From positions 62,593-126,592 of the IMG/VR virus record IMGVR_UViG_3300035183_000096: 64,000 bases of DNA; one strand, 5' to 3'. The position numbers and the translations under genes are program-made. Below are positions 1 through 64,000 of the stretch, one piece after another. How positions within the stretch are numbered: the stretch's first letter is position 1; every line of letters starts with the position of its first letter. Source of the stretch: a virus. The notes below the pieces were generated by a model. The model was not told where the DNA came from and ran no database searches. It saw only the letters and a program-made list of their open reading frames with translations.

Positions 1-2863
1 ATTTCATAATATCGCGTCTATCTTCTTCGTTTAGATAGTCTCTAGCAACTTCCCAATCGCCATTATTTTTTACAGTATCTTGAGCAGAACGACAATATAT
101 GTTAAAACCATATCCACTTACAATTAGCGGTCCCTTAAGACCAATAGCCCTTACATTATCACCAGTTTTTGATTGTCTTGAATACGTTATTGTCTTAGTT
201 TTATAGTTATAATCAAAACTCTTCATATCTTTATTGAAGGTTGTGCCTCTTGAATAAACTATAATATCATTATCTTGCCTAAATGGATTTAGCGTTTGGC
301 AAGTCATTTTACGGTCATCATTTTTAAGCTGAAGAATAGGCTCAATAAACGCTGGCATATACTCATCATCTTTCTTTGTGGAATATGGACGAAGTAAGCC
401 GTTAATAGACATCATAGCTGTTTGTTGAAAATGAGAATTATCCCTTGGGTTAATTGATGCTAAAGCATCGCCTGGAGTCATTGCAGCAACTTCAGAGTAA
501 CCCTTGTCAGTTATGTTATAATGTGTAGCAAACAAAATAGCATGTGGGCTTTTAGTATTTATTGCTGAGTGCATACCGTCACGATAGGCTTGATAAATAG
601 TAATAACATTATCATAGAACTTATGAAAGGCTTCACGGGCACGTGCCCTAACCGTCTGTATGCCTCTTCCTATCCTAGCCAACCTTTCTTCCTGTTTTTT
701 GCTTAGACTGCCTAGAAATCTATAGTCAAATGTCTTGAGCTTATAAGATGTTACCGCTCCCTGTTGACCTATACTTACGTCTATACCTGTAATATTAGAA
801 CCAGCAGCCACCAAGTTGTCTCCTAAACTAAACGCTGGCAAACCAGCAACTCTTACATCGCCCGCTTCACTTACCAGTAAGTTTGTAGCACTAGAGAATA
901 ACTTAGATACGGCTGCCAAATGCATACCAGCATATCCACCAAAATTCCAAGGGGCTAAATTAGTGTCTTGTTCAAATTCGGAGCGTCCGATAGCGCCGTT
1001 TAAGAACCAAAAACCAACGCCCGCAGGTCCACCACCATAGGTTATCAAATTATTACGAATAGGTACAGCAATAGCTGCCGGCATTAAGCATTTAGCCGGA
1101 ATGCCTATACCATTAGTTGGAACCATATTTGTACTTAAGAATTTTAATGTTGGTGCTGTGTTGAAACCATTACCAAAAATTGCGGGAATAGATTCTTCTA
1201 TGTTATAAGGATATTTATATACTGCTGTTATTGTCTGAGATAGATTTACTATTACATGGGGAAATGGCGAGTATTTTATGCCGCCATCTATAGAAGCCTG
1301 AACATAAGCCCCATTAGACTGTAACACGCTACTCCTACTAACGGCTGACATTGCATCAATACGTTTATCATTAAAATAGGCGAAACTACCTAATCTAAAA
1401 CTAGACTGTTCAAACAGTAACTGATTAAGAGGGGATAAGCCTAGTGGTGTGGAGCCAAATGAGACATAGCCTCCCTCTGTATCAATATCGTGACTATTTT
1501 TAATGTTAGCTGTTTCTGTTTCAATATATGTCATCACGAAAGGTAAAGCAACTAAGAATGACTTACCCATATACTGATTACCAGCACTAGAGACAAGTCT
1601 ATGAAGCCTAGACGCCTTAGTTAAACCTTTATTGGTTCCAGTTCTTGCTCCATGCAAAAAATCAGACATAGCATCATCCATCTTGTGTACTGGTTGTCCA
1701 GGCTTTGGTCCAATATCAGCCTGAACAACAGTTTGCAAGGCGGAAATATCATATTGATTAGCTATTCCGAGAATATTCGCAAGTTGAGGCTTTTGATTAG
1801 CAATATAGTTATTCCAATACTGCTCACCAGCCACAGCCATACGAATCTCAGCCACCGTACAGTTATAGAATGGTCCTATGAAATCCACACAGGACAAACT
1901 GTTAAGTGTTACCCCAGTCTCATCTTCCAGGTTAGCACTAACTAAAGGATTACCATTCAAATCAGCACCCCAATAAGGTAATATACTAGCTTGAGTAGCC
2001 AGATAAAGTTCGCTGATATTAGCTCCAACCAAAAACTTGCTGGTTGGTCCATCATTACGGAGTTCCCATCCTCTATTTTTACTTTCTACTTGCTTATTAG
2101 ACTCAACGAATCTATTGATGGAACCCGAATTTGGTCCGTTATTATAAGCTATTTGAACTTTACGGTTTACTGTGCGTACCTTAATAACATTATCATCACT
2201 CATCTCAAGAAAGTAATCTACGCCAGCATCAGTACATCTTTGAGATATGGCATCTAACAAACTTACTTGTGGGTTACCTCTAATTCTGTACCAGAATGGA
2301 GCAAATTGTATTTCAGTAAGGTCAAGAGTGTATCGATTTTGTAAATCTCTAAAACGTAACGGCCCACCCAAACCCGGACCAAATCCATTATTTACAATTG
2401 AGTTAAGAGCAATATAAATTGTTCGCCAAGGCATACCACCTTCATTAGTATGAGATGTGCCAAAACCAGTTAAGTTTTCCCAGAAACCAAATACGTTGAT
2501 GATATTTGGTACTGCGGAAGTGGCGCTATAATATGATGACGTTACAAGTTGAGTTCCTGCTAGAATTTCCTTAGCATCAGTTAATGTAACCTCAAACGTA
2601 GGATTGCCGCCGCGAGCATTTGTCTGTCTCCAACTTTGCAAAAGACCTCTAAAACGAAATGAACCAAATGTAAATGTATATGGTAAACCTATACCTGGGT
2701 CTGGAGAGTTGTTGAACACAAAACTATCACCATATAGTCTATCCTCTACAAGATTGATTGTGCATGTACTTCCCTGTTCCCCCCACCCTATATTCGAGTT
2801 GAATCCGGCGACGGAACACCCTAGAAACTTGATAGCTTCTGTTCCATGTCTTTTCTTAGTCAT
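1..2863 (-). CDS. Large distal tail/baseplate-hub-like virion protein, runs off the left edge (partial)
   Basis: ATG at 2863 (MTKKRHGTEAIKFLGCSVAGFNSNIGWG...). The same frame is open at the window edge (...DWEVARDYLNEEDRRDIMK); the interior was not checked codon by codon. Lies downstream of the tape measure in the tail module and is missing from the ORF track because it is incomplete. Confidence 0.6.
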   Translation of the reverse strand, partial: MTKKRHGTEAIKFLGCSVAGFNSNIGWGEQGSTCTINLVEDRLYGDSFVFNNSPDPGIGLPYTFTFGSFRFRGLLQSWRQTNARGGNPTFEVTLTDAKEILAGTQLVTSSYYSATSAVPNIINVFGFWENLTGFGTSHTNEGGMPWRTIYIALNSIVNNGFGPGLGGPLRFRDLQNRYTLDLTEIQFAPFWYRIRGNPQVSLLDAISQRCTDAGVDYFLEMSDDNVIKVRTVNRKVQIAYNNGPNSGSINRFVESNKQVESKNRGWELRNDGPTSKFLVGANISELYLATQASILPYWGADLNGNPLVSANLEDETGVTLNSLSCVDFIGPFYNCTVAEIRMAVAGEQYWNNYIANQKPQLANILGIANQYDISALQTVVQADIGPKPGQPVHKMDDAMSDFLHGARTGTNKGLTKASRLHRLVSSAGNQYMGKSFLVALPFVMTYIETETANIKNSHDIDTEGGYVSFGSTPLGLSPLNQLLFEQSSFRLGSFAYFNDKRIDAMSAVSRSSVLQSNGAYVQASIDGGIKYSPFPHVIVNLSQTITAVYKYPYNIEESIPAIFGNGFNTAPTLKFLSTNMVPTNGIGIPAKCLMPAAIAVPIRNNLITYGGGPAGVGFWFLNGAIGRSEFEQDTNLAPWNFGGYAGMHLAAVSKLFSSATNLLVSEAGDVRVAGLPAFSLGDNLVAAGSNITGIDVSIGQQGAVTSYKLKTFDYRFLGSLSKKQEERLARIGRGIQTVRARAREAFHKFYDNVITIYQAYRDGMHSAINTKSPHAILFATHYNITDKGYSEVAAMTPGDALASINPRDNSHFQQTAMMSINGLLRPYSTKKDDEYMPAFIEPILQLKNDDRKMTCQTLNPFRQDNDIIVYSRGTTFNKDMKSFDYNYKTKTITYSRQSKTGDNVRAIGLKGPLIVSGYGFNIYCRSAQDTVKNNGDWEVARDYLNEEDRRDIMK

Positions 2864-2868
2864 TATTA

Positions 2869-4401
2869 TTATCCTCTTTCATATGTCCATTCATATGACC
2901 TAGTATATCTTCCTGTAGATGGACTCCATGTTTCTTGGTCGTTACTTACAAAAATGTAAGGACTTTCATAATTAGGGATAAGGTTAGTCAACACAGCAAT
3001 GACGTTCGCTCTTACGGATGTTGGTGCAACTAGGTTTTCCATACAAGTACCAGTAAGCCCAACAACCGCTTCGATTACTACTGAGCGTTTTGTAGCCCTA
3101 GTTGTTCCAAGACCCTGCAATACTGGACCTTGAAATCTATTCAATACCAATATCTGTGCTACCTCATCCACATCACCATAAGGGTTGTCATCTGTGATTG
3201 TTATACTTTCGCTTAAGACGCCGCTACCAAGACAGTTGCTTGGTCTATTATTATACTCGTAGTTATAGGTAATTGTCCCGGCAAAAGGATTGCGCCCCAC
3301 AACTTCATTAACAGTATTTACATTGAGCTTAAGACCAGAGTAGTTTTGTGCTCTTGTAATTAAGAATGGTTTAATACCACTCCATGCAATATTCGCATTT
3401 GCGTACTTTAAGTGACTAGCTGGAAACTCAACACTATCAATATCTGTACTATCCAATCCTGTGATAACACCCTGGATACTTACAGTTGTTAGTCCATCTT
3501 GTTGACTCTTACGAGATTCTACACTGAAAGTTTCGTAAAAATTACCAGTTGATAACACCCAACTCTCTGTAACCGAATACTCTCCATTAAAGTAATTTAT
3601 GTTTTGATTTCTAACATGATTATAGGCCGCATATACATTAGTATCTATATTGATTGTCCCACTCATAGCAAGCATAGGATTATAACCTAGACGACTTTCA
3701 ACCCATTCTTTGGCATTTTCCCACGCCTCTTTGTTAATAACAGTCGGGTTTTCACTATCTTCCCAAGTCCTTAAACCAACAGCACTTACGGTATGCTGAA
3801 TGCGAAAGATTCCATAAACTTCTGTATCAAAATCCATTGTCCAGCTTTCGTTTACGTTCTGAACATAGTAATCCTTTGGTATATCACTACCATCGTTTTT
3901 GTCAGCAGATATTGGGTCGCCGTCATTAGCATCTTCATAAGGTGCTAACGAAGGAATACCACAAATAAGTCTATCTGTTTCTAATTCAATAGTATAATCA
4001 CAAGTTTCTACCCATGTGCCCTCTGGAAAACTAATATCTTTAACGCGGGGTTGACACTTCATACCCGGTTGGTCATTCCAGGGTGTGATTTCAAACCATC
4101 GGCCATCTCTTGAAAATAAATCACGAATAGCTTCCTGCTTCACGCGAATAGCATTCTGTCTATCATTTACACTTAGAGCGCCATCCGCTGGATAATCAAA
4201 CGTACCACCACTATCAAATAAAGCCTCATTTGTAGTTCCTGTAGCTACAATAGGCGAGCCTTTGTATGGTATAATCTTACCCTTAACACTTATATTATAA
4301 ATAGGACTTATCTTTCTTGAGTCCCCCGCCCTACGATAGCTTTTACCTATCGTTACTAGAGGAGCGGGAATTAGCTTTTTTCCATCATATATGACTGGCA
4401 T
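2869..4401 (-). CDS. Tail protein (distal tail/hub region)
   Basis: 510-aa ORF rich in beta-strand/aromatic residues, two genes downstream of the tape measure. Confidence 0.55.
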   Translation of the reverse strand: MPVIYDGKKLIPAPLVTIGKSYRRAGDSRKISPIYNISVKGKIIPYKGSPIVATGTTNEALFDSGGTFDYPADGALSVNDRQNAIRVKQEAIRDLFSRDGRWFEITPWNDQPGMKCQPRVKDISFPEGTWVETCDYTIELETDRLICGIPSLAPYEDANDGDPISADKNDGSDIPKDYYVQNVNESWTMDFDTEVYGIFRIQHTVSAVGLRTWEDSENPTVINKEAWENAKEWVESRLGYNPMLAMSGTINIDTNVYAAYNHVRNQNINYFNGEYSVTESWVLSTGNFYETFSVESRKSQQDGLTTVSIQGVITGLDSTDIDSVEFPASHLKYANANIAWSGIKPFLITRAQNYSGLKLNVNTVNEVVGRNPFAGTITYNYEYNNRPSNCLGSGVLSESITITDDNPYGDVDEVAQILVLNRFQGPVLQGLGTTRATKRSVVIEAVVGLTGTCMENLVAPTSVRANVIAVLTNLIPNYESPYIFVSNDQETWSPSTGRYTRSYEWTYERG

Positions 4402-4402
4402 A

Positions 4403-7400
4403 TTACCATCCTCTTACAAATAGGTTCCCTTGCTTGATGATTTTATCAGAAGTCTTCGGCATTACCAATTTTATATCATTGTCATAAGTTGATGAGGCTG
4501 CATTCAAAAATAGGTCAAAATCTCCAGATATACCAGGAATATAACCGTTGATATATAAAGGCGTTTGCTGTCCAATAGCTGTTTCAATAAACAAATTCAT
4601 ACTGTCATCAAATGTTATAAACCCATCTCTTTCTCCTGAGCCTATTATCCATAGGTCAATACTATCTGTAGCACTTAATACGCTATTATGCAAGTAAAGA
4701 GGTAGTGTGCTGTCAAACTCACTCCATCCACCCTCTATACACAAGTTCATTGATTCATCGAATTCTTCAAAGGCTACAGTTTCTAGGTATAATGGCATAT
4801 CTTCTAGCCATTCACCTTCTATTTCACTTGTCTTTAAGTATAAGTCTAAACCAGAAGTAAACCCAGTGCTATTTGTACTAAACATCCATAGGTCAGCCCT
4901 AGAGTCTAGTGGAGTAATAGGATTACCCTGTAAATATAGATTTAGACTTTCATTGCTTACATCAAAACCGTGTATAAATAGGTCTATGGGCGATTGCTCT
5001 ATTGTGCTTATAAATAATGGTATAGAACTACTAAAATCATCAATTGAGTTGATGTATAGGTTCAAATCCCCACTACCATCATCTTTGCCGCGAATGAATA
5101 ATTCAGTGTAAACAGGGTGGATATATAAATCCACACCATCTACCCAGTTGTCAAATTCGCCGCCACTCATGTATAGGTCAAATTGACTATTCAGTGGTTT
5201 CGCGGAAGCCTCTACCCATAGGTTCAAGTTCTCGGATAAGTCAGTAGGTGTCCATACCTTTAAGTAAAGTTCATTAAGTTGACCACACCCAATGTTTTCC
5301 GCAACACCAATCATATTTAGGTTTATGCTAAGACTACTATCTCCACCACCACCAATATATAGATTCAAGTCCTCATTAACTGGTGAATGTATATATAAGT
5401 CTAGGCTTGGGTCAAAATCTAAAGCGTCATCCTTTCCTTTTGCAAACAGAGGAACACCAGTAGAGTTAAAGAAGAATGGGTCTGTAAGTTCTCCTTGAAT
5501 GAATAAATTAAGCCCTTCATCTGCCCCGTACACGCCATCAATAAATAATGATGTAAACCTACCAGCACCAGCATTCACTGTTGTTTGAACTGGAATCGGT
5601 CCCTCTATTGGCATATAAATATCACGATAACTGGTATAGGAGTTCCATACCTCATCTGCTTCAAAAGCTCTATCACGATAAACACGAACATCCTTAACAC
5701 ATCCATGGAAGAATGTATCTTTAAGAAAGTTATCAATACCATCCTCAGTACCAGTCTTAAATAATCTTGGCTTATCCCCAGTATTATAAGCAATAGGGAA
5801 TGTACATGGACCTTGGGCTATCAATAGTCCATCCAAATACAACTTCATTGTGCCATTACCACTGCCCGGACTTATACCACCAAATATCATAAAGTCTGGT
5901 GGACTAGATAGAAAGACGCCAGTTTCTTCACCACTACCAGAGCCACTTGGGTCTGGAGTTGTATATTCGTTTGGCATTGCCACTGCGGTTATGTGGTGCC
6001 AGTCCGTGTCATCATACCTAATAGAATTTTCCACTCCACCAGAAATAACATCACCGACTGTATATCCATTTATGGCAAATCTTATGGTGGAAACAGGAGT
6101 GCCGGTTCCAATGCCTGAGTATCCTCCTACTAATCTTAGGTCATAACCACGATTAAATTGCCAAGAAATAATTGGGCCTTCGAGTGTAGTGAATGTCGCT
6201 TTTGGAGATTTACGACGCACCCAAGCGCTTAATGTTATAGCACCAGTTGCGTCTATAGTACCAGAAGTGTAGTTGTTTATCTCACCATATATGTTTAAGT
6301 CTGTTCCACCAGGACCAAGTTCTTCCTGGAAGTTAATTATCTTACCAAAGTCTTGGTCGAAATCCCATTGATACTCGTCATTTGACCCAACACCAGATTC
6401 GCCGCCTAAATTACCATCCCAATAGAAGTATTTAGCATCAGCCCTTAATATATCAGTGCTATGCTTACTAAACGTATTGTTATACAAACTTGGGCCATGC
6501 CCCTCATTCATAGGCCAAAATGCGACTTGCCCGTCTTCCCAGACTGAGTTATAATTAGCAAGAGAATGTAAGTGTGGGTAATCGTAAGGATAAGTCTTTT
6601 CAATAAAAAATAGGGCGGCTTGTGTACCAGAATCTTGTACTCCCCATATACATAGAGGTATTGAACTGTCAGGTAAAGGTTCTCCCTCCAAGTGTAGTGG
6701 GATGTTTCTTGAGTCTGTATCGTAACCTTTGATAAATAGATTTCCAACCATACCCTCGTGGTATAACACACTGCTTTCTATAGAGATAGGTTGCATATAC
6801 TCAGGTGTTTGGAAAAATCTATTCTTTTGACGACGATATAAGTCCACATGCTCACTAATTTCTAATGGCTTGTCTATAAATAACACGTCGCTTAAGCTAC
6901 CACTGTACCCAGTAGTATTATAAAAGGTAACACCAAACTCATCTGCATAACTAACAGCATCTCCACTGCCAAACTTTAGATACTGACTAGGACCATAAGA
7001 ATAACCAAGACCAGGATAAGCCAATCTATTATAACCATTACCCTCAATAACATCATTTTGCTGAACAACCCTACCATTTATTGCGGTTGTAAATTGCCAA
7101 TAAGAAAAACCAAAAATAGGTGATGTCAATGGCTTCATTGAACATGAGAAGTAATTCCAGTCATTTGGACGCAATGCTCCTGTAAAAGAAACATCTGATG
7201 CTGTAAATCCAGCGGTTCTATTTGTAAATTCAGTTGGATATAATTGCGCGAATGTGCTTGGTACTTCAGAACCTTCTCTAAAGAATATGGATATAGGACC
7301 ATTTTGTACAACAACATAGGCCGCTGTAGTAGGACTCGACGGTTTCTTTGTGGTCTTATACCAAAACGCAATTGTGTGGCCTTCACTGCTTATACTACCA

Positions 7401-7867
7401 TCTAATCCCAAGTGGTGCATATTATAAGGAATACCACTAAAAAATACGCTATCCCCAGTATTTTGAAAGTTTAGACACAATCCTCTTTGCTCATCATATT
7501 GTACGCTGGCCCCTGATAAAGTGCCATCAATACCACTATTATGAGTAACATAGGCTCCATAATAAACCACTGGAGCATAACCAAGATTGCGTAATGTGGG
7601 CGAGTTAAAGTCTAGTGTAGGCCAATATCCAGCTATATAATCCTTTGGGAAATAATCTTCATTATTAGTCAATATAGGACTATTCCATGCGTTTAATGGA
7701 TAGGTCTTCTCTATCCTTATAAACTTGGACCTATATGTAACTTCACTTTCGCCTACAGCTATCATACTCAAAGGAATATCACCATTTGATGGTGTTGGTG
7801 GGTCGCCAAACACCATCAGTGGTGGTTCATCCCCTAAGAATGTACTACTTAGAATTATGTCAGACAT
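4403..7867 (-). CDS. Virion protein with LamG/concanavalin-A-like domains and a repetitive acidic C-terminus
   Basis: LamG-type motifs (TIAFWYK, ITLSAWVR, WHHITAV, KLYLDG, FHGCVKDVRVY) and many L-x-L-Y/F-I repeats near the C-terminus. Confidence 0.7.
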   Translation of the reverse strand: MSDIILSSTFLGDEPPLMVFGDPPTPSNGDIPLSMIAVGESEVTYRSKFIRIEKTYPLNAWNSPILTNNEDYFPKDYIAGYWPTLDFNSPTLRNLGYAPVVYYGAYVTHNSGIDGTLSGASVQYDEQRGLCLNFQNTGDSVFFSGIPYNMHHLGLDGSISSEGHTIAFWYKTTKKPSSPTTAAYVVVQNGPISIFFREGSEVPSTFAQLYPTEFTNRTAGFTASDVSFTGALRPNDWNYFSCSMKPLTSPIFGFSYWQFTTAINGRVVQQNDVIEGNGYNRLAYPGLGYSYGPSQYLKFGSGDAVSYADEFGVTFYNTTGYSGSLSDVLFIDKPLEISEHVDLYRRQKNRFFQTPEYMQPISIESSVLYHEGMVGNLFIKGYDTDSRNIPLHLEGEPLPDSSIPLCIWGVQDSGTQAALFFIEKTYPYDYPHLHSLANYNSVWEDGQVAFWPMNEGHGPSLYNNTFSKHSTDILRADAKYFYWDGNLGGESGVGSNDEYQWDFDQDFGKIINFQEELGPGGTDLNIYGEINNYTSGTIDATGAITLSAWVRRKSPKATFTTLEGPIISWQFNRGYDLRLVGGYSGIGTGTPVSTIRFAINGYTVGDVISGGVENSIRYDDTDWHHITAVAMPNEYTTPDPSGSGSGEETGVFLSSPPDFMIFGGISPGSGNGTMKLYLDGLLIAQGPCTFPIAYNTGDKPRLFKTGTEDGIDNFLKDTFFHGCVKDVRVYRDRAFEADEVWNSYTSYRDIYMPIEGPIPVQTTVNAGAGRFTSLFIDGVYGADEGLNLFIQGELTDPFFFNSTGVPLFAKGKDDALDFDPSLDLYIHSPVNEDLNLYIGGGGDSSLSINLNMIGVAENIGCGQLNELYLKVWTPTDLSENLNLWVEASAKPLNSQFDLYMSGGEFDNWVDGVDLYIHPVYTELFIRGKDDGSGDLNLYINSIDDFSSSIPLFISTIEQSPIDLFIHGFDVSNESLNLYLQGNPITPLDSRADLWMFSTNSTGFTSGLDLYLKTSEIEGEWLEDMPLYLETVAFEEFDESMNLCIEGGWSEFDSTLPLYLHNSVLSATDSIDLWIIGSGERDGFITFDDSMNLFIETAIGQQTPLYINGYIPGISGDFDLFLNAASSTYDNDIKLVMPKTSDKIIKQGNLFVRGW

Positions 7868-7869
7868 TC

Positions 7870-10800
7870 CTATTTTCCTGTATTGTTAGGATAACTTATT
7901 CTAATTCCTTGAGCATCAAAGTCGTTCTTTAGACTACTTATAGCTTGATATACCGCCTCTTCAGCAACTTCCTTCATAACCGGTTGTAATCTTGTTAAGA
8001 CTTCGGCGCCATTGAATAATACCTCCATCCTATGAGTAAATACACCCTCAATTTGTCTTGGGAAATTATTCATTGCTTGAGCCAATGTTTGCGTTCCTCC
8101 AATAAAAGAGTCAAATACAGACTTAAGTGTAGCTGTAGCTGTATTAAAACTATCTACTGCTGAACTTAATCCACCGCCTCCGTTTCCAGTTGGTATTGGT
8201 ACGCTTCCACCTTGAGCAAAGTAATTAACCTTATGTAAGTTAGCTGTACCTATTCTTGAAACAGCATTCTTGTTAAGAACATATTCACCGGCAGATAACA
8301 ATGCTGGTACTTTATCCCCTGCGCCATGTCCGGTAACAACACCACCACTAGCATATCTAGCAAACCTTTTTCTGTCATAATTGCGTACTACATCCAATGG
8401 ACCCAGCTCTTGTTCTATAAGATGAGCATCAGGATTACCTTTTTCGTCAAATGTAGTTATGTAGGCTGTGGTTGGCTCATCAGGGCCAGATGAGTAATAC
8501 GACGTTCTAAATCTCACGTTTTTGGAATCCGTCAACTTGGATAGGTTATTTCTAACTGTAGCAAGCTGTTGTTCCAATTTAGCGCCTGGTTTAGTTATGT
8601 TTTCGTTATTACTCAAAGCAACCAATCTTCTTTCGTAATCCCTTAAATCTGCAATCTTCTTTTGAATATCCTCTTCAGGTAGAATACCAAGGAAGTCTCT
8701 AGCATCATCATCAGTCAACATATATCTATGTTTATAAGGGTTTTGTAATTCTTGAAGTGTTAGGTATAGTTCTTTTTTATTAGCCAACTCTTTAAGTCTT
8801 TCGGATACCATCTCACGGTCAGTTTTATTTAACTTAAAAAATTCATCTCTTAACTTATTTTCTTTTGCCTCAATAGCGGCTATCTTATCTTCGACTGTTT
8901 CAGGATAAGACTTTCTATGAATAAACAACACCTGTTGTCCTTTCTTATTTTCATCGCGAACCTCCTGTTGTCCTTTATTCTTTCTTCCCAAGCCAATCTC
9001 ATCTACGATGTCAGAGACAAATAACTCGTTGCCTGCCTCAACAAAGCCATAACTTGGGCTATTATAATTACGCTTACGCAATATAGCAAATCTTTGTTCT
9101 AATCTCTTAATAACCTTAAGTCTATCTTCATACTTCTTTATTTTTAAGAATTTTGAAAATTCACTATCTAGTTTATCACCAATTTGTTCATCAGTAGTTC
9201 CTAGGACTTCTAGCTTTCTATAGTTGCCTATCTTAGCTAATTGGTCCTTAAAGTATAACTCTGTTTCTAATAACCTAATCTCCTTAGCGCGTTCTATTTG
9301 TCCGCTTTTATCTGCTGGAGTATTACTAAACTTAAGAATTCTTTCTATTTTTGCTTGCCTCTCAGCTATATTCTCAAACTCATTACCCTTAGCCTGTCTG
9401 GATGACTTTACGAAAGCGTCAAATCCTGGTAAACCAGTGTTGCCAAGAATATTTTGCTCACCAAGAACAGCTTGCTTAAATCTAATATCTTGTTCGGCTG
9501 CTAGTCTAGCTTGTGGGCGTTTATAAGTAATTCTCTTTTTATTCAGCCTACGATTTAAGTAATCCTCTTCTTCCTTAAGTTTACGCCTTTTCTCCTGTAA
9601 ATTTATACTAATAATCATGCCAATTGATGTGTCAATAAGTCCGCCAGATGATGCATAAATAACATCCTGACCTGAGTTAATTTTGTTTAACAAACCTAAG
9701 TGTTTGGATGCGGCTCTAGCATTAACAACATACTCACCTGGGGTTAGCATTGCTGGAACAGTATCGCTACCGTGTGGCTTAAATATAATTCCACCTGCGG
9801 CCTTCTTCTCTGGTTCTGGTGGTAACTTAGATATAGCACCGTTAATTACTTCAAGCGTTTTCTTCAAAGCCTGAAACTGTGTGTCCAAATCCTTTAGGCT
9901 CGAACCAATCTTTCCAGCTTCATCAATAATCCTTGTTATTTTGGATGGGTCAGACTTAATCCTATTAAACAAATCATCCTGTCCAGCGCTTGTGAATCTC
10001 TGTTGTATTTCTGTTTCTTGAGCCTCTATTTGCCTAGTGAGATTACTGGATTCAGCTTGGAATACTTCAGCAATAGACTCTCTAAATAGCTTTTGTAAAT
10101 TATTAGGGTTGTTAAGCGATTCTCTAAACTTATCTCCACCTTGAACAAATCTTCTCTCAAATACCTCCAAAACCTTACCAGCGACTTCAGCCGGAATCCC
10201 AGCTTCAGTAAGTTGTTTCGTTAATAATGGTTTACGTGATTCGCTTATAACGACACGACCATCCTTATCGTTTATTTTACTGTAGATATAAGCAAGAAGT
10301 GGGTTCCTTGTTGCTAATGATAATTGACTTGCTACACCACCACCGCCACCATCATCAAATTTATAGTGCTCAATACCCCTACCTGCTCTATTGTATATGG
10401 GACCAAGTTTAGTAAGAATATTATCAATTTCCTTTTCATCAAATCTACTCTTACTCTCATTAAGCTCCTTTAGTTTAGTAAAAGAGGATTGATTAGCCCT
10501 TATCAAATTTATCTGCTCATCGGTTGTTATACCAAATTTTTCACTAAGAATCTTCTTAGACGCTATACCACCATTTTCTATTTGAGAAATTGCTGCTTCA
10601 GTCTTTATCTTTCTTTGCTGTAAATCAGCACGACGCACTTCGGTTTGGCTATTTTCTAATTTAGACAAAAATGATTTAAATTGTTCTTCAATATCTTTTA
10701 TAAAATTAGTATTAGCCTGATTCAGATTATTAACCAATTCACGTTGGGCCTGAATTTGTAGCTTATTATTATCCTGAACAATCTGTTGTAGGGCTTCAAT

Positions 10801-13800
10801 CTGAGCCTTTTGCTCTGGACTTATATCGGTTGTCTTACCGACATTCGTAGCACCAACTAATTGTTCTTCGACTTCACCAAGAGTTGCTCCACCGAATGCG
10901 GCAGAACGCACATTTCTAAACTGGCCCGTCAATTCAAAGATAGCCTTACGAATTTCCAAAGGTAGATTTTCTATACCTACTTGTCTTGCTGCTAGTAAGC
11001 CCTTAGCTCCCAAGTTTAATCTCTGTAGTTGTTCAGGGTCAGAAGTCAATAGAGTCTTAGCTAAACTACGACGCTCACCTCTTTCTTGCTCAATAGCGTT
11101 TAACTTCTCAGAAGCAATAGCAGCTTTATCAGCATTCTCCGCCAAGTTACGGAGAGCCTGTCTTGCGTTTGCGGCGGCGTTCTGGAATTGAATTAATTCA
11201 GCAGCAGCTTTAGCAGATGCCTCACTACCAACTGGGGCACTATCCCTTCTCTTTAGAGCTTCTTCGGCCTTTTTTTCATTATAAGCTATAACTTTACTTA
11301 TGGCGACTGGGTCATTGGCCTCAGCACCCTTTAGACCAGTAAGCCTCTCCTGTCCAATTTGGAATGGCCGAGTAAGTTGATTTATAGTTAGAAAATCAGT
11401 AACACTACCTTGACGGCCTTCTGCTCTAGCCTGGAATAATGCGTTGGTTTTAGCAAGAGAAAGTTCAAGGTTGTCAATCTTACCTCTTTCGCTGTTGACA
11501 AGGTTGCCTTGCTTAGCTCCCTGAGCAAGACCCGCATTTAGTCTTCCCGCTTGGTCATACAAAGCTCTTCCCATTTCAGCTAAGGCCTTCTTAAACGGGT
11601 TGAAATCACCAAGAAGTTCTTCGGTTATTTTTTCTGGAGATTCCCTAAGTTTTTCAGCTATATCCTCTGGTTTTGACCCTTCCGCTTTGGATACGATACT
11701 ATCTGTTATTTCTTTAGGTATATTATTAGCATCAAGTTGTTCGCGAAGTTCAATGCCTAGATTTTTTTTACCAAACGCGCTTGATTTAAGAACTGTTGAT
11801 AGTATTGATGGTAGTATTCTTTCGGCTTTATTTAGACCATTAGCGAGTACACCTAATTGATTGTTAGGCACTTGAGCAGTTATGTCTAATATACTTTGAT
11901 TGAAAGCGTCCTGATTAGGAGCGCCAAATTGTCTAATACCTTCCTCTGTGTTTCTAAAAGCTATAGGTGTAAAACCACTGTCGAACTTATCAGTCACTAA
12001 TGTAATCGAACGTCCAAGGTCTGTAACGCTTTGTGACGCCGTGCTGAAAGCCTGAGCCAATCTATTTATGCTTGACAATACATTATTTACTTCGATAGCA
12101 GCATCCTTTCTTCCTCGTTCAATAGATAATGCCTTTGCTTGCTCCCTAAAAGACTTAACAAAGTCATTCAAAACCTTATCAACTGGCACATTCTTTACTA
12201 AGGATATAGAGCTGAGAATGTCTCTATTGTTTATAGCAAAGTTCTTCTTGAAGTTTTCTACTTCCGCATTAAGTTCTTGTTCATTTAATGTTCTAGTAGT
12301 TATCTGTTTAGCGAAGTTAGCTATTTCCTTATTCATCGCTTCAGCAAGAGCAGGTAATTGCAAACCTAATTGTTGTTTTATGTTAGATAGAGTAGTATCT
12401 GCTATTTCTTGATTCTTGGGTCTAAAGTCGTATTCAGTGGCGCTTAAATCACCAAAAGTATTACCACTTATTAAACCAAGGAATCTACTACCAAAAGCCT
12501 TAACTCTATTAAATCCCTCATCAACGAATGTTTGTTCAAATTGCTTACTAGTTTTATTAATAGAAGCATCAACTACTTGTCTTGTTATAGAATTAATAGA
12601 TGCAATATTTCCACCCTTACCAGAGTTGAACTCTTCTAACTGTTGTTGAAATTTAGTAAATGTCTTTTCAAGCTCAACTTCAGCTAACTTTTGATTAGTT
12701 TCCTTAACAGCCTGAGCAAAACCCAATGCGGCACCAGCGGCAGCACCAAAGGCTACACCAATCGGTCCAAACGCAACACCAATACCGGCACCTATACCAG
12801 CACCAGAAAGTGCACCACCAATCCTTTCTTCTCTAACAGCTTGATTTCTTAATGCTTCATTTGGGGCTGTTTCAATAGACAAACCTTTTGTTCTACCAAA
12901 TTGTTCAAACAATACAGACGCGGCGGCTATACCTGTTACACCAGCTACACTGGCTGTTTTACTAAGTTGAGCAAATTTTTGTTTCTTAGCTTCCTTTTCA
13001 TACTTTTTAGCATCCGGCAATGTTGTTCTTGCTTCCTTTAATCTTTGTGCTTCTTCTTGGGCTTTATTTCTACTCCTCTCTATAATATCACGTTGTCTTT
13101 GAACATCAGGTTGACTTTCAAAACTCTTTCTGGCCGATTCTGCCTCACGTTCTATTTTCTGAAAACTAGGTAGGCCAAGTGTAGCCTGTCTTTTGTTGAA
13201 AGCTCTTAATGCCTTCTGTCTATCTACTTCATTGATACCACCCTCTAAAGTGGCTATCTCATCCGGAGTAGCAGAAGCAGCTCTAGCTTTAGCGGCTGTA
13301 AGACCTAAACCTTCTTGCCTTCTAATGGTTGTTATAAGAGTCCTATCCTTCAATTCAGACTTAGCCGTATCTAAAGCAACACCAGCATTAACCAGTCTAG
13401 TGTCAGAAACCTCACGGCTCGCTATATCACGCTCTGCTCTTTTACGTGAGGAGGCAGTATCTTTAAGACCCCTAACAGCACTTCTTTCTTGACGTTCAAT
13501 CTGATATACACGTTTACTTGCCTCATTCAGTGCTTTGAATGCGTTAGTGGTTTCCTTTATACTAGAAACCAAATTAACCATGGTTCCAGCAAGTACGGTT
13601 ATAACAGCAAAGCCCTCTATACCAGAACTAGCCGGAATAGGAGTGCCGCCAGTCTGAAAGCGTTGAACTACACCACCAGTATGATAACGAGGTAATTCAC
13701 CAGTCTGATTCATCTTGTCTAAGTTTTGCTTACCAAGACGAGCCGCACTTTGCTTAGAAAGAACGTACTCACCAGGAGTAAGTAAGGCCGGAACCTCACC

Positions 13801-15966
13801 ACCACTAGCTCTTGATATAGCTCCATATTTTTTATCAATCTCCTTTGGTGGCTTTTGACGAGGCTCGTCAGTCTCTTCTTCTTCGACACCATACCGTCTA
13901 ATAGCTTTGGACAAAACTTTAATTCTAGCTTCCTCGTTATCCGTTAATTTGGCGTCACCATTACTACCCAATGTTCCTGGGAAAATTTTATCAATAGACT
14001 TAGGAACTTTAGGAAAATCAAAGTCTTGATTAGAACTAACAATCTTAGTATTTGCTATAGCTTGTAGTGCTGCTTCAAAGATTCTACCTTGACCTTGAGG
14101 ATTTACAACCTTATCAACTAAATCATCATCTATTTTCTCAACATTTCCACCAAAAACATCATTAGCTATTTGACTTACAGCAGTTTTTACACTGGACCTA
14201 AACTTAATACCCAACTCATTCTCAGCCTTAACAGATGGTCCAACTGTACGCATAGTAGCCGTTGCTTTTCTTGCTTTACCAATTTTCTCGCGTGCCTCTT
14301 CTGTTAGTTTTCCTCTAGGAGCAACAATAGTGGCAAACTCTGAACTACCCTTCTTATTAGGATTTAAGTATAGTAATGATAATCCTCTACCTCCGTCTTT
14401 AGCCCTAACAACTCCACCCTGACCATACTTATTTATGCGCTCTAGCGTACCATAACCTATAGCTTGAGCAGACTGCTTGCGAATGACATATTCACCTGGA
14501 GTTAGGTAAGCTGGAACCGTATCTCCGTCACCAGTTCCAGGTACTATACCACCACCAGCCCTATTAATTGGTCTTCCCAACGTATCAGAACGCCCTAAAA
14601 AACCTGAACCAACACTATTAAAAAACGCTCCTAGAGAAGAGCTTAACTTAACAGCGGCTAAAGCTGTAAGCAAAGGAACAAGTGGTTTAATGGCCTCAAT
14701 TAAGGTTAGAGCATTTTTGGTTGCTGTGGCTAAGAAAGTAACTAGATAGTTAAAGCCTTGAGATTGTACAATAGACCTACCTAGAGCTAAGATTTCTTCC
14801 TTAACTTTAGTAAGTTGAACTATGTAAGCCTCTTGCGCTTGTTTAGCATTAACAGTGAGGGAAATACCGCCGGATTGAGCTACGTTAAGAGCTTTCTGAG
14901 CAGTTTCAAACTCTTGAATAAGTGGCACTACCTTTGAGATTTGACGTATGCCACCAATCTCTTCAACAATGGAAGCGAATCTTGTATCTGTTGTTGGTAG
15001 ATTCTTAAGAGCTATACTTAATCTACGAATAGCTTCATATGGACCTACGAACTTACCTTCTAGGTTAGCATCACCAAGAGAAACAGCTTCTTCTTTCGTT
15101 CTTCTAAGTTGAATGCCGAGCGCCTCAAGCTCTTTAATTGTTTCTGGGCGTTGAATACGAGCAAAGATTGTGCGAAAAGCCGTAGCGATACTTTCAGCGC
15201 TTTCGCGGGTTGTAGCACGAACGCTTGTAAATAGAGCTATTAACTCATTTAAGTCACCACCAGCTACTTTGAAAGCTCCACCAGTACGCTTAATAGCATC
15301 AATCAAGTCCCTAGACTCAACGGCGAATGCACCAGCAACAGCGTTAATAGAACCTAACTGTTCTTCCAAATCGTTGGCTCCTGTCTTGAATTGTTGCATT
15401 ATAGCAACAACACCTTCGGTGGTTGACTTCAAATCATCGAAGTTAGGAGCTAGAGCGGCCTTAGCTAATGCCTCAAGAGAGGTTTGCACATCTTGTGTTG
15501 CTAAACCAGCTTGTTTGAGGACTACGGCAGCGGCCAATAACTCTTTGGAACTCACACCAAGAGTTTTAGATAATCCAGTGATTTCCTTTTCTAGTTGTGA
15601 AATCGTACCGTAAGTGTCTCCGCTAACCTGAGCGAGTCTAACTAATTCGCGCTGGAATTTAACAGCCTCACCAATGGCTTCTTTTAGAGTACCAACAAAT
15701 GTAATAAAGCCACCAGCAGCAATAGTATAAGCTAAAAATCTCTTAGCTGCTATACCAGTCTGCTCACCAAGTTTATATATGGAATCAGTAACCTTATCAG
15801 CCCCATCCTTAATCGCTCTTAAAGATGTGGTAGCGGCAGCAATGTTAGGAGCATCAACTTTGATATTTGCGTTTAAGCCTTGAAGTTGAGACTTCATTTG
15901 AGCCAAAACGGTACCAAGGTTTTGCGGACTGCGTACTATTAAATTAACATAAGCATTCATTGCCAC
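7870..15966 (-). CDS. Tail tape measure protein
   Basis: ~2700 aa, helical and Ala-rich, with a TMP-type N-terminal domain (ELIALFTSVRATTRESAESIATAFRTIFARI) and four VPAxLT/SxGEYV motifs. Probable GTG start at 15966 after a GAGG SD. Confidence 0.9.
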   Translation of the reverse strand: MAMNAYVNLIVRSPQNLGTVLAQMKSQLQGLNANIKVDAPNIAAATTSLRAIKDGADKVTDSIYKLGEQTGIAAKRFLAYTIAAGGFITFVGTLKEAIGEAVKFQRELVRLAQVSGDTYGTISQLEKEITGLSKTLGVSSKELLAAAVVLKQAGLATQDVQTSLEALAKAALAPNFDDLKSTTEGVVAIMQQFKTGANDLEEQLGSINAVAGAFAVESRDLIDAIKRTGGAFKVAGGDLNELIALFTSVRATTRESAESIATAFRTIFARIQRPETIKELEALGIQLRRTKEEAVSLGDANLEGKFVGPYEAIRRLSIALKNLPTTDTRFASIVEEIGGIRQISKVVPLIQEFETAQKALNVAQSGGISLTVNAKQAQEAYIVQLTKVKEEILALGRSIVQSQGFNYLVTFLATATKNALTLIEAIKPLVPLLTALAAVKLSSSLGAFFNSVGSGFLGRSDTLGRPINRAGGGIVPGTGDGDTVPAYLTPGEYVIRKQSAQAIGYGTLERINKYGQGGVVRAKDGGRGLSLLYLNPNKKGSSEFATIVAPRGKLTEEAREKIGKARKATATMRTVGPSVKAENELGIKFRSSVKTAVSQIANDVFGGNVEKIDDDLVDKVVNPQGQGRIFEAALQAIANTKIVSSNQDFDFPKVPKSIDKIFPGTLGSNGDAKLTDNEEARIKVLSKAIRRYGVEEEETDEPRQKPPKEIDKKYGAISRASGGEVPALLTPGEYVLSKQSAARLGKQNLDKMNQTGELPRYHTGGVVQRFQTGGTPIPASSGIEGFAVITVLAGTMVNLVSSIKETTNAFKALNEASKRVYQIERQERSAVRGLKDTASSRKRAERDIASREVSDTRLVNAGVALDTAKSELKDRTLITTIRRQEGLGLTAAKARAASATPDEIATLEGGINEVDRQKALRAFNKRQATLGLPSFQKIEREAESARKSFESQPDVQRQRDIIERSRNKAQEEAQRLKEARTTLPDAKKYEKEAKKQKFAQLSKTASVAGVTGIAAASVLFEQFGRTKGLSIETAPNEALRNQAVREERIGGALSGAGIGAGIGVAFGPIGVAFGAAAGAALGFAQAVKETNQKLAEVELEKTFTKFQQQLEEFNSGKGGNIASINSITRQVVDASINKTSKQFEQTFVDEGFNRVKAFGSRFLGLISGNTFGDLSATEYDFRPKNQEIADTTLSNIKQQLGLQLPALAEAMNKEIANFAKQITTRTLNEQELNAEVENFKKNFAINNRDILSSISLVKNVPVDKVLNDFVKSFREQAKALSIERGRKDAAIEVNNVLSSINRLAQAFSTASQSVTDLGRSITLVTDKFDSGFTPIAFRNTEEGIRQFGAPNQDAFNQSILDITAQVPNNQLGVLANGLNKAERILPSILSTVLKSSAFGKKNLGIELREQLDANNIPKEITDSIVSKAEGSKPEDIAEKLRESPEKITEELLGDFNPFKKALAEMGRALYDQAGRLNAGLAQGAKQGNLVNSERGKIDNLELSLAKTNALFQARAEGRQGSVTDFLTINQLTRPFQIGQERLTGLKGAEANDPVAISKVIAYNEKKAEEALKRRDSAPVGSEASAKAAAELIQFQNAAANARQALRNLAENADKAAIASEKLNAIEQERGERRSLAKTLLTSDPEQLQRLNLGAKGLLAARQVGIENLPLEIRKAIFELTGQFRNVRSAAFGGATLGEVEEQLVGATNVGKTTDISPEQKAQIEALQQIVQDNNKLQIQAQRELVNNLNQANTNFIKDIEEQFKSFLSKLENSQTEVRRADLQQRKIKTEAAISQIENGGIASKKILSEKFGITTDEQINLIRANQSSFTKLKELNESKSRFDEKEIDNILTKLGPIYNRAGRGIEHYKFDDGGGGGVASQLSLATRNPLLAYIYSKINDKDGRVVISESRKPLLTKQLTEAGIPAEVAGKVLEVFERRFVQGGDKFRESLNNPNNLQKLFRESIAEVFQAESSNLTRQIEAQETEIQQRFTSAGQDDLFNRIKSDPSKITRIIDEAGKIGSSLKDLDTQFQALKKTLEVINGAISKLPPEPEKKAAGGIIFKPHGSDTVPAMLTPGEYVVNARAASKHLGLLNKINSGQDVIYASSGGLIDTSIGMIISINLQEKRRKLKEEEDYLNRRLNKKRITYKRPQARLAAEQDIRFKQAVLGEQNILGNTGLPGFDAFVKSSRQAKGNEFENIAERQAKIERILKFSNTPADKSGQIERAKEIRLLETELYFKDQLAKIGNYRKLEVLGTTDEQIGDKLDSEFSKFLKIKKYEDRLKVIKRLEQRFAILRKRNYNSPSYGFVEAGNELFVSDIVDEIGLGRKNKGQQEVRDENKKGQQVLFIHRKSYPETVEDKIAAIEAKENKLRDEFFKLNKTDREMVSERLKELANKKELYLTLQELQNPYKHRYMLTDDDARDFLGILPEEDIQKKIADLRDYERRLVALSNNENITKPGAKLEQQLATVRNNLSKLTDSKNVRFRTSYYSSGPDEPTTAYITTFDEKGNPDAHLIEQELGPLDVVRNYDRKRFARYASGGVVTGHGAGDKVPALLSAGEYVLNKNAVSRIGTANLHKVNYFAQGGSVPIPTGNGGGGLSSAVDSFNTATATLKSVFDSFIGGTQTLAQAMNNFPRQIEGVFTHRMEVLFNGAEVLTRLQPVMKEVAEEAVYQAISSLKNDFDAQGIRISYPNNTGK

Positions 15967-15977
15967 ATTAAACCTCA

Positions 15978-16033
15978 CTAAAAGCAAAAAGCCGCAGCGT
16001 ACCAAGCGTGAGTTCTTGGCGTACTACGACTTA
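15978..16033 (-). terminator. Intrinsic terminator-like hairpin upstream of the tape measure gene
   Basis: Minus strand AAGTCGTAGTACGCCAAG...CTTGGTACGCTGCGGCTT followed by TTTGCTTTT. Confidence 0.5.
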
Positions 16034-16053
16034 ATGCTATCCTAATAGAAGGG

Positions 16054-17031
16054 TTATTCCTTCTTGTTTTCTATCTTAGTCGTCTCTTCTTTAGCCTGCC
16101 TTAACTTAGCCTTTCTTTCTTCCCATTCAATCTTCTTTTTTCTAAACTCTTCTAACTCAGCTTTATACTCATCATCCAGTATGGGCTTACCTTGCTCATC
16201 TACAAATGGTTGTGGTTCCACTAAGTATTCGCCTTCATCCGTAAAAGCATTACCATTTATGTCTATCAAATCACCTTCATCATTTACCGGGCGACCAAAC
16301 TCATCAATTAGTTGCCCTTTACGATTGATTCGTTTGCCCTCTTTATTGATTAAGTTTAACTCATTATCCATAAATCCATACTTAATCAACCATGCGTTTT
16401 CGGGTAAGTCTTTCAGAGAATCACGACGATTACCAAAAAATAGCTCATAGAAAGCTGATGTAGCCTGTTCTATAACTGGATACTCTTTATCATCATCGGA
16501 GCGTTTGTACTGAGCTTTATCGGAGAAATCTTCATAGGAAGAAAAAACTCTTTTATTAGTATCTTCATACACCGTACAGGCGTAGATTAAATAGTTAATA
16601 CGGGCACTACTTGCGCGTCCTTCCGCGGAGTTCATTTCAAGAGATGTGCGAAGGGATGTCATCTCAAATAATTCATTCCTAAGTTCCTGCATTTCAATAG
16701 CAAGACCATAGTATGTATTTTTATCAAACACGCCATGACTTCCCTTTTGCATAGGCTCTGTGCGCCTCTTTAACTTTAACTCACTATCAAATAACTTCCT
16801 TTTAAGTTCCGCAAACCTCTTATCCATTTCCTCAGTCCAAACATTCTGTTCCCTGAGTGACTTTTCCAGTTTAGCGGCTAACGGAATACCCATATCAAGA
16901 CATTCATTATAAGTTTTTGCGTGTACTCTATCACCTTCTTTCAATTCTTCAGCGGTAGGTAATCTAACAACTATCTGCTTATCATTTAGTTTGGCCTTAA
17001 TCGGTACACTTGGTCCTTTAATCTTAGACAT
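16054..17031 (-). CDS. Putative tail assembly chaperone
   Basis: Charged 325-aa protein directly upstream of the tape measure. Confidence 0.5.
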   Translation of the reverse strand: MSKIKGPSVPIKAKLNDKQIVVRLPTAEELKEGDRVHAKTYNECLDMGIPLAAKLEKSLREQNVWTEEMDKRFAELKRKLFDSELKLKRRTEPMQKGSHGVFDKNTYYGLAIEMQELRNELFEMTSLRTSLEMNSAEGRASSARINYLIYACTVYEDTNKRVFSSYEDFSDKAQYKRSDDDKEYPVIEQATSAFYELFFGNRRDSLKDLPENAWLIKYGFMDNELNLINKEGKRINRKGQLIDEFGRPVNDEGDLIDINGNAFTDEGEYLVEPQPFVDEQGKPILDDEYKAELEEFRKKKIEWEERKAKLRQAKEETTKIENKKE

Positions 17032-17033
17032 TC

Positions 17034-17435
17034 CTAGTTACTCCTGTTGCTCTTAATCGGTAAAATATAATTGTACCTCTTCCATGTAATAATATATTCA
17101 TTGATTTCATTTTGAAAAGCTCTTATTTGGTTATTACCAAGATTGAGCATATTTTTACGCGCTATCTGAAATAGCTCATACCATCGTTTTTCTTCCTCAG
17201 TTCTTTCCTCTGGTTTCTTATTTCTTCCCCATAACTCACCAAAGGCTTCTTCCATTTCTGCCACACATCCAACCATACTTGTCTTAATTTTCTTGACACC
17301 TATGTTAGATAAACGTTGCGCAGACCTTTGATTATAGTTATTATCTGAGGAAACTTTCTCTCTTTCCTTGGCCGCTTTTAATAATTGTAGTGATAAATCG
17401 TTTCCCATACTATCCCTTTCCTTTAACTCTGTCAC
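17034..17435 (-). CDS. Hypothetical protein (tail module)
   Basis: ORF in a tightly packed operon; the true start may be the Met at 17408. Confidence 0.55.
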   Translation of the reverse strand: MTELKERDSMGNDLSLQLLKAAKEREKVSSDNNYNQRSAQRLSNIGVKKIKTSMVGCVAEMEEAFGELWGRNKKPEERTEEEKRWYELFQIARKNMLNLGNNQIRAFQNEINEYIITWKRYNYILPIKSNRSN

Positions 17436-18483
17436 TATATGCCTTGGCTATCATTTGTTGTTTCTTAATTATAGCATCAGGCTGGTTTACGACTTCTAAT
17501 ACTCCATGTTCCTCAACCTTCTTCATAAGAGTCTTTTGCTGTGCTTTAGCTGCCGGGTCGTTGGCCGCATACACTCTCTTACGAAGCTCATCATCTTTAC
17601 CTACAACAACAAACACATCACCCGAGTTCTTAATATCCGGGTTAGTAATATGAGATTCTAACCATTCCTTATCTGTTTCCTTACTTCTTTTACGCTTCTG
17701 TATGATAAACCATCCATCAAGAGCATCATCATCATTGATTAACTCTTCTGGTGGACAATTGGGGTGTTCATATATATTATCATACACTTGGGTCCAATAG
17801 ACAAGTGCTTTTTGCTCATCTGTAAGTTCGATTGCTGAGCAAGGAAAAACTCTATCACCTGTGGCCTTCTTGCAAAACCATATACTACGCCACGGCTCCG
17901 TCCTAGCTAACTCACGGAATTGAGCCTCGGTGATTTTATATTTACTAGCGTCATTATTTAATTCGTCAACTATAGCCGGATTAGATGTCCAATAGGTTTC
18001 TGACTCAAACATCTTTTTGCCATCTATAGTGTAAACTGACATGGCAGTAAGATAGCGAGCTTTCTGTAAAAGGGCTAAACCGTTCGCAGAAACATAATCA
18101 TATTCATGGTGTCGTGTGTGTAGTCTGTCTAACTCAAGCTTTGTTTTACGAATTGCTTCCTTAATAGTTAGACGTGAGTTACTATTTATATAGGTATTAC
18201 ACAATGTTACTTTTAGTTCTTCTAAATCTTTCGACAACTTATCAAACTTTGCTTGCAAAACTGGATTCCATATAGCTTTGTTTTCTAAAAATTCCTCAAA
18301 TTCTTCTTCACACTTCGCTCCTTCTGTAAGAGCTTCTGTATATGTTTCTTCATATACTCGTTCCGCCTCATACTTATCCTCAATAGTAGGATGCTTTAAT
18401 ATAAAAGTGCCAAACCTAGTTTTGCATTTTATCTTACCATTAAGAATACGATAAATCATTAACTGACGTTCTGTGTCATTCAT
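17410..18483 (-). CDS. Hypothetical protein, possibly a tail assembly chaperone
   Basis: 357-aa ORF between the tail tube and tape measure genes, with an AGGAG SD upstream. Confidence 0.55.
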   Translation of the reverse strand: MNDTERQLMIYRILNGKIKCKTRFGTFILKHPTIEDKYEAERVYEETYTEALTEGAKCEEEFEEFLENKAIWNPVLQAKFDKLSKDLEELKVTLCNTYINSNSRLTIKEAIRKTKLELDRLHTRHHEYDYVSANGLALLQKARYLTAMSVYTIDGKKMFESETYWTSNPAIVDELNNDASKYKITEAQFRELARTEPWRSIWFCKKATGDRVFPCSAIELTDEQKALVYWTQVYDNIYEHPNCPPEELINDDDALDGWFIIQKRKRSKETDKEWLESHITNPDIKNSGDVFVVVGKDDELRKRVYAANDPAAKAQQKTLMKKVEEHGVLEVVNQPDAIIKKQQMIAKAYSDRVKGKG

Positions 18484-18511
18484 TCCTTACTCCTGTTGTC
18501 CTAAACAGATA

Positions 18512-18547
18512 GAAAAGAGCGGCATGGTTCCTGTACCACGCCGCCCT
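18512..18547 (-). terminator. Intrinsic terminator after the major tail gene
   Basis: Minus strand GGGCGGCGTGGT-ACAGGA-ACCATGCCGCTC-TTTTCT. Confidence 0.65.
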
Positions 18548-18571
18548 TATAATACACCTTAACTCAGATTA

Positions 18572-19783
18572 TTATCCACCTGGATTTATCCAATATGCAC
18601 CACCATTACCTGAACCAGTAAGTGGGAATCTGAAGCTGCTCTTTGGGTCGCCTGTATGTAATACGGTAAAGTCATTAAAGGTAGTGTATGTATATGTAAT
18701 AGTTTGGTTAGAACCACCAGTTTCACCACCACCAATGTTTACACTCTGTAACTTATTCTTCGTACCAAGGTTAATACGAGTGCCTTCACGGGTAGCAATA
18801 CGAATAGACTCGTTACGCAAATTGTTGCCGTCAGAATAAATACCTTCTTCAAGAGCTTCAATAGCATCACCGCTTACGCTTAATACTTCCCATTCGGAAG
18901 TTACTTCTGTTGGGAAACGAACATAACGGAAGTATGGGGCGCGTCTGCCAAGCTCAAAGATTTCATCGCGACCAAAGTTAGAGTTGACTTTAATGTTTTG
19001 AGCGTGTACAAGTCTATCTCCATTTGCATCTAGTAAGTTCAAACCGCTTGCGTTACCTACAATTTGAACTGGAATGTTGGTTGCGTGAGCATATACGGAA
19101 ACACCATTAGCGTCAGTGCCGTAAAATTGATTTGCAGTATATAAGCCACCTGTTGGTACACCAGTGTCCCATAACAAATCTTCACGTCTGTTGACACCAC
19201 CAATACCAACTGGAGCATCTGGGTTATTGAAATATAGACCATTGAAGAAACCAGTTAATACACCAGGACCAGAGCCTCTAGCGCCACCAGTAGAATACAA
19301 CAGCTTGTTATTGCAAACCATGGTTAGACTTTCTGTAAAGTGACCATTAACTGGGAAATTATAGCTTAAAGCGCTAACATAAGCTCCGCTTAACATCATA
19401 GCAGCAACGGCTGTACCGGAAGCATTATCTTGAGTATCTGGAAAGATACCCATAGCTACCATAGCACGAGCATTACTACGGCCAATTAGAGACGGGCTTG
19501 TGCTACCAGTAGAAGTTGCTAAGTGCCATGCTAACGGATAACCGTCAAGTACGCGCTCTACAGTCATTTCTATGTTAGGAATGTTTTCTATATTTTCATA
19601 GTTAGCAAGTTGACCTAACTCGAAAACCTGTTCTAGTCTAAAATCTGTACGAAGACCAGCGCTTTGACCACCGTGCACAACGTGGCTATCGTTGAAGTTC
19701 GTAAATGTGTAGCTAGGATTTGTGCTAGTTGCTGGAGCTATTAGAATCTGTTCAATAGCATAAAACACTCTCTTATTAGCCAT
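18572..19783 (-). CDS. Major tail (tube) protein
   Basis: 403 aa, Gly/Asn/Thr-rich, duplicated (V/I)FELG motif, strong GGAG SD and its own terminator, located after the neck genes. Confidence 0.7.
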   Translation of the reverse strand: MANKRVFYAIEQILIAPATSTNPSYTFTNFNDSHVVHGGQSAGLRTDFRLEQVFELGQLANYENIENIPNIEMTVERVLDGYPLAWHLATSTGSTSPSLIGRSNARAMVAMGIFPDTQDNASGTAVAAMMLSGAYVSALSYNFPVNGHFTESLTMVCNNKLLYSTGGARGSGPGVLTGFFNGLYFNNPDAPVGIGGVNRREDLLWDTGVPTGGLYTANQFYGTDANGVSVYAHATNIPVQIVGNASGLNLLDANGDRLVHAQNIKVNSNFGRDEIFELGRRAPYFRYVRFPTEVTSEWEVLSVSGDAIEALEEGIYSDGNNLRNESIRIATREGTRINLGTKNKLQSVNIGGGETGGSNQTITYTYTTFNDFTVLHTGDPKSSFRFPLTGSGNGGAYWINPGG

Positions 19784-19842
19784 TGTTATTTATCTCCATA
19801 GGAAAACCTATCATCAGGGATACTACTACTTACACCACTTTT

Positions 19843-20787
19843 TTATAATCCTGGGCAATATAACTCACACATACCGCGAACTATCGCTCTATATAATGGA
19901 GGCTCGGATTCTACCTCATATCCTGTTAGGTCCATAAACCTTATTGTTCCCCAAGGATAATCATTAAGCAATTGAGGATACACCTTTGTACCTGACCATA
20001 TTGAGCCGTGTGGTGTTAGTGGAATGCCAGAGTTTTCTTGCATTTTATTGAAGTCAAAACCGCTTATAGTAGTCTCCGTTTGCATGGTTATAATATCAAC
20101 GATTCTATTTCTGTCATATGGCGTTTCCGCAAATATATGCCACTGAACACCTACATAACACCATTTGCCGCCACCTAATTGTAATGGTGTCCACTTCCTA
20201 GAAGGCAACACCTCAACTACTACGGCTGGTAATTGTATTCTATTTTCATCAAATACAGTCTTAAAACCTGAGCCATACTCAAAGAAAGTTGCGTCATCCG
20301 CCCTAAAACTTCTATATGCAATTTCACGAAACCAATCTACGCTTGCTGGTTCAAAACTATAATACTTATGACTAAATTGTGCTGTGACAACCGAGCCGGT
20401 TGGTATAGCATTATCAAATTCTATTCTACCTAAAGGATAGTTTACACTAAAAGCATATGTTCCTCTGGCACCAGTTGGATAAAATGTATTATCTATTTTG
20501 ATACCAGTCACTCTAACTGGTTGATAATCGTAGTTTATACCAGTTTCCCACACCCAATTTTTTCTAAAACCTTCCCACACTTGACCTTGAGAAAACCCTG
20601 GTGCTTCTGCATTTCTAAGTTGAGAAAGGTTCCCACCATACTCACCAGATTCACCATACTCTATATTAGAAAAGCCACCTATATTAAGTTGACACCAATC
20701 AAACCATGCAACAATGTTAGTTTCTAGTTGCATGGAAATTGTACTTTCACCAATATGATTTATACCTTTGAAATTAAGTATCGCCAT
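19843..20787 (-). CDS. Tail terminator/completion-like protein
   Basis: Position before the tail tube gene; LPAVVVEV motif typical of terminator folds. Confidence 0.5.
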   Translation of the reverse strand: MAILNFKGINHIGESTISMQLETNIVAWFDWCQLNIGGFSNIEYGESGEYGGNLSQLRNAEAPGFSQGQVWEGFRKNWVWETGINYDYQPVRVTGIKIDNTFYPTGARGTYAFSVNYPLGRIEFDNAIPTGSVVTAQFSHKYYSFEPASVDWFREIAYRSFRADDATFFEYGSGFKTVFDENRIQLPAVVVEVLPSRKWTPLQLGGGKWCYVGVQWHIFAETPYDRNRIVDIITMQTETTISGFDFNKMQENSGIPLTPHGSIWSGTKVYPQLLNDYPWGTIRFMDLTGYEVESEPPLYRAIVRGMCELYCPGL

Positions 20788-21622
20788 CTCCCTTCCCCAA
20801 GAATTTTACTAAAGCATTTAGTAGGTTGTCATTTCTATCATCATCGGCCAAGCCTTTCATCATACTATTGATGATTTCCTCTATCTTTGGACGAAATAAA
20901 TCAAGGTTTCTAGTAATCCAATTATCATTTGCAGTACCAGCAAACTCAGCGGGTACACCCCAGGCTCCACCATTCTTAGGAACCATTATAGCTTGACCTG
21001 TACGAGATGTAGGAAAGTTTCCAAACTTAACCCTATAACCAAAGATTACTGGTTCAGCACCACTGGTTAATAACCATTTAAGCCAGTCTATATTGAAGAC
21101 TTCAAACTTCTCTGCTGGCCTACCCCTTAATCCCGTCCTCTCTTTACCCAAACTTTTTCTATTCGGATATGACCCTAACCTATCCTTACGAGTTATACGC
21201 CTACCATTAACAGTAGGATAACTAACTTGAACCAAATTATATATCTTTTCTGGGTCACGGTCAAAACTAACAACTATAGCACCAAACAATACATTAGAAG
21301 ATGAAACAGGTTTCTGATATTTAACCTTAAACATATCACCTATAAGTTTTGTTAATCTAGTCATTACATATTCTGGCTGTTCTATACCAAATTCCAGTCG
21401 CAATCTTCCGTTTGGTGTCACTAGAGATTGATACTCTGGACTTGCCCTAAGTTGTTGAATAAACATTTTCCCAACAACCTTTGATAACTTATCAGCAATC
21501 GAACTAAGTCTTTTATCCAATCTAACCTTCATATTTCTCATAATCTCTTTCCTAAGCTCACGCTCAGAAATGTTAAGATTAAGAGTTACAGGAAAGTTCA
21601 TATCATTAACGTTAGCCACCAA
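20774..21622 (-). CDS. Neck/tail completion protein (basic)
   Basis: Synteny between head closure and tail terminator genes; basic composition. Confidence 0.45.
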   Translation of the reverse strand: MVANVNDMNFPVTLNLNISERELRKEIMRNMKVRLDKRLSSIADKLSKVVGKMFIQQLRASPEYQSLVTPNGRLRLEFGIEQPEYVMTRLTKLIGDMFKVKYQKPVSSSNVLFGAIVVSFDRDPEKIYNLVQVSYPTVNGRRITRKDRLGSYPNRKSLGKERTGLRGRPAEKFEVFNIDWLKWLLTSGAEPVIFGYRVKFGNFPTSRTGQAIMVPKNGGAWGVPAEFAGTANDNWITRNLDLFRPKIEEIINSMMKGLADDDRNDNLLNALVKFLGKGDGDT

Positions 21623-22133
21623 CTCTCTCCCATATTGCGATAAAATATCTATTTGGAACTATATTATTCTTATTAGTAGGGTCACTAACCAATCTAAATC
21701 TATACTCTTGTATTCCCTGTATAGCAACTTGAAAGATGGCGTATGAACATTTCAAAATCTTAGGTAAATCAGATATGTAACCTTTAGTCTGCACAGTAGA
21801 ACCAGACTGTCTCATGCGAATATCAGGATTGGTTATTCTATCAAAGGTTCTGCTATCCCAATTGCACAACAATCTAATAGTTTCTGTTTGTTCCTGATGT
21901 TTCTGTCCGCTACCACCACAATACACGCATGAACCAACTCTTGGCGAGGGGCCACCATGGCTCCAAATATGAGGGCCTTTCTTACCAATCAAATCCTGTC
22001 CACATGAGCAAGGAACAGGTGTAGGCGGATATACCAACTTGACATCTTTGCCAAGCTGGTCGATTAGGTCATCTATAGCATCTTGTGCTATCCGTCTAAT
22101 AGCGTTACTTATCTGAAATATCTTGGCCATCAT
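21612..22133 (-). CDS. Head closure/head-tail joining protein with a Zn-finger-like insert
   Basis: CxC...CxxCxGxG motif and position in the neck module. Confidence 0.5.
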   Translation of the reverse strand: MMAKIFQISNAIRRIAQDAIDDLIDQLGKDVKLVYPPTPVPCSCGQDLIGKKGPHIWSHGGPSPRVGSCVYCGGSGQKHQEQTETIRLLCNWDSRTFDRITNPDIRMRQSGSTVQTKGYISDLPKILKCSYAIFQVAIQGIQEYRFRLVSDPTNKNNIVPNRYFIAIWERVGG

Positions 22134-22138
22134 ACACC

Positions 22139-22540
22139 TTATAGGCTGAATGACTTACGCTTCGTTGTTGCGCTTGTAAAATTAAGTACAGCTACAACAT
22201 CACCAACACCATCGCTATCTACGCGGGTTGTGCCGTCGGTTGAGCGTTCAAAGAACAACACAACATTACCATTAGGAGAGCCTGTTAGTGTTACTTGAAA
22301 CACAAAGGTTCCGCCTATATACTTATCTGTATTATTATCAACCATTGTTGCGGCATCATATGAACCTGGACTTATACTACTACTATTATCCAACACTAAA
22401 GTTTCTGAATTCTCATAAGATAATGCGCCATCTGCACCAAACTTAAATCTACGGGTGTAAACCTTTGCGTTATTAGCACTTATACTCACACCACTATTAT
22501 TATATATCTTAAACCTATAATATCTTGGTAAAACTAACAT
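22139..22540 (-). CDS. Hypothetical virion protein
   Basis: 133-aa beta-rich ORF with a GGAG SD. Confidence 0.55.
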   Translation of the reverse strand: MLVLPRYYRFKIYNNSGVSISANNAKVYTRRFKFGADGALSYENSETLVLDNSSSISPGSYDAATMVDNNTDKYIGGTFVFQVTLTGSPNGNVVLFFERSTDGTTRVDSDGVGDVVAVLNFTSATTKRKSFSL

Positions 22541-22549
22541 ATCTTACTC

Positions 22550-22753
22550 CTACGTTGTGTAGTAATTCCTATCATCAAACCTGTTATCATATTTACCATA
22601 AAATATGGTGTCGGTATTTGTATCAGTAGTGCCACGCTCTTTTTTTTTAGCCATATCAGTTCCGCCGCTACCTTTACCGCCAGTAGCTACTAAAACTCTA
22701 CCATGATGGAAGTTTTGACCACCAACACATTTTGTCGCTACATCTACTGCCAT
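22550..22753 (-). CDS. Small hypothetical protein
   Basis: 67-aa ORF with an AGGTG SD, within the operon. Confidence 0.5.
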   Translation of the reverse strand: MAVDVATKCVGGQNFHHGRVLVATGGKGSGGTDMAKKKERGTTDTNTDTIFYGKYDNRFDDRNYYTT

Positions 22754-22762
22754 ATATCACCT

Positions 22763-23272
22763 TTAATAAAGAGAATCTGAAGGAACTTCATCCATATCCC
22801 AACCGGCAAATATCCTAAATGGACTTACCACAGCTAGTCCTGGGTTTAGACTACCCAACACAAACTCTTTCTTTGCTAAAGCATAAGCAGCACAATATCC
22901 TACATCTTTCAACATAGCTATCTTACTACCTGCTCTACCAGACAAGGCTATTCTTGAACCAACATCTGAGATGTCTATACCTTGTTCGGCAGCTATTCTT
23001 GCTTCTGCTGTATCTAATAAACAAGCGGCTTTTAATGTAACTAGGTTTATAAAAGCATTATCTTGTGGGTCATCTACAGGGTCTGGAGTAACTGTAATCG
23101 CCGGTATGCTAATAGTATATGTCTTAGGGAATGTTAATTCTCCACCTTGAATAAGTTGGGCAGCAAGCAATAATTGCTTTTCTAGCCTTTCATCATCATA
23201 AGTGTAATTATCTATATCCATATCCCCAATCATCATACGAAGCATTGGGACCATTACATCATTCCAAGCCAT
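22763..23272 (-). CDS. Head-tail adaptor protein
   Basis: First gene after the capsid gene; LRxxIGD...Y-D-L motif typical of adaptor/connector proteins. Confidence 0.65.
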   Translation of the reverse strand: MAWNDVMVPMLRMMIGDMDIDNYTYDDERLEKQLLLAAQLIQGGELTFPKTYTISIPAITVTPDPVDDPQDNAFINLVTLKAACLLDTAEARIAAEQGIDISDVGSRIALSGRAGSKIAMLKDVGYCAAYALAKKEFVLGSLNPGLAVVSPFRIFAGWDMDEVPSDSLY

Positions 23273-23308
23273 AGAAAATCCTCCCTTTTACAATATATAC
23301 CCCAATAC

Positions 23309-23345
23309 AAAAAAGGGCCGGAAGGAATAACTCCTCCCAGCCCTT
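23309..23345 (-). terminator. Intrinsic terminator after the major capsid gene
   Basis: Minus strand AAGGGCTGGGAGGAG-TTA-TTCCTTCCGGCCC-TTTTTT. Confidence 0.75.
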
Positions 23346-23363
23346 ATAATGTTGAGTCTTAGA

Positions 23364-24374
23364 TTAGAAGCTACCAAGGATAACTCTACGGTTGTCTAAT
23401 ACACCGAAGCCAATTTCCATCCAGCCACAGTAACCTTGACGACGCTGACGGAACAAGCTATCATCCTCGAAGATTTCCAACTCTTGACGAATTGGCATTA
23501 CAAAGCTGTCATTAACACTTAGGTCAAAACCTACCACAAGTTCTCTATCGGAAGTTTGTAGAGCAGCACCAAGTTCATTTAGGTAGTACAACTGATATTC
23601 TTGGTCTTCACCAAGCTCATCGAGTTCGTGTAGGTTGACTCCGAATAGTCTTGTTAAGCCACCGTCGCCTAGTTGATAGATTTCACGACGAGTTACTTCG
23701 TCTATTATATCTACGCCCCAATTACGAATATCTTCCTGAGCTTCTGGGGACATATATAGGTCAGTTAGCTTACCGCGGCTGACACTTGTTGAGTTGCCAC
23801 CGGAGTTACGACGCATAACTAGCTTCATAAGAGAAACAAGTCTCTTTGTGAATTGACCTTGGGTTGCGTCAGAATCATATACTAAGATGTTACGGTCAAC
23901 ACCAGCCATCAATAGGGTGTGCCAACCATCATCGTTTAACTTCTTGACAAACATGCTTTCAAGAACTTGCATAAACTTTGCAACAATATTCCAACGCGCA
24001 TTCTTAGCATAACGCAATGACCAGTCGATGCTTGCACCAATTTCGTAAGTAGGCATGGTTACGAAGTCGCCTTCTACGAACTTTTGAGGCATCATACCCT
24101 GAGATGGAACAGCATAAGCAACATACTCACGCTCTGTACCAGGAGCTAAGAAATCCAATGGATATTCTACATATACGCCTGGTTCAAACTTCTCTTGCTG
24201 GAAGATGTTACCAATAATGTCGCCACTCAGAACACCCTTACGAAGAGGGATTTCAAGCGACTTAGCGATTTCGCGTTGTGCAGCAAAAGCTATATAACGG
24301 TCATCACTACCAGCGTCTCTAAGTGCACACATAGCCTCATCTAGGTCTAAATTATCTATTATTCTATTTTCCAT
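23364..24374 (-). CDS. Major capsid protein (HK97-fold inferred)
   Basis: 336 aa from MENRII (GGAG SD); follows the protease/scaffold and decoration genes and has a strong terminator. Confidence 0.8.
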   Translation of the reverse strand: MENRIIDNLDLDEAMCALRDAGSDDRYIAFAAQREIAKSLEIPLRKGVLSGDIIGNIFQQEKFEPGVYVEYPLDFLAPGTEREYVAYAVPSQGMMPQKFVEGDFVTMPTYEIGASIDWSLRYAKNARWNIVAKFMQVLESMFVKKLNDDGWHTLLMAGVDRNILVYDSDATQGQFTKRLVSLMKLVMRRNSGGNSTSVSRGKLTDLYMSPEAQEDIRNWGVDIIDEVTRREIYQLGDGGLTRLFGVNLHELDELGEDQEYQLYYLNELGAALQTSDRELVVGFDLSVNDSFVMPIRQELEIFEDDSLFRQRRQGYCGWMEIGFGVLDNRRVILGSF

Positions 24375-24390
24375 TTTTAGTTTCTCTCCG

Positions 24391-24861
24391 TTACTTAGGA
24401 AGTTCAACGTATAGCTTTGCAAAACCGTCAGAGTTCTTACGACTACCGAAGACGCCGACTTGTGGAGTTGCAGTTGCGTTTACGAATGTTGGGGTAACAT
24501 TACCGTTATTGGTTAGATAAGCCTTGTCACCAGCCTTTGGATTACCAGTGATTTTGTTTGTAACAACCCAACCTTTCTGAACGATAGTGACCTTACCACC
24601 TGTTTGAACTTCTTCTTTATAGAAATTCAAGTGTGTTTGGGTCAAATCCTTATTTACAACGTCTTGTATAATGACACCTAATGGAATAGTGCCACTGGCC
24701 GTAGATGCTACATAGCAAAAGGCTTCTGCGTCATCTAAAGAAACACCAGCGCCACCACTAGGGTCTTGGGCAAATACTACTACTTGACCCTTCTCGGCTA
24801 AGCCACTTGAAAAATAATCAATAGAATCTTGAATAATTAGTCTATCGCCTAATAGAGCCAT
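24391..24861 (-). CDS. Capsid decoration/cement protein
   Basis: 156 aa directly upstream of the capsid gene; GDKAYL...G motif of beta-tulip-type decoration proteins. Confidence 0.6.
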   Translation of the reverse strand: MALLGDRLIIQDSIDYFSSGLAEKGQVVVFAQDPSGGAGVSLDDAEAFCYVASTASGTIPLGVIIQDVVNKDLTQTHLNFYKEEVQTGGKVTIVQKGWVVTNKITGNPKAGDKAYLTNNGNVTPTFVNATATPQVGVFGSRKNSDGFAKLYVELPK

Positions 24862-24873
24862 TTTTTAATTCTC

Positions 24874-26394
24874 CTATATAAGTCTTGTCGTCTTATTTGC
24901 CCTGGACCTAGATTGCTCGAACATGTTTGCAATAGCAATACGACGCCGTTCTACCTTATCTTCATTTACACCAGACGTTGCTAAAGCAACATCTTTATTT
25001 ACACTAACATTATCTAAATCTTTTGCGGTTACGTCATTAAACCTGCTCTTCTTATCAACTTCAGCCCTATCCTTTTCTTCTTTCTTCTTCTTATTAAAAT
25101 ATGCAGCCCTAGTCTTTTCTACATACCTTGCAAATAGTTCATCGGTCAAAGAAGTTGTAATATCGAATAGTTCGCTTGCTTCATTCTTATCTACACCTAG
25201 CTTTTCAACTAATATAGAAATACGATTAGACTTAACTCGCTCAGCCTTATTCCTAGCAATTTCTTCGTTAGCATCTGCCAAGTCTGCACTTAGTTCATCG
25301 ACCTTCTTAGAAAGTTCGATAATCTTTTCGTTAGCTTTTGCTAATTCGGAAGCCTTAAAACTAAGTTGCTCATCACGAACATTAACATCTGCTTCAAGAG
25401 CAGCAATCTTAGCCTTTAATTGTTCATTTTCTACTTGTAGTTGGTTGTTCTGCTTAGTAAGAGCATCTACCTTTGCATTTAGCTGTTCTAAAGTCATATC
25501 ATCCATCTCCTGTGTTTGTTGAGTAACACCGCTAATACCATTCATATACCCCACAGTTTTAGAATTTGAAACAATTTCTTTACAAGAAGCAAAAGTTCTT
25601 CCATCAAAGTCAATTATATTTTGCTTAGCAAAGATAACACTATCTGGATTAGCTGGCTTTTTTACAAGCCCTTTACCAGAGAAAATAAGGTTACGAGGCA
25701 ACCTACCAATCTTGCAACCGTTATATATCCCTGTACCACCATATGCACGTAAATATTTTGTAAGAAATGAACTCTCCTCATTTCTTACTATAATCTTCTG
25801 AGAACCATCTGGTAAAACAATGGCGTAATCATAATTAGAGAAAAGACATTCCATAGATACAAACCATTTACCTTCCGGTAATTCGGCTAGTATAGTATCC
25901 ATTCTCTTCTGCAAATCTTTATTATCATGCCAGACTTTGTATAATACAGATGTTGAAAAGATGTGGAACTTGGATGGTAAGTCTTCAATTGATGTATCAT
26001 TACCATCCTTATCAACCTCTGGTATAATGTTATACTCTTCATCAATCGGAGAACATCCAATGATATGACCTATGATGTCTGAAAAGTCGTGCTGATAATT
26101 CAATGGCTTATCTTCAGGCGTATTGCGACTAGCCCATGTCTCACTACGTTCAAAAACATCATCATTAAGATTCCATCCGGTACTTACCATTATTGAGTTT
26201 AACGGATGTAGGTCCACTAGACTTTTAACATTAGCTTTAAGTAACTTATGTAACTTCTCCTCATCAATCTTCTTTGCCTTCAAATTTTCAGCAAGAGAAA
26301 GTTCAGCGGTGTAGGCTAAACAGGCTTTAGACTTAATCTTATGCTGTAAGCCATCCAAAATTTCTTGTCTGTAAATTGGAATCGCCATATACAT
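24874..26394 (-). CDS. Prohead protease fused to a coiled-coil scaffold
   Basis: N-terminal protease-like motifs (NxNDDVF, LNYQH, VSMEC, FSGKGLVKKPANPDS) and a C-terminal coiled coil. Confidence 0.75.
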   Translation of the reverse strand: MYMAIPIYRQEILDGLQHKIKSKACLAYTAELSLAENLKAKKIDEEKLHKLLKANVKSLVDLHPLNSIMVSTGWNLNDDVFERSETWASRNTPEDKPLNYQHDFSDIIGHIIGCSPIDEEYNIIPEVDKDGNDTSIEDLPSKFHIFSTSVLYKVWHDNKDLQKRMDTILAELPEGKWFVSMECLFSNYDYAIVLPDGSQKIIVRNEESSFLTKYLRAYGGTGIYNGCKIGRLPRNLIFSGKGLVKKPANPDSVIFAKQNIIDFDGRTFASCKEIVSNSKTVGYMNGISGVTQQTQEMDDMTLEQLNAKVDALTKQNNQLQVENEQLKAKIAALEADVNVRDEQLSFKASELAKANEKIIELSKKVDELSADLADANEEIARNKAERVKSNRISILVEKLGVDKNEASELFDITTSLTDELFARYVEKTRAAYFNKKKKEEKDRAEVDKKSRFNDVTAKDLDNVSVNKDVALATSGVNEDKVERRRIAIANMFEQSRSRANKTTRLI

Positions 26395-26494
26395 CTCTCC
26401 TTTGCTTATTTCTTATTGCGTTCGTTGCGTGATTCGACGGCACAAAACCGTCTAAGTCAGACTTAGCGCCCACCGCTGCTTATGCAGCCATATA

Positions 26495-28636
26495 TTACTC
26501 GTCGGTTAGTCCGATAATACAAGCTACAGCTTGAATGGTTCTTATATCCTCTATACTTGGTTCAGCGTTTACTTTAGTCATAAAATCCAATAGAGTATTA
26601 GCATATATACGACGAACATTGTCTGGAACTTGCACTGGATTACTAATAATCCCAGCAACAGTTTCCTCTTCTATTTTTTTAAGAGGCTTAAGATTGGCTA
26701 AAACTCTAAATCTTAACTCTTCAAGAACTTGTGCTTCTTCGTCGCTTAATTGACGTAGATTCTTTTTGCCACATGATTCAAGATACACCGGAGTTAAAAT
26801 ATCTGTTATAATTCTTTGAGCTTCTTTAGCCCATGCTACCATAGAAGCAAATTCTGCCTTACTACGAGGCTTGACAATTTTTTGCTTACGCTTATTACTA
26901 TCCTTTGAGTTTTTCGGCCTACCTTGTTGTGGTTGTCCTTTTTGTTTAGGACTTCCTGGTAAACCCAAAGGAGCTTTAGGTATGGTTTGTCGCATTAAGA
27001 TTTTCTTTGTATCCAAACTACTTTTAATACCAACATCTTCTGGGCGTATTAAACCTCGCTGTAAGGCAATCCTTTTCATTTCTTCAAGATTACCCGTCCT
27101 ATGGTATGGAGAGGTTTTTTCTGGTAATGCACCTAACTTACGCTGACGATATTCTCTCTTCATACGAATGTTTTCTAGCTCAGGAATCAGATTAAACCTT
27201 TCCATTAGAGCTTCACCAGAAATAAGGTCGCGGTCAGCTAACTGAACTAATAAAGCCTTTTCAGCGTCTTCACTTGTTAATGAAATCTTATCAAAAACTA
27301 ATTTGGCTGGTTCGTTCCAACCTAGAGCCTTCTGTACTAAACGTAGTTGGTGATTCCAGAACATAATTAAGATATTTCTAACATAGTTAAGTCTTTCAAT
27401 GAGTGTCTTAAGACTTACAGCGTTGTTAGTAAAACCACCGGAGCTGTCACCAGTAAGTGTGCTAGGAATACCTAAACCAGCATAGATATTACGAAGACTT
27501 TGTTCGTATTTAGCTGAACCAATAAACTTATCTATATCTGTTGATATTTCTTCAACTTTTAGGTCTGGCCCCCATATGATGTCAATGGTGCCACCAGAAC
27601 CTAATGCCATTAACATATTATTAAGTTTGACGAAAGCCGCTGGACCAGGAACAAATTGGTGTTCCAGGCTACCCAACTTCCACACTCTAATACGGGAAGC
27701 AGCAGCATCTAACGCCGTTCTATCTGCTAATCTAGCTTTTTGGTAGTCAATTAAATCATCCAATATACAATAATGGATTGGGTCCGCCCATGTTTGCCAA
27801 TCATCTTTTTTATAATGATAAACAAACGTTTTATCGTCAGGAAGTGGTATATATTTAGCCCCACTTTTTACTAGACTAAGCAATTCGGCAGGTAAGTTTG
27901 CTACAAGTTCTACTACCTTTGGGTCATTAGTAGAACGCATAGCTCTCATTACATTTTCAGGAACCCTTAAAACATATCTGGAAACACCAACGAAAGCTGC
28001 AACTTCCTCACCAACCACTTCAACATCAATTGGATTAAGAAATGTGTACTTCCAAGGGATTTCGTTTTTCTCTGTTGTAGATAAATCTTCTGGATTGGTA
28101 ATATCAGGAGCGGCGGATGTTTTTGTCAACTTTTCTACTCTACGAGCGTTTAATTTAGCTGTAGTCATCTTAACCACAGTATTACCAGCCCTCATAAGTA
28201 TGTTGGAAAATCTTTCTGAGCGTTCTTTACCATTTACTTTTTCAAACCAAGCCTTAGCTACCTTATCCTTAGCTTTGTTGGTATGCACAACATTTATGCC
28301 CTGAGTAACAAAGTCAGACATTAAATCAATTACATTGTGAACGATACCAATTTTACGAGCAGCCTCCATACACTCCTTTATATTTTCTTTTTGCCTACGA
28401 GGAGTTTGCTCATTCTTACGGAAGTAGTAGTAGTCGTTATTAGAGTATCCATCCCTTACAGATACATTGGGAGCTACATTTTGGAACGTATTCCATGCAG
28501 AAGAGCGGTGTATTGGGTCGAAATTTTGTGTAGCATTAGCTGACATAGTTAGGGCTTCGGCCTTACTCTTTGCATTATCCCATGTTATATACATAGGACC
28601 AGTTTGATGTCTTGTCTTCATATACTTAGCAGGCAT
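26495..28636 (-). CDS. Portal protein
   Basis: 713 aa between the terminase and protease genes; IYAGLGIP...G motif and a low-complexity C-terminus. Confidence 0.8.
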   Translation of the reverse strand: MPAKYMKTRHQTGPMYITWDNAKSKAEALTMSANATQNFDPIHRSSAWNTFQNVAPNVSVRDGYSNNDYYYFRKNEQTPRRQKENIKECMEAARKIGIVHNVIDLMSDFVTQGINVVHTNKAKDKVAKAWFEKVNGKERSERFSNILMRAGNTVVKMTTAKLNARRVEKLTKTSAAPDITNPEDLSTTEKNEIPWKYTFLNPIDVEVVGEEVAAFVGVSRYVLRVPENVMRAMRSTNDPKVVELVANLPAELLSLVKSGAKYIPLPDDKTFVYHYKKDDWQTWADPIHYCILDDLIDYQKARLADRTALDAAASRIRVWKLGSLEHQFVPGPAAFVKLNNMLMALGSGGTIDIIWGPDLKVEEISTDIDKFIGSAKYEQSLRNIYAGLGIPSTLTGDSSGGFTNNAVSLKTLIERLNYVRNILIMFWNHQLRLVQKALGWNEPAKLVFDKISLTSEDAEKALLVQLADRDLISGEALMERFNLIPELENIRMKREYRQRKLGALPEKTSPYHRTGNLEEMKRIALQRGLIRPEDVGIKSSLDTKKILMRQTIPKAPLGLPGSPKQKGQPQQGRPKNSKDSNKRKQKIVKPRSKAEFASMVAWAKEAQRIITDILTPVYLESCGKKNLRQLSDEEAQVLEELRFRVLANLKPLKKIEEETVAGIISNPVQVPDNVRRIYANTLLDFMTKVNAEPSIEDIRTIQAVACIIGLTDE

Positions 28637-28687
28637 ATTGATATTCCTCTAATTGAATTGTAATTCTATTAGTTATCATACACCTGA

Positions 28688-30805
28688 TTAACTCCTGACG
28701 ATAACAGAGAACTTGCAATTTCCATCAACTTGGCTAGAATACCAGTGAGCGCCAAGATACATAGACTGACCTTGACTTTTGCTTACCTCTTCTTTCTTAA
28801 CTTGTCCTACCACGCCTCCGATATTGTGATATTCTGGTTTTTCTGGCGCGCGTTGTATAGTACGAGCCGCCATATTAGCGATAAGAAGTGCGGAGTATCT
28901 ATCCTTACGAAGCCTACCCTTCTTTTGCATACCCGGAGTCTTAATCTCAGGCGTGTCCCAACGCTCGCGACCATTTGAGGTTTGGGTGTGCTGAATACTA
29001 GCTAATTCTTCCTTAAGTTCCTCAATCTCAATCATACAATCTTCAAGAGTATCCTCTCTTGGTACACCATAGTCTTTTTCATACTGGTTATCTTCTTCGC
29101 CAGCTAATTGTATTTCAACGGCATCAAATCTAGGTAGTAATAGAACCTTGTCTTCAAAGTCTTTTTTCATACCATGATTTGCTTCACTTACCCATTTACC
29201 ATCTGAGAAATTAACTAACTCAACGAGATGTAAGCCAGCATAGCTGTCACTATCTTTCGGCTCATCTGGGTCACGAACAGGCCATATTGGCAATTCTCCG
29301 GGGTACATCTTGTCGGTGTCGTAAAGAGCTTCAGCTACCTCACGCCCGCCGCCTTCAGCATCCATAACAATACGTTCACAAGGGAATGTCTTCATAAGCT
29401 CGCGAATTTTACGGGCACAATAAGCATAAAATTGATGTTCTTTAATAATACCCTTTTGAAACTTTTCCTTAAATCTTTTCCTATCTGTTGTCCAAACATA
29501 AACAACACGACGATGTTCCGGCCAAAGCTCAAGTAAGGTTATAGCAAAATTATCGCGTTCGGAGGCTGGGTCAATTCCATAAACATATCTACGTTTTGGA
29601 TGACCTTTAATAGTAGCAGAAAATTGCACTGGAATACCACTTATATAGATTGGGTGGCGGGTAACGCATGTTTCAACTAATGTACGCTTAAAAAAACCAT
29701 CACTGTCGCCCACAAAGACTGCTCCGTACTCCATTTCATAAGCTGCTTTGTGTAAGGTAGCTTTGTTAGAAGCAATCTGGGTGGCGTCAAAGTAACCTTC
29801 TTGTAGTAAGTCAACGGGTATGCGAATTATACAATAATCTTTCCAGTTAAGGGCAGCCATATTTTCGGTATCACCGCCCATCATTTCAGCCAACTTGGCT
29901 TGATTACCTTTGCTTGAAATAATAGCTTTATACTTCTTCCAATACTTAGCAAAATTACGAAAGCTATATGATGCTGTGCCGGAGATGATAACCTGATTAC
30001 GTTTGGACTCAAACAATTCTTTTGCTCTTACTTGATTATCTTCGTTAATAAAACCTAACTCTTGCATAGCCTTATAGCTTGCTTTACGCTCCATATTCTC
30101 AATTGGGTTGTCTGATACAACAGTAAAACCTTTAATAACGGTTTCAAAAATTTCGGTATCAATAGCATCAAACTCATCAGCAACAATAGTGTTGGCGCGC
30201 AAACCTCTAATCTTCTCACCATTACCAATAGGTAGAGCAGTAATAACACTGTCAGCCAGAATCATTTCATGACGGTCTATATTACGATGTGGGCCATTTC
30301 TTAAGCCACGGGCACCAGTATCACCAAGTAAATCTCTTAATATATCTGCCTTATACCATATAGTTTCACCATACTCAGACAATAATTTACTTTGACGAAA
30401 ACCGGCGCCCGTTAGAATAATCTTTGAGCCTTGTTTAATAAGGCCTTTATACATAACATAGAACGCTAATGTAAAGGTCTTAGACATACCACGACTACCC
30501 ACCAATAATGGAAATGGGTGGTCCCACAACAACCTAATTAAAGCCACCTGCATTGGCGACAATTTTACATTAAAAATATGTTTAGCTGTAAAATGAACGT
30601 AGTTTACATCAGTAATAAGTTTAACTAGATACTTATGTGGTCTCTCTATATCCTCACGAGTAATGTGAGCTAGAGGATTATCAATTTCCCGGCCTATTAA
30701 ATCAGGTAAGTTTAACCACGCTCTTTTTACATACTGTTTCGCTAACTCTGGGTCACTTTTTATTTCTTCTAGGCTTAGTCGCGGGTCTTTCTTTTTCGCG
30801 CTCAT
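28688..30805 (-). CDS. terL: Terminase large subunit
   Basis: Walker A-like GSRGMSKT, Walker B IVADEFD, RNase H-like nuclease motifs YGIDPA and KDRYSA. Confidence 0.9.
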   Translation of the reverse strand: MSAKKKDPRLSLEEIKSDPELAKQYVKRAWLNLPDLIGREIDNPLAHITREDIERPHKYLVKLITDVNYVHFTAKHIFNVKLSPMQVALIRLLWDHPFPLLVGSRGMSKTFTLAFYVMYKGLIKQGSKIILTGAGFRQSKLLSEYGETIWYKADILRDLLGDTGARGLRNGPHRNIDRHEMILADSVITALPIGNGEKIRGLRANTIVADEFDAIDTEIFETVIKGFTVVSDNPIENMERKASYKAMQELGFINEDNQVRAKELFESKRNQVIISGTASYSFRNFAKYWKKYKAIISSKGNQAKLAEMMGGDTENMAALNWKDYCIIRIPVDLLQEGYFDATQIASNKATLHKAAYEMEYGAVFVGDSDGFFKRTLVETCVTRHPIYISGIPVQFSATIKGHPKRRYVYGIDPASERDNFAITLLELWPEHRRVVYVWTTDRKRFKEKFQKGIIKEHQFYAYCARKIRELMKTFPCERIVMDAEGGGREVAEALYDTDKMYPGELPIWPVRDPDEPKDSDSYAGLHLVELVNFSDGKWVSEANHGMKKDFEDKVLLLPRFDAVEIQLAGEEDNQYEKDYGVPREDTLEDCMIEIEELKEELASIQHTQTSNGRERWDTPEIKTPGMQKKGRLRKDRYSALLIANMAARTIQRAPEKPEYHNIGGVVGQVKKEEVSKSQGQSMYLGAHWYSSQVDGNCKFSVIVRS

Positions 30806-31274
30806 TAACTAATTCCACCATTCTTTTCATTAGACAGGAGGCTATACGATGACCGTTACCACTTCCGGCCAATATAAACTTGGTTTTGTACTTAAGTTGA
30901 AACTCCATCAACTTTGCAAGAATAAGACGTGGGGATATTTTTGCCAAACTCTTCCAATACATTTTTGGTATGCCAGAATTTTCGGGAAAGTTAAGGATGT
31001 CATCCATATTAAACTCTAAGACAACATATGGAAACTCAAACTCCTGTAATCTCTCTAATTCTTTTATAAATCTTGCCTCAAGTATATTGCGGGAAAACTC
31101 TGATGTATTTGCCTTACGCTCAATAACAAATATGTTTTCCAAACCCTTTAACGTATAATCACCAGTTGGTAAGGCTTCAATTACTGTACCATTACACCAA
31201 TCGCAAGGACTAAACATCCATCCATGCCCCTCCTTTTCCCTTGTGTCTCTAACTACTGTATATAGTTTATTCAT
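30753..31274 (-). CDS. ERCC4/XPF-type nuclease
   Basis: DTREK...GDY...IERK motif; probable start at MNKLY. Confidence 0.8.
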   Translation of the reverse strand: MNKLYTVVRDTREKEGHGWMFSPCDWCNGTVIEALPTGDYTLKGLENIFVIERKANTSEFSRNILEARFIKELERLQEFEFPYVVLEFNMDDILNFPENSGIPKMYWKSLAKISPRLILAKLMEFQLKYKTKFILAGSGNGHRIASCLMKRMVELVNEREKERPATKPRRNKK

Positions 31275-32331
31275 TATTATTACACCTTTGAATATCATGA
31301 TTAACCATTTCATAAACAAGTTCATCAAAACTTATAGTAGTCTTCCAACCAAGTTTTTCGCGCGTATAGGTGCTATCACCTAATAAGTACGGCACTTCAA
31401 GTGGACGAATAAACTTAGGGTCTATTTCTACGATTTTAGCAAGAGAAAGGTTAGGAATATAATAAGATGAATGATTTGATAACCATCTTACGAAAACCGC
31501 ATATGCTTTTTCTAAGAACTCTTGTATTGTATGAGTTTCCATAGATGAAAATACAAAGTCTTCGGGCTTATCGAGTTGCATCATACGCCAAAAACCGTCA
31601 ACACAATCGCGGGCGTGCGACCAATCGCGTTTGGTTGTTAATGTACCCAAATGTAGTTTTGGATAGTTCATTTCGCCTGTAAGATTAAAGATAACTTTAT
31701 CGTTTATAATAGCAGCGGCTAACTCACCAAAGTATTTAGTTATCTTACGAGTAACAAAGTTTTCGCCGCGTCTTGGGCTTTCATGATTAAAGCATATGGC
31801 GGACGCCGCATATAAGCCAAAACTCTCTCTATAAACTTTAGTCATTTGGAAAGCCGCTGTTTTAGCAACAGCATAAGGACTACGAGGATTAAAAGGTGTT
31901 GTTATACGTTGGTGCCCATCATCATCACAGGCATCGCCGAACTGTTCGCTAGAACCAGCATAAAAGTAACGGGTATCAGGCTTAATGGTGCGAATTGCTT
32001 CAAGACAATTTAAGCACCCTACCGCGGTAGATTGAAAACACGATGAAGGTTCAGCCCAACTAATGTGAACGTGACTCATAGCGGCAAAATTGTATATTTC
32101 ATCCGGCTTAACTTCGCTTATGATTCGAGTAACAGAACCGGCGTCAGTTACATCGCCGCTATGTAAATGAATTTGATTTAATACTTTAGGCTCAAATCTG
32201 GTTGTATTTGGTACTGAGGTGCGTCTAGCCACACCATGTACGTCATATCCTTTAGCAAGAAGGAAATCAGTCATATATGAGCCATCTTGTCCTGTGATTC
32301 CGAATATCAACGCTTTCTTTTTATTCACCAT
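31267..32331 (-). CDS. gmd: GDP-mannose 4,6-dehydratase
   Basis: GITGQDGSY, PDEIYNFAAMSHV, SPYAVAK, FNHESPRRGENFVTRKIT and RDWSHA motifs. Confidence 0.95.
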   Translation of the reverse strand: MVNKKKALIFGITGQDGSYMTDFLLAKGYDVHGVARRTSVPNTTRFEPKVLNQIHLHSGDVTDAGSVTRIISEVKPDEIYNFAAMSHVHISWAEPSSCFQSTAVGCLNCLEAIRTIKPDTRYFYAGSSEQFGDACDDDGHQRITTPFNPRSPYAVAKTAAFQMTKVYRESFGLYAASAICFNHESPRRGENFVTRKITKYFGELAAAIINDKVIFNLTGEMNYPKLHLGTLTTKRDWSHARDCVDGFWRMMQLDKPEDFVFSSMETHTIQEFLEKAYAVFVRWLSNHSSYYIPNLSLAKIVEIDPKFIRPLEVPYLLGDSTYTREKLGWKTTISFDELVYEMVNHDIQRCNNNE

Positions 32332-33136
32332 CGCCCTCTTCTTCCTCTAACATTTGAATGGTTTTAGAACATAATATGGGCTGGTCAACAAGCCCATCCA
32401 TGTATTTATGAGGCTTAGCCAGCCTTTTTAATTCTCTCTCGCCAGCCATCCTCATTAGTTCCATCTCTTCGCCCTCGTGTTTTCTGAAGGATTCATTATC
32501 AAACGCCCTTAATAACTCAACGACTTCCTTCTTTGCGCCTTCTTCATTCTTGCGAATCTGGTCCCTAGTGCCCTTAATATCCCTAATTTGCTTCTGCCAC
32601 TTATCCATATAATCATTAACGTTGGCAACGACCCTAGTTAATGCGGCGCGAGTATTAGTTATAAGCTCGTGTAACTTAGCTATTCTGGGCTTCTTAACCT
32701 TTTCTTCATCCAGGCTATCATCATTACGAACCTCTTCTATTTCAAGTTGCCAGGCAATTATGCTATCTTCCATTTGCTTACGCTGAATGAGTGTTTTACT
32801 GATTAACAATTCATAAGTTACGGCCAATACTATTTGACTACGTTCACTTGGCTTAATATCATTCTTGAACTGTAACGTAAGCTCTACATACTTATGTTCA
32901 AAAATAGCCATTTCGTCTTCAGCGAATTGTCTTTTGATTTGATTGTATTCTGGCCTATTTCTGAAGTCAGCAATAATCTCTTGAGCCTCTTCATAATTCT
33001 CCTCCTCTTTCATTACACTTATGATAAAGTCTTCGGTGCGGTCTAACATTATAGCTATTTCTGCTGGCGTCTTCTTTCTTGCGTTATCTCTTATTGTTTT
33101 AATTTCCGTAGCACTTGGTCTTCCACGTTTAGGCAT
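32321..33136 (-). CDS. Putative terminase small subunit
   Basis: N-terminal HTH-like segment and coiled coil, upstream of terL in the same operon. Confidence 0.4.
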   Translation of the reverse strand: MPKRGRPSATEIKTIRDNARKKTPAEIAIMLDRTEDFIISVMKEEENYEEAQEIIADFRNRPEYNQIKRQFAEDEMAIFEHKYVELTLQFKNDIKPSERSQIVLAVTYELLISKTLIQRKQMEDSIIAWQLEIEEVRNDDSLDEEKVKKPRIAKLHELITNTRAALTRVVANVNDYMDKWQKQIRDIKGTRDQIRKNEEGAKKEVVELLRAFDNESFRKHEGEEMELMRMAGERELKRLAKPHKYMDGLVDQPILCSKTIQMLEEEEGDGE

Positions 33137-33734
33137 TCTTCCTCACCTCAAATATCGTTGCTATATACCTTTGTAACTTCTCCCTCTCAGTTTTCCGTAA
33201 CTTTCCACCGCCCTTAGCCTTTTCCCAAAAAACTTGAAGAGTTTTAGGTAGATTACGCTCAATTATCGCTATGATTTCACGGAGTTCCACGTCCTTAACC
33301 ACAGAAGATTTTTTGGAGATTTGACTATCGAAAATGAGACTTATATCAACTGGATAGAGTAAACCTTGTTTGTTAGCATTACGTCTAGTCCAATTAGCAA
33401 ATTTAATACAAGACATTCTATCCTCAAATGCTGCACATTTGTTTCGAGACTTATCATAGAATGGGCAGCCTACGCACGGCGGCTCACTACGCTTATATTT
33501 ATTACGTTTTAGATTTATAAGACGACTTAAGACAACTGTATATAGAAAGTTCTCTAGCGGCCTCTTATTATCATACCTCTCTTCGGACAACGCTTTTATT
33601 GCTTCATAGCGCGCTTCTTGCTTCATATCCTCTACGTCATAATAACCGAACTTAAACTTAGGAGCTAATATAGCCACTACCTTCTCTATGGCCGCCAACA
33701 CCTGTTGTTCGGTCATTCCTGGTGGAATTACCAT
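33129..33734 (-). CDS. Phage sigma-factor-like protein with a Cys cluster
   Basis: Region-2-like EDMKQEARYEAIKAL...YD...LENFLY motif and a CxxC...C...C insert. Confidence 0.7.
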   Translation of the reverse strand: MVIPPGMTEQQVLAAIEKVVAILAPKFKFGYYDVEDMKQEARYEAIKALSEERYDNKRPLENFLYTVVLSRLINLKRNKYKRSEPPCVGCPFYDKSRNKCAAFEDRMSCIKFANWTRRNANKQGLLYPVDISLIFDSQISKKSSVVKDVELREIIAIIERNLPKTLQVFWEKAKGGGKLRKTEREKLQRYIATIFEVRKNA

Positions 33735-33911
33735 TGAGTGGTTTTGCCTCCGCTATTAATTTGTTAAAGGTTTCACTACTATCCTTCGTTTCCAAATCTT
33801 CCGCTTTGCTTTTTTCTATCATTCTCATATATAATACGGTTGGAACGGGGATTACGTTCATAACATCATCCTCTTTGGTTTAATGCAACTTATATCAATA
33901 TAATAATACAC

Positions 33912-34139
33912 ATGAAGCATAGATATAGTCAGCAAGAAAAAGAATGGTTGATTAGGGAGAGCGGTAATTACAAAGATAGAGAACTGCTCATACGGTTTAA
34001 TAAAGTGTTCCAAACAAATGTAGGTTTATATAGCTTAAGACAACAACGACGTAAGCTAGGTTTACAGAAAGTGGGAGGACGAGGAAAATGTATGCTAAAA
34101 GCGAAAACGCCAAATCTTATGTCATTGTTTATGGCGTAG
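33912..34139 (+). CDS. Small basic putative DNA-binding protein
   Basis: YSxxEKEWL...R..RRKLGL, HTH/Myb-like pattern. Confidence 0.5.
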   Translation: MKHRYSQQEKEWLIRESGNYKDRELLIRFNKVFQTNVGLYSLRQQRRKLGLQKVGGRGKCMLKAKTPNLMSLFMA

Positions 34140-34617
34140 GTTGTGATATGACTGTGATTCCTGTAACTACTCTGCCTATGTTTTGGGATAATGTATGGCT
34201 CTATGATAATCAAACTAATAAATTCTTGAACGGTTCTATTCAGACAGATTTAGTTAGTCATAATTTTAGGTTTACCGAAAAAGGGCAACCATAGGGATTG
34301 TTTAGGTGGGACATCTGTGATTTTTGGTGACTTGTTGTGAATGTACCCCCACGTTGCAAAACAACCTGGTAAGAACATGAGGAAAACAACAAATAAATCG
34401 TACCCCCCCTGCCGTGCATAGTAATAGGTGTAAGGGGGGGTAAAGGAAAAATAAAAAAAAGAATCCTTTGCCCATTCGTGGTAATCTAATACAGGAAGGG
34501 GGCGGTTATGCTCCAACAACTTATCGGCGTGCTTTTCAGTCCAGCCGGCTTCGTGGCCGGCACAGTTTTCCTGACAGCACTTCTTTCTATGAGGTGCTGG
34601 AAATAGGGGGTCTTCAC

Positions 34618-34794
34618 ATGGCTAAACGCAATCCGAGTGACTTCGAGGGTCTTCACGAAGACTTCGAGGACGAAGCACTACCGATTGAGTGCTTCGAGAT
34701 TGAGGAAGAGGAATTCGACCGCTTCCGCTACGACGGGTACGATGTCCCAATGCCAGAGTATGATGCATATTGGGACACTGACTACCCATGGTAG
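34618..34794 (+). CDS. Small acidic early protein
   Basis: ATG after a GGGGG SD; 58 aa, very D/E-rich; the stop codon overlaps the truncated ribozyme copy. Confidence 0.55.
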   Translation: MAKRNPSDFEGLHEDFEDEALPIECFEIEEEEFDRFRYDGYDVPMPEYDAYWDTDYPW

Positions 34795-34824
34795 CAGAGG
34801 GAGCACGGGGCGTATGCCCCGTGC
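34794..34824 (+). repeat. Truncated twister ribozyme copy (GCA-GAGGG plus P1 hairpin only)
   Basis: GCAGAGGG-AGCACGGGG-CGTATG-CCCCGTGC matches the 5' half of the copies at 35271 and 36336 but lacks UAA, P3 and P4. Confidence 0.75.
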
Positions 34825-34855
34825 CGCGAGCTAGTGGCCGCTTTGGCGTAACACA

Positions 34856-34893
34856 GGGAGGTGGGGCATATCATTATACCCCGCCCCTTTTTT
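34856..34893 (+). terminator. Intrinsic terminator (repeat copy 1)
   Basis: GGGAGGTGGGGCATA-TCAT-TATACCCCGCCCC-TTTTTT. Confidence 0.6.
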
Positions 34894-35002
34894 ATTGTCG
34901 CCTGACCAGGCGGCGAAAAAAAAGAAAAAAAACTGAATCCTATAGTAATTTCCAGCATCTATATATATGTATGAGGCAACCGGTAGGCAGAAAGGAGCAT
35001 CT

Positions 35003-35263
35003 ATGGCTAGAGTAAAGGTAGAGGACCGGCGGCTTGACCGCCGGCTACTCAGCGTCGATAACCTACGCCCCGGCGAATCTATGGTTGCCGAACTTTCCAC
35101 CATTGGTGACCTTGACGGGCAGGTCGGGGTCGTAATGCGGACGGCGTTTAACCCTCCGGAACTGCACTTCTTGACTGAAGAAGGCCAGTTCGTAAAACTC
35201 GGTGTTGACACCGAGTTCTACAAATCATATTGCTGCGTAACCGTACAAAACGTGTGGTATTAA
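35003..35263 (+). CDS. Hypothetical protein, paralog family member 1
   Basis: AAGGAG SD; shares V(K/T)(V/I)...L.(P/A)G(E/S)SMV...G..G..M...FY with the ORFs at 35798 and 36077. Confidence 0.75.
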   Translation: MARVKVEDRRLDRRLLSVDNLRPGESMVAELSTIGDLDGQVGVVMRTAFNPPELHFLTEEGQFVKLGVDTEFYKSYCCVTVQNVWY

Positions 35264-35270
35264 CCACATG

Positions 35271-35347
35271 GCAGAGGGGGCACGGGGAGCACGCCCCGTG
35301 CTTAATGCGGGCACCCTTACGGTGAGGGTGCACGGTCCCAACTCCGC
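35271..35347 (+). ncRNA. Twister self-cleaving ribozyme (P5-type permutation), copy A
   Basis: GCA-GAGGG-[GGCACGGGG/CCCCGTGCT]-TAA-TGC-GG-[P3 GCACCCTTA/TGAGGGTGC]-ACGG-TCCC-AA-CT-CCG. Conserved twister elements are present; predicted cleavage between 35303 and 35304. Confidence 0.85.
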
Positions 35348-35362
35348 TCCAAGGGGAAAATC

Positions 35363-35704
35363 GTGGTCACTCTGACAGCAGAGGCCGATTACGGCCTCAG
35401 CGGCCAGTACATCGCCCAGATTACTGGCCGGGACAAGAAGTATGTTTTTAGTCGGGAATTCGTAGGCCGCAAATGCGGCCGCCGTAATGAAACAACAGAA
35501 GCCCGCGTCGATGACGCTGGGCTTTACGAAGTCTGTAATGCCACAAGACACGGCAAGAACAGCCGTTTTGTGGTATTAGCCGAAGTGGGTGGCGAACTCC
35601 GGGTAATTAAGATTACCCGGGAACAAGCCATGAAAATTGCAAAGGCCCTGGATGACGGCCAGGATTTTGCGGACTTAGTCCGCGACCTGGCCACCGCACC
35701 TTGA
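35363..35704 (+). CDS. Hypothetical protein
   Basis: GTG start after an AAGGGG SD, immediately 3' of twister A. Confidence 0.7.
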   Translation: MVTLTAEADYGLSGQYIAQITGRDKKYVFSREFVGRKCGRRNETTEARVDDAGLYEVCNATRHGKNSRFVVLAEVGGELRVIKITREQAMKIAKALDDGQDFADLVRDLATAP

Positions 35705-35714
35705 CAAAGAGGTA

Positions 35715-35748
35715 GGGGGCGGATATATTATTATACCCGCCCCTTTTT
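35715..35748 (+). terminator. Intrinsic terminator (repeat copy 2)
   Basis: GGGGGCGGATATA-TTAT-TATACCCGCCCC-TTTTT. Confidence 0.7.
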
Positions 35749-35797
35749 ATGGGGTCAGTAGGAAACCAGTCCTGTTCCACCCGAAAGGAGGAAACTG

Positions 35798-36073
35798 ATG
35801 GTGTTCGTAAAAGTTGAAGATTCGGAACGTCGCGAGCGAAGCCGGCTGCTTTACTCGGAAGACCTACAGGCCGGTTCGTCTATGGTGGTAGGAATATCAT
35901 CCTATTCCAGGGGCCTCAATGGGGTTACTGGGATATTGATGAAGCCGATTATTGACTCAGGCAAACTATACTTCTTCCACTCGGAAGAAGGCCGGATTTG
36001 GGAATTAGGTGGGGATGTATTGTTTTACCCATCTACTTCAACAATTAGTGTAAAAAATGCAAAAGGAGGATAA
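35798..36073 (+). CDS. Hypothetical protein, paralog family member 2
   Basis: AAGGAGG SD; similar to the 35003 and 36077 ORFs. Confidence 0.75.
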   Translation: MVFVKVEDSERRERSRLLYSEDLQAGSSMVVGISSYSRGLNGVTGILMKPIIDSGKLYFFHSEEGRIWELGGDVLFYPSTSTISVKNAKGG

Positions 36074-36076
36074 TAA

Positions 36077-36334
36077 ATGGCAAAAGTGACAATTGATAAC
36101 CAGCAAAAGAGGCAAATATTTACTGTGCATGACCTTAAACCGGGCGAATCCATGGTTGTCGAACTTCGTACCGTAGATGATGCCGACGGAAGAACAGGCA
36201 TCATCATGAAGACGCCGTTTTGCCCAACCAGTCTTTTTTTTCTGACTGCGGAAGGGGAATTCCATCATTTGTCCAATGATACAGTCTTTTATAAATCAAA
36301 AAATAAGGTAATAGTGGAAAATGCTCCAGAATGA
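36077..36334 (+). CDS. Hypothetical protein, paralog family member 3
   Basis: AAGGAGG SD; DLKPGESMVVEL versus NLRPGESMVAEL in the 35003 ORF. Confidence 0.75.
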   Translation: MAKVTIDNQQKRQIFTVHDLKPGESMVVELRTVDDADGRTGIIMKTPFCPTSLFFLTAEGEFHHLSNDTVFYKSKNKVIVENAPE

Positions 36335-36335
36335 C

Positions 36336-36412
36336 GCAGAGGGGGCACGGGGAACACGCCCCGTGCTTAATGCAGACGCCCTTATCGTAAGGGCGTGCGG
36401 TCCCAACTCCGT
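36336..36412 (+). ncRNA. Twister self-cleaving ribozyme (P5-type permutation), copy B
   Basis: GCA-GAGGG-[GGCACGGGG/CCCCGTGCT]-TAA-TGC-AG-[P3 ACGCCCTTA/TAAGGGCGT]-GCGG-TCCC-AA-CT-CCG. Compensatory changes relative to copy A; predicted cleavage between 36368 and 36369. Confidence 0.85.
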
Positions 36413-36428
36413 TATAAAGGGGTGAAAG

Positions 36429-37178
36429 ATGTTAAGCTTCACCAAGGGGAACAAAAAACTTCGCGTCCACAATGGCCTGTGGACATTCAGCTTACCCGCG
36501 GGGCATAGCTGTCCCGGTGCCTTAGACTGCCTGTCTAAGGCTGACCCTGAAACTGGTAAAGTGCGGGACGGGCGTAGCACCAAGTTCCGGTGCTACGCCA
36601 CCAGTGAGGAAGCATTTAAGCCCAGCGTCAGAGTGTCACGCTGGAACAATTTTAAGCAAGTGAAAAGGATGCTATCACAAAAAGACGGCGTCCATAAACT
36701 TGCCGACTTAATCAATGCCAGCCTTCCGAAGAAGGCAAGAATTATCCGGATTCACGCATCCGGAGACTTTTTTAACTATGAATACATGAAAGCTTGGCAC
36801 ATTGTTGCCGAACGTAACCCGGACATTTTATTCTATGGCTACACGAAATCCTTAGACTTTTGGGTTCGTTTAGAAAGGGAATATGCCGGATTGGCACATA
36901 ATTTTGTGCTCACCGCCAGCGTTGGCGGGAGGCATGATTGGATGATTGAGGCACGACGACTGCAAAAAGCAGTTGTGGTGTTCAGTGAGGAAGAGGCCCA
37001 AAGCCTCGGACTCCCTATCGACCACGACGACACGCACGCTATGCGTCGGCAGGGCGATTTTGCCCTGTTGATTCACGGGGTTCAGCCAGCCGGTACCCCG
37101 GCGGCAAAGGCCCTGGCTAAACTCAAAAGCCAGGGGTATAATAAAAATCGTCGGCTCGCTCTACCAATGGTAGGGTAA
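36429..37178 (+). CDS. Phage gp88-like protein
   Basis: GNKKL...FSLPAGHSCPGA..C...CYA and RIHASGDF...YGYTKS motifs. Confidence 0.7.
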   Translation: MLSFTKGNKKLRVHNGLWTFSLPAGHSCPGALDCLSKADPETGKVRDGRSTKFRCYATSEEAFKPSVRVSRWNNFKQVKRMLSQKDGVHKLADLINASLPKKARIIRIHASGDFFNYEYMKAWHIVAERNPDILFYGYTKSLDFWVRLEREYAGLAHNFVLTASVGGRHDWMIEARRLQKAVVVFSEEEAQSLGLPIDHDDTHAMRRQGDFALLIHGVQPAGTPAAKALAKLKSQGYNKNRRLALPMVG

Positions 37179-37240
37179 GCACTTAACCGAGGGGTGGTGA
37201 GTGACCGCCCCTGTCTTACCACTTTTCGGGAGAAATCGAC

Positions 37241-37465
37241 ATGTTGCCAACCAACGAACACTTCGCAGTGCGAGTTGATGAGGAGTACGCCGCCGAGTGC
37301 TGGTGGAACGCTCTCCGGGAGCGTTACCCCAGCTTCGCCCGGCTTCTGGAACGAGACGGTTTTTCCGTAATTACCGTTCCGTTCTGGGAAAAAATCACAT
37401 CGTTGCCGGGTTTCTCCGGTGGTCCAAAATATGCACCTACCGCCCTGATTAGCGAAGGAGAATAA
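37241..37465 (+). CDS. Hypothetical protein
   Basis: GGAG SD, 74 aa. Confidence 0.6.
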   Translation: MLPTNEHFAVRVDEEYAAECWWNALRERYPSFARLLERDGFSVITVPFWEKITSLPGFSGGPKYAPTALISEGE

Positions 37466-37467
37466 CT

Positions 37468-37779
37468 ATGACAAAATCCGTCCGCACGTCCTATAAAGAC
37501 GTGTACCGGGCTTTCCGGCCAATCGCGATTGCTTTGAGGCTGGAATATGTGGAAGGCACCCCAGATTTCGACAAGGTTGGCACCGTCTATATGGGGTGGA
37601 CAAAGGGCGGGTTTTACCGCCCGATGGAAGTAACAAAAGACGGCGGAAGCCGCCCTGTACTGAAAGGAGTCCCTCCGCTCAAGGCCGCTGATGCGGTTCT
37701 TTTATTCAATGGCATTTCCGCTGTCTTACCTCAACTGAGCAAGCACGGGCGACGCCGTGCGGATTATAAGGCCGGTTGA
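37468..37779 (+). CDS. Hypothetical protein
   Basis: AAGGAG SD, 103 aa. Confidence 0.6.
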   Translation: MTKSVRTSYKDVYRAFRPIAIALRLEYVEGTPDFDKVGTVYMGWTKGGFYRPMEVTKDGGSRPVLKGVPPLKAADAVLLFNGISAVLPQLSKHGRRRADYKAG

Positions 37780-37901
37780 TAATTCAACCGGCGTCAGAAA
37801 GGAACCCTATGCACAGGGACGAATGGATTACTAACCTCTTTCTTGTCGTTTGCCTGCTATCCTTCACGGCAGGCTTCTTTCGGAAAAAAGGTAGGTAGCC
37901 C

Positions 37902-37930
37902 TTGACAAGCTTGGCCTAATAGGCTACACT
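37902..37930 (+). promoter_or_regulatory. Sigma70-type promoter
   Basis: TTGACA-N17-TACACT upstream of 37977. Confidence 0.7.
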
Positions 37931-37976
37931 ACTAGAGTAGGTAACACACACAACCAACTTTTCGGGAGACATACAC

Positions 37977-39176
37977 ATGTCCGAAACGCTCCAACCTATC
38001 ATCGGCTCCGGTAACAGCGGAGAATTCGTCCTCAAGAGCCAAAAGTTGGCAACGAACGAAGGCTTCGCCCATGTGAGTAAAACTTGGTATGATGTGGGCA
38101 CCATGTCATACCAAGAGGGAAAAGAGCTGCTGGCCAACAGCCGTAGCCAAACGGAAGACTTTATGGCCACGCTAAGCGAAATGCGACCCGCCGTAACTAC
38201 CAACGGCAAGTTCTGCTTCCGCTATAAGGACGGTCGCGAATTTGTGCCCACAGAACACTGCCTTAACCAGGCAAGCATTTGGGCACGGTGCGGCTGCTGG
38301 CTGCCGCAACAGTTGGCCTATAACGATGAACGGGTCAACGACACGCAGGACGCGGAAACCTTGGTTAAGATTATGTCCAATGGTTTCAGGTTCGTCAATC
38401 CTGACAAGAAATTCCTATTCCGCACTCGCACAGACGGCACCCTACGTGCCATGATGAGTGACAAGTATGCTATTCTCAACAATGAATGGTTGCTTGATTC
38501 CATCGCCCGGATTATCCCCGGCGGTCGCCTCAGTCATTGGAACAGGTGTGATGGGGTCGATACCATCTGGGGAAATGTGTTGATTCCCGATAGCCTCCGT
38601 GCAGAAGATGATTCCGATTACGGCGGGGGTGTTAGTATTGGGAATTCCGAAATTGGCGTCCGACAATTAAGCAGTTGCCCTTGGCTCTTCCGGGCAATCT
38701 GTAAGAACGGTTGCGTATGGGGCAAAATTAGCGGGAAGGCTTACTACCGTGTACATAGAGGCAGGTCTATTGACCTTAACCTTGAGTTTCAAAAACTCAA
38801 GGACAACATCACCTTACAAATTCCGCTAATTCCCGAACACCTGGAAGGATTGAAGCGGCTGAATGCCTACACCTGGGCATCTGACTCCGAAAGGCCCCTG
38901 TTCGCTCAGGTTGCTAAGATTGTTCATCTTAGCAAAAAGGAGGCAACCAAACTGCTGTCCGCCTACGCGACAGAGCCTCGAAAGAGTGCCTTCGGGCTTG
39001 TCCAGGCCATCACAAGGGCGGGTCAAGAAATGCCTCAAACCAAGTGGTTTGAGTTAGACAGCTTCGCCGGACGCTTGATTCAGTCTGCCGATAAGCTGTG
39101 GGATGAAATTATAAGAAAGGCCAACTCCCTAACGGCCCATGAAGTGGATGAGGTATTCAGCCTAATTGCCGCTTAA
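37977..39176 (+). CDS. DUF932-like phage protein
   Basis: LRAMMSDKYA..N and GVSIGNSEIG...LFRAICKNG motifs; C-terminal IAA. Confidence 0.7.
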   Translation: MSETLQPIIGSGNSGEFVLKSQKLATNEGFAHVSKTWYDVGTMSYQEGKELLANSRSQTEDFMATLSEMRPAVTTNGKFCFRYKDGREFVPTEHCLNQASIWARCGCWLPQQLAYNDERVNDTQDAETLVKIMSNGFRFVNPDKKFLFRTRTDGTLRAMMSDKYAILNNEWLLDSIARIIPGGRLSHWNRCDGVDTIWGNVLIPDSLRAEDDSDYGGGVSIGNSEIGVRQLSSCPWLFRAICKNGCVWGKISGKAYYRVHRGRSIDLNLEFQKLKDNITLQIPLIPEHLEGLKRLNAYTWASDSERPLFAQVAKIVHLSKKEATKLLSAYATEPRKSAFGLVQAITRAGQEMPQTKWFELDSFAGRLIQSADKLWDEIIRKANSLTAHEVDEVFSLIAA

Positions 39177-39313
39177 CCAAATACCGCTGGCATACCGGTC
39201 ACAATAGTATGCCTTTCATTTGTCCTATCTCTTCCATCCGGCTCGCCCCATGAGATGGGGCTATTATCAAAACGTGTACAGCCGGGCCGATTCTTAATGT
39301 AGGATGACCCAGA

Positions 39314-39871
39314 ATGATTAAAAATAAAATTAGGATTTGTTTATATGGTGGGCCGGGTATAGGAAAATCAACATTGGCTCATACTCTCATTTCGCGTCTC
39401 AAACAAGAGTTTCCTGCTCTTAATGCTGAGTTTGTGGATGAATGGGTCAAGCAATGGGCTTATGAGGGTAAGAGACCTACCGGCTGGGACCAACTATTTA
39501 TATTTGGCAATCAGGTACACAAAGAAGAAAGGTTATTGAAGAATGGCATAGACCTTATTATTGCGGATAGTCCAGTTCTTTTACAATGCTGTTATATGCA
39601 CGGCCTTCCGTTTCAACAACAACTTATAGAACTTTCTCAGATGTTTGATAAACAATTTCCTGCTATCCACGTTCTACTTGAACGACAAGACTTTGGTAAT
39701 TTTAATACTGTTGGCCGTTATCAATCCAATCTTGAAGAGAGTTTGGCTAAAGATAGAGAGATTGAAGAAATTGTAGAAAAACGCGCTATCGGTCAGATTG
39801 TAAAAGTGAAAGTTAGTAACGGAGATTACTTATACAACCATATCGTTAGTAATCTCGATTTTTCCCATTGA
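39314..39871 (+). CDS. P-loop kinase/ATPase (NadR-like AAA_28 type)
   Basis: GGPGIGKST Walker A, EWVKQWA and DSP motifs. Confidence 0.75.
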   Translation: MIKNKIRICLYGGPGIGKSTLAHTLISRLKQEFPALNAEFVDEWVKQWAYEGKRPTGWDQLFIFGNQVHKEERLLKNGIDLIIADSPVLLQCCYMHGLPFQQQLIELSQMFDKQFPAIHVLLERQDFGNFNTVGRYQSNLEESLAKDREIEEIVEKRAIGQIVKVKVSNGDYLYNHIVSNLDFSH

Positions 39872-39895
39872 CAATCTCTAAAAATCTGGTATTAT
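39868..39895 (+). promoter_or_regulatory. Sigma70-type promoter for the tRNA cluster
   Basis: TTGACA-N16-TATTAT with a TG extension. Confidence 0.6.
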
Positions 39896-39995
39896 TGGGA
39901 TGTACAAAATCGCTCTTAGTGTATATTATGTCGATGGGTGCTTCGTGTTTATCTAAGTTGTCTTAAATTATATGCGAAGCATCCAGTCTTATGAT

Positions 39996-40069
39996 GGCGA
40001 GGTAGCCCAACGGTAGGAGGCACTACGCTTAGAACGTAGGTAGTGTGGGTTCGAGTCCCTCCCTCGCTA
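39996..40069 (+). tRNA. tRNA-Leu(UAG), short variable loop
   Basis: Acceptor GGCGAGG/CCTCGCT, anticodon arm CTACG-CTTAGAA-CGTAG, T-loop TTCGAGT. Confidence 0.85.
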
Positions 40070-40074
40070 CTTAT

Positions 40075-40147
40075 GGGAGCGTAGGCCAAAAGAAGAGTCA
40101 GCGGACTTAAAATCCGTACAGTGCGGGTGCAAGACCCGCCGCTCCTA
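40075..40147 (+). tRNA. tRNA-Leu(UAA), short variable loop
   Basis: Acceptor GGGAGCG/CGCTCCT, anticodon arm GCGGA-CTTAAAA-TCCGT, T arm GCGGG-TGCAAGA-CCCGC. Confidence 0.8.
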
Positions 40148-40462
40148 CTCATGAACATACTGTTGAGCCGAGTGTAAGGCAAACAACTATCGGCCTATAC
40201 AACAAACGTCAAGAGTATGGTTATGACCCAACGGCAGTTGAGCATGAAGAACGATTTCGCAGTCTCTTATGCTCCAGCAAAGTCTTACGTTCACGTTAGT
40301 CTAACTAACAGCAATCTACTCGTAGGGCGAGAGTTTCGACAGATTGCTACGTCACAGGGTTTCGATTCCCCTATCATCCACTTAGGTAAACGGCTATGCT
40401 TACTACACCTAATCATCAATAGCGTCTTACGAGCGCTGGCCACGGTTACAGGGAGGAAATAT

Positions 40463-40876
40463 ATGAAGACGTTTTCATTTTGGTTTGTAGCGATTCTATA
40501 CTTGACCTATACTGAATTTTTTGACTTGTGTGTTACAGCCAAATTGGAAGGTGAAAACATTCCTATAATTATGGAGGTACACAGCTTTGAGTCAAAACAT
40601 ACTTCACCAACTAAATTCCTAAACTATATGGCTCAAAAAAAGTTTAGGGCGACGGCCACAGGAGGCCTCTTCACCATTACCCGTAATGTCAACGGTCAAG
40701 GTGTAGTAACTTGGAAAGGTGAGGTTCCCGAAAAGGATGGTAAGATACAGCGGTGTGAGTTTACTTACACTTTTGACGGCGAGATTCCAAAGATTTTGCA
40801 GGAAACGCCTAAGAAGTATAAAGATTACTTCTTAAGAAGTGCCAGCAAAATAAACGATGAGATATCCGCCGAATAA
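40463..40876 (+). CDS. Hypothetical protein with a hydrophobic N-terminus
   Basis: ATG after a GGAGG SD; the longer 40217 start overlaps a structured non-coding region. Confidence 0.55.
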   Translation: MKTFSFWFVAILYLTYTEFFDLCVTAKLEGENIPIIMEVHSFESKHTSPTKFLNYMAQKKFRATATGGLFTITRNVNGQGVVTWKGEVPEKDGKIQRCEFTYTFDGEIPKILQETPKKYKDYFLRSASKINDEISAE

Positions 40877-41034
40877 GGTGGGTTTTTGGACCCCTGGAGT
40901 TTTTCTGAAAAATTTAGGCACATTGATATTGCAAAAATCGTATTTCGTGGCAAACTAACATTGGAGTTTGTGAAGGCGGTTAGGGCTGGGGATGTACCAG
41001 GCATAGCTGGATAGAGAGAGCACAGGAGAACTAA

Positions 41035-42018
41035 ATGTTAGCTGTACAAAGGTACCTTATAAACGGCAAGAGTCTAACGGACCTTAAGGCCGAATACGGC
41101 ATTGAAGTTACAGAACATCCTACTGAACCTTTAGTTATCCTAAACTATAACCAAATTGAGTCTCCTAAGAATGAAATCATCGCTCAGGAATGCCGCGCCC
41201 TTACCTTAGAAAAGGACACCTGGAATGTTGTTGCTCGCTCTTTTACCAGGTTCTTCAACTATGGTGAAATGGTGGATTTGACTTCTAAGTTTAATTGGAA
41301 TAAGTTTGAGGTTACATCTAAGGAAGATGGCTCCCTTATGGTTATGTATAACTACAAAGGTACCTGGCGAGTCAACACACGGGGAAGTTTCGCAAAGGGT
41401 AATGTATGTGATGGTGGACCCACTTGGGAAAATCTATTCTTTGATGCCCTTGGCGGCGTTAAAGTCGCCAATGAACTCCTAAGCCCCCAATCTTCCTTTG
41501 TGTTTGAACTATGCTCCCCGTGGAATAAGGTTGTGCGTCAATATACTAAGCCTACTCTTTTCTTGCTTACTATCTTCAACAAGGATTTGGACGCTACTTT
41601 CGAGGGTGTTGTGTGTCGTGATAATACTAACATGCGTATTAAGGTTAAGAATGCACGTTATATTAGCTTACACACACTAAAGGGTAATAATAATATCTTC
41701 TTGAACAAAAATCTTGTTCCTTTTGTGCTTGCTGGTGAAGGTTCTGAGCTACTTACCTACTTCCCAGAAGTTCGTCAAAAGTATGAGAGGATTGAAACAA
41801 TTATAAACAACGCAAAGTCTGAACTGGTAAGGATTTGGGACGAAGCGAAATACATTGAAAATCAAAAAGATTTCGCCCAATTCATCCTACCAAAAACACG
41901 ACTTTCAAGTATATTATTTGAAGCACGTAAACTCAAGAAACATCCACTTGATGTATGGAAAGAAAGTCCGGAACGAGCACTATCTTTTGTAGAGTCAAAC
42001 ATAAAGGAGACAGTATAA
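41035..42018 (+). CDS. T4 Rnl1-like RNA ligase
   Basis: ECRAL, RFFNYGE, motif I KEDGSL, FELCSP.N, motif IV EGVV, motif V KVK. Confidence 0.85.
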   Translation: MLAVQRYLINGKSLTDLKAEYGIEVTEHPTEPLVILNYNQIESPKNEIIAQECRALTLEKDTWNVVARSFTRFFNYGEMVDLTSKFNWNKFEVTSKEDGSLMVMYNYKGTWRVNTRGSFAKGNVCDGGPTWENLFFDALGGVKVANELLSPQSSFVFELCSPWNKVVRQYTKPTLFLLTIFNKDLDATFEGVVCRDNTNMRIKVKNARYISLHTLKGNNNIFLNKNLVPFVLAGEGSELLTYFPEVRQKYERIETIINNAKSELVRIWDEAKYIENQKDFAQFILPKTRLSSILFEARKLKKHPLDVWKESPERALSFVESNIKETV

Positions 42019-42452
42019 TGAATGTATTGATTAGATTGTGTGGCGAAGGTGAAAATATTGTATTTAGTCACAAGATAGATAGCCTTAGTGACTTAGCCGA
42101 ATGTGTTGATAAGTCCATCCTACATACTAAGGGGCATAACTATGTCCTAGATGTAGTACCAGTTAAGATTGGCTTAAAAAAAATCGAGAATGGAGCGATA
42201 ACAGATGTTGTAGGCTCCTTTAACGGCACCAAAGAGTTTGTAACTTGGGCTACTGAAAAGTCTTGGAGCAAGTATAAGGATAAGTTGATTATCTTCAAGT
42301 ATAGTGGTGGCAGTAAGCCGGGCAATGACCGCTTCGTTATGGTCAAAGAAGTTAAGAACGGCGTTTTACATTGCGATGATTTGGCCGCCAATGAGCCTCG
42401 TAACTTTAGTATTTCTAAAATAAGCGATGTTAGGTTGGTAAAATATTTTTAA
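42018..42452 (+). CDS. Hypothetical protein with a WYL-like C-terminal domain
   Basis: FKYSGGSKPG..R.V...D....EPRNF.I.KI pattern; start at MNVLI. Confidence 0.5.
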   Translation: MNVLIRLCGEGENIVFSHKIDSLSDLAECVDKSILHTKGHNYVLDVVPVKIGLKKIENGAITDVVGSFNGTKEFVTWATEKSWSKYKDKLIIFKYSGGSKPGNDRFVMVKEVKNGVLHCDDLAANEPRNFSISKISDVRLVKYF

Positions 42453-42464
42453 GGAGAATTACTC

Positions 42465-42668
42465 ATGGGAGAACGTAAGGGGAAGTATGCGAGCAAGGCA
42501 GATTTTATAGCTGCCTGGAATGCGTCAGACTCAGTAGATGCTGTGGCAACTAAGACAGGAATGCCCAAGGCAAGCTGTTTAAGTAAGGCTTCCTTGCTCC
42601 GTAGGGCGGGAGAAAGTCTTAAGTTCTTCCGCAAACCTGGGGGTAAGAAGACCAATACACTAAATTAG
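42465..42668 (+). CDS. Small HTH-like basic protein
   Basis: FIAAWNAS.SVDAVA.KTG...LR..G pattern; AAGGAG SD. Confidence 0.6.
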   Translation: MGERKGKYASKADFIAAWNASDSVDAVATKTGMPKASCLSKASLLRRAGESLKFFRKPGGKKTNTLN

Positions 42669-42730
42669 AAACAATATGAGGGTGTAACACCAATGGTGTT
42701 CACCCTCAACTCATAAGCGAGGCAAAAAAA

Positions 42731-43039
42731 ATGGGGGCATATAATCCAAACACAGAAGTTGTAGTTAAAAACCCGCTTATCAATTTCCTGGGAATACACG
42801 CAAAGGCTCTCAGGGAACATGCGAGTGGAATTGTGTCAATCAAGGCATCTATTGAAGAAACAAATGAATATAAACAATTACTGTTTGACGCCGCCAAACT
42901 TATAGATAAGGCTTCTAAAATACTACCTGAAGAAAACCCGGTAGTTAAAGTAAGAAGACATACCCCTTGGTGGTGTTGGCTATCATTAGGTTTAGTATTA
43001 GGTGTCACGCTCTATCTCAGTAGAATGTTTTTTATTTAG
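42731..43039 (+). CDS. Hypothetical protein with a C-terminal TM helix
   Basis: Hydrophobic C-terminus WWCWLSLGLVLGVTLYL. Confidence 0.5.
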   Translation: MGAYNPNTEVVVKNPLINFLGIHAKALREHASGIVSIKASIEETNEYKQLLFDAAKLIDKASKILPEENPVVKVRRHTPWWCWLSLGLVLGVTLYLSRMFFI

Positions 43040-43059
43040 CAAAAGAAAGGTTGTGTATA

Positions 43060-44052
43060 ATGAAATCAACGTATAAGGCAGAAGTTGTCAAAATCCATAT
43101 GGAAACCCACCCTAATGCTGACAAGCTATCTATCGTTAGGGTCTTTGGTGGTTATACAGTTTGTGTAAATAAGGAAGAATGGAAAGAGGGTCAACTAGCT
43201 GTTTATATTGTTCCAGACACTATTGTAGATACTACTCGTCCTGAGTTTGCTTTCTTGGCTGCTGATTGTAAGACCGGAGATAAGTATTACAGGGTTAAGG
43301 CTAAGAAACTACGTCAAGTTCCGAGCTTTGGTGTGTTGGTACCAGCCCCAGAAGGAGCTAAAGAGGGTGATGACTTATTTGATGTTCTAGGGCTTACTCA
43401 TTACGAACCTGAAACTCCTGCTATTACTGGCTGTGATGAGGTTACCCCTCCCGCCGCCAACATTCCTAAGTATGATATTGACAACATTAAGAGATATGTT
43501 GACAAATTCACAAAGGGTGAAACAGTAGTAGTAACTGAAAAGATTCACGGAGCTAATGCTCGTTATACCTTTCATGATGGCCAAATGTACTGTGGAAGCC
43601 GTACAGGTTGGAAGAAAGAAGACGAACGTAGTATTTGGTGGAAAGCCCTTCTCGCTAATCCTCAAATAGAAGAGTTCTGCAAAGCTCATCCAGAATACGC
43701 TCTATACGGAGAGGTATATGGTCAAGTTCAAGACTTGAGGTATGGCACCAAACCCGGCGAAGTTAAGTTTGCCGCTTTTGACATCTGGGATAAGAATAAT
43801 GCAAAGTGGTTGAACTGGAGGGAGATGGAACATTACAACAACGTATATAACATTCCAGTTGTGCCTTTGGTTGCAGTTACTAACTTCAACATAGACATCA
43901 TTCTTTCCATTGCTGAAGGTCAAAGTCTTATTCCAGGGGCTAATCACACTCGTGAAGGTGTTGTAGTCAAGCCGATAGAGGAGCGTACCGACCTTGAGAT
44001 TGGTCGTGTTATCCTTAAGTGTGTAAGCCTTGGATACTTAACTCGTAAGTAA
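43060..44052 (+). CDS. RNA ligase, DRB0094/Rnl5 family with an N-terminal OB domain
   Basis: HPNADKL OB-fold start, motif I TEKIHGAN, YGEVYG, FAAFDI, REGVVVKP, LKCVS..YL. Confidence 0.9.
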   Translation: MKSTYKAEVVKIHMETHPNADKLSIVRVFGGYTVCVNKEEWKEGQLAVYIVPDTIVDTTRPEFAFLAADCKTGDKYYRVKAKKLRQVPSFGVLVPAPEGAKEGDDLFDVLGLTHYEPETPAITGCDEVTPPAANIPKYDIDNIKRYVDKFTKGETVVVTEKIHGANARYTFHDGQMYCGSRTGWKKEDERSIWWKALLANPQIEEFCKAHPEYALYGEVYGQVQDLRYGTKPGEVKFAAFDIWDKNNAKWLNWREMEHYNNVYNIPVVPLVAVTNFNIDIILSIAEGQSLIPGANHTREGVVVKPIEERTDLEIGRVILKCVSLGYLTRK

Positions 44053-44102
44053 CGCCGGTGTATTTATCATAATGCAACCATTTCTCTTTTTCGAGGTGTG
44101 TT

Positions 44103-44903
44103 ATGGTAAATAAATATGCCGTATGGATTGGTGGAGCTTTATTTTTTGTAAGTTTAATGGCTTTGCTTATAGCAACTACCGCAAAATATACTACTCCACC
44201 AATTTCTGTACCTCGTCTTTTACAAGAATCCTCTGTTACGGTTGTTGCCGAGAATGGTAATACTACTGCATATGGCTCCGGCACTTTAACAAATGTGGGC
44301 GGTGAAAGTTATGTTGTTACCTGTGCCCATACTTTCAGGTGTGTTAGATTAGCAGAAGATAAGTTTTTACCAGTTACAGTATTCACTGACAACTACCAAA
44401 ACGGCAGGGTAACAAGTAGAACAAATTATACTGCCGACATCATAAGAATATCTCCGCCGGGCGCGGAAGATTTAGCTTTACTTCATGTAAGACAAAAAAA
44501 TGCTGCTAAGCACACTATAAATTATATCAAAGCGGATAGCCTACCAGAGTTGGGCACAGAGGTATATCACGTTGGTAGTCTATTCGGGATTCGTAATCCT
44601 AACAGCTTGACTTCTGGCATTTACTGTCAGTATGATAGAAAAGGGGACAACACTTACTTTGACCAGATTAGCGCTACAGCCGCCCCAGGTTCATCAGGCG
44701 GCGGCGTTTTTGAAAAAAGCACAGGAGATTGCCTTGGTATTCTAACTCAAGCTACTATAGATTGTGAAACCATTAACTTTATAGTACCTATGCGTAGAGT
44801 ACATCCATGGGCAAAAAGGGTTGGTATTAGTTTCATTTTTAACAAAGATGTAAGCCCTATACCTATTGAGGTTATTAAACAAGGGAAAATAGAGGGTGAA
44901 TAG
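44103..44903 (+). CDS. Trypsin-like serine protease with a signal/anchor sequence
   Basis: TCAH, DLALL and PGSSGGG catalytic motifs; hydrophobic N-terminus. Confidence 0.85.
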   Translation: MVNKYAVWIGGALFFVSLMALLIATTAKYTTPPISVPRLLQESSVTVVAENGNTTAYGSGTLTNVGGESYVVTCAHTFRCVRLAEDKFLPVTVFTDNYQNGRVTSRTNYTADIIRISPPGAEDLALLHVRQKNAAKHTINYIKADSLPELGTEVYHVGSLFGIRNPNSLTSGIYCQYDRKGDNTYFDQISATAAPGSSGGGVFEKSTGDCLGILTQATIDCETINFIVPMRRVHPWAKRVGISFIFNKDVSPIPIEVIKQGKIEGE

Positions 44904-45022
44904 ATTATGTACGACAAAAAATGGTTAAACGCCGGTAAACCAGAGGGGCGTAGCCTAGCTGGAAGTAATGAGCTTTGGTTAAGTATTCAAGTTTGAGCAA
45001 AAGGGAAAATAGGTGGTTTGGG

Positions 45023-46069
45023 ATGTCAAAAAAGAGACTATTATACATAAGTTGTCATGAAGTCCTAGAACACGATGAGCTTCGTATCTTTCATGAACTT
45101 GGTTTTGATGTATTTAGTATAGGCTACTGGATGAATCCTCATAAGCCCACAACGAATATGAGGCCCGCCATACCTGAGTTAAGCGTAAACCAAGAATTGA
45201 TAGATAAGTTTAATCGTGATTATCCTGAATATAAGCCACCGAAGGCTGAGTTTATGACCGGGCGAGTTGCTTTACGAAAGGACTTCCTAGATAACTTTGA
45301 TGTTATAGTAAGCTGCTGGTATCCTGACAACCTCACGCACATTCTCAAGAATGCTGGCGACAAGCCTGTAATTCACAGAACAATTGACATTATCAATAGT
45401 AGAGTTGAAGACTACATAACTGGTCTATATATGCGTGCAAGACCATTTTTTATGGTTCGTATGTCTGAAATGGAAGTTATCCAGCTTAAGCCCGCTATTA
45501 AATGCCAAGCCATCATCCGTCAATGTGTAGAGATTGATAAATATAAGGGATGGGTAGGCACAGAAAAACAAGTATTTACTAACATTAAGGCTATGAAGAA
45601 AAGGCCCGACATCCTAGATGACATTTATGAAATTGTAACAAGTAATCATAAGAGAGTGCTGGTTGGTGCAGAAAACGAAGGCATACCTTATGCTAAATGT
45701 AGTGTGCCAGAGGATGAGTTCATAAGTTTAATGCAAAAGTCTCGCGTAAATTATGTTCAACCAAGATTGGGGGCGGCTATTACTTATAGTTTTATGGAAG
45801 CCCTTAGTTGTGGTTGCCCTATAGTGACATTAGGCACTAAATTTAATGGACCCAATTGGGAAGCCGGTTTTTTTATTAAGAATGGACTCAACGGTTTTTG
45901 TGTAAATACTATTGATGAGGCTATATCCTATATAGACCTGCTTATGAAAGACGATAACCTCGCCCACTCAATCTCCCAAAAAGCTCGTAAGACGGCTATA
46001 GATAATTTTAATTATCCTGTAGCTAAAGAGGGTTGGGCGAAGCTTATGAAAGAAACGGGGGTTCAATGA
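45023..46069 (+). CDS. Glycosyltransferase (GT4/GT-B)
   Basis: FMEALSCGCPIV, NGLNGF and ARKTAIDNF motifs. Confidence 0.85.
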   Translation: MSKKRLLYISCHEVLEHDELRIFHELGFDVFSIGYWMNPHKPTTNMRPAIPELSVNQELIDKFNRDYPEYKPPKAEFMTGRVALRKDFLDNFDVIVSCWYPDNLTHILKNAGDKPVIHRTIDIINSRVEDYITGLYMRARPFFMVRMSEMEVIQLKPAIKCQAIIRQCVEIDKYKGWVGTEKQVFTNIKAMKKRPDILDDIYEIVTSNHKRVLVGAENEGIPYAKCSVPEDEFISLMQKSRVNYVQPRLGAAITYSFMEALSCGCPIVTLGTKFNGPNWEAGFFIKNGLNGFCVNTIDEAISYIDLLMKDDNLAHSISQKARKTAIDNFNYPVAKEGWAKLMKETGVQ

Positions 46070-46728
46070 AACTACTTGAAGAATTAGGCTTAACAATGTT
46101 ACCATCTAAGCTATTTGGTCTTACGGCAAGACCGACTTACCAACCGAGATATAGCGACAACGAATCCTCGCCACATCCAGTGCTTCATAAATTCTATAAT
46201 AAAAGCCAACAGGATAATAGCCCAAGAGTAATGGCCAAAGTAAAGGAAGTTGTAGAGGGATTACCGAATGGTTATGGCATACTCGAAATAGGTGTTGCCT
46301 TATACAAACCAGAATATTCATTTAGTTATCATCTAATGAATCATAAACCTGAAAATACCATATATTTAGGGGTGGACTTAGAAGACAAGAGTTTCCTTAA
46401 TCAGCCGGACAAGAAAGTTTATACCTTACGCACAAATTCTGCTAATCAGGCAGAGATTAGATTGGCTATAAGAAGATTTGGCATAGAACAACTTAGCCTA
46501 CTTGTGATTGACGGCTGCCACTCCCTAAATATGGCAATAAACGATTGGGCTTATGTTGACTTACTTATGCCGGGCGGTATAGTATTGATACACGACACTA
46601 ACACTTGGTTTGGACCTGTCGCTTTAGTAAACTCTATAGATAGAACTATGTTTGACGTAGAAATGTTCTTTAGAGAATACGACGACGACTACGGCCTTAC
46701 ATTAGCCAGAATTCGGTGTAATACATAA
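46066..46728 (+). CDS. Class I SAM-dependent methyltransferase (Methyltransf_24-like)
   Basis: ILEIGV, GVDL, LLVIDGCHS and PGGIVLIHDT motifs. Confidence 0.8.
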   Translation: MKLLEELGLTMLPSKLFGLTARPTYQPRYSDNESSPHPVLHKFYNKSQQDNSPRVMAKVKEVVEGLPNGYGILEIGVALYKPEYSFSYHLMNHKPENTIYLGVDLEDKSFLNQPDKKVYTLRTNSANQAEIRLAIRRFGIEQLSLLVIDGCHSLNMAINDWAYVDLLMPGGIVLIHDTNTWFGPVALVNSIDRTMFDVEMFFREYDDDYGLTLARIRCNT

Positions 46729-46743
46729 TTAGCAAAAGGAAAG

Positions 46744-47098
46744 ATGTCTATGGGAAGAAAGACGGAGAAATAGTAACAGCTTTACCAACTATCGTGCAAG
46801 CCGGTTCTTTTATGCTGTTCTAACGCCGGCATCTGTCCGCCATCACCTTGCCATATTCCCGGCAAGGGTGTAACTGCCAGAGAGTAGCCAAACTCTCAAT
46901 GGGATAACAAGTAATACGAGTTGCTTGGGGCACGAAATAGTCTTGGTTTCGTCAAAAAAAAAGAAAATTGGGGGCACTGTCCTACCTGACAACCCCCGAC
47001 CAAACGGACGAAAGCAAGTGTTCTTTAGATGGCAAAAATCCATAGGCATTACTAAGACAATCGCAATACCCCAAACGGCAATACTTAATGCGTTTGGG
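46744..47098 (+). ncRNA. Candidate large structured RNA (unassigned)
   Basis: 10-bp closing stem ATGTCTATGG/CCATAGGCAT enclosing at least 6 hairpins, in a ~400-nt gap without a credible ORF. Confidence 0.5.
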
Positions 47099-47132
47099 AT
47101 ATAAAGGACTCGGTATGTCTATAGGAGAAAGA

Positions 47133-48050
47133 ATGCGTAGTTTATTACTTGGCGCTGGGCGTAGGGTGAGCTTTGCATCCGCTTTGTCTGAATACAGCGA
47201 GGTTTATAGTTATGAGATTGAAGAGAATGTGCCAATTAGTTGTGTGGCTAAAGTAATTAAGGGTAAGTCATGGAAAGATGAAGATATTTTATCAGACATC
47301 TACAAAAAGATTATAGACCTTGGTATAGATGTTATAATTCCGCTGGATGACGCGGCCACCGTGTTATGCACTCAACTCAAACCCTTATCAAATAAGCACT
47401 TCTGGCCGGTGGTTTCCTCAAACTTTACCACAAACACTTGTTATGATAAATCGCGCTTTGAATTATTTTTCCGAAATCATCTACCATTGATGTATCCGTG
47501 GGCAAATCCAGGTCAACCAGCCATCATCAAACCTATTCATGGTTATGGGAGCCGTGGAATCTTTACCGTGGATAGGTATGATAAGTATGATTTTGAACGT
47601 AAACATAGTGCCACACATATAGCACAGAAATTTATAAAAGGACAAGAATATAGTGTTGACGCATACTTCGGACGTAACGGCAAGATGATAGACGCTATAC
47701 CTCGCACTAGACTCAGAGTGGCTAATGGAGAAGTATTGGATAGTCAGACGGTATATCATGAACTTATGATTCAGAAGGTGGAAGAAATACATAGCTACCT
47801 TCAATTCAGGGGACCAATTTGTTTACAGTTCATAGAAGAGGAATTTAGTAAGTACATCTACATTATGGAGATAAATGCAAGGTTTGGTGGTGGATGCATA
47901 TTATCTATGGAAGCTGGCGTACCTATGCTTAGGTTTATTAGGGATGAATGGCAAAATGGCGAAACCCATCATATACCTTTTAAGTGGAGAAGAGGTTTGC
48001 TAATGAGGCGGGTAAACAGAGAGTTCTTTTTCACTAACTCTAAGGTGTAA
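47133..48050 (+). CDS. ATP-grasp protein (carbamoyl-phosphate-synthase-like, typical of sugar-modification clusters)
   Basis: IIKPIHGYGSRGI, QKFIKGQEYSVD and EINARFGGG motifs. Confidence 0.85.
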   Translation: MRSLLLGAGRRVSFASALSEYSEVYSYEIEENVPISCVAKVIKGKSWKDEDILSDIYKKIIDLGIDVIIPLDDAATVLCTQLKPLSNKHFWPVVSSNFTTNTCYDKSRFELFFRNHLPLMYPWANPGQPAIIKPIHGYGSRGIFTVDRYDKYDFERKHSATHIAQKFIKGQEYSVDAYFGRNGKMIDAIPRTRLRVANGEVLDSQTVYHELMIQKVEEIHSYLQFRGPICLQFIEEEFSKYIYIMEINARFGGGCILSMEAGVPMLRFIRDEWQNGETHHIPFKWRRGLLMRRVNREFFFTNSKV

Positions 48051-48052
48051 AC

Positions 48053-48361
48053 ATGAAGATAGGCGTTGATATCGACGGCGTGCTATGTGAAGATAGGATT
48101 AGAGAGGAACGCTCAATAGCCAAGCCATTGTATGGGGCTAAAGAGCGTATAAATAAGTGGTACTATGATGGTCATGAAATCATACTATTCACAGCTAGAA
48201 CATGGTCAGAATACAATATGACTAAGTGTTGGTTGGACGCAAACGGCTTTAAGTATCACATACTAATATGTGGTAAACCTATGTTTGATATATTTATAGA
48301 TGATAGAGCTGTCTCAAGCCTTAACGACCCTAAGTTAAAGGAGAAGCTCAATGAAGTATAA
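48053..48361 (+). CDS. HAD-family phosphatase (capsule-biosynthesis type)
   Basis: DIDGV, FTAR and GKP..D.FIDDRA motifs. Confidence 0.85.
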   Translation: MKIGVDIDGVLCEDRIREERSIAKPLYGAKERINKWYYDGHEIILFTARTWSEYNMTKCWLDANGFKYHILICGKPMFDIFIDDRAVSSLNDPKLKEKLNEV

Positions 48362-49091
48362 ACTGGGAATATGCTCATTGTTTAGAGATAGTATGCAATG
48401 GGGTGGCATACATATCAATCATATAGAAAGGTACTTTCATCAGATAGAGTCTCAAACCAATCTTAATCAAAACGAGATTGGTTTTTTCTTACTAGAGGGA
48501 GATTCCAAAGATAATACGGCCGACACCCTCAAAATTTATGCAAGCGAAAGAAATAATGTAAAAATATTCCATCAATCCGCAACTTACGGAATGGTTACTT
48601 CAACTGATGACCCAAACAGAATAGCCTCGGTTAGTAGGCTTGGTACAAGATTGATAAATGAGGCCAAAGAACATTGTCAATATGTTATGTTCGTTGAGTC
48701 CGACCTTATTATGCCCGACAACTTAATCTCTACTTTGCTTAGCGATATTGAACAACTGAAGGCTGGGATTGTAGCACCAATAGCGATGCTTTACGCCCAA
48801 AATATCTTCTATGACACCTGGGCTTTCCGTAACCTAGATGATAGTCGTTGGCAGGGCCATCATCCATTTTCCCATGTTATCGACCAGTATGAAAGATTTA
48901 TACCTATGAAATCGGTTGGCTCTTGTGCTATAATAGATGGAGAGGCTCTCCGTAAAGGTGCTAACTTTAATGAAGGCGCTTTTGTGGAGCTATGTAATAA
49001 CGTGCGTAGCTTAGGGTATGAAATATATGCTGACAAACTTTTGCGTATATGGCATCCCTCAAGTAGTCTAGTTAATGGTAGGTGGGTATGA
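48351..49091 (+). CDS. Glycosyltransferase (GT-A, ANP1/GT2-like)
   Basis: EGDSKDNT, ESDL, FYDTWAFR and SVGSC motifs. Confidence 0.7.
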   Translation: MKYKLGICSLFRDSMQWGGIHINHIERYFHQIESQTNLNQNEIGFFLLEGDSKDNTADTLKIYASERNNVKIFHQSATYGMVTSTDDPNRIASVSRLGTRLINEAKEHCQYVMFVESDLIMPDNLISTLLSDIEQLKAGIVAPIAMLYAQNIFYDTWAFRNLDDSRWQGHHPFSHVIDQYERFIPMKSVGSCAIIDGEALRKGANFNEGAFVELCNNVRSLGYEIYADKLLRIWHPSSSLVNGRWV

Positions 49092-50176
49092 TAAGGACAT
49101 ATTCTCCGATAATAGCTAAGAATCAAGTAAAGTATGTAAACGATTGCCTAGAAAGCAATATGCTCACATTTCATGGTAAATATGTTCGTGAATTTGAAGA
49201 GAGGTTGGCCGACTATATAGGCACTAAGCATTGTATTACAACTTTCAACGGCTCAGTATCCCTATTTGCTATATTACATTGTATTAAGCCACAACACCAT
49301 CGCCCCTGTATATTCACATCTTCTATGACTTATGTAGCCACAGTAAGCCAAAGTATATTAGCGGGATATGAACCGATACTAATAGATTGTGATAGCAACT
49401 TTCAAATGGACCTAAATAAGTTAGAGGACGCATGTAAGACATTCGGCGGCGTTAAAATTCTTCTTCTACCTCAATTATACGCTGATACGGCAAACATCAG
49501 GGAGGTTATAAGACTGTGTGATAAGTATAATCTCACTTTGCTTGAGGATTCCGCTGAAGCCTTTGGTTGTAAAACTATGGACAAACATCTTGGAACATTT
49601 GGGCTAGCGGGTTCATTTTCTTTCTTTGCTAATAAAATAATAACTTGTGGTGAGGGCGGATGTATAGTTACAGATGATGATATACTAGCTGAGAAACTTC
49701 GTCTATTTAAGAATCAGGCCAACATAGGTTACTATCGTCATGACGGCGCAGGTTCCAACTTCAGAATGACTAACATACAAGCCGCTATAGGTTTAGCTCA
49801 ACTGGAAGAAATCGACTTTATTTTAGAACAAAAAGCCTTGATAGCCGCCGCCTATCGTGCTAAAATTTCAAAAAAAGTGCAAGCAGTGGTGCCGCAAAAC
49901 GCCAAATCCTCTGAATGGATGCCGGTGTTTAAGTTACCATATAATGTAAACTATCTCGATTTTGATAGACACTGCAAACAAAATGATATTGAAACAAGGC
50001 CTGGTTTTATGCCAGTACATCTAATGGATGGGTTCAGACAACTAAAAAGAACTGATTTATCTATGTGTGAGTCTATGGTAGATAGATACTTTATACTACC
50101 ATGTGGCCCAACACTTACGAACGCGGAAAGAAACTCAATCATTAAGGTTGTAAATAGTTATTTTGAAAGGAAATAA
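49088..50176 (+). CDS. DegT/DnrJ PLP aminotransferase (perosamine synthase-like)
   Basis: EDSAEAFG, SFFANKIITCGEGG and NFRMTNIQAAIGLAQLE motifs. Confidence 0.9.
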   Translation: MIRTYSPIIAKNQVKYVNDCLESNMLTFHGKYVREFEERLADYIGTKHCITTFNGSVSLFAILHCIKPQHHRPCIFTSSMTYVATVSQSILAGYEPILIDCDSNFQMDLNKLEDACKTFGGVKILLLPQLYADTANIREVIRLCDKYNLTLLEDSAEAFGCKTMDKHLGTFGLAGSFSFFANKIITCGEGGCIVTDDDILAEKLRLFKNQANIGYYRHDGAGSNFRMTNIQAAIGLAQLEEIDFILEQKALIAAAYRAKISKKVQAVVPQNAKSSEWMPVFKLPYNVNYLDFDRHCKQNDIETRPGFMPVHLMDGFRQLKRTDLSMCESMVDRYFILPCGPTLTNAERNSIIKVVNSYFERK

Positions 50177-50177
50177 C

Positions 50178-50759
50178 ATGAACTTTTGGTTTACAAGCGA
50201 TTTTCATTTTGGTCACGCCAACATCATTAAGTATAGTAACAGGCCGTTTGTTGACACAATTGAGATGGACGAAACAATTCTCCGCAATCTTAACCGCAAG
50301 GTAAAACCGGACGACATCCTATACTTTCTTGGCGATTTCCTTTTCGGCCAAGACAAGATTAGAAGGTTTTTCAATTACCGTTCCCGCATTAAATGCAACA
50401 ACATTATCGCTATTTGGGGCAATCATGACGATGTTATCCGTAAGGACAACAACATTCGCCAAGCCTTTAGTTGGAGTGGTGACTTCAAAGAGGCTTTCCC
50501 AGGCGGTAAACGTATTACACTATGCCATTACGCCATGAAGATTTGGAATAAATCCCATCATAGAGCGTACCACCTCTACGGCCACAGTCATGGCTCTCTA
50601 CCTGACGACCCAACATCATGTAGTTTCGATGTTGGTGTAGATACAGAGCTATTTGGTCACACTAGGTTTACGCCTTACAGCCTGGAAGAGGTTGTAGAAA
50701 TTATGACCAAACATAAAAGGTTTGTGCCTGTGGACCATCATAACACTATAACTAAGTAA
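50178..50759 (+). CDS. Calcineurin-like metallophosphoesterase
   Basis: SDFHFGH, LGD, GNHD, HY and GHSH motifs. Confidence 0.9.
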   Translation: MNFWFTSDFHFGHANIIKYSNRPFVDTIEMDETILRNLNRKVKPDDILYFLGDFLFGQDKIRRFFNYRSRIKCNNIIAIWGNHDDVIRKDNNIRQAFSWSGDFKEAFPGGKRITLCHYAMKIWNKSHHRAYHLYGHSHGSLPDDPTSCSFDVGVDTELFGHTRFTPYSLEEVVEIMTKHKRFVPVDHHNTITK

Positions 50760-50763
50760 AAGA

Positions 50764-51333
50764 ATGGCTACCGCGTACATGCAAAGAATGTTCACGCCTG
50801 AGTGCCTTAAAAAAGACGCAAAACTCATGGCAGACTATATCAAGGCAAGCGGCATACAATACGATTACATAGCCTGTCGGGGTATAAGTGGGATTGTCTT
50901 TGGAACCGCCCTTAGTATGGTGACCGGCAAGGGTATCGCGGCTGTCCGCAAGCCTAATGATGACACCCACGCGAAAACCCTAGTTGAATTTAACGAAGGA
51001 CTCTCAAACCCAACCCACAAATATATAATCGTTGATGACTTTGTGGCCAGTGGAGCAACTGCTCGTTCCATCATCGAGGTTATGAGGGGCCACGGTTTGT
51101 GCTGTGCCGGCATGTTCTGCTATCACACCGACGGCGACCCCATACAATGCCGGAGCGACATCACGCCCGACACTCCGGAGCTGCCCATCGTGTACTGTAT
51201 GCACGATTTGAAAAAGTGGTTAGCCATGGTGAAAGGGATTTATATGCCAGAACCCATCAAGCCACTGGTTCAAAAAATCATCAAGGTTTTTGAATCCAAA
51301 CTGAAGAGACAGGCACCTAAAAAGAAAGGTTAG
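50764..51333 (+). CDS. Type I phosphoribosyltransferase
   Basis: PRPP-binding loop IIVDDFVASGAT and VRK motif. Confidence 0.85.
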   Translation: MATAYMQRMFTPECLKKDAKLMADYIKASGIQYDYIACRGISGIVFGTALSMVTGKGIAAVRKPNDDTHAKTLVEFNEGLSNPTHKYIIVDDFVASGATARSIIEVMRGHGLCCAGMFCYHTDGDPIQCRSDITPDTPELPIVYCMHDLKKWLAMVKGIYMPEPIKPLVQKIIKVFESKLKRQAPKKKG

Positions 51334-51339
51334 GCTATC

Positions 51340-51639
51340 ATGATGGAAGTAAGGTGGGAGCTGTCCAACCTACCCAGACGAACCTTCTCCTTAGACCTAA
51401 GCAAAAGAAAGGATGGTGTTATCGTGCGTAAGACGACATTCAAAGTTACGGGTAGTGCACCGCGTGAAAATAACGCTAACTACATCGAACGCAGCACAAC
51501 CTGTAAGAACCTAGAAGACGCTGAAGCCTTATACGAAGTCTTCAAGAACCTCTATCATGTCGTCATCTTAGTACGATACATGTACTACCAGACCGACCTC
51601 GTGGAGATATGTACAATTAAATCCTACTATCAAGGGTAG
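51340..51639 (+). CDS. Hypothetical protein
   Basis: 99-aa ORF continuing the operon. Confidence 0.5.
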   Translation: MMEVRWELSNLPRRTFSLDLSKRKDGVIVRKTTFKVTGSAPRENNANYIERSTTCKNLEDAEALYEVFKNLYHVVILVRYMYYQTDLVEICTIKSYYQG

Positions 51640-51875
51640 TAGTGTCCTATCTTTTTTTTAAAAAAATTCTTATAGTCCGGTGTAGAATTATATGTTGGAG
51701 TCAACGTCCAAACCTCCGCATGATTACCTGCATCAGTAATGATGTTCATATTCGAGTAAGTCGGGCACATAGGCTTTGAGTCACGCGACGACAACAACCT
51801 ATCACTAATCTTTCTTTTGCTTAGATGTCTAGGACATCATAAGCATGATAGTCCATTGTCTATAGGGCAGAAAAT

Positions 51876-52094
51876 ATGAAAGAACTACACGAAAAGTTCC
51901 GCAAGTTGTTTGTTTTATACCTCATGAAAGAGACTCCGGACAAAGGCCCCATTGTTATCACCCGCACTTCAACTGAGCGTGATAGCGTAGTAAACCTAGC
52001 CAAACGCCAGCAAATCCCTATCACAGTACAAGTTGTAAGTCCTGATATGGCCTATGTTTACGTAAAATCGGCTCAAACACCTGGGAAGGCGTGA
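51876..52094 (+). CDS. Hypothetical protein
   Basis: 72-aa ORF. Confidence 0.45.
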   Translation: MKELHEKFRKLFVLYLMKETPDKGPIVITRTSTERDSVVNLAKRQQIPITVQVVSPDMAYVYVKSAQTPGKA

Positions 52095-52498
52095 AATTTG
52101 ATGTAAGTCCTTACGCTGTAAGGGTTAAGATAAATTTTGATTACTTGCTTAAAGAGTTGCTCAGTAAATGTTATGATTTAACCTTACGACGCCATTTTCT
52201 CCTTCCTTCTCTTTCTATGTGTTCGTGTGAGGTCTAAATCTATACAGGATAAGGACTTATGTTTACAAACCCCCACTAAGTTTTCCGGTAAATCTACCTT
52301 TCATACCTAGTACTATTCATTACATGAATCACACTTAACGTTATTTTAATCTCAGTAAACAATCCACGATAATAGTTCTTATTACCATAATAAATAAAAA
52401 AAATAAGAAATTAAACACAGGCTGGGCTTGAAAAATAGGTCGGGCTGTGCTATAAATGGGATATACCTAACCCGGACAGTTTAGGAGAACACACAAGT

Positions 52499-52888
52499 AT
52501 GAACGAGGCTAAAAAACTCAAGAAAATCATCGAACTTACACCGTATGAATTCCAATACCTTTTTAGGGAGAGAAATCTCACTCTAACTCTTGATGAAATT
52601 CCAACCATCAAAAACATCAACTCTTGCATTCTTAAGGAATATGAGAAGGATAAGAGTAAATTTGAGATGGGCGGATGGCACGACGGTGATAAGCATTGTT
52701 TGGCTGGATGGGCAATCCATCTTGGCGGCGAGGAGGGGTATGAATTACAAAGCAAAGTTGGCCCAGGCATGGCCGGCTCTCTTATCTTTGCCAAAAATAG
52801 TGGTCATGTGCCTAACTTCTATTCCAATAATCGAAATGCCATTAAAAACCTTCGTAGGCGTGCAGCCCGCGAAAGGCGTCATGGCTAA
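52499..52888 (+). CDS. Hypothetical protein (HCLAGWA motif)
   Basis: AGGAG SD; TTGAAA-N17-TATAAA promoter at 52428; WH...HCLAGWA motif. Confidence 0.65.
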   Translation: MNEAKKLKKIIELTPYEFQYLFRERNLTLTLDEIPTIKNINSCILKEYEKDKSKFEMGGWHDGDKHCLAGWAIHLGGEEGYELQSKVGPGMAGSLIFAKNSGHVPNFYSNNRNAIKNLRRRAARERRHG

Positions 52889-52991
52889 ACATCGTATGAC
52901 CTTGGCGAGATACAAAGTGGGATGCCAATGATTTTATCAACAGGATTAATGGTCTATGGTGTTTTGAAGAGTTCCAGGAGGAGGTGTAGAT

Positions 52992-53480
52992 ATGAAGACT
53001 ACAAAAACTCTATACATGATGAGGTCTATTCCAGGTGGAGGCAAAACTTTCCTAGCTAACCAAATAAAGAAACAAGCGGAAGAGGCCGGAAAAACTGCAG
53101 TTATTCACTCTACAGATTCATACTTTATGAAGAATGGAGTGTATGATTTTGAGCCGGATAAGTTAGGCTACTATCATAAGTGTAATCAAGCGGCTTGTGA
53201 AGGTAGTATGCTTAAGCAAGAGGAAATTATAGTGATTGATAATACAAATATCACTTGGAAAGATATGAAAAGGTATATTGAATTAGCTAATGAGTATGGT
53301 TACAGAGTTGTATTTGTTTATCCTCAAACTTCTTGGCGTATGGATGCTAATGAGTGTTTTAAACGTAATACTCACGATGTACCATTAGAAGCTATTCAAC
53401 GTATGGTAAAAAGATTCATACCACACAACGAGTTGTTAAAAACTGTATGGAATGAATTTCCAAACTTGGAAGTTGTATAG
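52992..53480 (+). CDS. AAA_33 / N4BP2-like polynucleotide kinase
   Basis: PGGGKT P-loop, HSTDSYF, VIDNTN and RNTHDVP motifs. Confidence 0.8.
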   Translation: MKTTKTLYMMRSIPGGGKTFLANQIKKQAEEAGKTAVIHSTDSYFMKNGVYDFEPDKLGYYHKCNQAACEGSMLKQEEIIVIDNTNITWKDMKRYIELANEYGYRVVFVYPQTSWRMDANECFKRNTHDVPLEAIQRMVKRFIPHNELLKTVWNEFPNLEVV

Positions 53481-53566
53481 GGTTAAAACCCATACATTAA
53501 CTTTCCTCTTGCTTAAAAGATATACAAGATGAAGGCAAAAAGTCAAGTAAAAAAAGGAGATTTTTT

Positions 53567-53785
53567 ATGTTTTTTCCGGAATTTCTGTTTACGGTTTGGT
53601 TAATAATTACTAGCTTTTTCATTTTATTCTCACTTTGTTTGTCCGTGGTTAACTATGAAAGAACAATTAAGATTTTTGCCATTGCGATGGTATGGCCTAT
53701 ACTTACAGCAATATATATTTTCAGGTTTTTATTAAAAAGCGTAGTTGAAGCCATTGCTTTAGTATATCATTACCTTTACTCATGA
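53567..53785 (+). CDS. Small membrane protein
   Basis: Two hydrophobic segments, AAGGAG SD. Confidence 0.55.
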   Translation: MFFPEFLFTVWLIITSFFILFSLCLSVVNYERTIKIFAIAMVWPILTAIYIFRFLLKSVVEAIALVYHYLYS

Positions 53786-53843
53786 CCAGAAAATTATGTT
53801 ACATTCGTCGGACATCCACTAACCCCGTGTAAAGGAGACAAAA

Positions 53844-55859
53844 ATGAAGCTGGAAGGCGTTAAGAACGAAATCGAAACTTCTGGTAACATGGAACAGACT
53901 TCGTTTCGTATTAAGACTTCGGCCAACAGCTTTCGTATTTTATCCTCCGGTCTTTACAAGAATAAGGTGCGGGCTATTGTACGCGAGCTTGGCACCAACG
54001 CTTGGGACGCTCATGTTGCGGCTGGTAACACAACTAAGCCGTTTTATGTCCACTTGCCTAATCGGTTTGAGCCTTTCTTTATGATTAGGGACTATGGCAC
54101 GGGGTTGTCTGACAACGATATTAAGTCAATATATACAACATACTTTGAATCTAACAAGTCAGACAGCAACGACTTTACTGGCTGTCTAGGCTTAGGCTCT
54201 AAGAGTCCTTTCAGCTATACAGATAGCTTTGCGGTGTCCTCCTATCAAAATGGCCGTAAAACTACTTGGACCGCGTTTGTTGGTGAGGAAGGCGTACCAA
54301 TGATTGCTTTCGTAAGTGAAGAAGTTACCGATGAACCTGATGGTTTATGCGTACAATTTCCTGTGGCCGGTTCCGATATTGATACTTTCCTTTATGAAGC
54401 AAAGTCTGTTTATAACAACTTTGTGGTGAGACCAAAGATTGTTGGTCAAACGGTGAATTGGACCGAACTTCCCCAGCCTTTAATGCAAGGTGCTTATTGG
54501 GCTGCTTATGACCGTAATACGACGAGTAAAAGTATGTTGGTTATGGGTAATGTTACTTATCCAATTGAATGGGGTTTGGCTGGAGTATGTAGCCGGCTAT
54601 TCAATCGCTATAATATTCGTATCAATGCCAACATCGGTGACGTAGATATTACCGCTTCTCGTGAAACACTTAAATATACTAAGAGAACAAAAGATTTTAT
54701 TGCTCGCATCGGCAAGCAAATCGGCGATGAGATGAGCAAGCAAATCCATGTTGAGCTTGATAAGGAAGATTGTTTGTATAACGCACGCCACTTTGTACGT
54801 CAACATTACTTATTCTTCCCGCATGGTAGTCAGTTTGTCTGGAAAGGTACTTCGTATGCGTCAGATGCGACTACTAATATTGGGCGTGACTTTATTCGTC
54901 TTAAGTGTATTTTTAAGGATAAAATTCTTAAGAAGATTTATAGCGTAAATTCCGTATATGGTCAAGCTATTCAATATAATATCCCACTCTCTCGTATTAT
55001 GTTCGTAGTAGCTGATATCCGCCGTGGTACGGAAGCTCGCGTGCGTTACCATGTCAAGAATAATCAGGATATTCGAGAAGTATATATCTTTACTAAGCCT
55101 TTTAAGGACGAAGCAGAACGCAAGGCTTTTGTTGACAACCTTGGTATTCGTGATAGTGATATTATTATGGCTTCCACATTAGCCAAGGCTAAGTATCCCA
55201 AGAAAAATACAACTACTCAACCAAATGTGGATAAGATTTTCAAGTATGATAACAAATCTGGCAGCATGAAGAGCCGTTGGATACTTGAGCCTACTGCCGC
55301 TGGTGGTTATTATGTTGAGCTTAATGGTTTCAAACCAACTGGTTATAAAACCAATGAGTTCGACAACATTATTGGCGTATTACAATGTTTAGATGCAACT
55401 CTCGTTTGCAAAATCTACGGTGTGCATAAAAGCATGTTACCGAAAATCCAAGGAAATTCTGCTTGGATTCCCTTGACAAAGGCTGTGGAACACGCTAAAA
55501 TCCAGGAGGCTCAATGCTTGGAAATGGCTACCCATTATGATTACTGGAGTAAGCTAAATTGTCTTGACTGCATTAAGAAGACGAATAATAAGGTTATCAT
55601 GGATATGGTAGCTGAGTACAAGAAGTTTATCGGTAATTTTGAAACTATTAGTAAGTTACGGTACATTGTTGGTGAAGAAGAGAGGGAGAAGTTTAAGAAC
55701 AATAAGGTTGAAGACTTCCTTACGAAAATTGAGAAACAGTATCCATTGGTTGCATTTTGGTGTCGTAACGGGCAATACCCCAGTGATACACATTTGGTAC
55801 AACACTACGTAGAATTAGTCGAGGCACAATATGAACGGCAGCTTCTTGAAGACAAATAA
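53844..55859 (+). CDS. rIIA: rIIA-like protein (GHKL ATPase domain)
   Basis: LYKNKVRAIVRELGTNAWDAH, RDYGTGL and GCLGLGSKSPFSY motifs; followed by an rIIB-like gene. Confidence 0.85.
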   Translation: MKLEGVKNEIETSGNMEQTSFRIKTSANSFRILSSGLYKNKVRAIVRELGTNAWDAHVAAGNTTKPFYVHLPNRFEPFFMIRDYGTGLSDNDIKSIYTTYFESNKSDSNDFTGCLGLGSKSPFSYTDSFAVSSYQNGRKTTWTAFVGEEGVPMIAFVSEEVTDEPDGLCVQFPVAGSDIDTFLYEAKSVYNNFVVRPKIVGQTVNWTELPQPLMQGAYWAAYDRNTTSKSMLVMGNVTYPIEWGLAGVCSRLFNRYNIRINANIGDVDITASRETLKYTKRTKDFIARIGKQIGDEMSKQIHVELDKEDCLYNARHFVRQHYLFFPHGSQFVWKGTSYASDATTNIGRDFIRLKCIFKDKILKKIYSVNSVYGQAIQYNIPLSRIMFVVADIRRGTEARVRYHVKNNQDIREVYIFTKPFKDEAERKAFVDNLGIRDSDIIMASTLAKAKYPKKNTTTQPNVDKIFKYDNKSGSMKSRWILEPTAAGGYYVELNGFKPTGYKTNEFDNIIGVLQCLDATLVCKIYGVHKSMLPKIQGNSAWIPLTKAVEHAKIQEAQCLEMATHYDYWSKLNCLDCIKKTNNKVIMDMVAEYKKFIGNFETISKLRYIVGEEEREKFKNNKVEDFLTKIEKQYPLVAFWCRNGQYPSDTHLVQHYVELVEAQYERQLLEDK

Positions 55860-56523
55860 CGGTACTCTTACGGTTTTCTATGATGGCAACATGCTAACCG
55901 TAAATCCAGACCATCCCAATTACGCTGAGATTCTGAAGCGAGTTCGTTCTGGCGAGTTTTATGGGTTGTCCGAACTATTCAACATTGCTAAGGGCATTGC
56001 TGAATACACCTTTGGTAAGGTAGTTGTTAAGGATTGTAAAGTGTGGTATGGCACCCATGAGATTAATAATACATTGGTTGACCGTATCATCGAGGGCATG
56101 AGAAATGGTGTGGACTATGAACGCTTCATAAAGTTCCTTGATAAACTCTTGGAAAACCCAAGCAATCGTTCTTTGGAGCAGTTGTACAACTTTCTCAAGC
56201 ACAACAGTCTTGCGATTGCTGAGGATGGGGATTTCTATGCTTATAAGGGTATCCGTGAGGATTGGAAAGATTGTTACACTGGTAGCATCGACAACAGTGT
56301 TGGTAAGACTATCAACATGCCTCGTAACCTGATTAGTGACGACCCGCAAAAGGTTTGTCATCGTGGCTTGCATATTGGAACAGAGAGTTTTGCCCGTGGG
56401 TATGGTTCTCGTTTAATTAAGGTGAAGGTAAACCCAAAGGATGTGGTAAGTGTACCCTATGATTTTGATAGTCAAAAATGTAGGACTTGTTCCTATTTCG
56501 TAGAATCTGAAGTGCAAAAGTAG
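55831..56523 (+). CDS. rIIB: rIIB-like protein
   Basis: NPS..S.EQLY.FL, DGDFYAYK, C..GLH and VNPKDVVSVP.D motifs. Confidence 0.85.
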   Translation: MNGSFLKTNNGTLTVFYDGNMLTVNPDHPNYAEILKRVRSGEFYGLSELFNIAKGIAEYTFGKVVVKDCKVWYGTHEINNTLVDRIIEGMRNGVDYERFIKFLDKLLENPSNRSLEQLYNFLKHNSLAIAEDGDFYAYKGIREDWKDCYTGSIDNSVGKTINMPRNLISDDPQKVCHRGLHIGTESFARGYGSRLIKVKVNPKDVVSVPYDFDSQKCRTCSYFVESEVQK

Positions 56524-56553
56524 TGTCCGTATGGAACCCCAAGGAGATTAGAG

Positions 56554-57813
56554 ATGAAATGGTTGCTTAGCATATGCGTTATAGTTCTGGCTATGGCCGA
56601 AGGCGAAAATATACCAAACGAATATCCTTTACACCCTATGCGTATGGGTCTTAATGTTCCTCGCATAACAGATGATGCAGAAATGGACCACGCTTTACAT
56701 AGTCCTAACACAGTGTATTATAAGTTTAGGCAGGTGTGGCAACACTACATCCCAGATTGTGTAGTGGAAGAGAAGAATGAGACACTTGGAACCGTAACTA
56801 AGCAACTTCATTTAGGTACTTGGGGAGTGTTTTTCAGTGATTACCTTAAGGATACCAACGCTAATCAGGACTTTCCTTGGGAAACAACGATAGGGTTAAA
56901 CATCCCTCATAAAGCGGGCAGTAAACTATATGGAGCGATGAACTTTATACATCTACCAGAACGACCCGACGGCAGTATTATCCCAATCTTGCTTATTCCA
57001 GGTAAGCTACGCCCTCCTCAACCTGCCCGCTGGATATTCCCACCAAAAACCATAGTTGGTGAAATTATTTATGTTACCCACAATGGTAAAAATTACATAC
57101 AAGAGATTAGGACAAGACAAAAAACTACGGACCAAACCAAATGGTTTCCTAATGTATATAGGCCAGTTAAGAATCAAGCTGAATTTACAATTCTAGCTGG
57201 AATTCCCCCATACACCCCTACAACTAAATATATGTTCTTTAGAAACTCAGAAGAAGACGAAGTTCAAAAGCTAGAAGGTCATATTGAGAGATTACCAGAT
57301 ATACCTGAGAGTAAGGTTATTGATATACTTAAGAGAGACTTTAAGAAAGTAACTAACGAAAATTGGCATCCTATGGCCGAACAAGACTTCCATATTCTAC
57401 CAAAGGATTATAGTTTTGGTGTCGTTGGACAGGTTGATGCGGTTAATTGTGCCCGTTGCCACAACCAAACACAGATTAGCGTGCGTAATCTTATACCAAA
57501 AGAACCAATCATTAGATTAAACCCTCAAAGTGTTGGTAACATTCGTGGTAGTGATGGTATATTTACATGGCAACCTTTTGAATTAAGCAGCATACGGGCT
57601 TCTGCTTATGACCCAATAACACCAAATGTGGAACAGCCAAAGTACAGGGATTATGATTTGCGTCGTGGTATAATTAAAGTTGTTGGCCCTCACGACCCAA
57701 ACACAGAAGACTATAAGATGACTTTGTACGTACAAGAGGCTTTACTTCCATACGAATTGCCCGAATCTAAGTATCTTCATCCTACTCAGAAAGGAAAGAA
57801 ACAAGATGACTAA
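56554..57813 (+). CDS. Secreted protein with a CxxCH motif (putative c-type cytochrome)
   Basis: N-terminal signal peptide; CARCH motif. Confidence 0.55.
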   Translation: MKWLLSICVIVLAMAEGENIPNEYPLHPMRMGLNVPRITDDAEMDHALHSPNTVYYKFRQVWQHYIPDCVVEEKNETLGTVTKQLHLGTWGVFFSDYLKDTNANQDFPWETTIGLNIPHKAGSKLYGAMNFIHLPERPDGSIIPILLIPGKLRPPQPARWIFPPKTIVGEIIYVTHNGKNYIQEIRTRQKTTDQTKWFPNVYRPVKNQAEFTILAGIPPYTPTTKYMFFRNSEEDEVQKLEGHIERLPDIPESKVIDILKRDFKKVTNENWHPMAEQDFHILPKDYSFGVVGQVDAVNCARCHNQTQISVRNLIPKEPIIRLNPQSVGNIRGSDGIFTWQPFELSSIRASAYDPITPNVEQPKYRDYDLRRGIIKVVGPHDPNTEDYKMTLYVQEALLPYELPESKYLHPTQKGKKQDD

Positions 57814-58942
57814 TCAGATTGAGACACTCCATAACAAACGTAAGCATATGCTTGGTTATCCTATTAACCTAGCTGGTACTCCGGGGCTGAGCGAATACTT
57901 GGCCCCTTATCTTAACTATAGTTTGAATAACTTAGGTGACCCGTTTATTGGCGGAATGTATGGGTTGAATACATTTGAGCAAGAAAAGGATGTAGTGTTG
58001 GCTATGTCCGATTTCTTTCACTTGCCACACGACCTATCTTGGGGTTATATCACTTCATGTGGAAGCGAATCCAACCTACGTGCCCTTTCTCTTGCTAAGC
58101 AGCACTATCCAGATGGAGTTATATACTTCTCGGAGGCTAGCCATTATAGTGTTAAAAATGCTGCACAACTTACTTCACCTTGTAAGTATAGGATAATCAG
58201 GACGTTTAAGAATGATAATGGTGGCAGTGAAGTCATAGACCTGGATGATTTGTATTCAAAGATTGATTTAACTAAACCAGTTATATTATCACTAAACGTA
58301 GGAACAACATTTACACAAGACTTGGACCCGGTTGAGGATATAATTCGTAAACTAAGAAAGCATTTAACAGCAAATATGATGTTTGTGCATATTGACGCAG
58401 CACTCTCTGGTATGATGTTGCCGTTTCTAGGCAGTAACTACAGGTTTGATTTTTCGTTGGATATAGACAGCTTAACAATCTCAGGCCATAAGTTTCTTGG
58501 ATGTCCTATGCCATGTGGCGTGTTTTTATGCAGAAAAAAACATATTCAGAATAACTATATTGACTACATATCGTCAAGTAATAATACCTTGTTTGGTAGT
58601 CGTAATAGCCTTGCTGTCTTAGCATTACACTATATCCTTGGTCACTATGGATGGGATAGATTTTCTAAGCTCGGTAAGGTAGTTGAGCGGTGTTGTAATA
58701 ATACTAATTACCTTAGACAGGGACTTATAAACATAGGCGATGACGTATATAAAGTCAAAGCCCCAGAATTAGCTAATACACTTACGTTTAATATGCCCAG
58801 CCTCAAACTTGTGGAGAAATGGCAACTAGCTACCAAGCCAGACCAGGGCTTAGCTCATGCCATAGTTATGCCTCACGTTAATAAACCTATGATTGATGAG
58901 TTTATTGCAGATATGAAGGAGGATTATAATGGCTATACATAA
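57806..58942 (+). CDS. Group II PLP-dependent decarboxylase (histidine/serine decarboxylase-like)
   Basis: LGYP.N, NNLGDPF, HYSV, HIDAAL and SGHKFLGCPMPCG motifs. Confidence 0.9.
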   Translation: MTNQIETLHNKRKHMLGYPINLAGTPGLSEYLAPYLNYSLNNLGDPFIGGMYGLNTFEQEKDVVLAMSDFFHLPHDLSWGYITSCGSESNLRALSLAKQHYPDGVIYFSEASHYSVKNAAQLTSPCKYRIIRTFKNDNGGSEVIDLDDLYSKIDLTKPVILSLNVGTTFTQDLDPVEDIIRKLRKHLTANMMFVHIDAALSGMMLPFLGSNYRFDFSLDIDSLTISGHKFLGCPMPCGVFLCRKKHIQNNYIDYISSSNNTLFGSRNSLAVLALHYILGHYGWDRFSKLGKVVERCCNNTNYLRQGLINIGDDVYKVKAPELANTLTFNMPSLKLVEKWQLATKPDQGLAHAIVMPHVNKPMIDEFIADMKEDYNGYT

Positions 58943-59435
58943 ACCTAAAGACGACGATGTTAAGTTAGAAATAGGTCATGTTATAAGCTATGATGATGAC
59001 CAATGGGTTGTTGAAGATATTGTATATAAACATGGATGGAAGCCGGATATGAAAACAAAGGTGTGGGGGAGTTGGCTGACGCTTCGTAAGTTAAAAAAGG
59101 ACTTAAGTTATAATCCGAAAGGGTGCGTAACCAATGTATTTCTTGAGGAACTTCAGCAACAAGGGATGCTGCCGATTATCGGAAGAATGCAGAAACTTTT
59201 TATGTGGCCCGAACGCGAAACTGTTATTAACAATGCGCAAATTATTAATGGAACTCAGGTGGGTTGTAGTGGTACTGTTGAAAAAGAAATTTATCACAAA
59301 CGCGAAGAGTCTTCTCCGGTGCCAACTAATGATTACAACCCACTAACGGTCCCGTTAAGCGTACTAAATCCCCTTATTCAATTATCTCCGTTGTCACCAT
59401 TTTACGACACGTTAGAAAGCTACGACTTTAGCTGA
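58929..59435 (+). CDS. Hypothetical protein
   Basis: GGAGG SD, 168 aa. Confidence 0.6.
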   Translation: MAIHKPKDDDVKLEIGHVISYDDDQWVVEDIVYKHGWKPDMKTKVWGSWLTLRKLKKDLSYNPKGCVTNVFLEELQQQGMLPIIGRMQKLFMWPERETVINNAQIINGTQVGCSGTVEKEIYHKREESSPVPTNDYNPLTVPLSVLNPLIQLSPLSPFYDTLESYDFS

Positions 59436-59488
59436 TGTGATTATTCACCTTTCCTTTTGCTTAGTTGTGGATTGCTAGGGTTATTAAC

Positions 59489-59719
59489 ATGGACAAAAAA
59501 TTATTCGATTACATGATTCAGGTTTGGACCAATCCATTCTGGTGGCTTGGTATTGTATTTACGATAGCGATGAGTTTTCCTAGACAATTAGAGGCTGGTA
59601 ATATAATAGGTTTTATTTTTTGGCAAATAGTAGTCTTCATTATCTTCTCAGGTCTGTCTGCCTGGATTATGATGAAGTCAGACGACGATGTGGAGGGCCA
59701 TGATAAGAAAAATGTTTAA
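59489..59719 (+). CDS. Small membrane protein
   Basis: Two TM-like segments. Confidence 0.5.
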   Translation: MDKKLFDYMIQVWTNPFWWLGIVFTIAMSFPRQLEAGNIIGFIFWQIVVFIIFSGLSAWIMMKSDDDVEGHDKKNV

Positions 59720-60527
59720 TACTCAACAAGATATTTTGGGCTATCTGGATAGTATAGGTATTAGGGATGATGAAACTAATCTTATACAATCTCAGGCAAT
59801 TAAAGACAGGATTGCAACTGGTAAATATACTCAGGAAGAGTATGATGCTTTGTCGCCAGATAGTCCTCATAATAGGTTATTTTGGGAAACAATCGACAAC
59901 AATTTTAATCACTCAGTATTAGGCGTTCCGCCTCGTGGTATAAGCAAAGAAAAAATAGATGTTAGTCAAATTAACGCTGACAACCTCTGTCTTGCTTATC
60001 AGACTGGTATAATGAATGTGTTCTTTACTAAAATGGACAGGCTTAGAAGACAGGGCAAGAGCGGCCTGAAAGTTTTGGAGATAGGGCCGGGTTATGGATG
60101 TATTAAAAACCATATTAAAGCTATGTTTGGTCCAGAACTTGAATATGATGGTGTTGATATAGCACCTAAGATTCCGGATATATGGAACACAAATGAGCGA
60201 GGCACTTTACCTGATGAATTGTTGAAAAAGAGAGATTACTTTGACATCGTTGTATCTAGCAACGTATTTCAACATTTAAGTCAACTTCAAATTCAAGAGT
60301 ACATTAACGAGGCTTATCTGGTATTAAGAGAGGGGGGCTATCTAGTCTTCTCTAGTTTGTGTGCATACAGAAAAGGTGATATTATTACTCATTACGGTCA
60401 AGTAACTCATCCATATACAAAGGAAGTTTATATAGGTTTGCTTGAGTTAAGTGGTTTTACCGTATTCTCTGTAACCAGCAGATTGTGCGACAATTTTAAT
60501 ACATTCGTATGTTATAAAGGACGGTAA
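59700..60527 (+). CDS. Class I SAM-dependent methyltransferase
   Basis: VLEIGPGYG, GVDI, FDIVVSSNVFQH and LREGG motifs. Confidence 0.85.
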   Translation: MIRKMFNTQQDILGYLDSIGIRDDETNLIQSQAIKDRIATGKYTQEEYDALSPDSPHNRLFWETIDNNFNHSVLGVPPRGISKEKIDVSQINADNLCLAYQTGIMNVFFTKMDRLRRQGKSGLKVLEIGPGYGCIKNHIKAMFGPELEYDGVDIAPKIPDIWNTNERGTLPDELLKKRDYFDIVVSSNVFQHLSQLQIQEYINEAYLVLREGGYLVFSSLCAYRKGDIITHYGQVTHPYTKEVYIGLLELSGFTVFSVTSRLCDNFNTFVCYKGR

Positions 60528-60547
60528 CATTGCAGAAGGATAATGAT

Positions 60548-61747
60548 ATGAGAATAATTAACTCTGTTAAACTTGATTTTGATAATGTGCTACTTCGCCC
60601 AAAGCGTAGTGACGTAGGTAGCCGTAAAGACGTGGACTTAAAACGCATGTTTACTTTCTTAAACTCAAAGAAAAAATGGGAAGGCGTACCCATTGTAGTT
60701 GCCAATCTTGATACCACAGGCACCTTTGCTATGGCTAAGGTTATGAAGGCTAATAGGGCATTGTGTTGCTTACATAAGTTTTATAAAGATGAAGACTTAG
60801 TTAAGTTCTTTTGGTTTGACGATTATTTTGGTGGTATATATACGTTAGGAGCTAGCGATAAAGAGATAGATAAATGTGTTAAGATTTTCAAAACAGACAT
60901 CAACCAACATAATAAACCAAATTTTCTATGTATGGATGTGGCTAATGGCTATACTCAATACTTTAAGGAACAGTTGCATAAGCTACGGGAGAAATTTAGA
61001 GACACCACTATAATCGCCGGCAATGTGGCAACACCTGAAATGGTAGAGTCCTTACTACTTGAAGGTATAGCCGACATCATTAAGGTTGGTATAGGTCCAG
61101 GTAGTTTATGTAAAACTCGCAAGGTTAGCGGAGTAGGTTATCCTCAACTTTCAGCTATTATAGAGTGTGCTGATGCTGCTCACGGTCTTGGTGGGCATAT
61201 TATGGCAGATGGTGGATGTAAAGACCCAGGAGACGTGGTCAAGGCTTTTGCTGCTGGTGCTGATTTCGTTATGATTGGAGGTATGTTTTGTGGAACATCG
61301 GAATGTGATGGAGAATGGATATATTATGATGATTCTGAAATTCAAAACGTGCCTGATTTAGAAAGCTCTTATGACTGGGAAGACTTTTTAGTAAGTGAGC
61401 GTGATGTACTAACCAATCCAAAAGAATATCTTCATAATGACAATGTTCAACTTGGAACATATGATGTACCTAATCGTAGGTATTTAGCAAGAAGAAAGGT
61501 ATATAAACAACTTAAGAAATCTCTTAAGTGTTATGGCATGTCATCCAAGGAAGCGATGATTAATCACTACGGCAGTATGCCTGATTATAGAACATCTGAG
61601 GGTTTAGTTAAAGAGATTCCGTACAAGGGTCCAGCACAAGATGTTATGAATGAAATACTTGGAGGATTAAGGTCTGCATGTACATATGTGGGGGCAAGAA
61701 GACTGAAAGAATTATCAAAGCGCGCCACATTTATAAGGGTGAGATAA
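60548..61747 (+). CDS. guaC: GMP reductase (type 1) with an insertion
   Basis: [48 protein letters not shown] and [12 protein letters not shown] motifs. Confidence 0.92.
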
Positions 61748-61778
61748 TATTAGTTATATTATGCTTCACCAAAAGCCC

Positions 61779-61807
61779 TTGACATAAGTTACTCCAGGGG
61801 CTATAAT
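61779..61807 (+). promoter_or_regulatory. Perfect sigma70 consensus promoter
   Basis: TTGACA-N17-TATAAT. Confidence 0.85.
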
Positions 61808-61858
61808 CGGGGTAGAGAGTGAAATTACGTTAAACACAAAATTGAAAGGGGGCACACA

Positions 61859-62167
61859 ATGGCCGACAATCGCGAGAAAGCATTGGCAACAAAGATTGTA
61901 GAAGATTCTAAGGCTGCGTTGGATAAGGCATTAGCTGAAGGCGACTACGCTAGCATTGTTGAGGCTGGCGATGTCTTGTTGGGTGAAGACGACCCTGTTG
62001 CTACTGAGTTGTATGAATTGATTTCAGAAAAAGATGATGAGTTGGATGAGGATGAAGATTGGATTGATGACGAAGATGATAATGACGATGGTTTGGACGA
62101 CGAAGATTTTGATGATGACAGTTGGGATGATTGGGATGATGATAGCGACTTTGAAGAAGCTGCCTAA
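61859..62167 (+). CDS. Extremely acidic small protein
   Basis: C-terminal ~45 residues are mostly D/E; ends in EEAA. Confidence 0.75.
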   Translation: MADNREKALATKIVEDSKAALDKALAEGDYASIVEAGDVLLGEDDPVATELYELISEKDDELDEDEDWIDDEDDNDDGLDDEDFDDDSWDDWDDDSDFEEAA

Positions 62168-62220
62168 CTTAAGTTAGCACACGAATATGTTTTATATCGT
62201 TCGTACTAGTGTGTTGGCTA

Positions 62221-62970
62221 ATGCAAACTAAAAAAATACTCCCTATATTTTTCATTTGTTATCGTGAGGGCGAACTTCATGACTACACATTTAACAGCTA
62301 CATTAGTTATGTGTATGATGAGTTTCCCACCCCTATTATATTTTTTAACTCAAGTAAAGATGAGCAAAAGAATGTTAGTGTGAGAGCTAAATTAAAAGCC
62401 TTGTTTGGTAAACGCACGTATATACTACATGAAAACATAATAGACCACAATTACAACTCTGTACAAGTAGCCAGCATGGATTGTCTGTTGTACGCGCACC
62501 AACAAATTAAGAAGCAGTCATCATGGATAAACTATCTTTTGCTTAGAAAACCAAAAGTGTTTGATGGTGTTATGTTCTGCGAGGATGATATTACCTTCTC
62601 TAATCTTTTTGTTAGAAAGGTGTCTCAGTTTAACTTTTCTGCTAGAACAGCTTTTTTAACAGCTTATCAGCCTGAGTATGGTTATATTTGTAATCCGCAT
62701 GGAGAATTTTCACCAGAAGTTTTTTATGGAACGCAATGCACAATTTTTCCTCTTGACAGCCTGAAGAAGTTGTGCCACAATGCAAAAAGAATAAAGGAAA
62801 TGAAAGAGGTGTATGATAGAGTTTGGGTTAAGTTTTTATCTCATTTCGGCTATCAACCATATGCTTTAGATGGCTCCTATGTTCAGCATAATCAAGTAGC
62901 TTCGCTGCTGGCTGGAAATACCCGTACTCATACGAGTGCGGTTTTCAAATTCAATTGGGAGGAAATATGA
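62221..62970 (+). CDS. Glycosyltransferase-like protein (GT-A)
   Basis: FCEDD DxD-like motif and SYVQH. Confidence 0.6.
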   Translation: MQTKKILPIFFICYREGELHDYTFNSYISYVYDEFPTPIIFFNSSKDEQKNVSVRAKLKALFGKRTYILHENIIDHNYNSVQVASMDCLLYAHQQIKKQSSWINYLLLRKPKVFDGVMFCEDDITFSNLFVRKVSQFNFSARTAFLTAYQPEYGYICNPHGEFSPEVFYGTQCTIFPLDSLKKLCHNAKRIKEMKEVYDRVWVKFLSHFGYQPYALDGSYVQHNQVASLLAGNTRTHTSAVFKFNWEEI

Positions 62971-63206
62971 ACGTTTATCGTAAGTTTAAGGTCAAGGCTA
63001 CCATTCCTTCTGTCGAGGACAAGACTAGAATGGTTGGTTGGACATTCTTTGTCTGGGCTACCAGTATGGAGAGCGCGGAAAGTTTGGCCAATGAACATAT
63101 GCAACAAGTAGTTGGTGGTCCTGGTGGTGTAATTAACTATGTGAGACGGGCCACTCCACGCCCCTTGAAGGGCGGTCTTGGTGGTAGCATAGTTGCCTAT
63201 GGATAA
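62967..63206 (+). CDS. Hypothetical protein
   Basis: GGAGG SD. Confidence 0.55.
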   Translation: MNVYRKFKVKATIPSVEDKTRMVGWTFFVWATSMESAESLANEHMQQVVGGPGGVINYVRRATPRPLKGGLGGSIVAYG

Positions 63207-63221
63207 TGGGAGTGATGAAGT

Positions 63222-63293
63222 GGCCCCATAGTATAATGGATAGAACAACAGTTTCCTAAACTGTGGATAGAGGTTCGATTCCTCTTGGGGCTA
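63222..63293 (+). tRNA. tRNA-Arg(CCU)
   Basis: Acceptor GGCCCCA/TGGGGCT, anticodon arm ACAGT-TTCCTAA-ACTGT, T arm AGAGG-TTCGATT-CCTCT. Confidence 0.9.
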
Positions 63294-63415
63294 CTTATGT
63301 TGGATTTCCTGAAAGGTCAGGTTATAAAAACAGACTTAATCGACGCTTTGTGTTATTCCGCCATCATTGGGGTATTACTCATTATATGGGTATTAACCAA
63401 GATGGGGGAAGTCTA

Positions 63416-63631
63416 ATGACGATATTTGATGAAGAATTTTTTTCTATGATTTTTGAAAAATCTGTTGGCGTCTTTAATCTTAGGTGTATAGTATGTCGCG
63501 GCGAGTTCGAGGCTGACTATGAAAGCGGAAAGAATGTTTATTATAGTATTCGATGCCGCAGAATAGTTCCTCAATGTCCCTGTTGTGGTACAGCTCCAGA
63601 CAGTTTTGACGATGATGAATCGTGTGCTTAA
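63416..63631 (+). CDS. Small Zn-ribbon-like protein
   Basis: CxxC...CPCC; the longer ORF start overlaps the tRNA. Confidence 0.45.
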   Translation: MTIFDEEFFSMIFEKSVGVFNLRCIVCRGEFEADYESGKNVYYSIRCRRIVPQCPCCGTAPDSFDDDESCA

Positions 63632-63654
63632 CTGAAAAAAATCGAAAACGGCTC

Positions 63655-63682
63655 TTGACAACTGAAAAAAAACTGGTAAGAT
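63655..63682 (+). promoter_or_regulatory. Sigma70-type promoter for the tRNA pair
   Basis: TTGACA-N16-TAAGAT with a TG extension, similar to the 39868 promoter. Confidence 0.6.
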
Positions 63683-63709
63683 TGGAAGTGTAAGGGCGAA
63701 ACGAAAAAT

Positions 63710-63778
63710 GGCCCGTCCGATGGATTCGGAGGTCGGTCTTCTAAACCAACTAAAGGGGTTCGATTCCTCTACGGGCTA
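63710..63778 (+). tRNA. tRNA-Arg(UCU), atypical D arm
   Basis: Acceptor GGCCCGT/ACGGGCT, anticodon loop CTTCTAA, T arm AGGGG-TTCGATT-CCTCT. Confidence 0.75.
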
Positions 63779-63800
63779 TTCGGCTCCTGTATCTGTAACT

Positions 63801-63869
63801 TACGGGTGGGCCAGCCGCTCAACTTAGGCTCATAACCTTTGTGACTAGGGGCAGCACCTAGACCCGTAA
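63801..63869 (+). tRNA. tRNA-Met(CAU)-like, degenerate
   Basis: Acceptor TACGGGT/ACCCGTA, anticodon loop CTCATAA, T arm CTAGG-GGCAGCA-CCTAG; short D arm. Confidence 0.6.
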
Positions 63870-63882
63870 CTTCGGAGGATTT

Positions 63883-64000
63883 ATGTATGTTAAGTTTGCA
63901 AAGCCGGGTGAGCCGGTTTACTTAGTGATTAAACGCTGGGATATGCGACCGAAGGTTATCAAAGTTGACCAAAATAACCTTGCGGAAGCTACGAGAAACT
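63883..64000 (+). CDS. Hypothetical protein (partial)
   Basis: GGAGG SD and ATG (MYVKFAKPGEPV...), open to the window end. Confidence 0.5.
   Translation, partial: MYVKFAKPGEPVYLVIKRWDMRPKVIKVDQNNLAEATRN

Follow-up and report, generated by a model that had tools for sequence, protein, structure and literature searches.

An uncultured phage of 127 kb carries two copies of a twister ribozyme in its intergenic gaps, both within the 64-kb stretch of its DNA analysed here (64,000 nt, hereafter the window). The copies are located 1.4-2.5 kb inside a rightward cluster of non-structural genes divergent from the terminase/portal/capsid genes, and it is plausible to call this location the early region. 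The features of the locus are the following:

34967..35263, + strand: small gene, paralog 1, taken from the ORF list; it ends 7 nt upstream of copy A
35270..35347, + strand: twister ribozyme copy A, type P5 with a P3, by its RF02684 match and a pair-by-pair check
35271-35273 with 35306-35308: P2 of copy A
35274-35278: L1/T1 strand of copy A
35279-35302: P1 hairpin of copy A
between U35303 and A35304: predicted scissile bond of copy A
35309-35310 with 35342-35343: T2 of copy A
35311-35331: P3 of copy A, followed by the linker A35332
35333-35335 with 35344-35346: P4 of copy A, with L4 at 35336-35343
35363..35704, + strand: 113-aa gene directly 3′ of copy A, with a GTG start and an SD-like AAGGGG at 35352-35357
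35714..35750, + strand: terminator-like hairpin of 9+4 bp followed by UUUUU, between the two ribozymes
35798..36073, + strand: small gene, paralog 2, adjoining paralog 3 and with no ribozyme after it
36077..36334, + strand: small gene, paralog 3, its TGA stop ending 1 nt short of GCAGAGGG in copy B
36335..36412, + strand: twister ribozyme copy B, type P5 with a P3, with the layout of copy A shifted by +1065
between U36368 and A36369: predicted scissile bond of copy B, whose P3 is at 36376-36396
about 36418-36424, + strand: SD-like GGGGTGA of the GP88-family gene
36429..37178, + strand: GP88-family gene (PF17338, Pfam E 3.1e-40) directly 3′ of copy B

The three small paralogs share 40-47% amino-acid identity and 21 invariant columns, and their alignment suggests that the true start of paralog 1 is probably ATG 35003. 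This small family matched no Pfam or PHROG family and had no tblastn-confirmed relative in viral contigs, while the 113-aa gene gave a weak match to phrog_26647 (function unknown) and no other. The hairpin at 35714-35750 has a folding energy of -25.1 kcal/mol (z = -4.06, with 0 of 200 shuffles as good); it is absent from the list returned by a simple terminator scan, and a promoter-like TTGACA-17-TATATT at 35701-35729 (11/12 match) overlaps it. Since this terminator-like hairpin stands between the ribozymes, copies A and B may not share one transcript, and since it follows the gene after copy A, the transcript unit of that copy may be short. Cultured phage relatives were matched at the tRNA level only, and a search of sequencing runs for this stretch returned two DNA holders, both microbial mat metagenomes, and 0 RNA holders.

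A preliminary description, made from the letters of the DNA, had placed two + strand copies of a repeat 1065 nt apart and had taken them for twister ribozymes in the P5-permuted form, proposing a covariance-model search as a check. Run with Rfam, this search reported both copies as matches to Twister-P5 (RF02684), 78 nt each at 35270-35347 and 36335-36412 (+), and the claimed positions were thereby borne out. Twister-P5 was the twister-clan family reported, and P1 and P3 are closed hairpins, in agreement with the permuted form. Copy B aligned to all 58 model positions (1-58) and scored 40.6 bits, which exceeds the gathering score of 37.6; copy A scored 36.9 bits, 0.7 bits short of it, a loss that we attribute to the P3 insertion and two outer pairs. 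When the 64-kb window was scanned with cmscan against 4227 families, the E-values were 5.2e-5 for copy B and 4.6e-4 for copy A, and a local scan gave 1.2e-5 for copy A. The pattern of the 5′ half occurred twice in the window against 0.01 expected per window (100 shuffles). No further or degenerate twister copies were found in the window, and hammerhead, twister-sister, pistol, hatchet and HDV-like models gave no match there at E <= 1; the same models gave none at E <= 10 in 35000-36700 and none at E <= 0.1 when the remaining half of the genome was scanned.

Every defining feature of a twister that could be examined in the sequence is present in both copies, in support of the earlier reading. 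Each copy has 9 canonical pairs in P1, the outermost being a G.U, 3 in P2 and 3 in P4, and the minimum-energy fold of the isolated copy B 78-mer is exactly P2+P1+P3+P4 (z = -3.7). In copy A, T1 would pair G35276-78 with C35337-39 and set A35275 opposite A35340, and copy B has the same complementarity; T2 would consist of G.U plus G-C in copy A and of A-U plus G-C in copy B. In this class, L1 and L4 together contain some ten nucleotides that are strongly conserved (PMC5408937). Both copies agree with the upper-case Rfam consensus in L1, the UAAUGC segment and the L4 loop, where the covarying T2 dinucleotides are the sole departures. In both copies the scissile U-A stands directly 3′ of the 3′ strand of P1, and the cleavage sites predicted in the preliminary description agree with the alignment to the Rfam model. 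The motif had been read there as GCA-GAGGG-[P1]-UAA-UGC-RG-[9-bp P3]-CGG-UCCCAA-CU-CCG; it stands as given except for one nucleotide left out, the unpaired one between P3 and P4 (A35332 in copy A, G36397 in copy B).

That these elements are not ribozymes, and that a chance likeness to twister has arisen in intergenic hairpin repeats of an ordinary sort (terminators or nuclease processing sites, for example), is extremely improbable. Copy A does fall just below the Rfam gathering score, and cleavage is so far a prediction; against this stand two independent covariance-model matches (E of 5e-5 and 5e-4 per window), the rarity of the 5′ half pattern, a full invariant core and the complementarity of both pseudoknots. 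An intrinsic terminator was rejected as the identity of the elements: the sequence after P1 is UUAAUGC and that after P3 is A/G-CGG, neither of them a U-run, and a + strand terminator scan found no site within either ribozyme. On sequence and covariance-model grounds, both elements are confirmed as genuine type-P5 twister ribozymes with an optional P3 and a predicted cleavage.

The two copies are identical at 66 of 78 nt (85%), compared with about 50-56% for their flanks and 40-47% for the proteins of the upstream paralogs, and none of the 12 differences breaks a pair. As had been noted before, P3 carries compensatory changes from copy A to copy B (G-C to A-U at pair 1 and A-U to G-C at pair 3) and a T2 pair changes from G.U to A-U; in addition, pair 8 of P3 is U.G in copy A and U-A in copy B. 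Two P3 pairs are thus altered on both sides, and two pairs are altered on one side and still paired. The compensatory changes in P3 show that the structure was preserved after the two copies parted.

The same core was found in 87 stretches of IMG/VR contigs. Five phage records that were checked (IMG/VR G001-G005) hold arrays of 6-15 copies each within about 5-10 kb, which resemble the present pair in form, in lying on the gene strand, in the stop codon abutting the ribozyme start and in the SD and start codon downstream; the copies in these arrays mostly lack P3, whereas this phage has two copies and both contain it. In an alignment of 117 distinct phage instances, pairing holds in 97.3% of cells compared with 72.4% in shuffles, and the covariation score is 0.582 compared with 0.141 when shuffled (0/500) and 0.04-0.09 with partners slid; P1, P2 and P4 each covary. 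T1 and T2 lie outside the model used for aligning these 117 instances, and across the family 99.7% of T1 cells pair, with two of its three pairs changing on both sides, as do 93.2% of T2 cells. The lack of a nucleotide between P2 and T2 had been described as a deviation of the window copies, which it is not: T2 directly follows a 3-bp P2 in 84 of 95 instances, phage and window instances being counted together.

Compared with the type-P5 twister (RF02684, clan CL00120), a member of the class of Roth et al. 2014 reviewed in PMC5408937, the window copies are alike in P1, P2, P4, T1, T2 and the invariant L1/L4 nucleotides, as well as in the U-A site beside P1 and in a permutation that closes P1 and leaves the termini where P5 would be. 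They differ in their long 9-bp P3, which is an insertion to the Rfam model, in an RG/CU T2, in a P2 of 3 bp and not 4 bp, and in having no P5 stem. T2 occurs among the instances as AC/GU, GC/GC, AG/CU or GG/CC; GC/GC and AC/GU are usual and RG/CU is rare (4 of 95). The outer P2 pair is missing in 64 of 95 instances, and a linker of P3 length is present in 17 of 96. Kin combining an RG/CU T2 with a P3 gave 0 matches in viral contigs and 0 in genome contigs, while metagenome contigs gave 3, with a twister only at locus L097; loci L098 and L099 were discarded as twister kin, their 5′ half being missing. Our own covariance model without P3 (R1) gave the window copies 25.5 and 23.3 bits, truncated inside P3. 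These low scores reflect the limit of a model that has no P3, yet the window copies are atypical members; R1 was left out of judging them, and both are absent from the 150-row alignment A4.

Folds that included the flanks had suggested a P5 stem hiding the downstream SD, a candidate that we rejected. Stems of at least 4 bp occurred in 4 of 94 instances compared with 3.4% in mismatched-flank controls, so that no excess was seen, and across the same 94 instances the flank duplex energy was -5.22 kcal/mol compared with -5.40 kcal/mol in the mismatched-flank control (p = 0.52).

A selfish or neutral self-cleaving repeat, spread by recombination within and between phage genomes and bringing no regulatory benefit, would fit part of this distribution. 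P1 and the core are near-identical in the two copies and the flanks are not, as recent copying or gene conversion would produce; the general form occurs across numerous unrelated viral contigs as well as in MAGs of many phyla; and the GP88 relatives from three other viral contigs (49-63% identity) lack a ribozyme within 3 kb. The retention of structure through compensatory change in P3 speaks against such a repeat, as does the strict strand and position specificity, stop-adjacent and before an SD, of most instances, and we hold this explanation to be unlikely.

Both copies share the strand of their flanking ORFs, and the tight spacing to these ORFs described at the outset was recovered. The TAA at 35261-35263 ends 7 nt and the TGA at 36332-36334 ends 1 nt before GCAGAGGG, and an SD-like sequence (AAGGGG after copy A, AAAGGGGTGA after copy B) is found 5 nt past P4, before GTG 35363 and ATG 36429, respectively. 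Among 93 unique viral instances, 60 have the upstream stop at most 2 nt from the ribozyme start, compared with 60 of 1860 random positions (3%) and 1 of 93 antisense; in 30 of the 93 the stop is a TAG whose G also belongs to the ribozyme, and in 77 an ORF of at least 50 codons starts within 45 nt downstream.

With the ribozyme starting 1-7 nt past the stop codon, a terminating ribosome would cover and unfold its 5′ part. Cutting might consequently be gated by translation: the ribosome would unfold P2, the T1 strand and the first part of P1, and the RNA would be cut only without upstream translation or before the first ribosome, which, if true, would couple processing to translation. The ribosome footprint reaches beyond the A site, and the proximity of stop codons, both in the viral instances and in the window copies, is in line with this possibility; plain genome compaction predicts tight spacing equally. 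Moreover, twister is a fast-cleaving ribozyme and could therefore cut co-transcriptionally, before a ribosome arrives. We judge translation gating to be rather improbable.

The reading that we favour, and consider likely, is that the twisters cut the multi-gene messages of the phage into separate pieces and so uncouple the flanking cistrons. Beyond the identity, structure, conservation and placement established above, we infer cleavage in vivo and its consequences for stability and translation. The ribozymes would be transcribed within rightward (+ strand) non-structural messages, would fold on leaving the polymerase and would cut themselves between the U and the A of the UAA loop (35303/35304 and 36368/36369). 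The upstream cistron would thereby receive a 3′ end located 33-40 nt past its stop codon, with the G+C-rich 9-bp P1 hairpin and a 2′,3′-cyclic phosphate. The downstream cistron would begin with a 5′-OH and seven free nucleotides, followed by P3, P4/T2 and the SD 5 nt past P4. Neighbouring genes expressed from one promoter would in this way be uncoupled, and their lifetimes and translation could differ. The effect of the 5′-OH end depends on the RNases of the host; Collins and colleagues reportedly found in 2007 that RNase J1 degrades the 5′-OH product of glmS.

A comparable outcome is known from phage T7, in which RNase III cuts intercistronic hairpins of the early mRNA and generates hairpin-ended monocistronic mRNAs. 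There the cutting is done by a protein nuclease of the host that leaves 5′-phosphate and 3′-OH ends, whereas self-cutting of the RNA, as proposed here, would yield 5′-OH and 2′,3′-cyclic phosphate ends. Tandem hammerheads in prophage-like RNAs, as Perreault et al. 2011 (PMC3088659) describe them, cleave polycistronic transcripts of about 2 kb in vitro. Likewise, several ribozymes flank small genes near phage genes in that system and the same role was proposed; the ribozyme class and fold are different, and no hammerhead was found in this phage. Ribozymes placed between cistrons in pRAP (PMC9872166) split polycistronic RNA into separately translated messages; pRAP is engineered, whereas the phage arrangement is natural. 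A 2019 review (PMC6765202) sets out the proposal that bacterial and phage-associated hammerhead and twister ribozymes process polycistronic RNA, and it states that their biological purpose has yet to be established. Our functional inference is the standard hypothesis in print (PMC6765202, PMC3088659), unproven and not new.

Among the products of the + strand cluster that contains the ribozymes are two RNA ligases, PF09511 (41035-42018) and PF09414 (43051-44052), together with a P-loop protein and a metallophosphoesterase, all encoded 4.6-15 kb downstream of the ribozymes. The conventional role given to phage RNA ligases beside phage tRNAs is the repair of tRNA. It is very unlikely that the ribozyme ends feed these enzymes, with the products being healed and sealed, re-joined or circularised. 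Twister products do bear the 2′,3′-cyclic phosphate and 5′-OH ends that such a route would start from (PMC8782182), and the enzymes are encoded in the same cluster. The PF09414 ligase was, however, present in 0 of 5 twister-rich phage records, and the terminator-like hairpin between the copies also counts against this route, as does the conventional tRNA-repair role of such ligases; a PF09511 search of the same five records gave 0 of 5, a blank that carries no weight since its control matched in no genome. An equally doubtful version of this idea, to which we give very little credence, is that two cuts release a 1065-nt RNA (35304-36368, with three small ORFs) that is sealed into an exonuclease-proof circular mRNA. 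The released RNA would begin with the 3′ half of copy A and finish with the 5′ half of copy B, and because P2 and T1 are identical in both copies, the halves could reassemble as one nicked twister holding the ends. Sealing of this nick could then fall to the two ligases together with the P-loop protein and the phosphoesterase.

Cutting of multi-gene messages remains our preferred reading of the two ribozymes. The twister class, its association with phage genes and the proposed role in processing have all been published, and the known picture is unchanged. What this phage contributes is a clean case of two copies, in which the T2/P3 variant is unusual and RNA ligases are encoded in the same cluster. 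Complete phage genomes with ribozymes at fixed positions after a stop codon and ahead of the next ribosome-binding site are good test material for the idea that they process mRNA.

Comparison of the window with all 4227 Rfam families by cmscan assigned both repeats, which lie 1065 nt apart on the + strand as the preliminary description had placed them, to Twister-P5 (RF02684), and so bore out the covariance-model match that it had predicted. Copy B (36335-36412), at 40.6 bits, cleared the gathering score of 37.6 bits, which copy A (35270-35347; 36.9 bits) missed by 0.7; whole-window E-values were 5.2e-5 and 4.6e-4. The pattern of the 5′ half occurred twice in the window, against 0.01 expected per window (100 shuffles). 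Neither the window nor the remaining half of the genome matched any other ribozyme family, and the window held no additional, degenerate twister copies. We regard the two elements as almost certainly true twister folds, and it is highly improbable that there is no ribozyme here at all.

Elements of copy A; copy B has the same layout, shifted by +1065
35271-73 with 35306-08, +, P2
35274-78, +, L1 strand GAGGG
G35276-78 with C35337-39, +, T1, with A35275 opposite A35340
35279-35302, +, P1, 9 canonical pairs, the outermost G.U
U35303/A35304, +, scissile bond
35309-10 with 35342-43, +, T2
35311-31, +, P3, 9 pairs and a 3-nt loop
35332, +, unpaired nucleotide
35333-35 with 35344-46, +, P4

P1, P2, P4, the T1/T2 pseudoknots, conserved L1/L4 nucleotides and a U-A site beside P1 are given as class-defining in PMC5408937, and all are present in both copies. 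The copy B 78-mer folded alone gave exactly nested P2/P1/P3/P4 (-40.4 kcal/mol, z = -3.7). With copy A, or when flanks were added, the minimum-energy fold showed the T1-complementary strands in a nested helix, as expected because the folding program cannot draw pseudoknots. A nucleotide thought to be missing between P2 and T2 had been taken for a deviation; in the Rfam consensus it corresponds to P2's fourth pair, and the form seen here is the majority one in phages, both T2 pairs directly following a 3-bp P2 in 84/95 phage-set instances, with a shifted register in only 11/95 and a canonical fourth P2 pair in 31/95. It is the T2 sequence that is rare, its CU 3′ strand occurring in 4/95 instances; CU-type T2 together with P3 was found again only in one metagenome locus (L097), where the P3 sequence is wholly different. 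As to the P5-permuted form, the ends do lie where P5 would be, and there is no P5 stem, so that "type P5" here describes only the position of the ends. Folds with flanks had hinted at such a stem, pairing the downstream SD with the 5′ flank, and we rejected it since pairing across 94 instances equalled the mismatched-flank control.

Features surrounding the ribozymes
31267-32331, - and 44975-50176, +, sugar-nucleotide/glycosylation genes
33129-33734, -, sigma-like protein, 201 aa, weak sigma-70 region 2 and phage sigma-factor matches, below the Pfam cut-off
35003-35263, 35798-36073 and 36077-36334, +, paralogs 1-3, 85-98 aa, 40-47% identity, 21 invariant columns
35714-35750, +, terminator-like hairpin then UUUUU, -25.1 kcal/mol, z = -4.06
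41035-42018, +, Rnl1-like ligase, PF09511 (E 4e-17)
43051-44052, +, RNA ligase, PF09414 with PHA02142 OB fold (E 6e-30)
39314-39871 and 50163-50759, +, P-loop AAA_28/thymidylate-kinase-like protein and metallophosphoesterase

The source record (126,592 bp, direct terminal repeats, estimated 100% complete) contributes bases 62593-126592 to the window, and a search of sequencing runs gave two microbial-mat metagenomes with its DNA and no RNA run. For the 33-41 kb stretch no similar cultured phage was found, only tRNA matches. Upstream lie leftward genes for the large terminase subunit, the portal, the major head and cement proteins, GDP-mannose dehydratase and the sigma-like protein, the last at the head of this structural cluster. 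Strand and GC skew switch near 33.8-34.0 kb, and both ribozymes lie 1.4-2.5 kb inside a rightward cluster of small genes without known function, a GP88-family gene, tRNAs, two RNA ligases, a protease, sugar-modifying enzymes and a phosphoesterase; their assignment to an "early" region is plausible. The sugar genes comprise a GDP-mannose 4,6-dehydratase (E 6e-102), a DegT/DnrJ aminotransferase (E 2.5e-76), two glycosyltransferase-like proteins, an ATP-grasp protein and a methyltransferase-like protein; their products may act on the host surface or on phage DNA or proteins to modify them. The start of the phage genome (genome positions 216-1968) carries a run of tRNA-like matches, with two strong tRNAs and several weak tRNA, tRNA-Sec and tmRNA-fragment matches, the weak ones falling below gathering scores.

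A twister follows paralog 1 and paralog 3; the paralogs belong to no Pfam or PHROG family and have no relative in the viral contigs searched. The strong terminator-like hairpin sits between the copies, 3′ of the 113-aa gene, so copies A and B may belong to successive transcription units. It is overlapped by a near-consensus sigma-70-like promoter match (35701-35729, +; TTGACA-17-TATATT, 11/12) with its -10 in the hairpin loop, and the whole (35701-35755) may form a terminator-promoter junction between two units.

The two copies differ at 12/78 positions and no pair is broken. The compensatory P3 changes noted at the outset were confirmed, two pairs being altered on both sides (G-C to A-U; A-U to G-C), as was the T2 change from G.U to A-U; another P3 pair goes from U.G to U-A, and the remaining six differences fall in loops, linker or ends. 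Flanking sequence is only 50-56% identical and the genes immediately 5′ are paralogs with 40-47% protein identity; the ribozymes are therefore far better kept than their surroundings. As P3 shows, structure has been maintained through change. P1 is almost identical between copies, and copying or gene conversion may therefore have had a share in this. The reading of the element as a self-cleaving but selfish repeat is unlikely.

The invariant-core pattern was found in 87 stretches of IMG/VR contigs, giving 93 unique instances, or 96 with L097 and the two window copies. P1 sequence differed in all 96, and P1 pairs 2-5 were canonical in 93-96/96. The 150 best model matches were aligned; this alignment, of 117 distinct rows and without the window copies, had 97.3% pairing cells vs 72.4% in shuffles, and a covariation score of 0.582 vs 0.141 shuffled (0/500 shuffles) and 0.04-0.09 with slid partners; these counts include T1 and T2, which are absent from the aligning model. 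Five other twister-rich virus records (G001-G005, reached via L014, L017, L052, L068 and L075; four at least 90% complete) had 15, 9, 7, 9 and 6 Twister-P5 matches to the Rfam model (E <= 0.01), clustered on one strand within about 5-10 kb, arrays far denser than the window's two copies. The core pattern also turned up in bacterial genome assemblies of many phyla, almost all of them MAGs, with 25 stretches in total.

Placement is the most regular feature of phage twisters. We located the stop of the upstream same-strand ORF (at least 50 codons) for the 93 unique instances, random positions and the antisense strand.

Position of the upstream stop
At most 2 nt from the ribozyme start: real 60/93; random 60/1860; antisense 1/93
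Between 2 nt within the ribozyme and 10 nt ahead of its start: real 74/93; random 147/1860; antisense 8/93

In 30/93 the last base of an upstream TAG stop is the first G of the ribozyme, with no spacer, and in 77/93 an ORF with 50 or more codons begins within 45 nt after P4. The window copies match this layout: stops end 7 (A) and 1 (B) nt before the core, and SD-like sequences start 5 nt after P4, preceding GTG 35363 (113-aa gene) and ATG 36429 (GP88-family gene). Such abutment might make cleavage sensitive to ribosomes, an idea to which we give little credence. Within the literature covered, outside which Roth et al. 2014 and Felletti et al. 2017 fall, we found no paper addressing the abutment of stop codon and ribozyme.

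The best reading is self-cleavage during transcription, by which adjacent cistrons would be separated. The P1 hairpin and a cyclic phosphate would form the 3′ end of the upstream message, an end that, given the known properties of 3′ exonucleases and poly(A) polymerase in bacteria, would be expected to resist decay; the downstream message would start with a 5′-OH and a folded P3/P4/T2 module directly before the SD, the effect of the 5′-OH depending on the host's RNases. Judged from sequence, cleavage in vivo is very likely, and the whole statement, twister fold plus cistron-separating self-cleavage, is probable.

The two ligases, P-loop protein and metallophosphoesterase, in the ribozymes' strand cluster, are a possible RNA healing-and-sealing set, adjoining two phage tRNAs at 39996-40147. 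Such phage genes are conventionally read as tRNA repair against host anticodon nucleases. That the phage's own ligases would act on the cleavage products is very doubtful: the PF09414 ligase occurs in 0/5 twister-rich phages. A PF09511 search of those five also gave no match, which carries no weight because its control matched in no genome either.

The twister class, its permutations, the phage-gene link and the processing idea are already published, the last for hammerheads and twisters of bacteria and those associated with phages (PMC6765202, PMC3088659, PMC4604425), and the review calls the purpose of these ribozymes undefined (PMC6765202). By the present census, the stop/ribozyme/SD layout recurs in other phages, and this phage adds a twister case with a rare T2/P3 variant.
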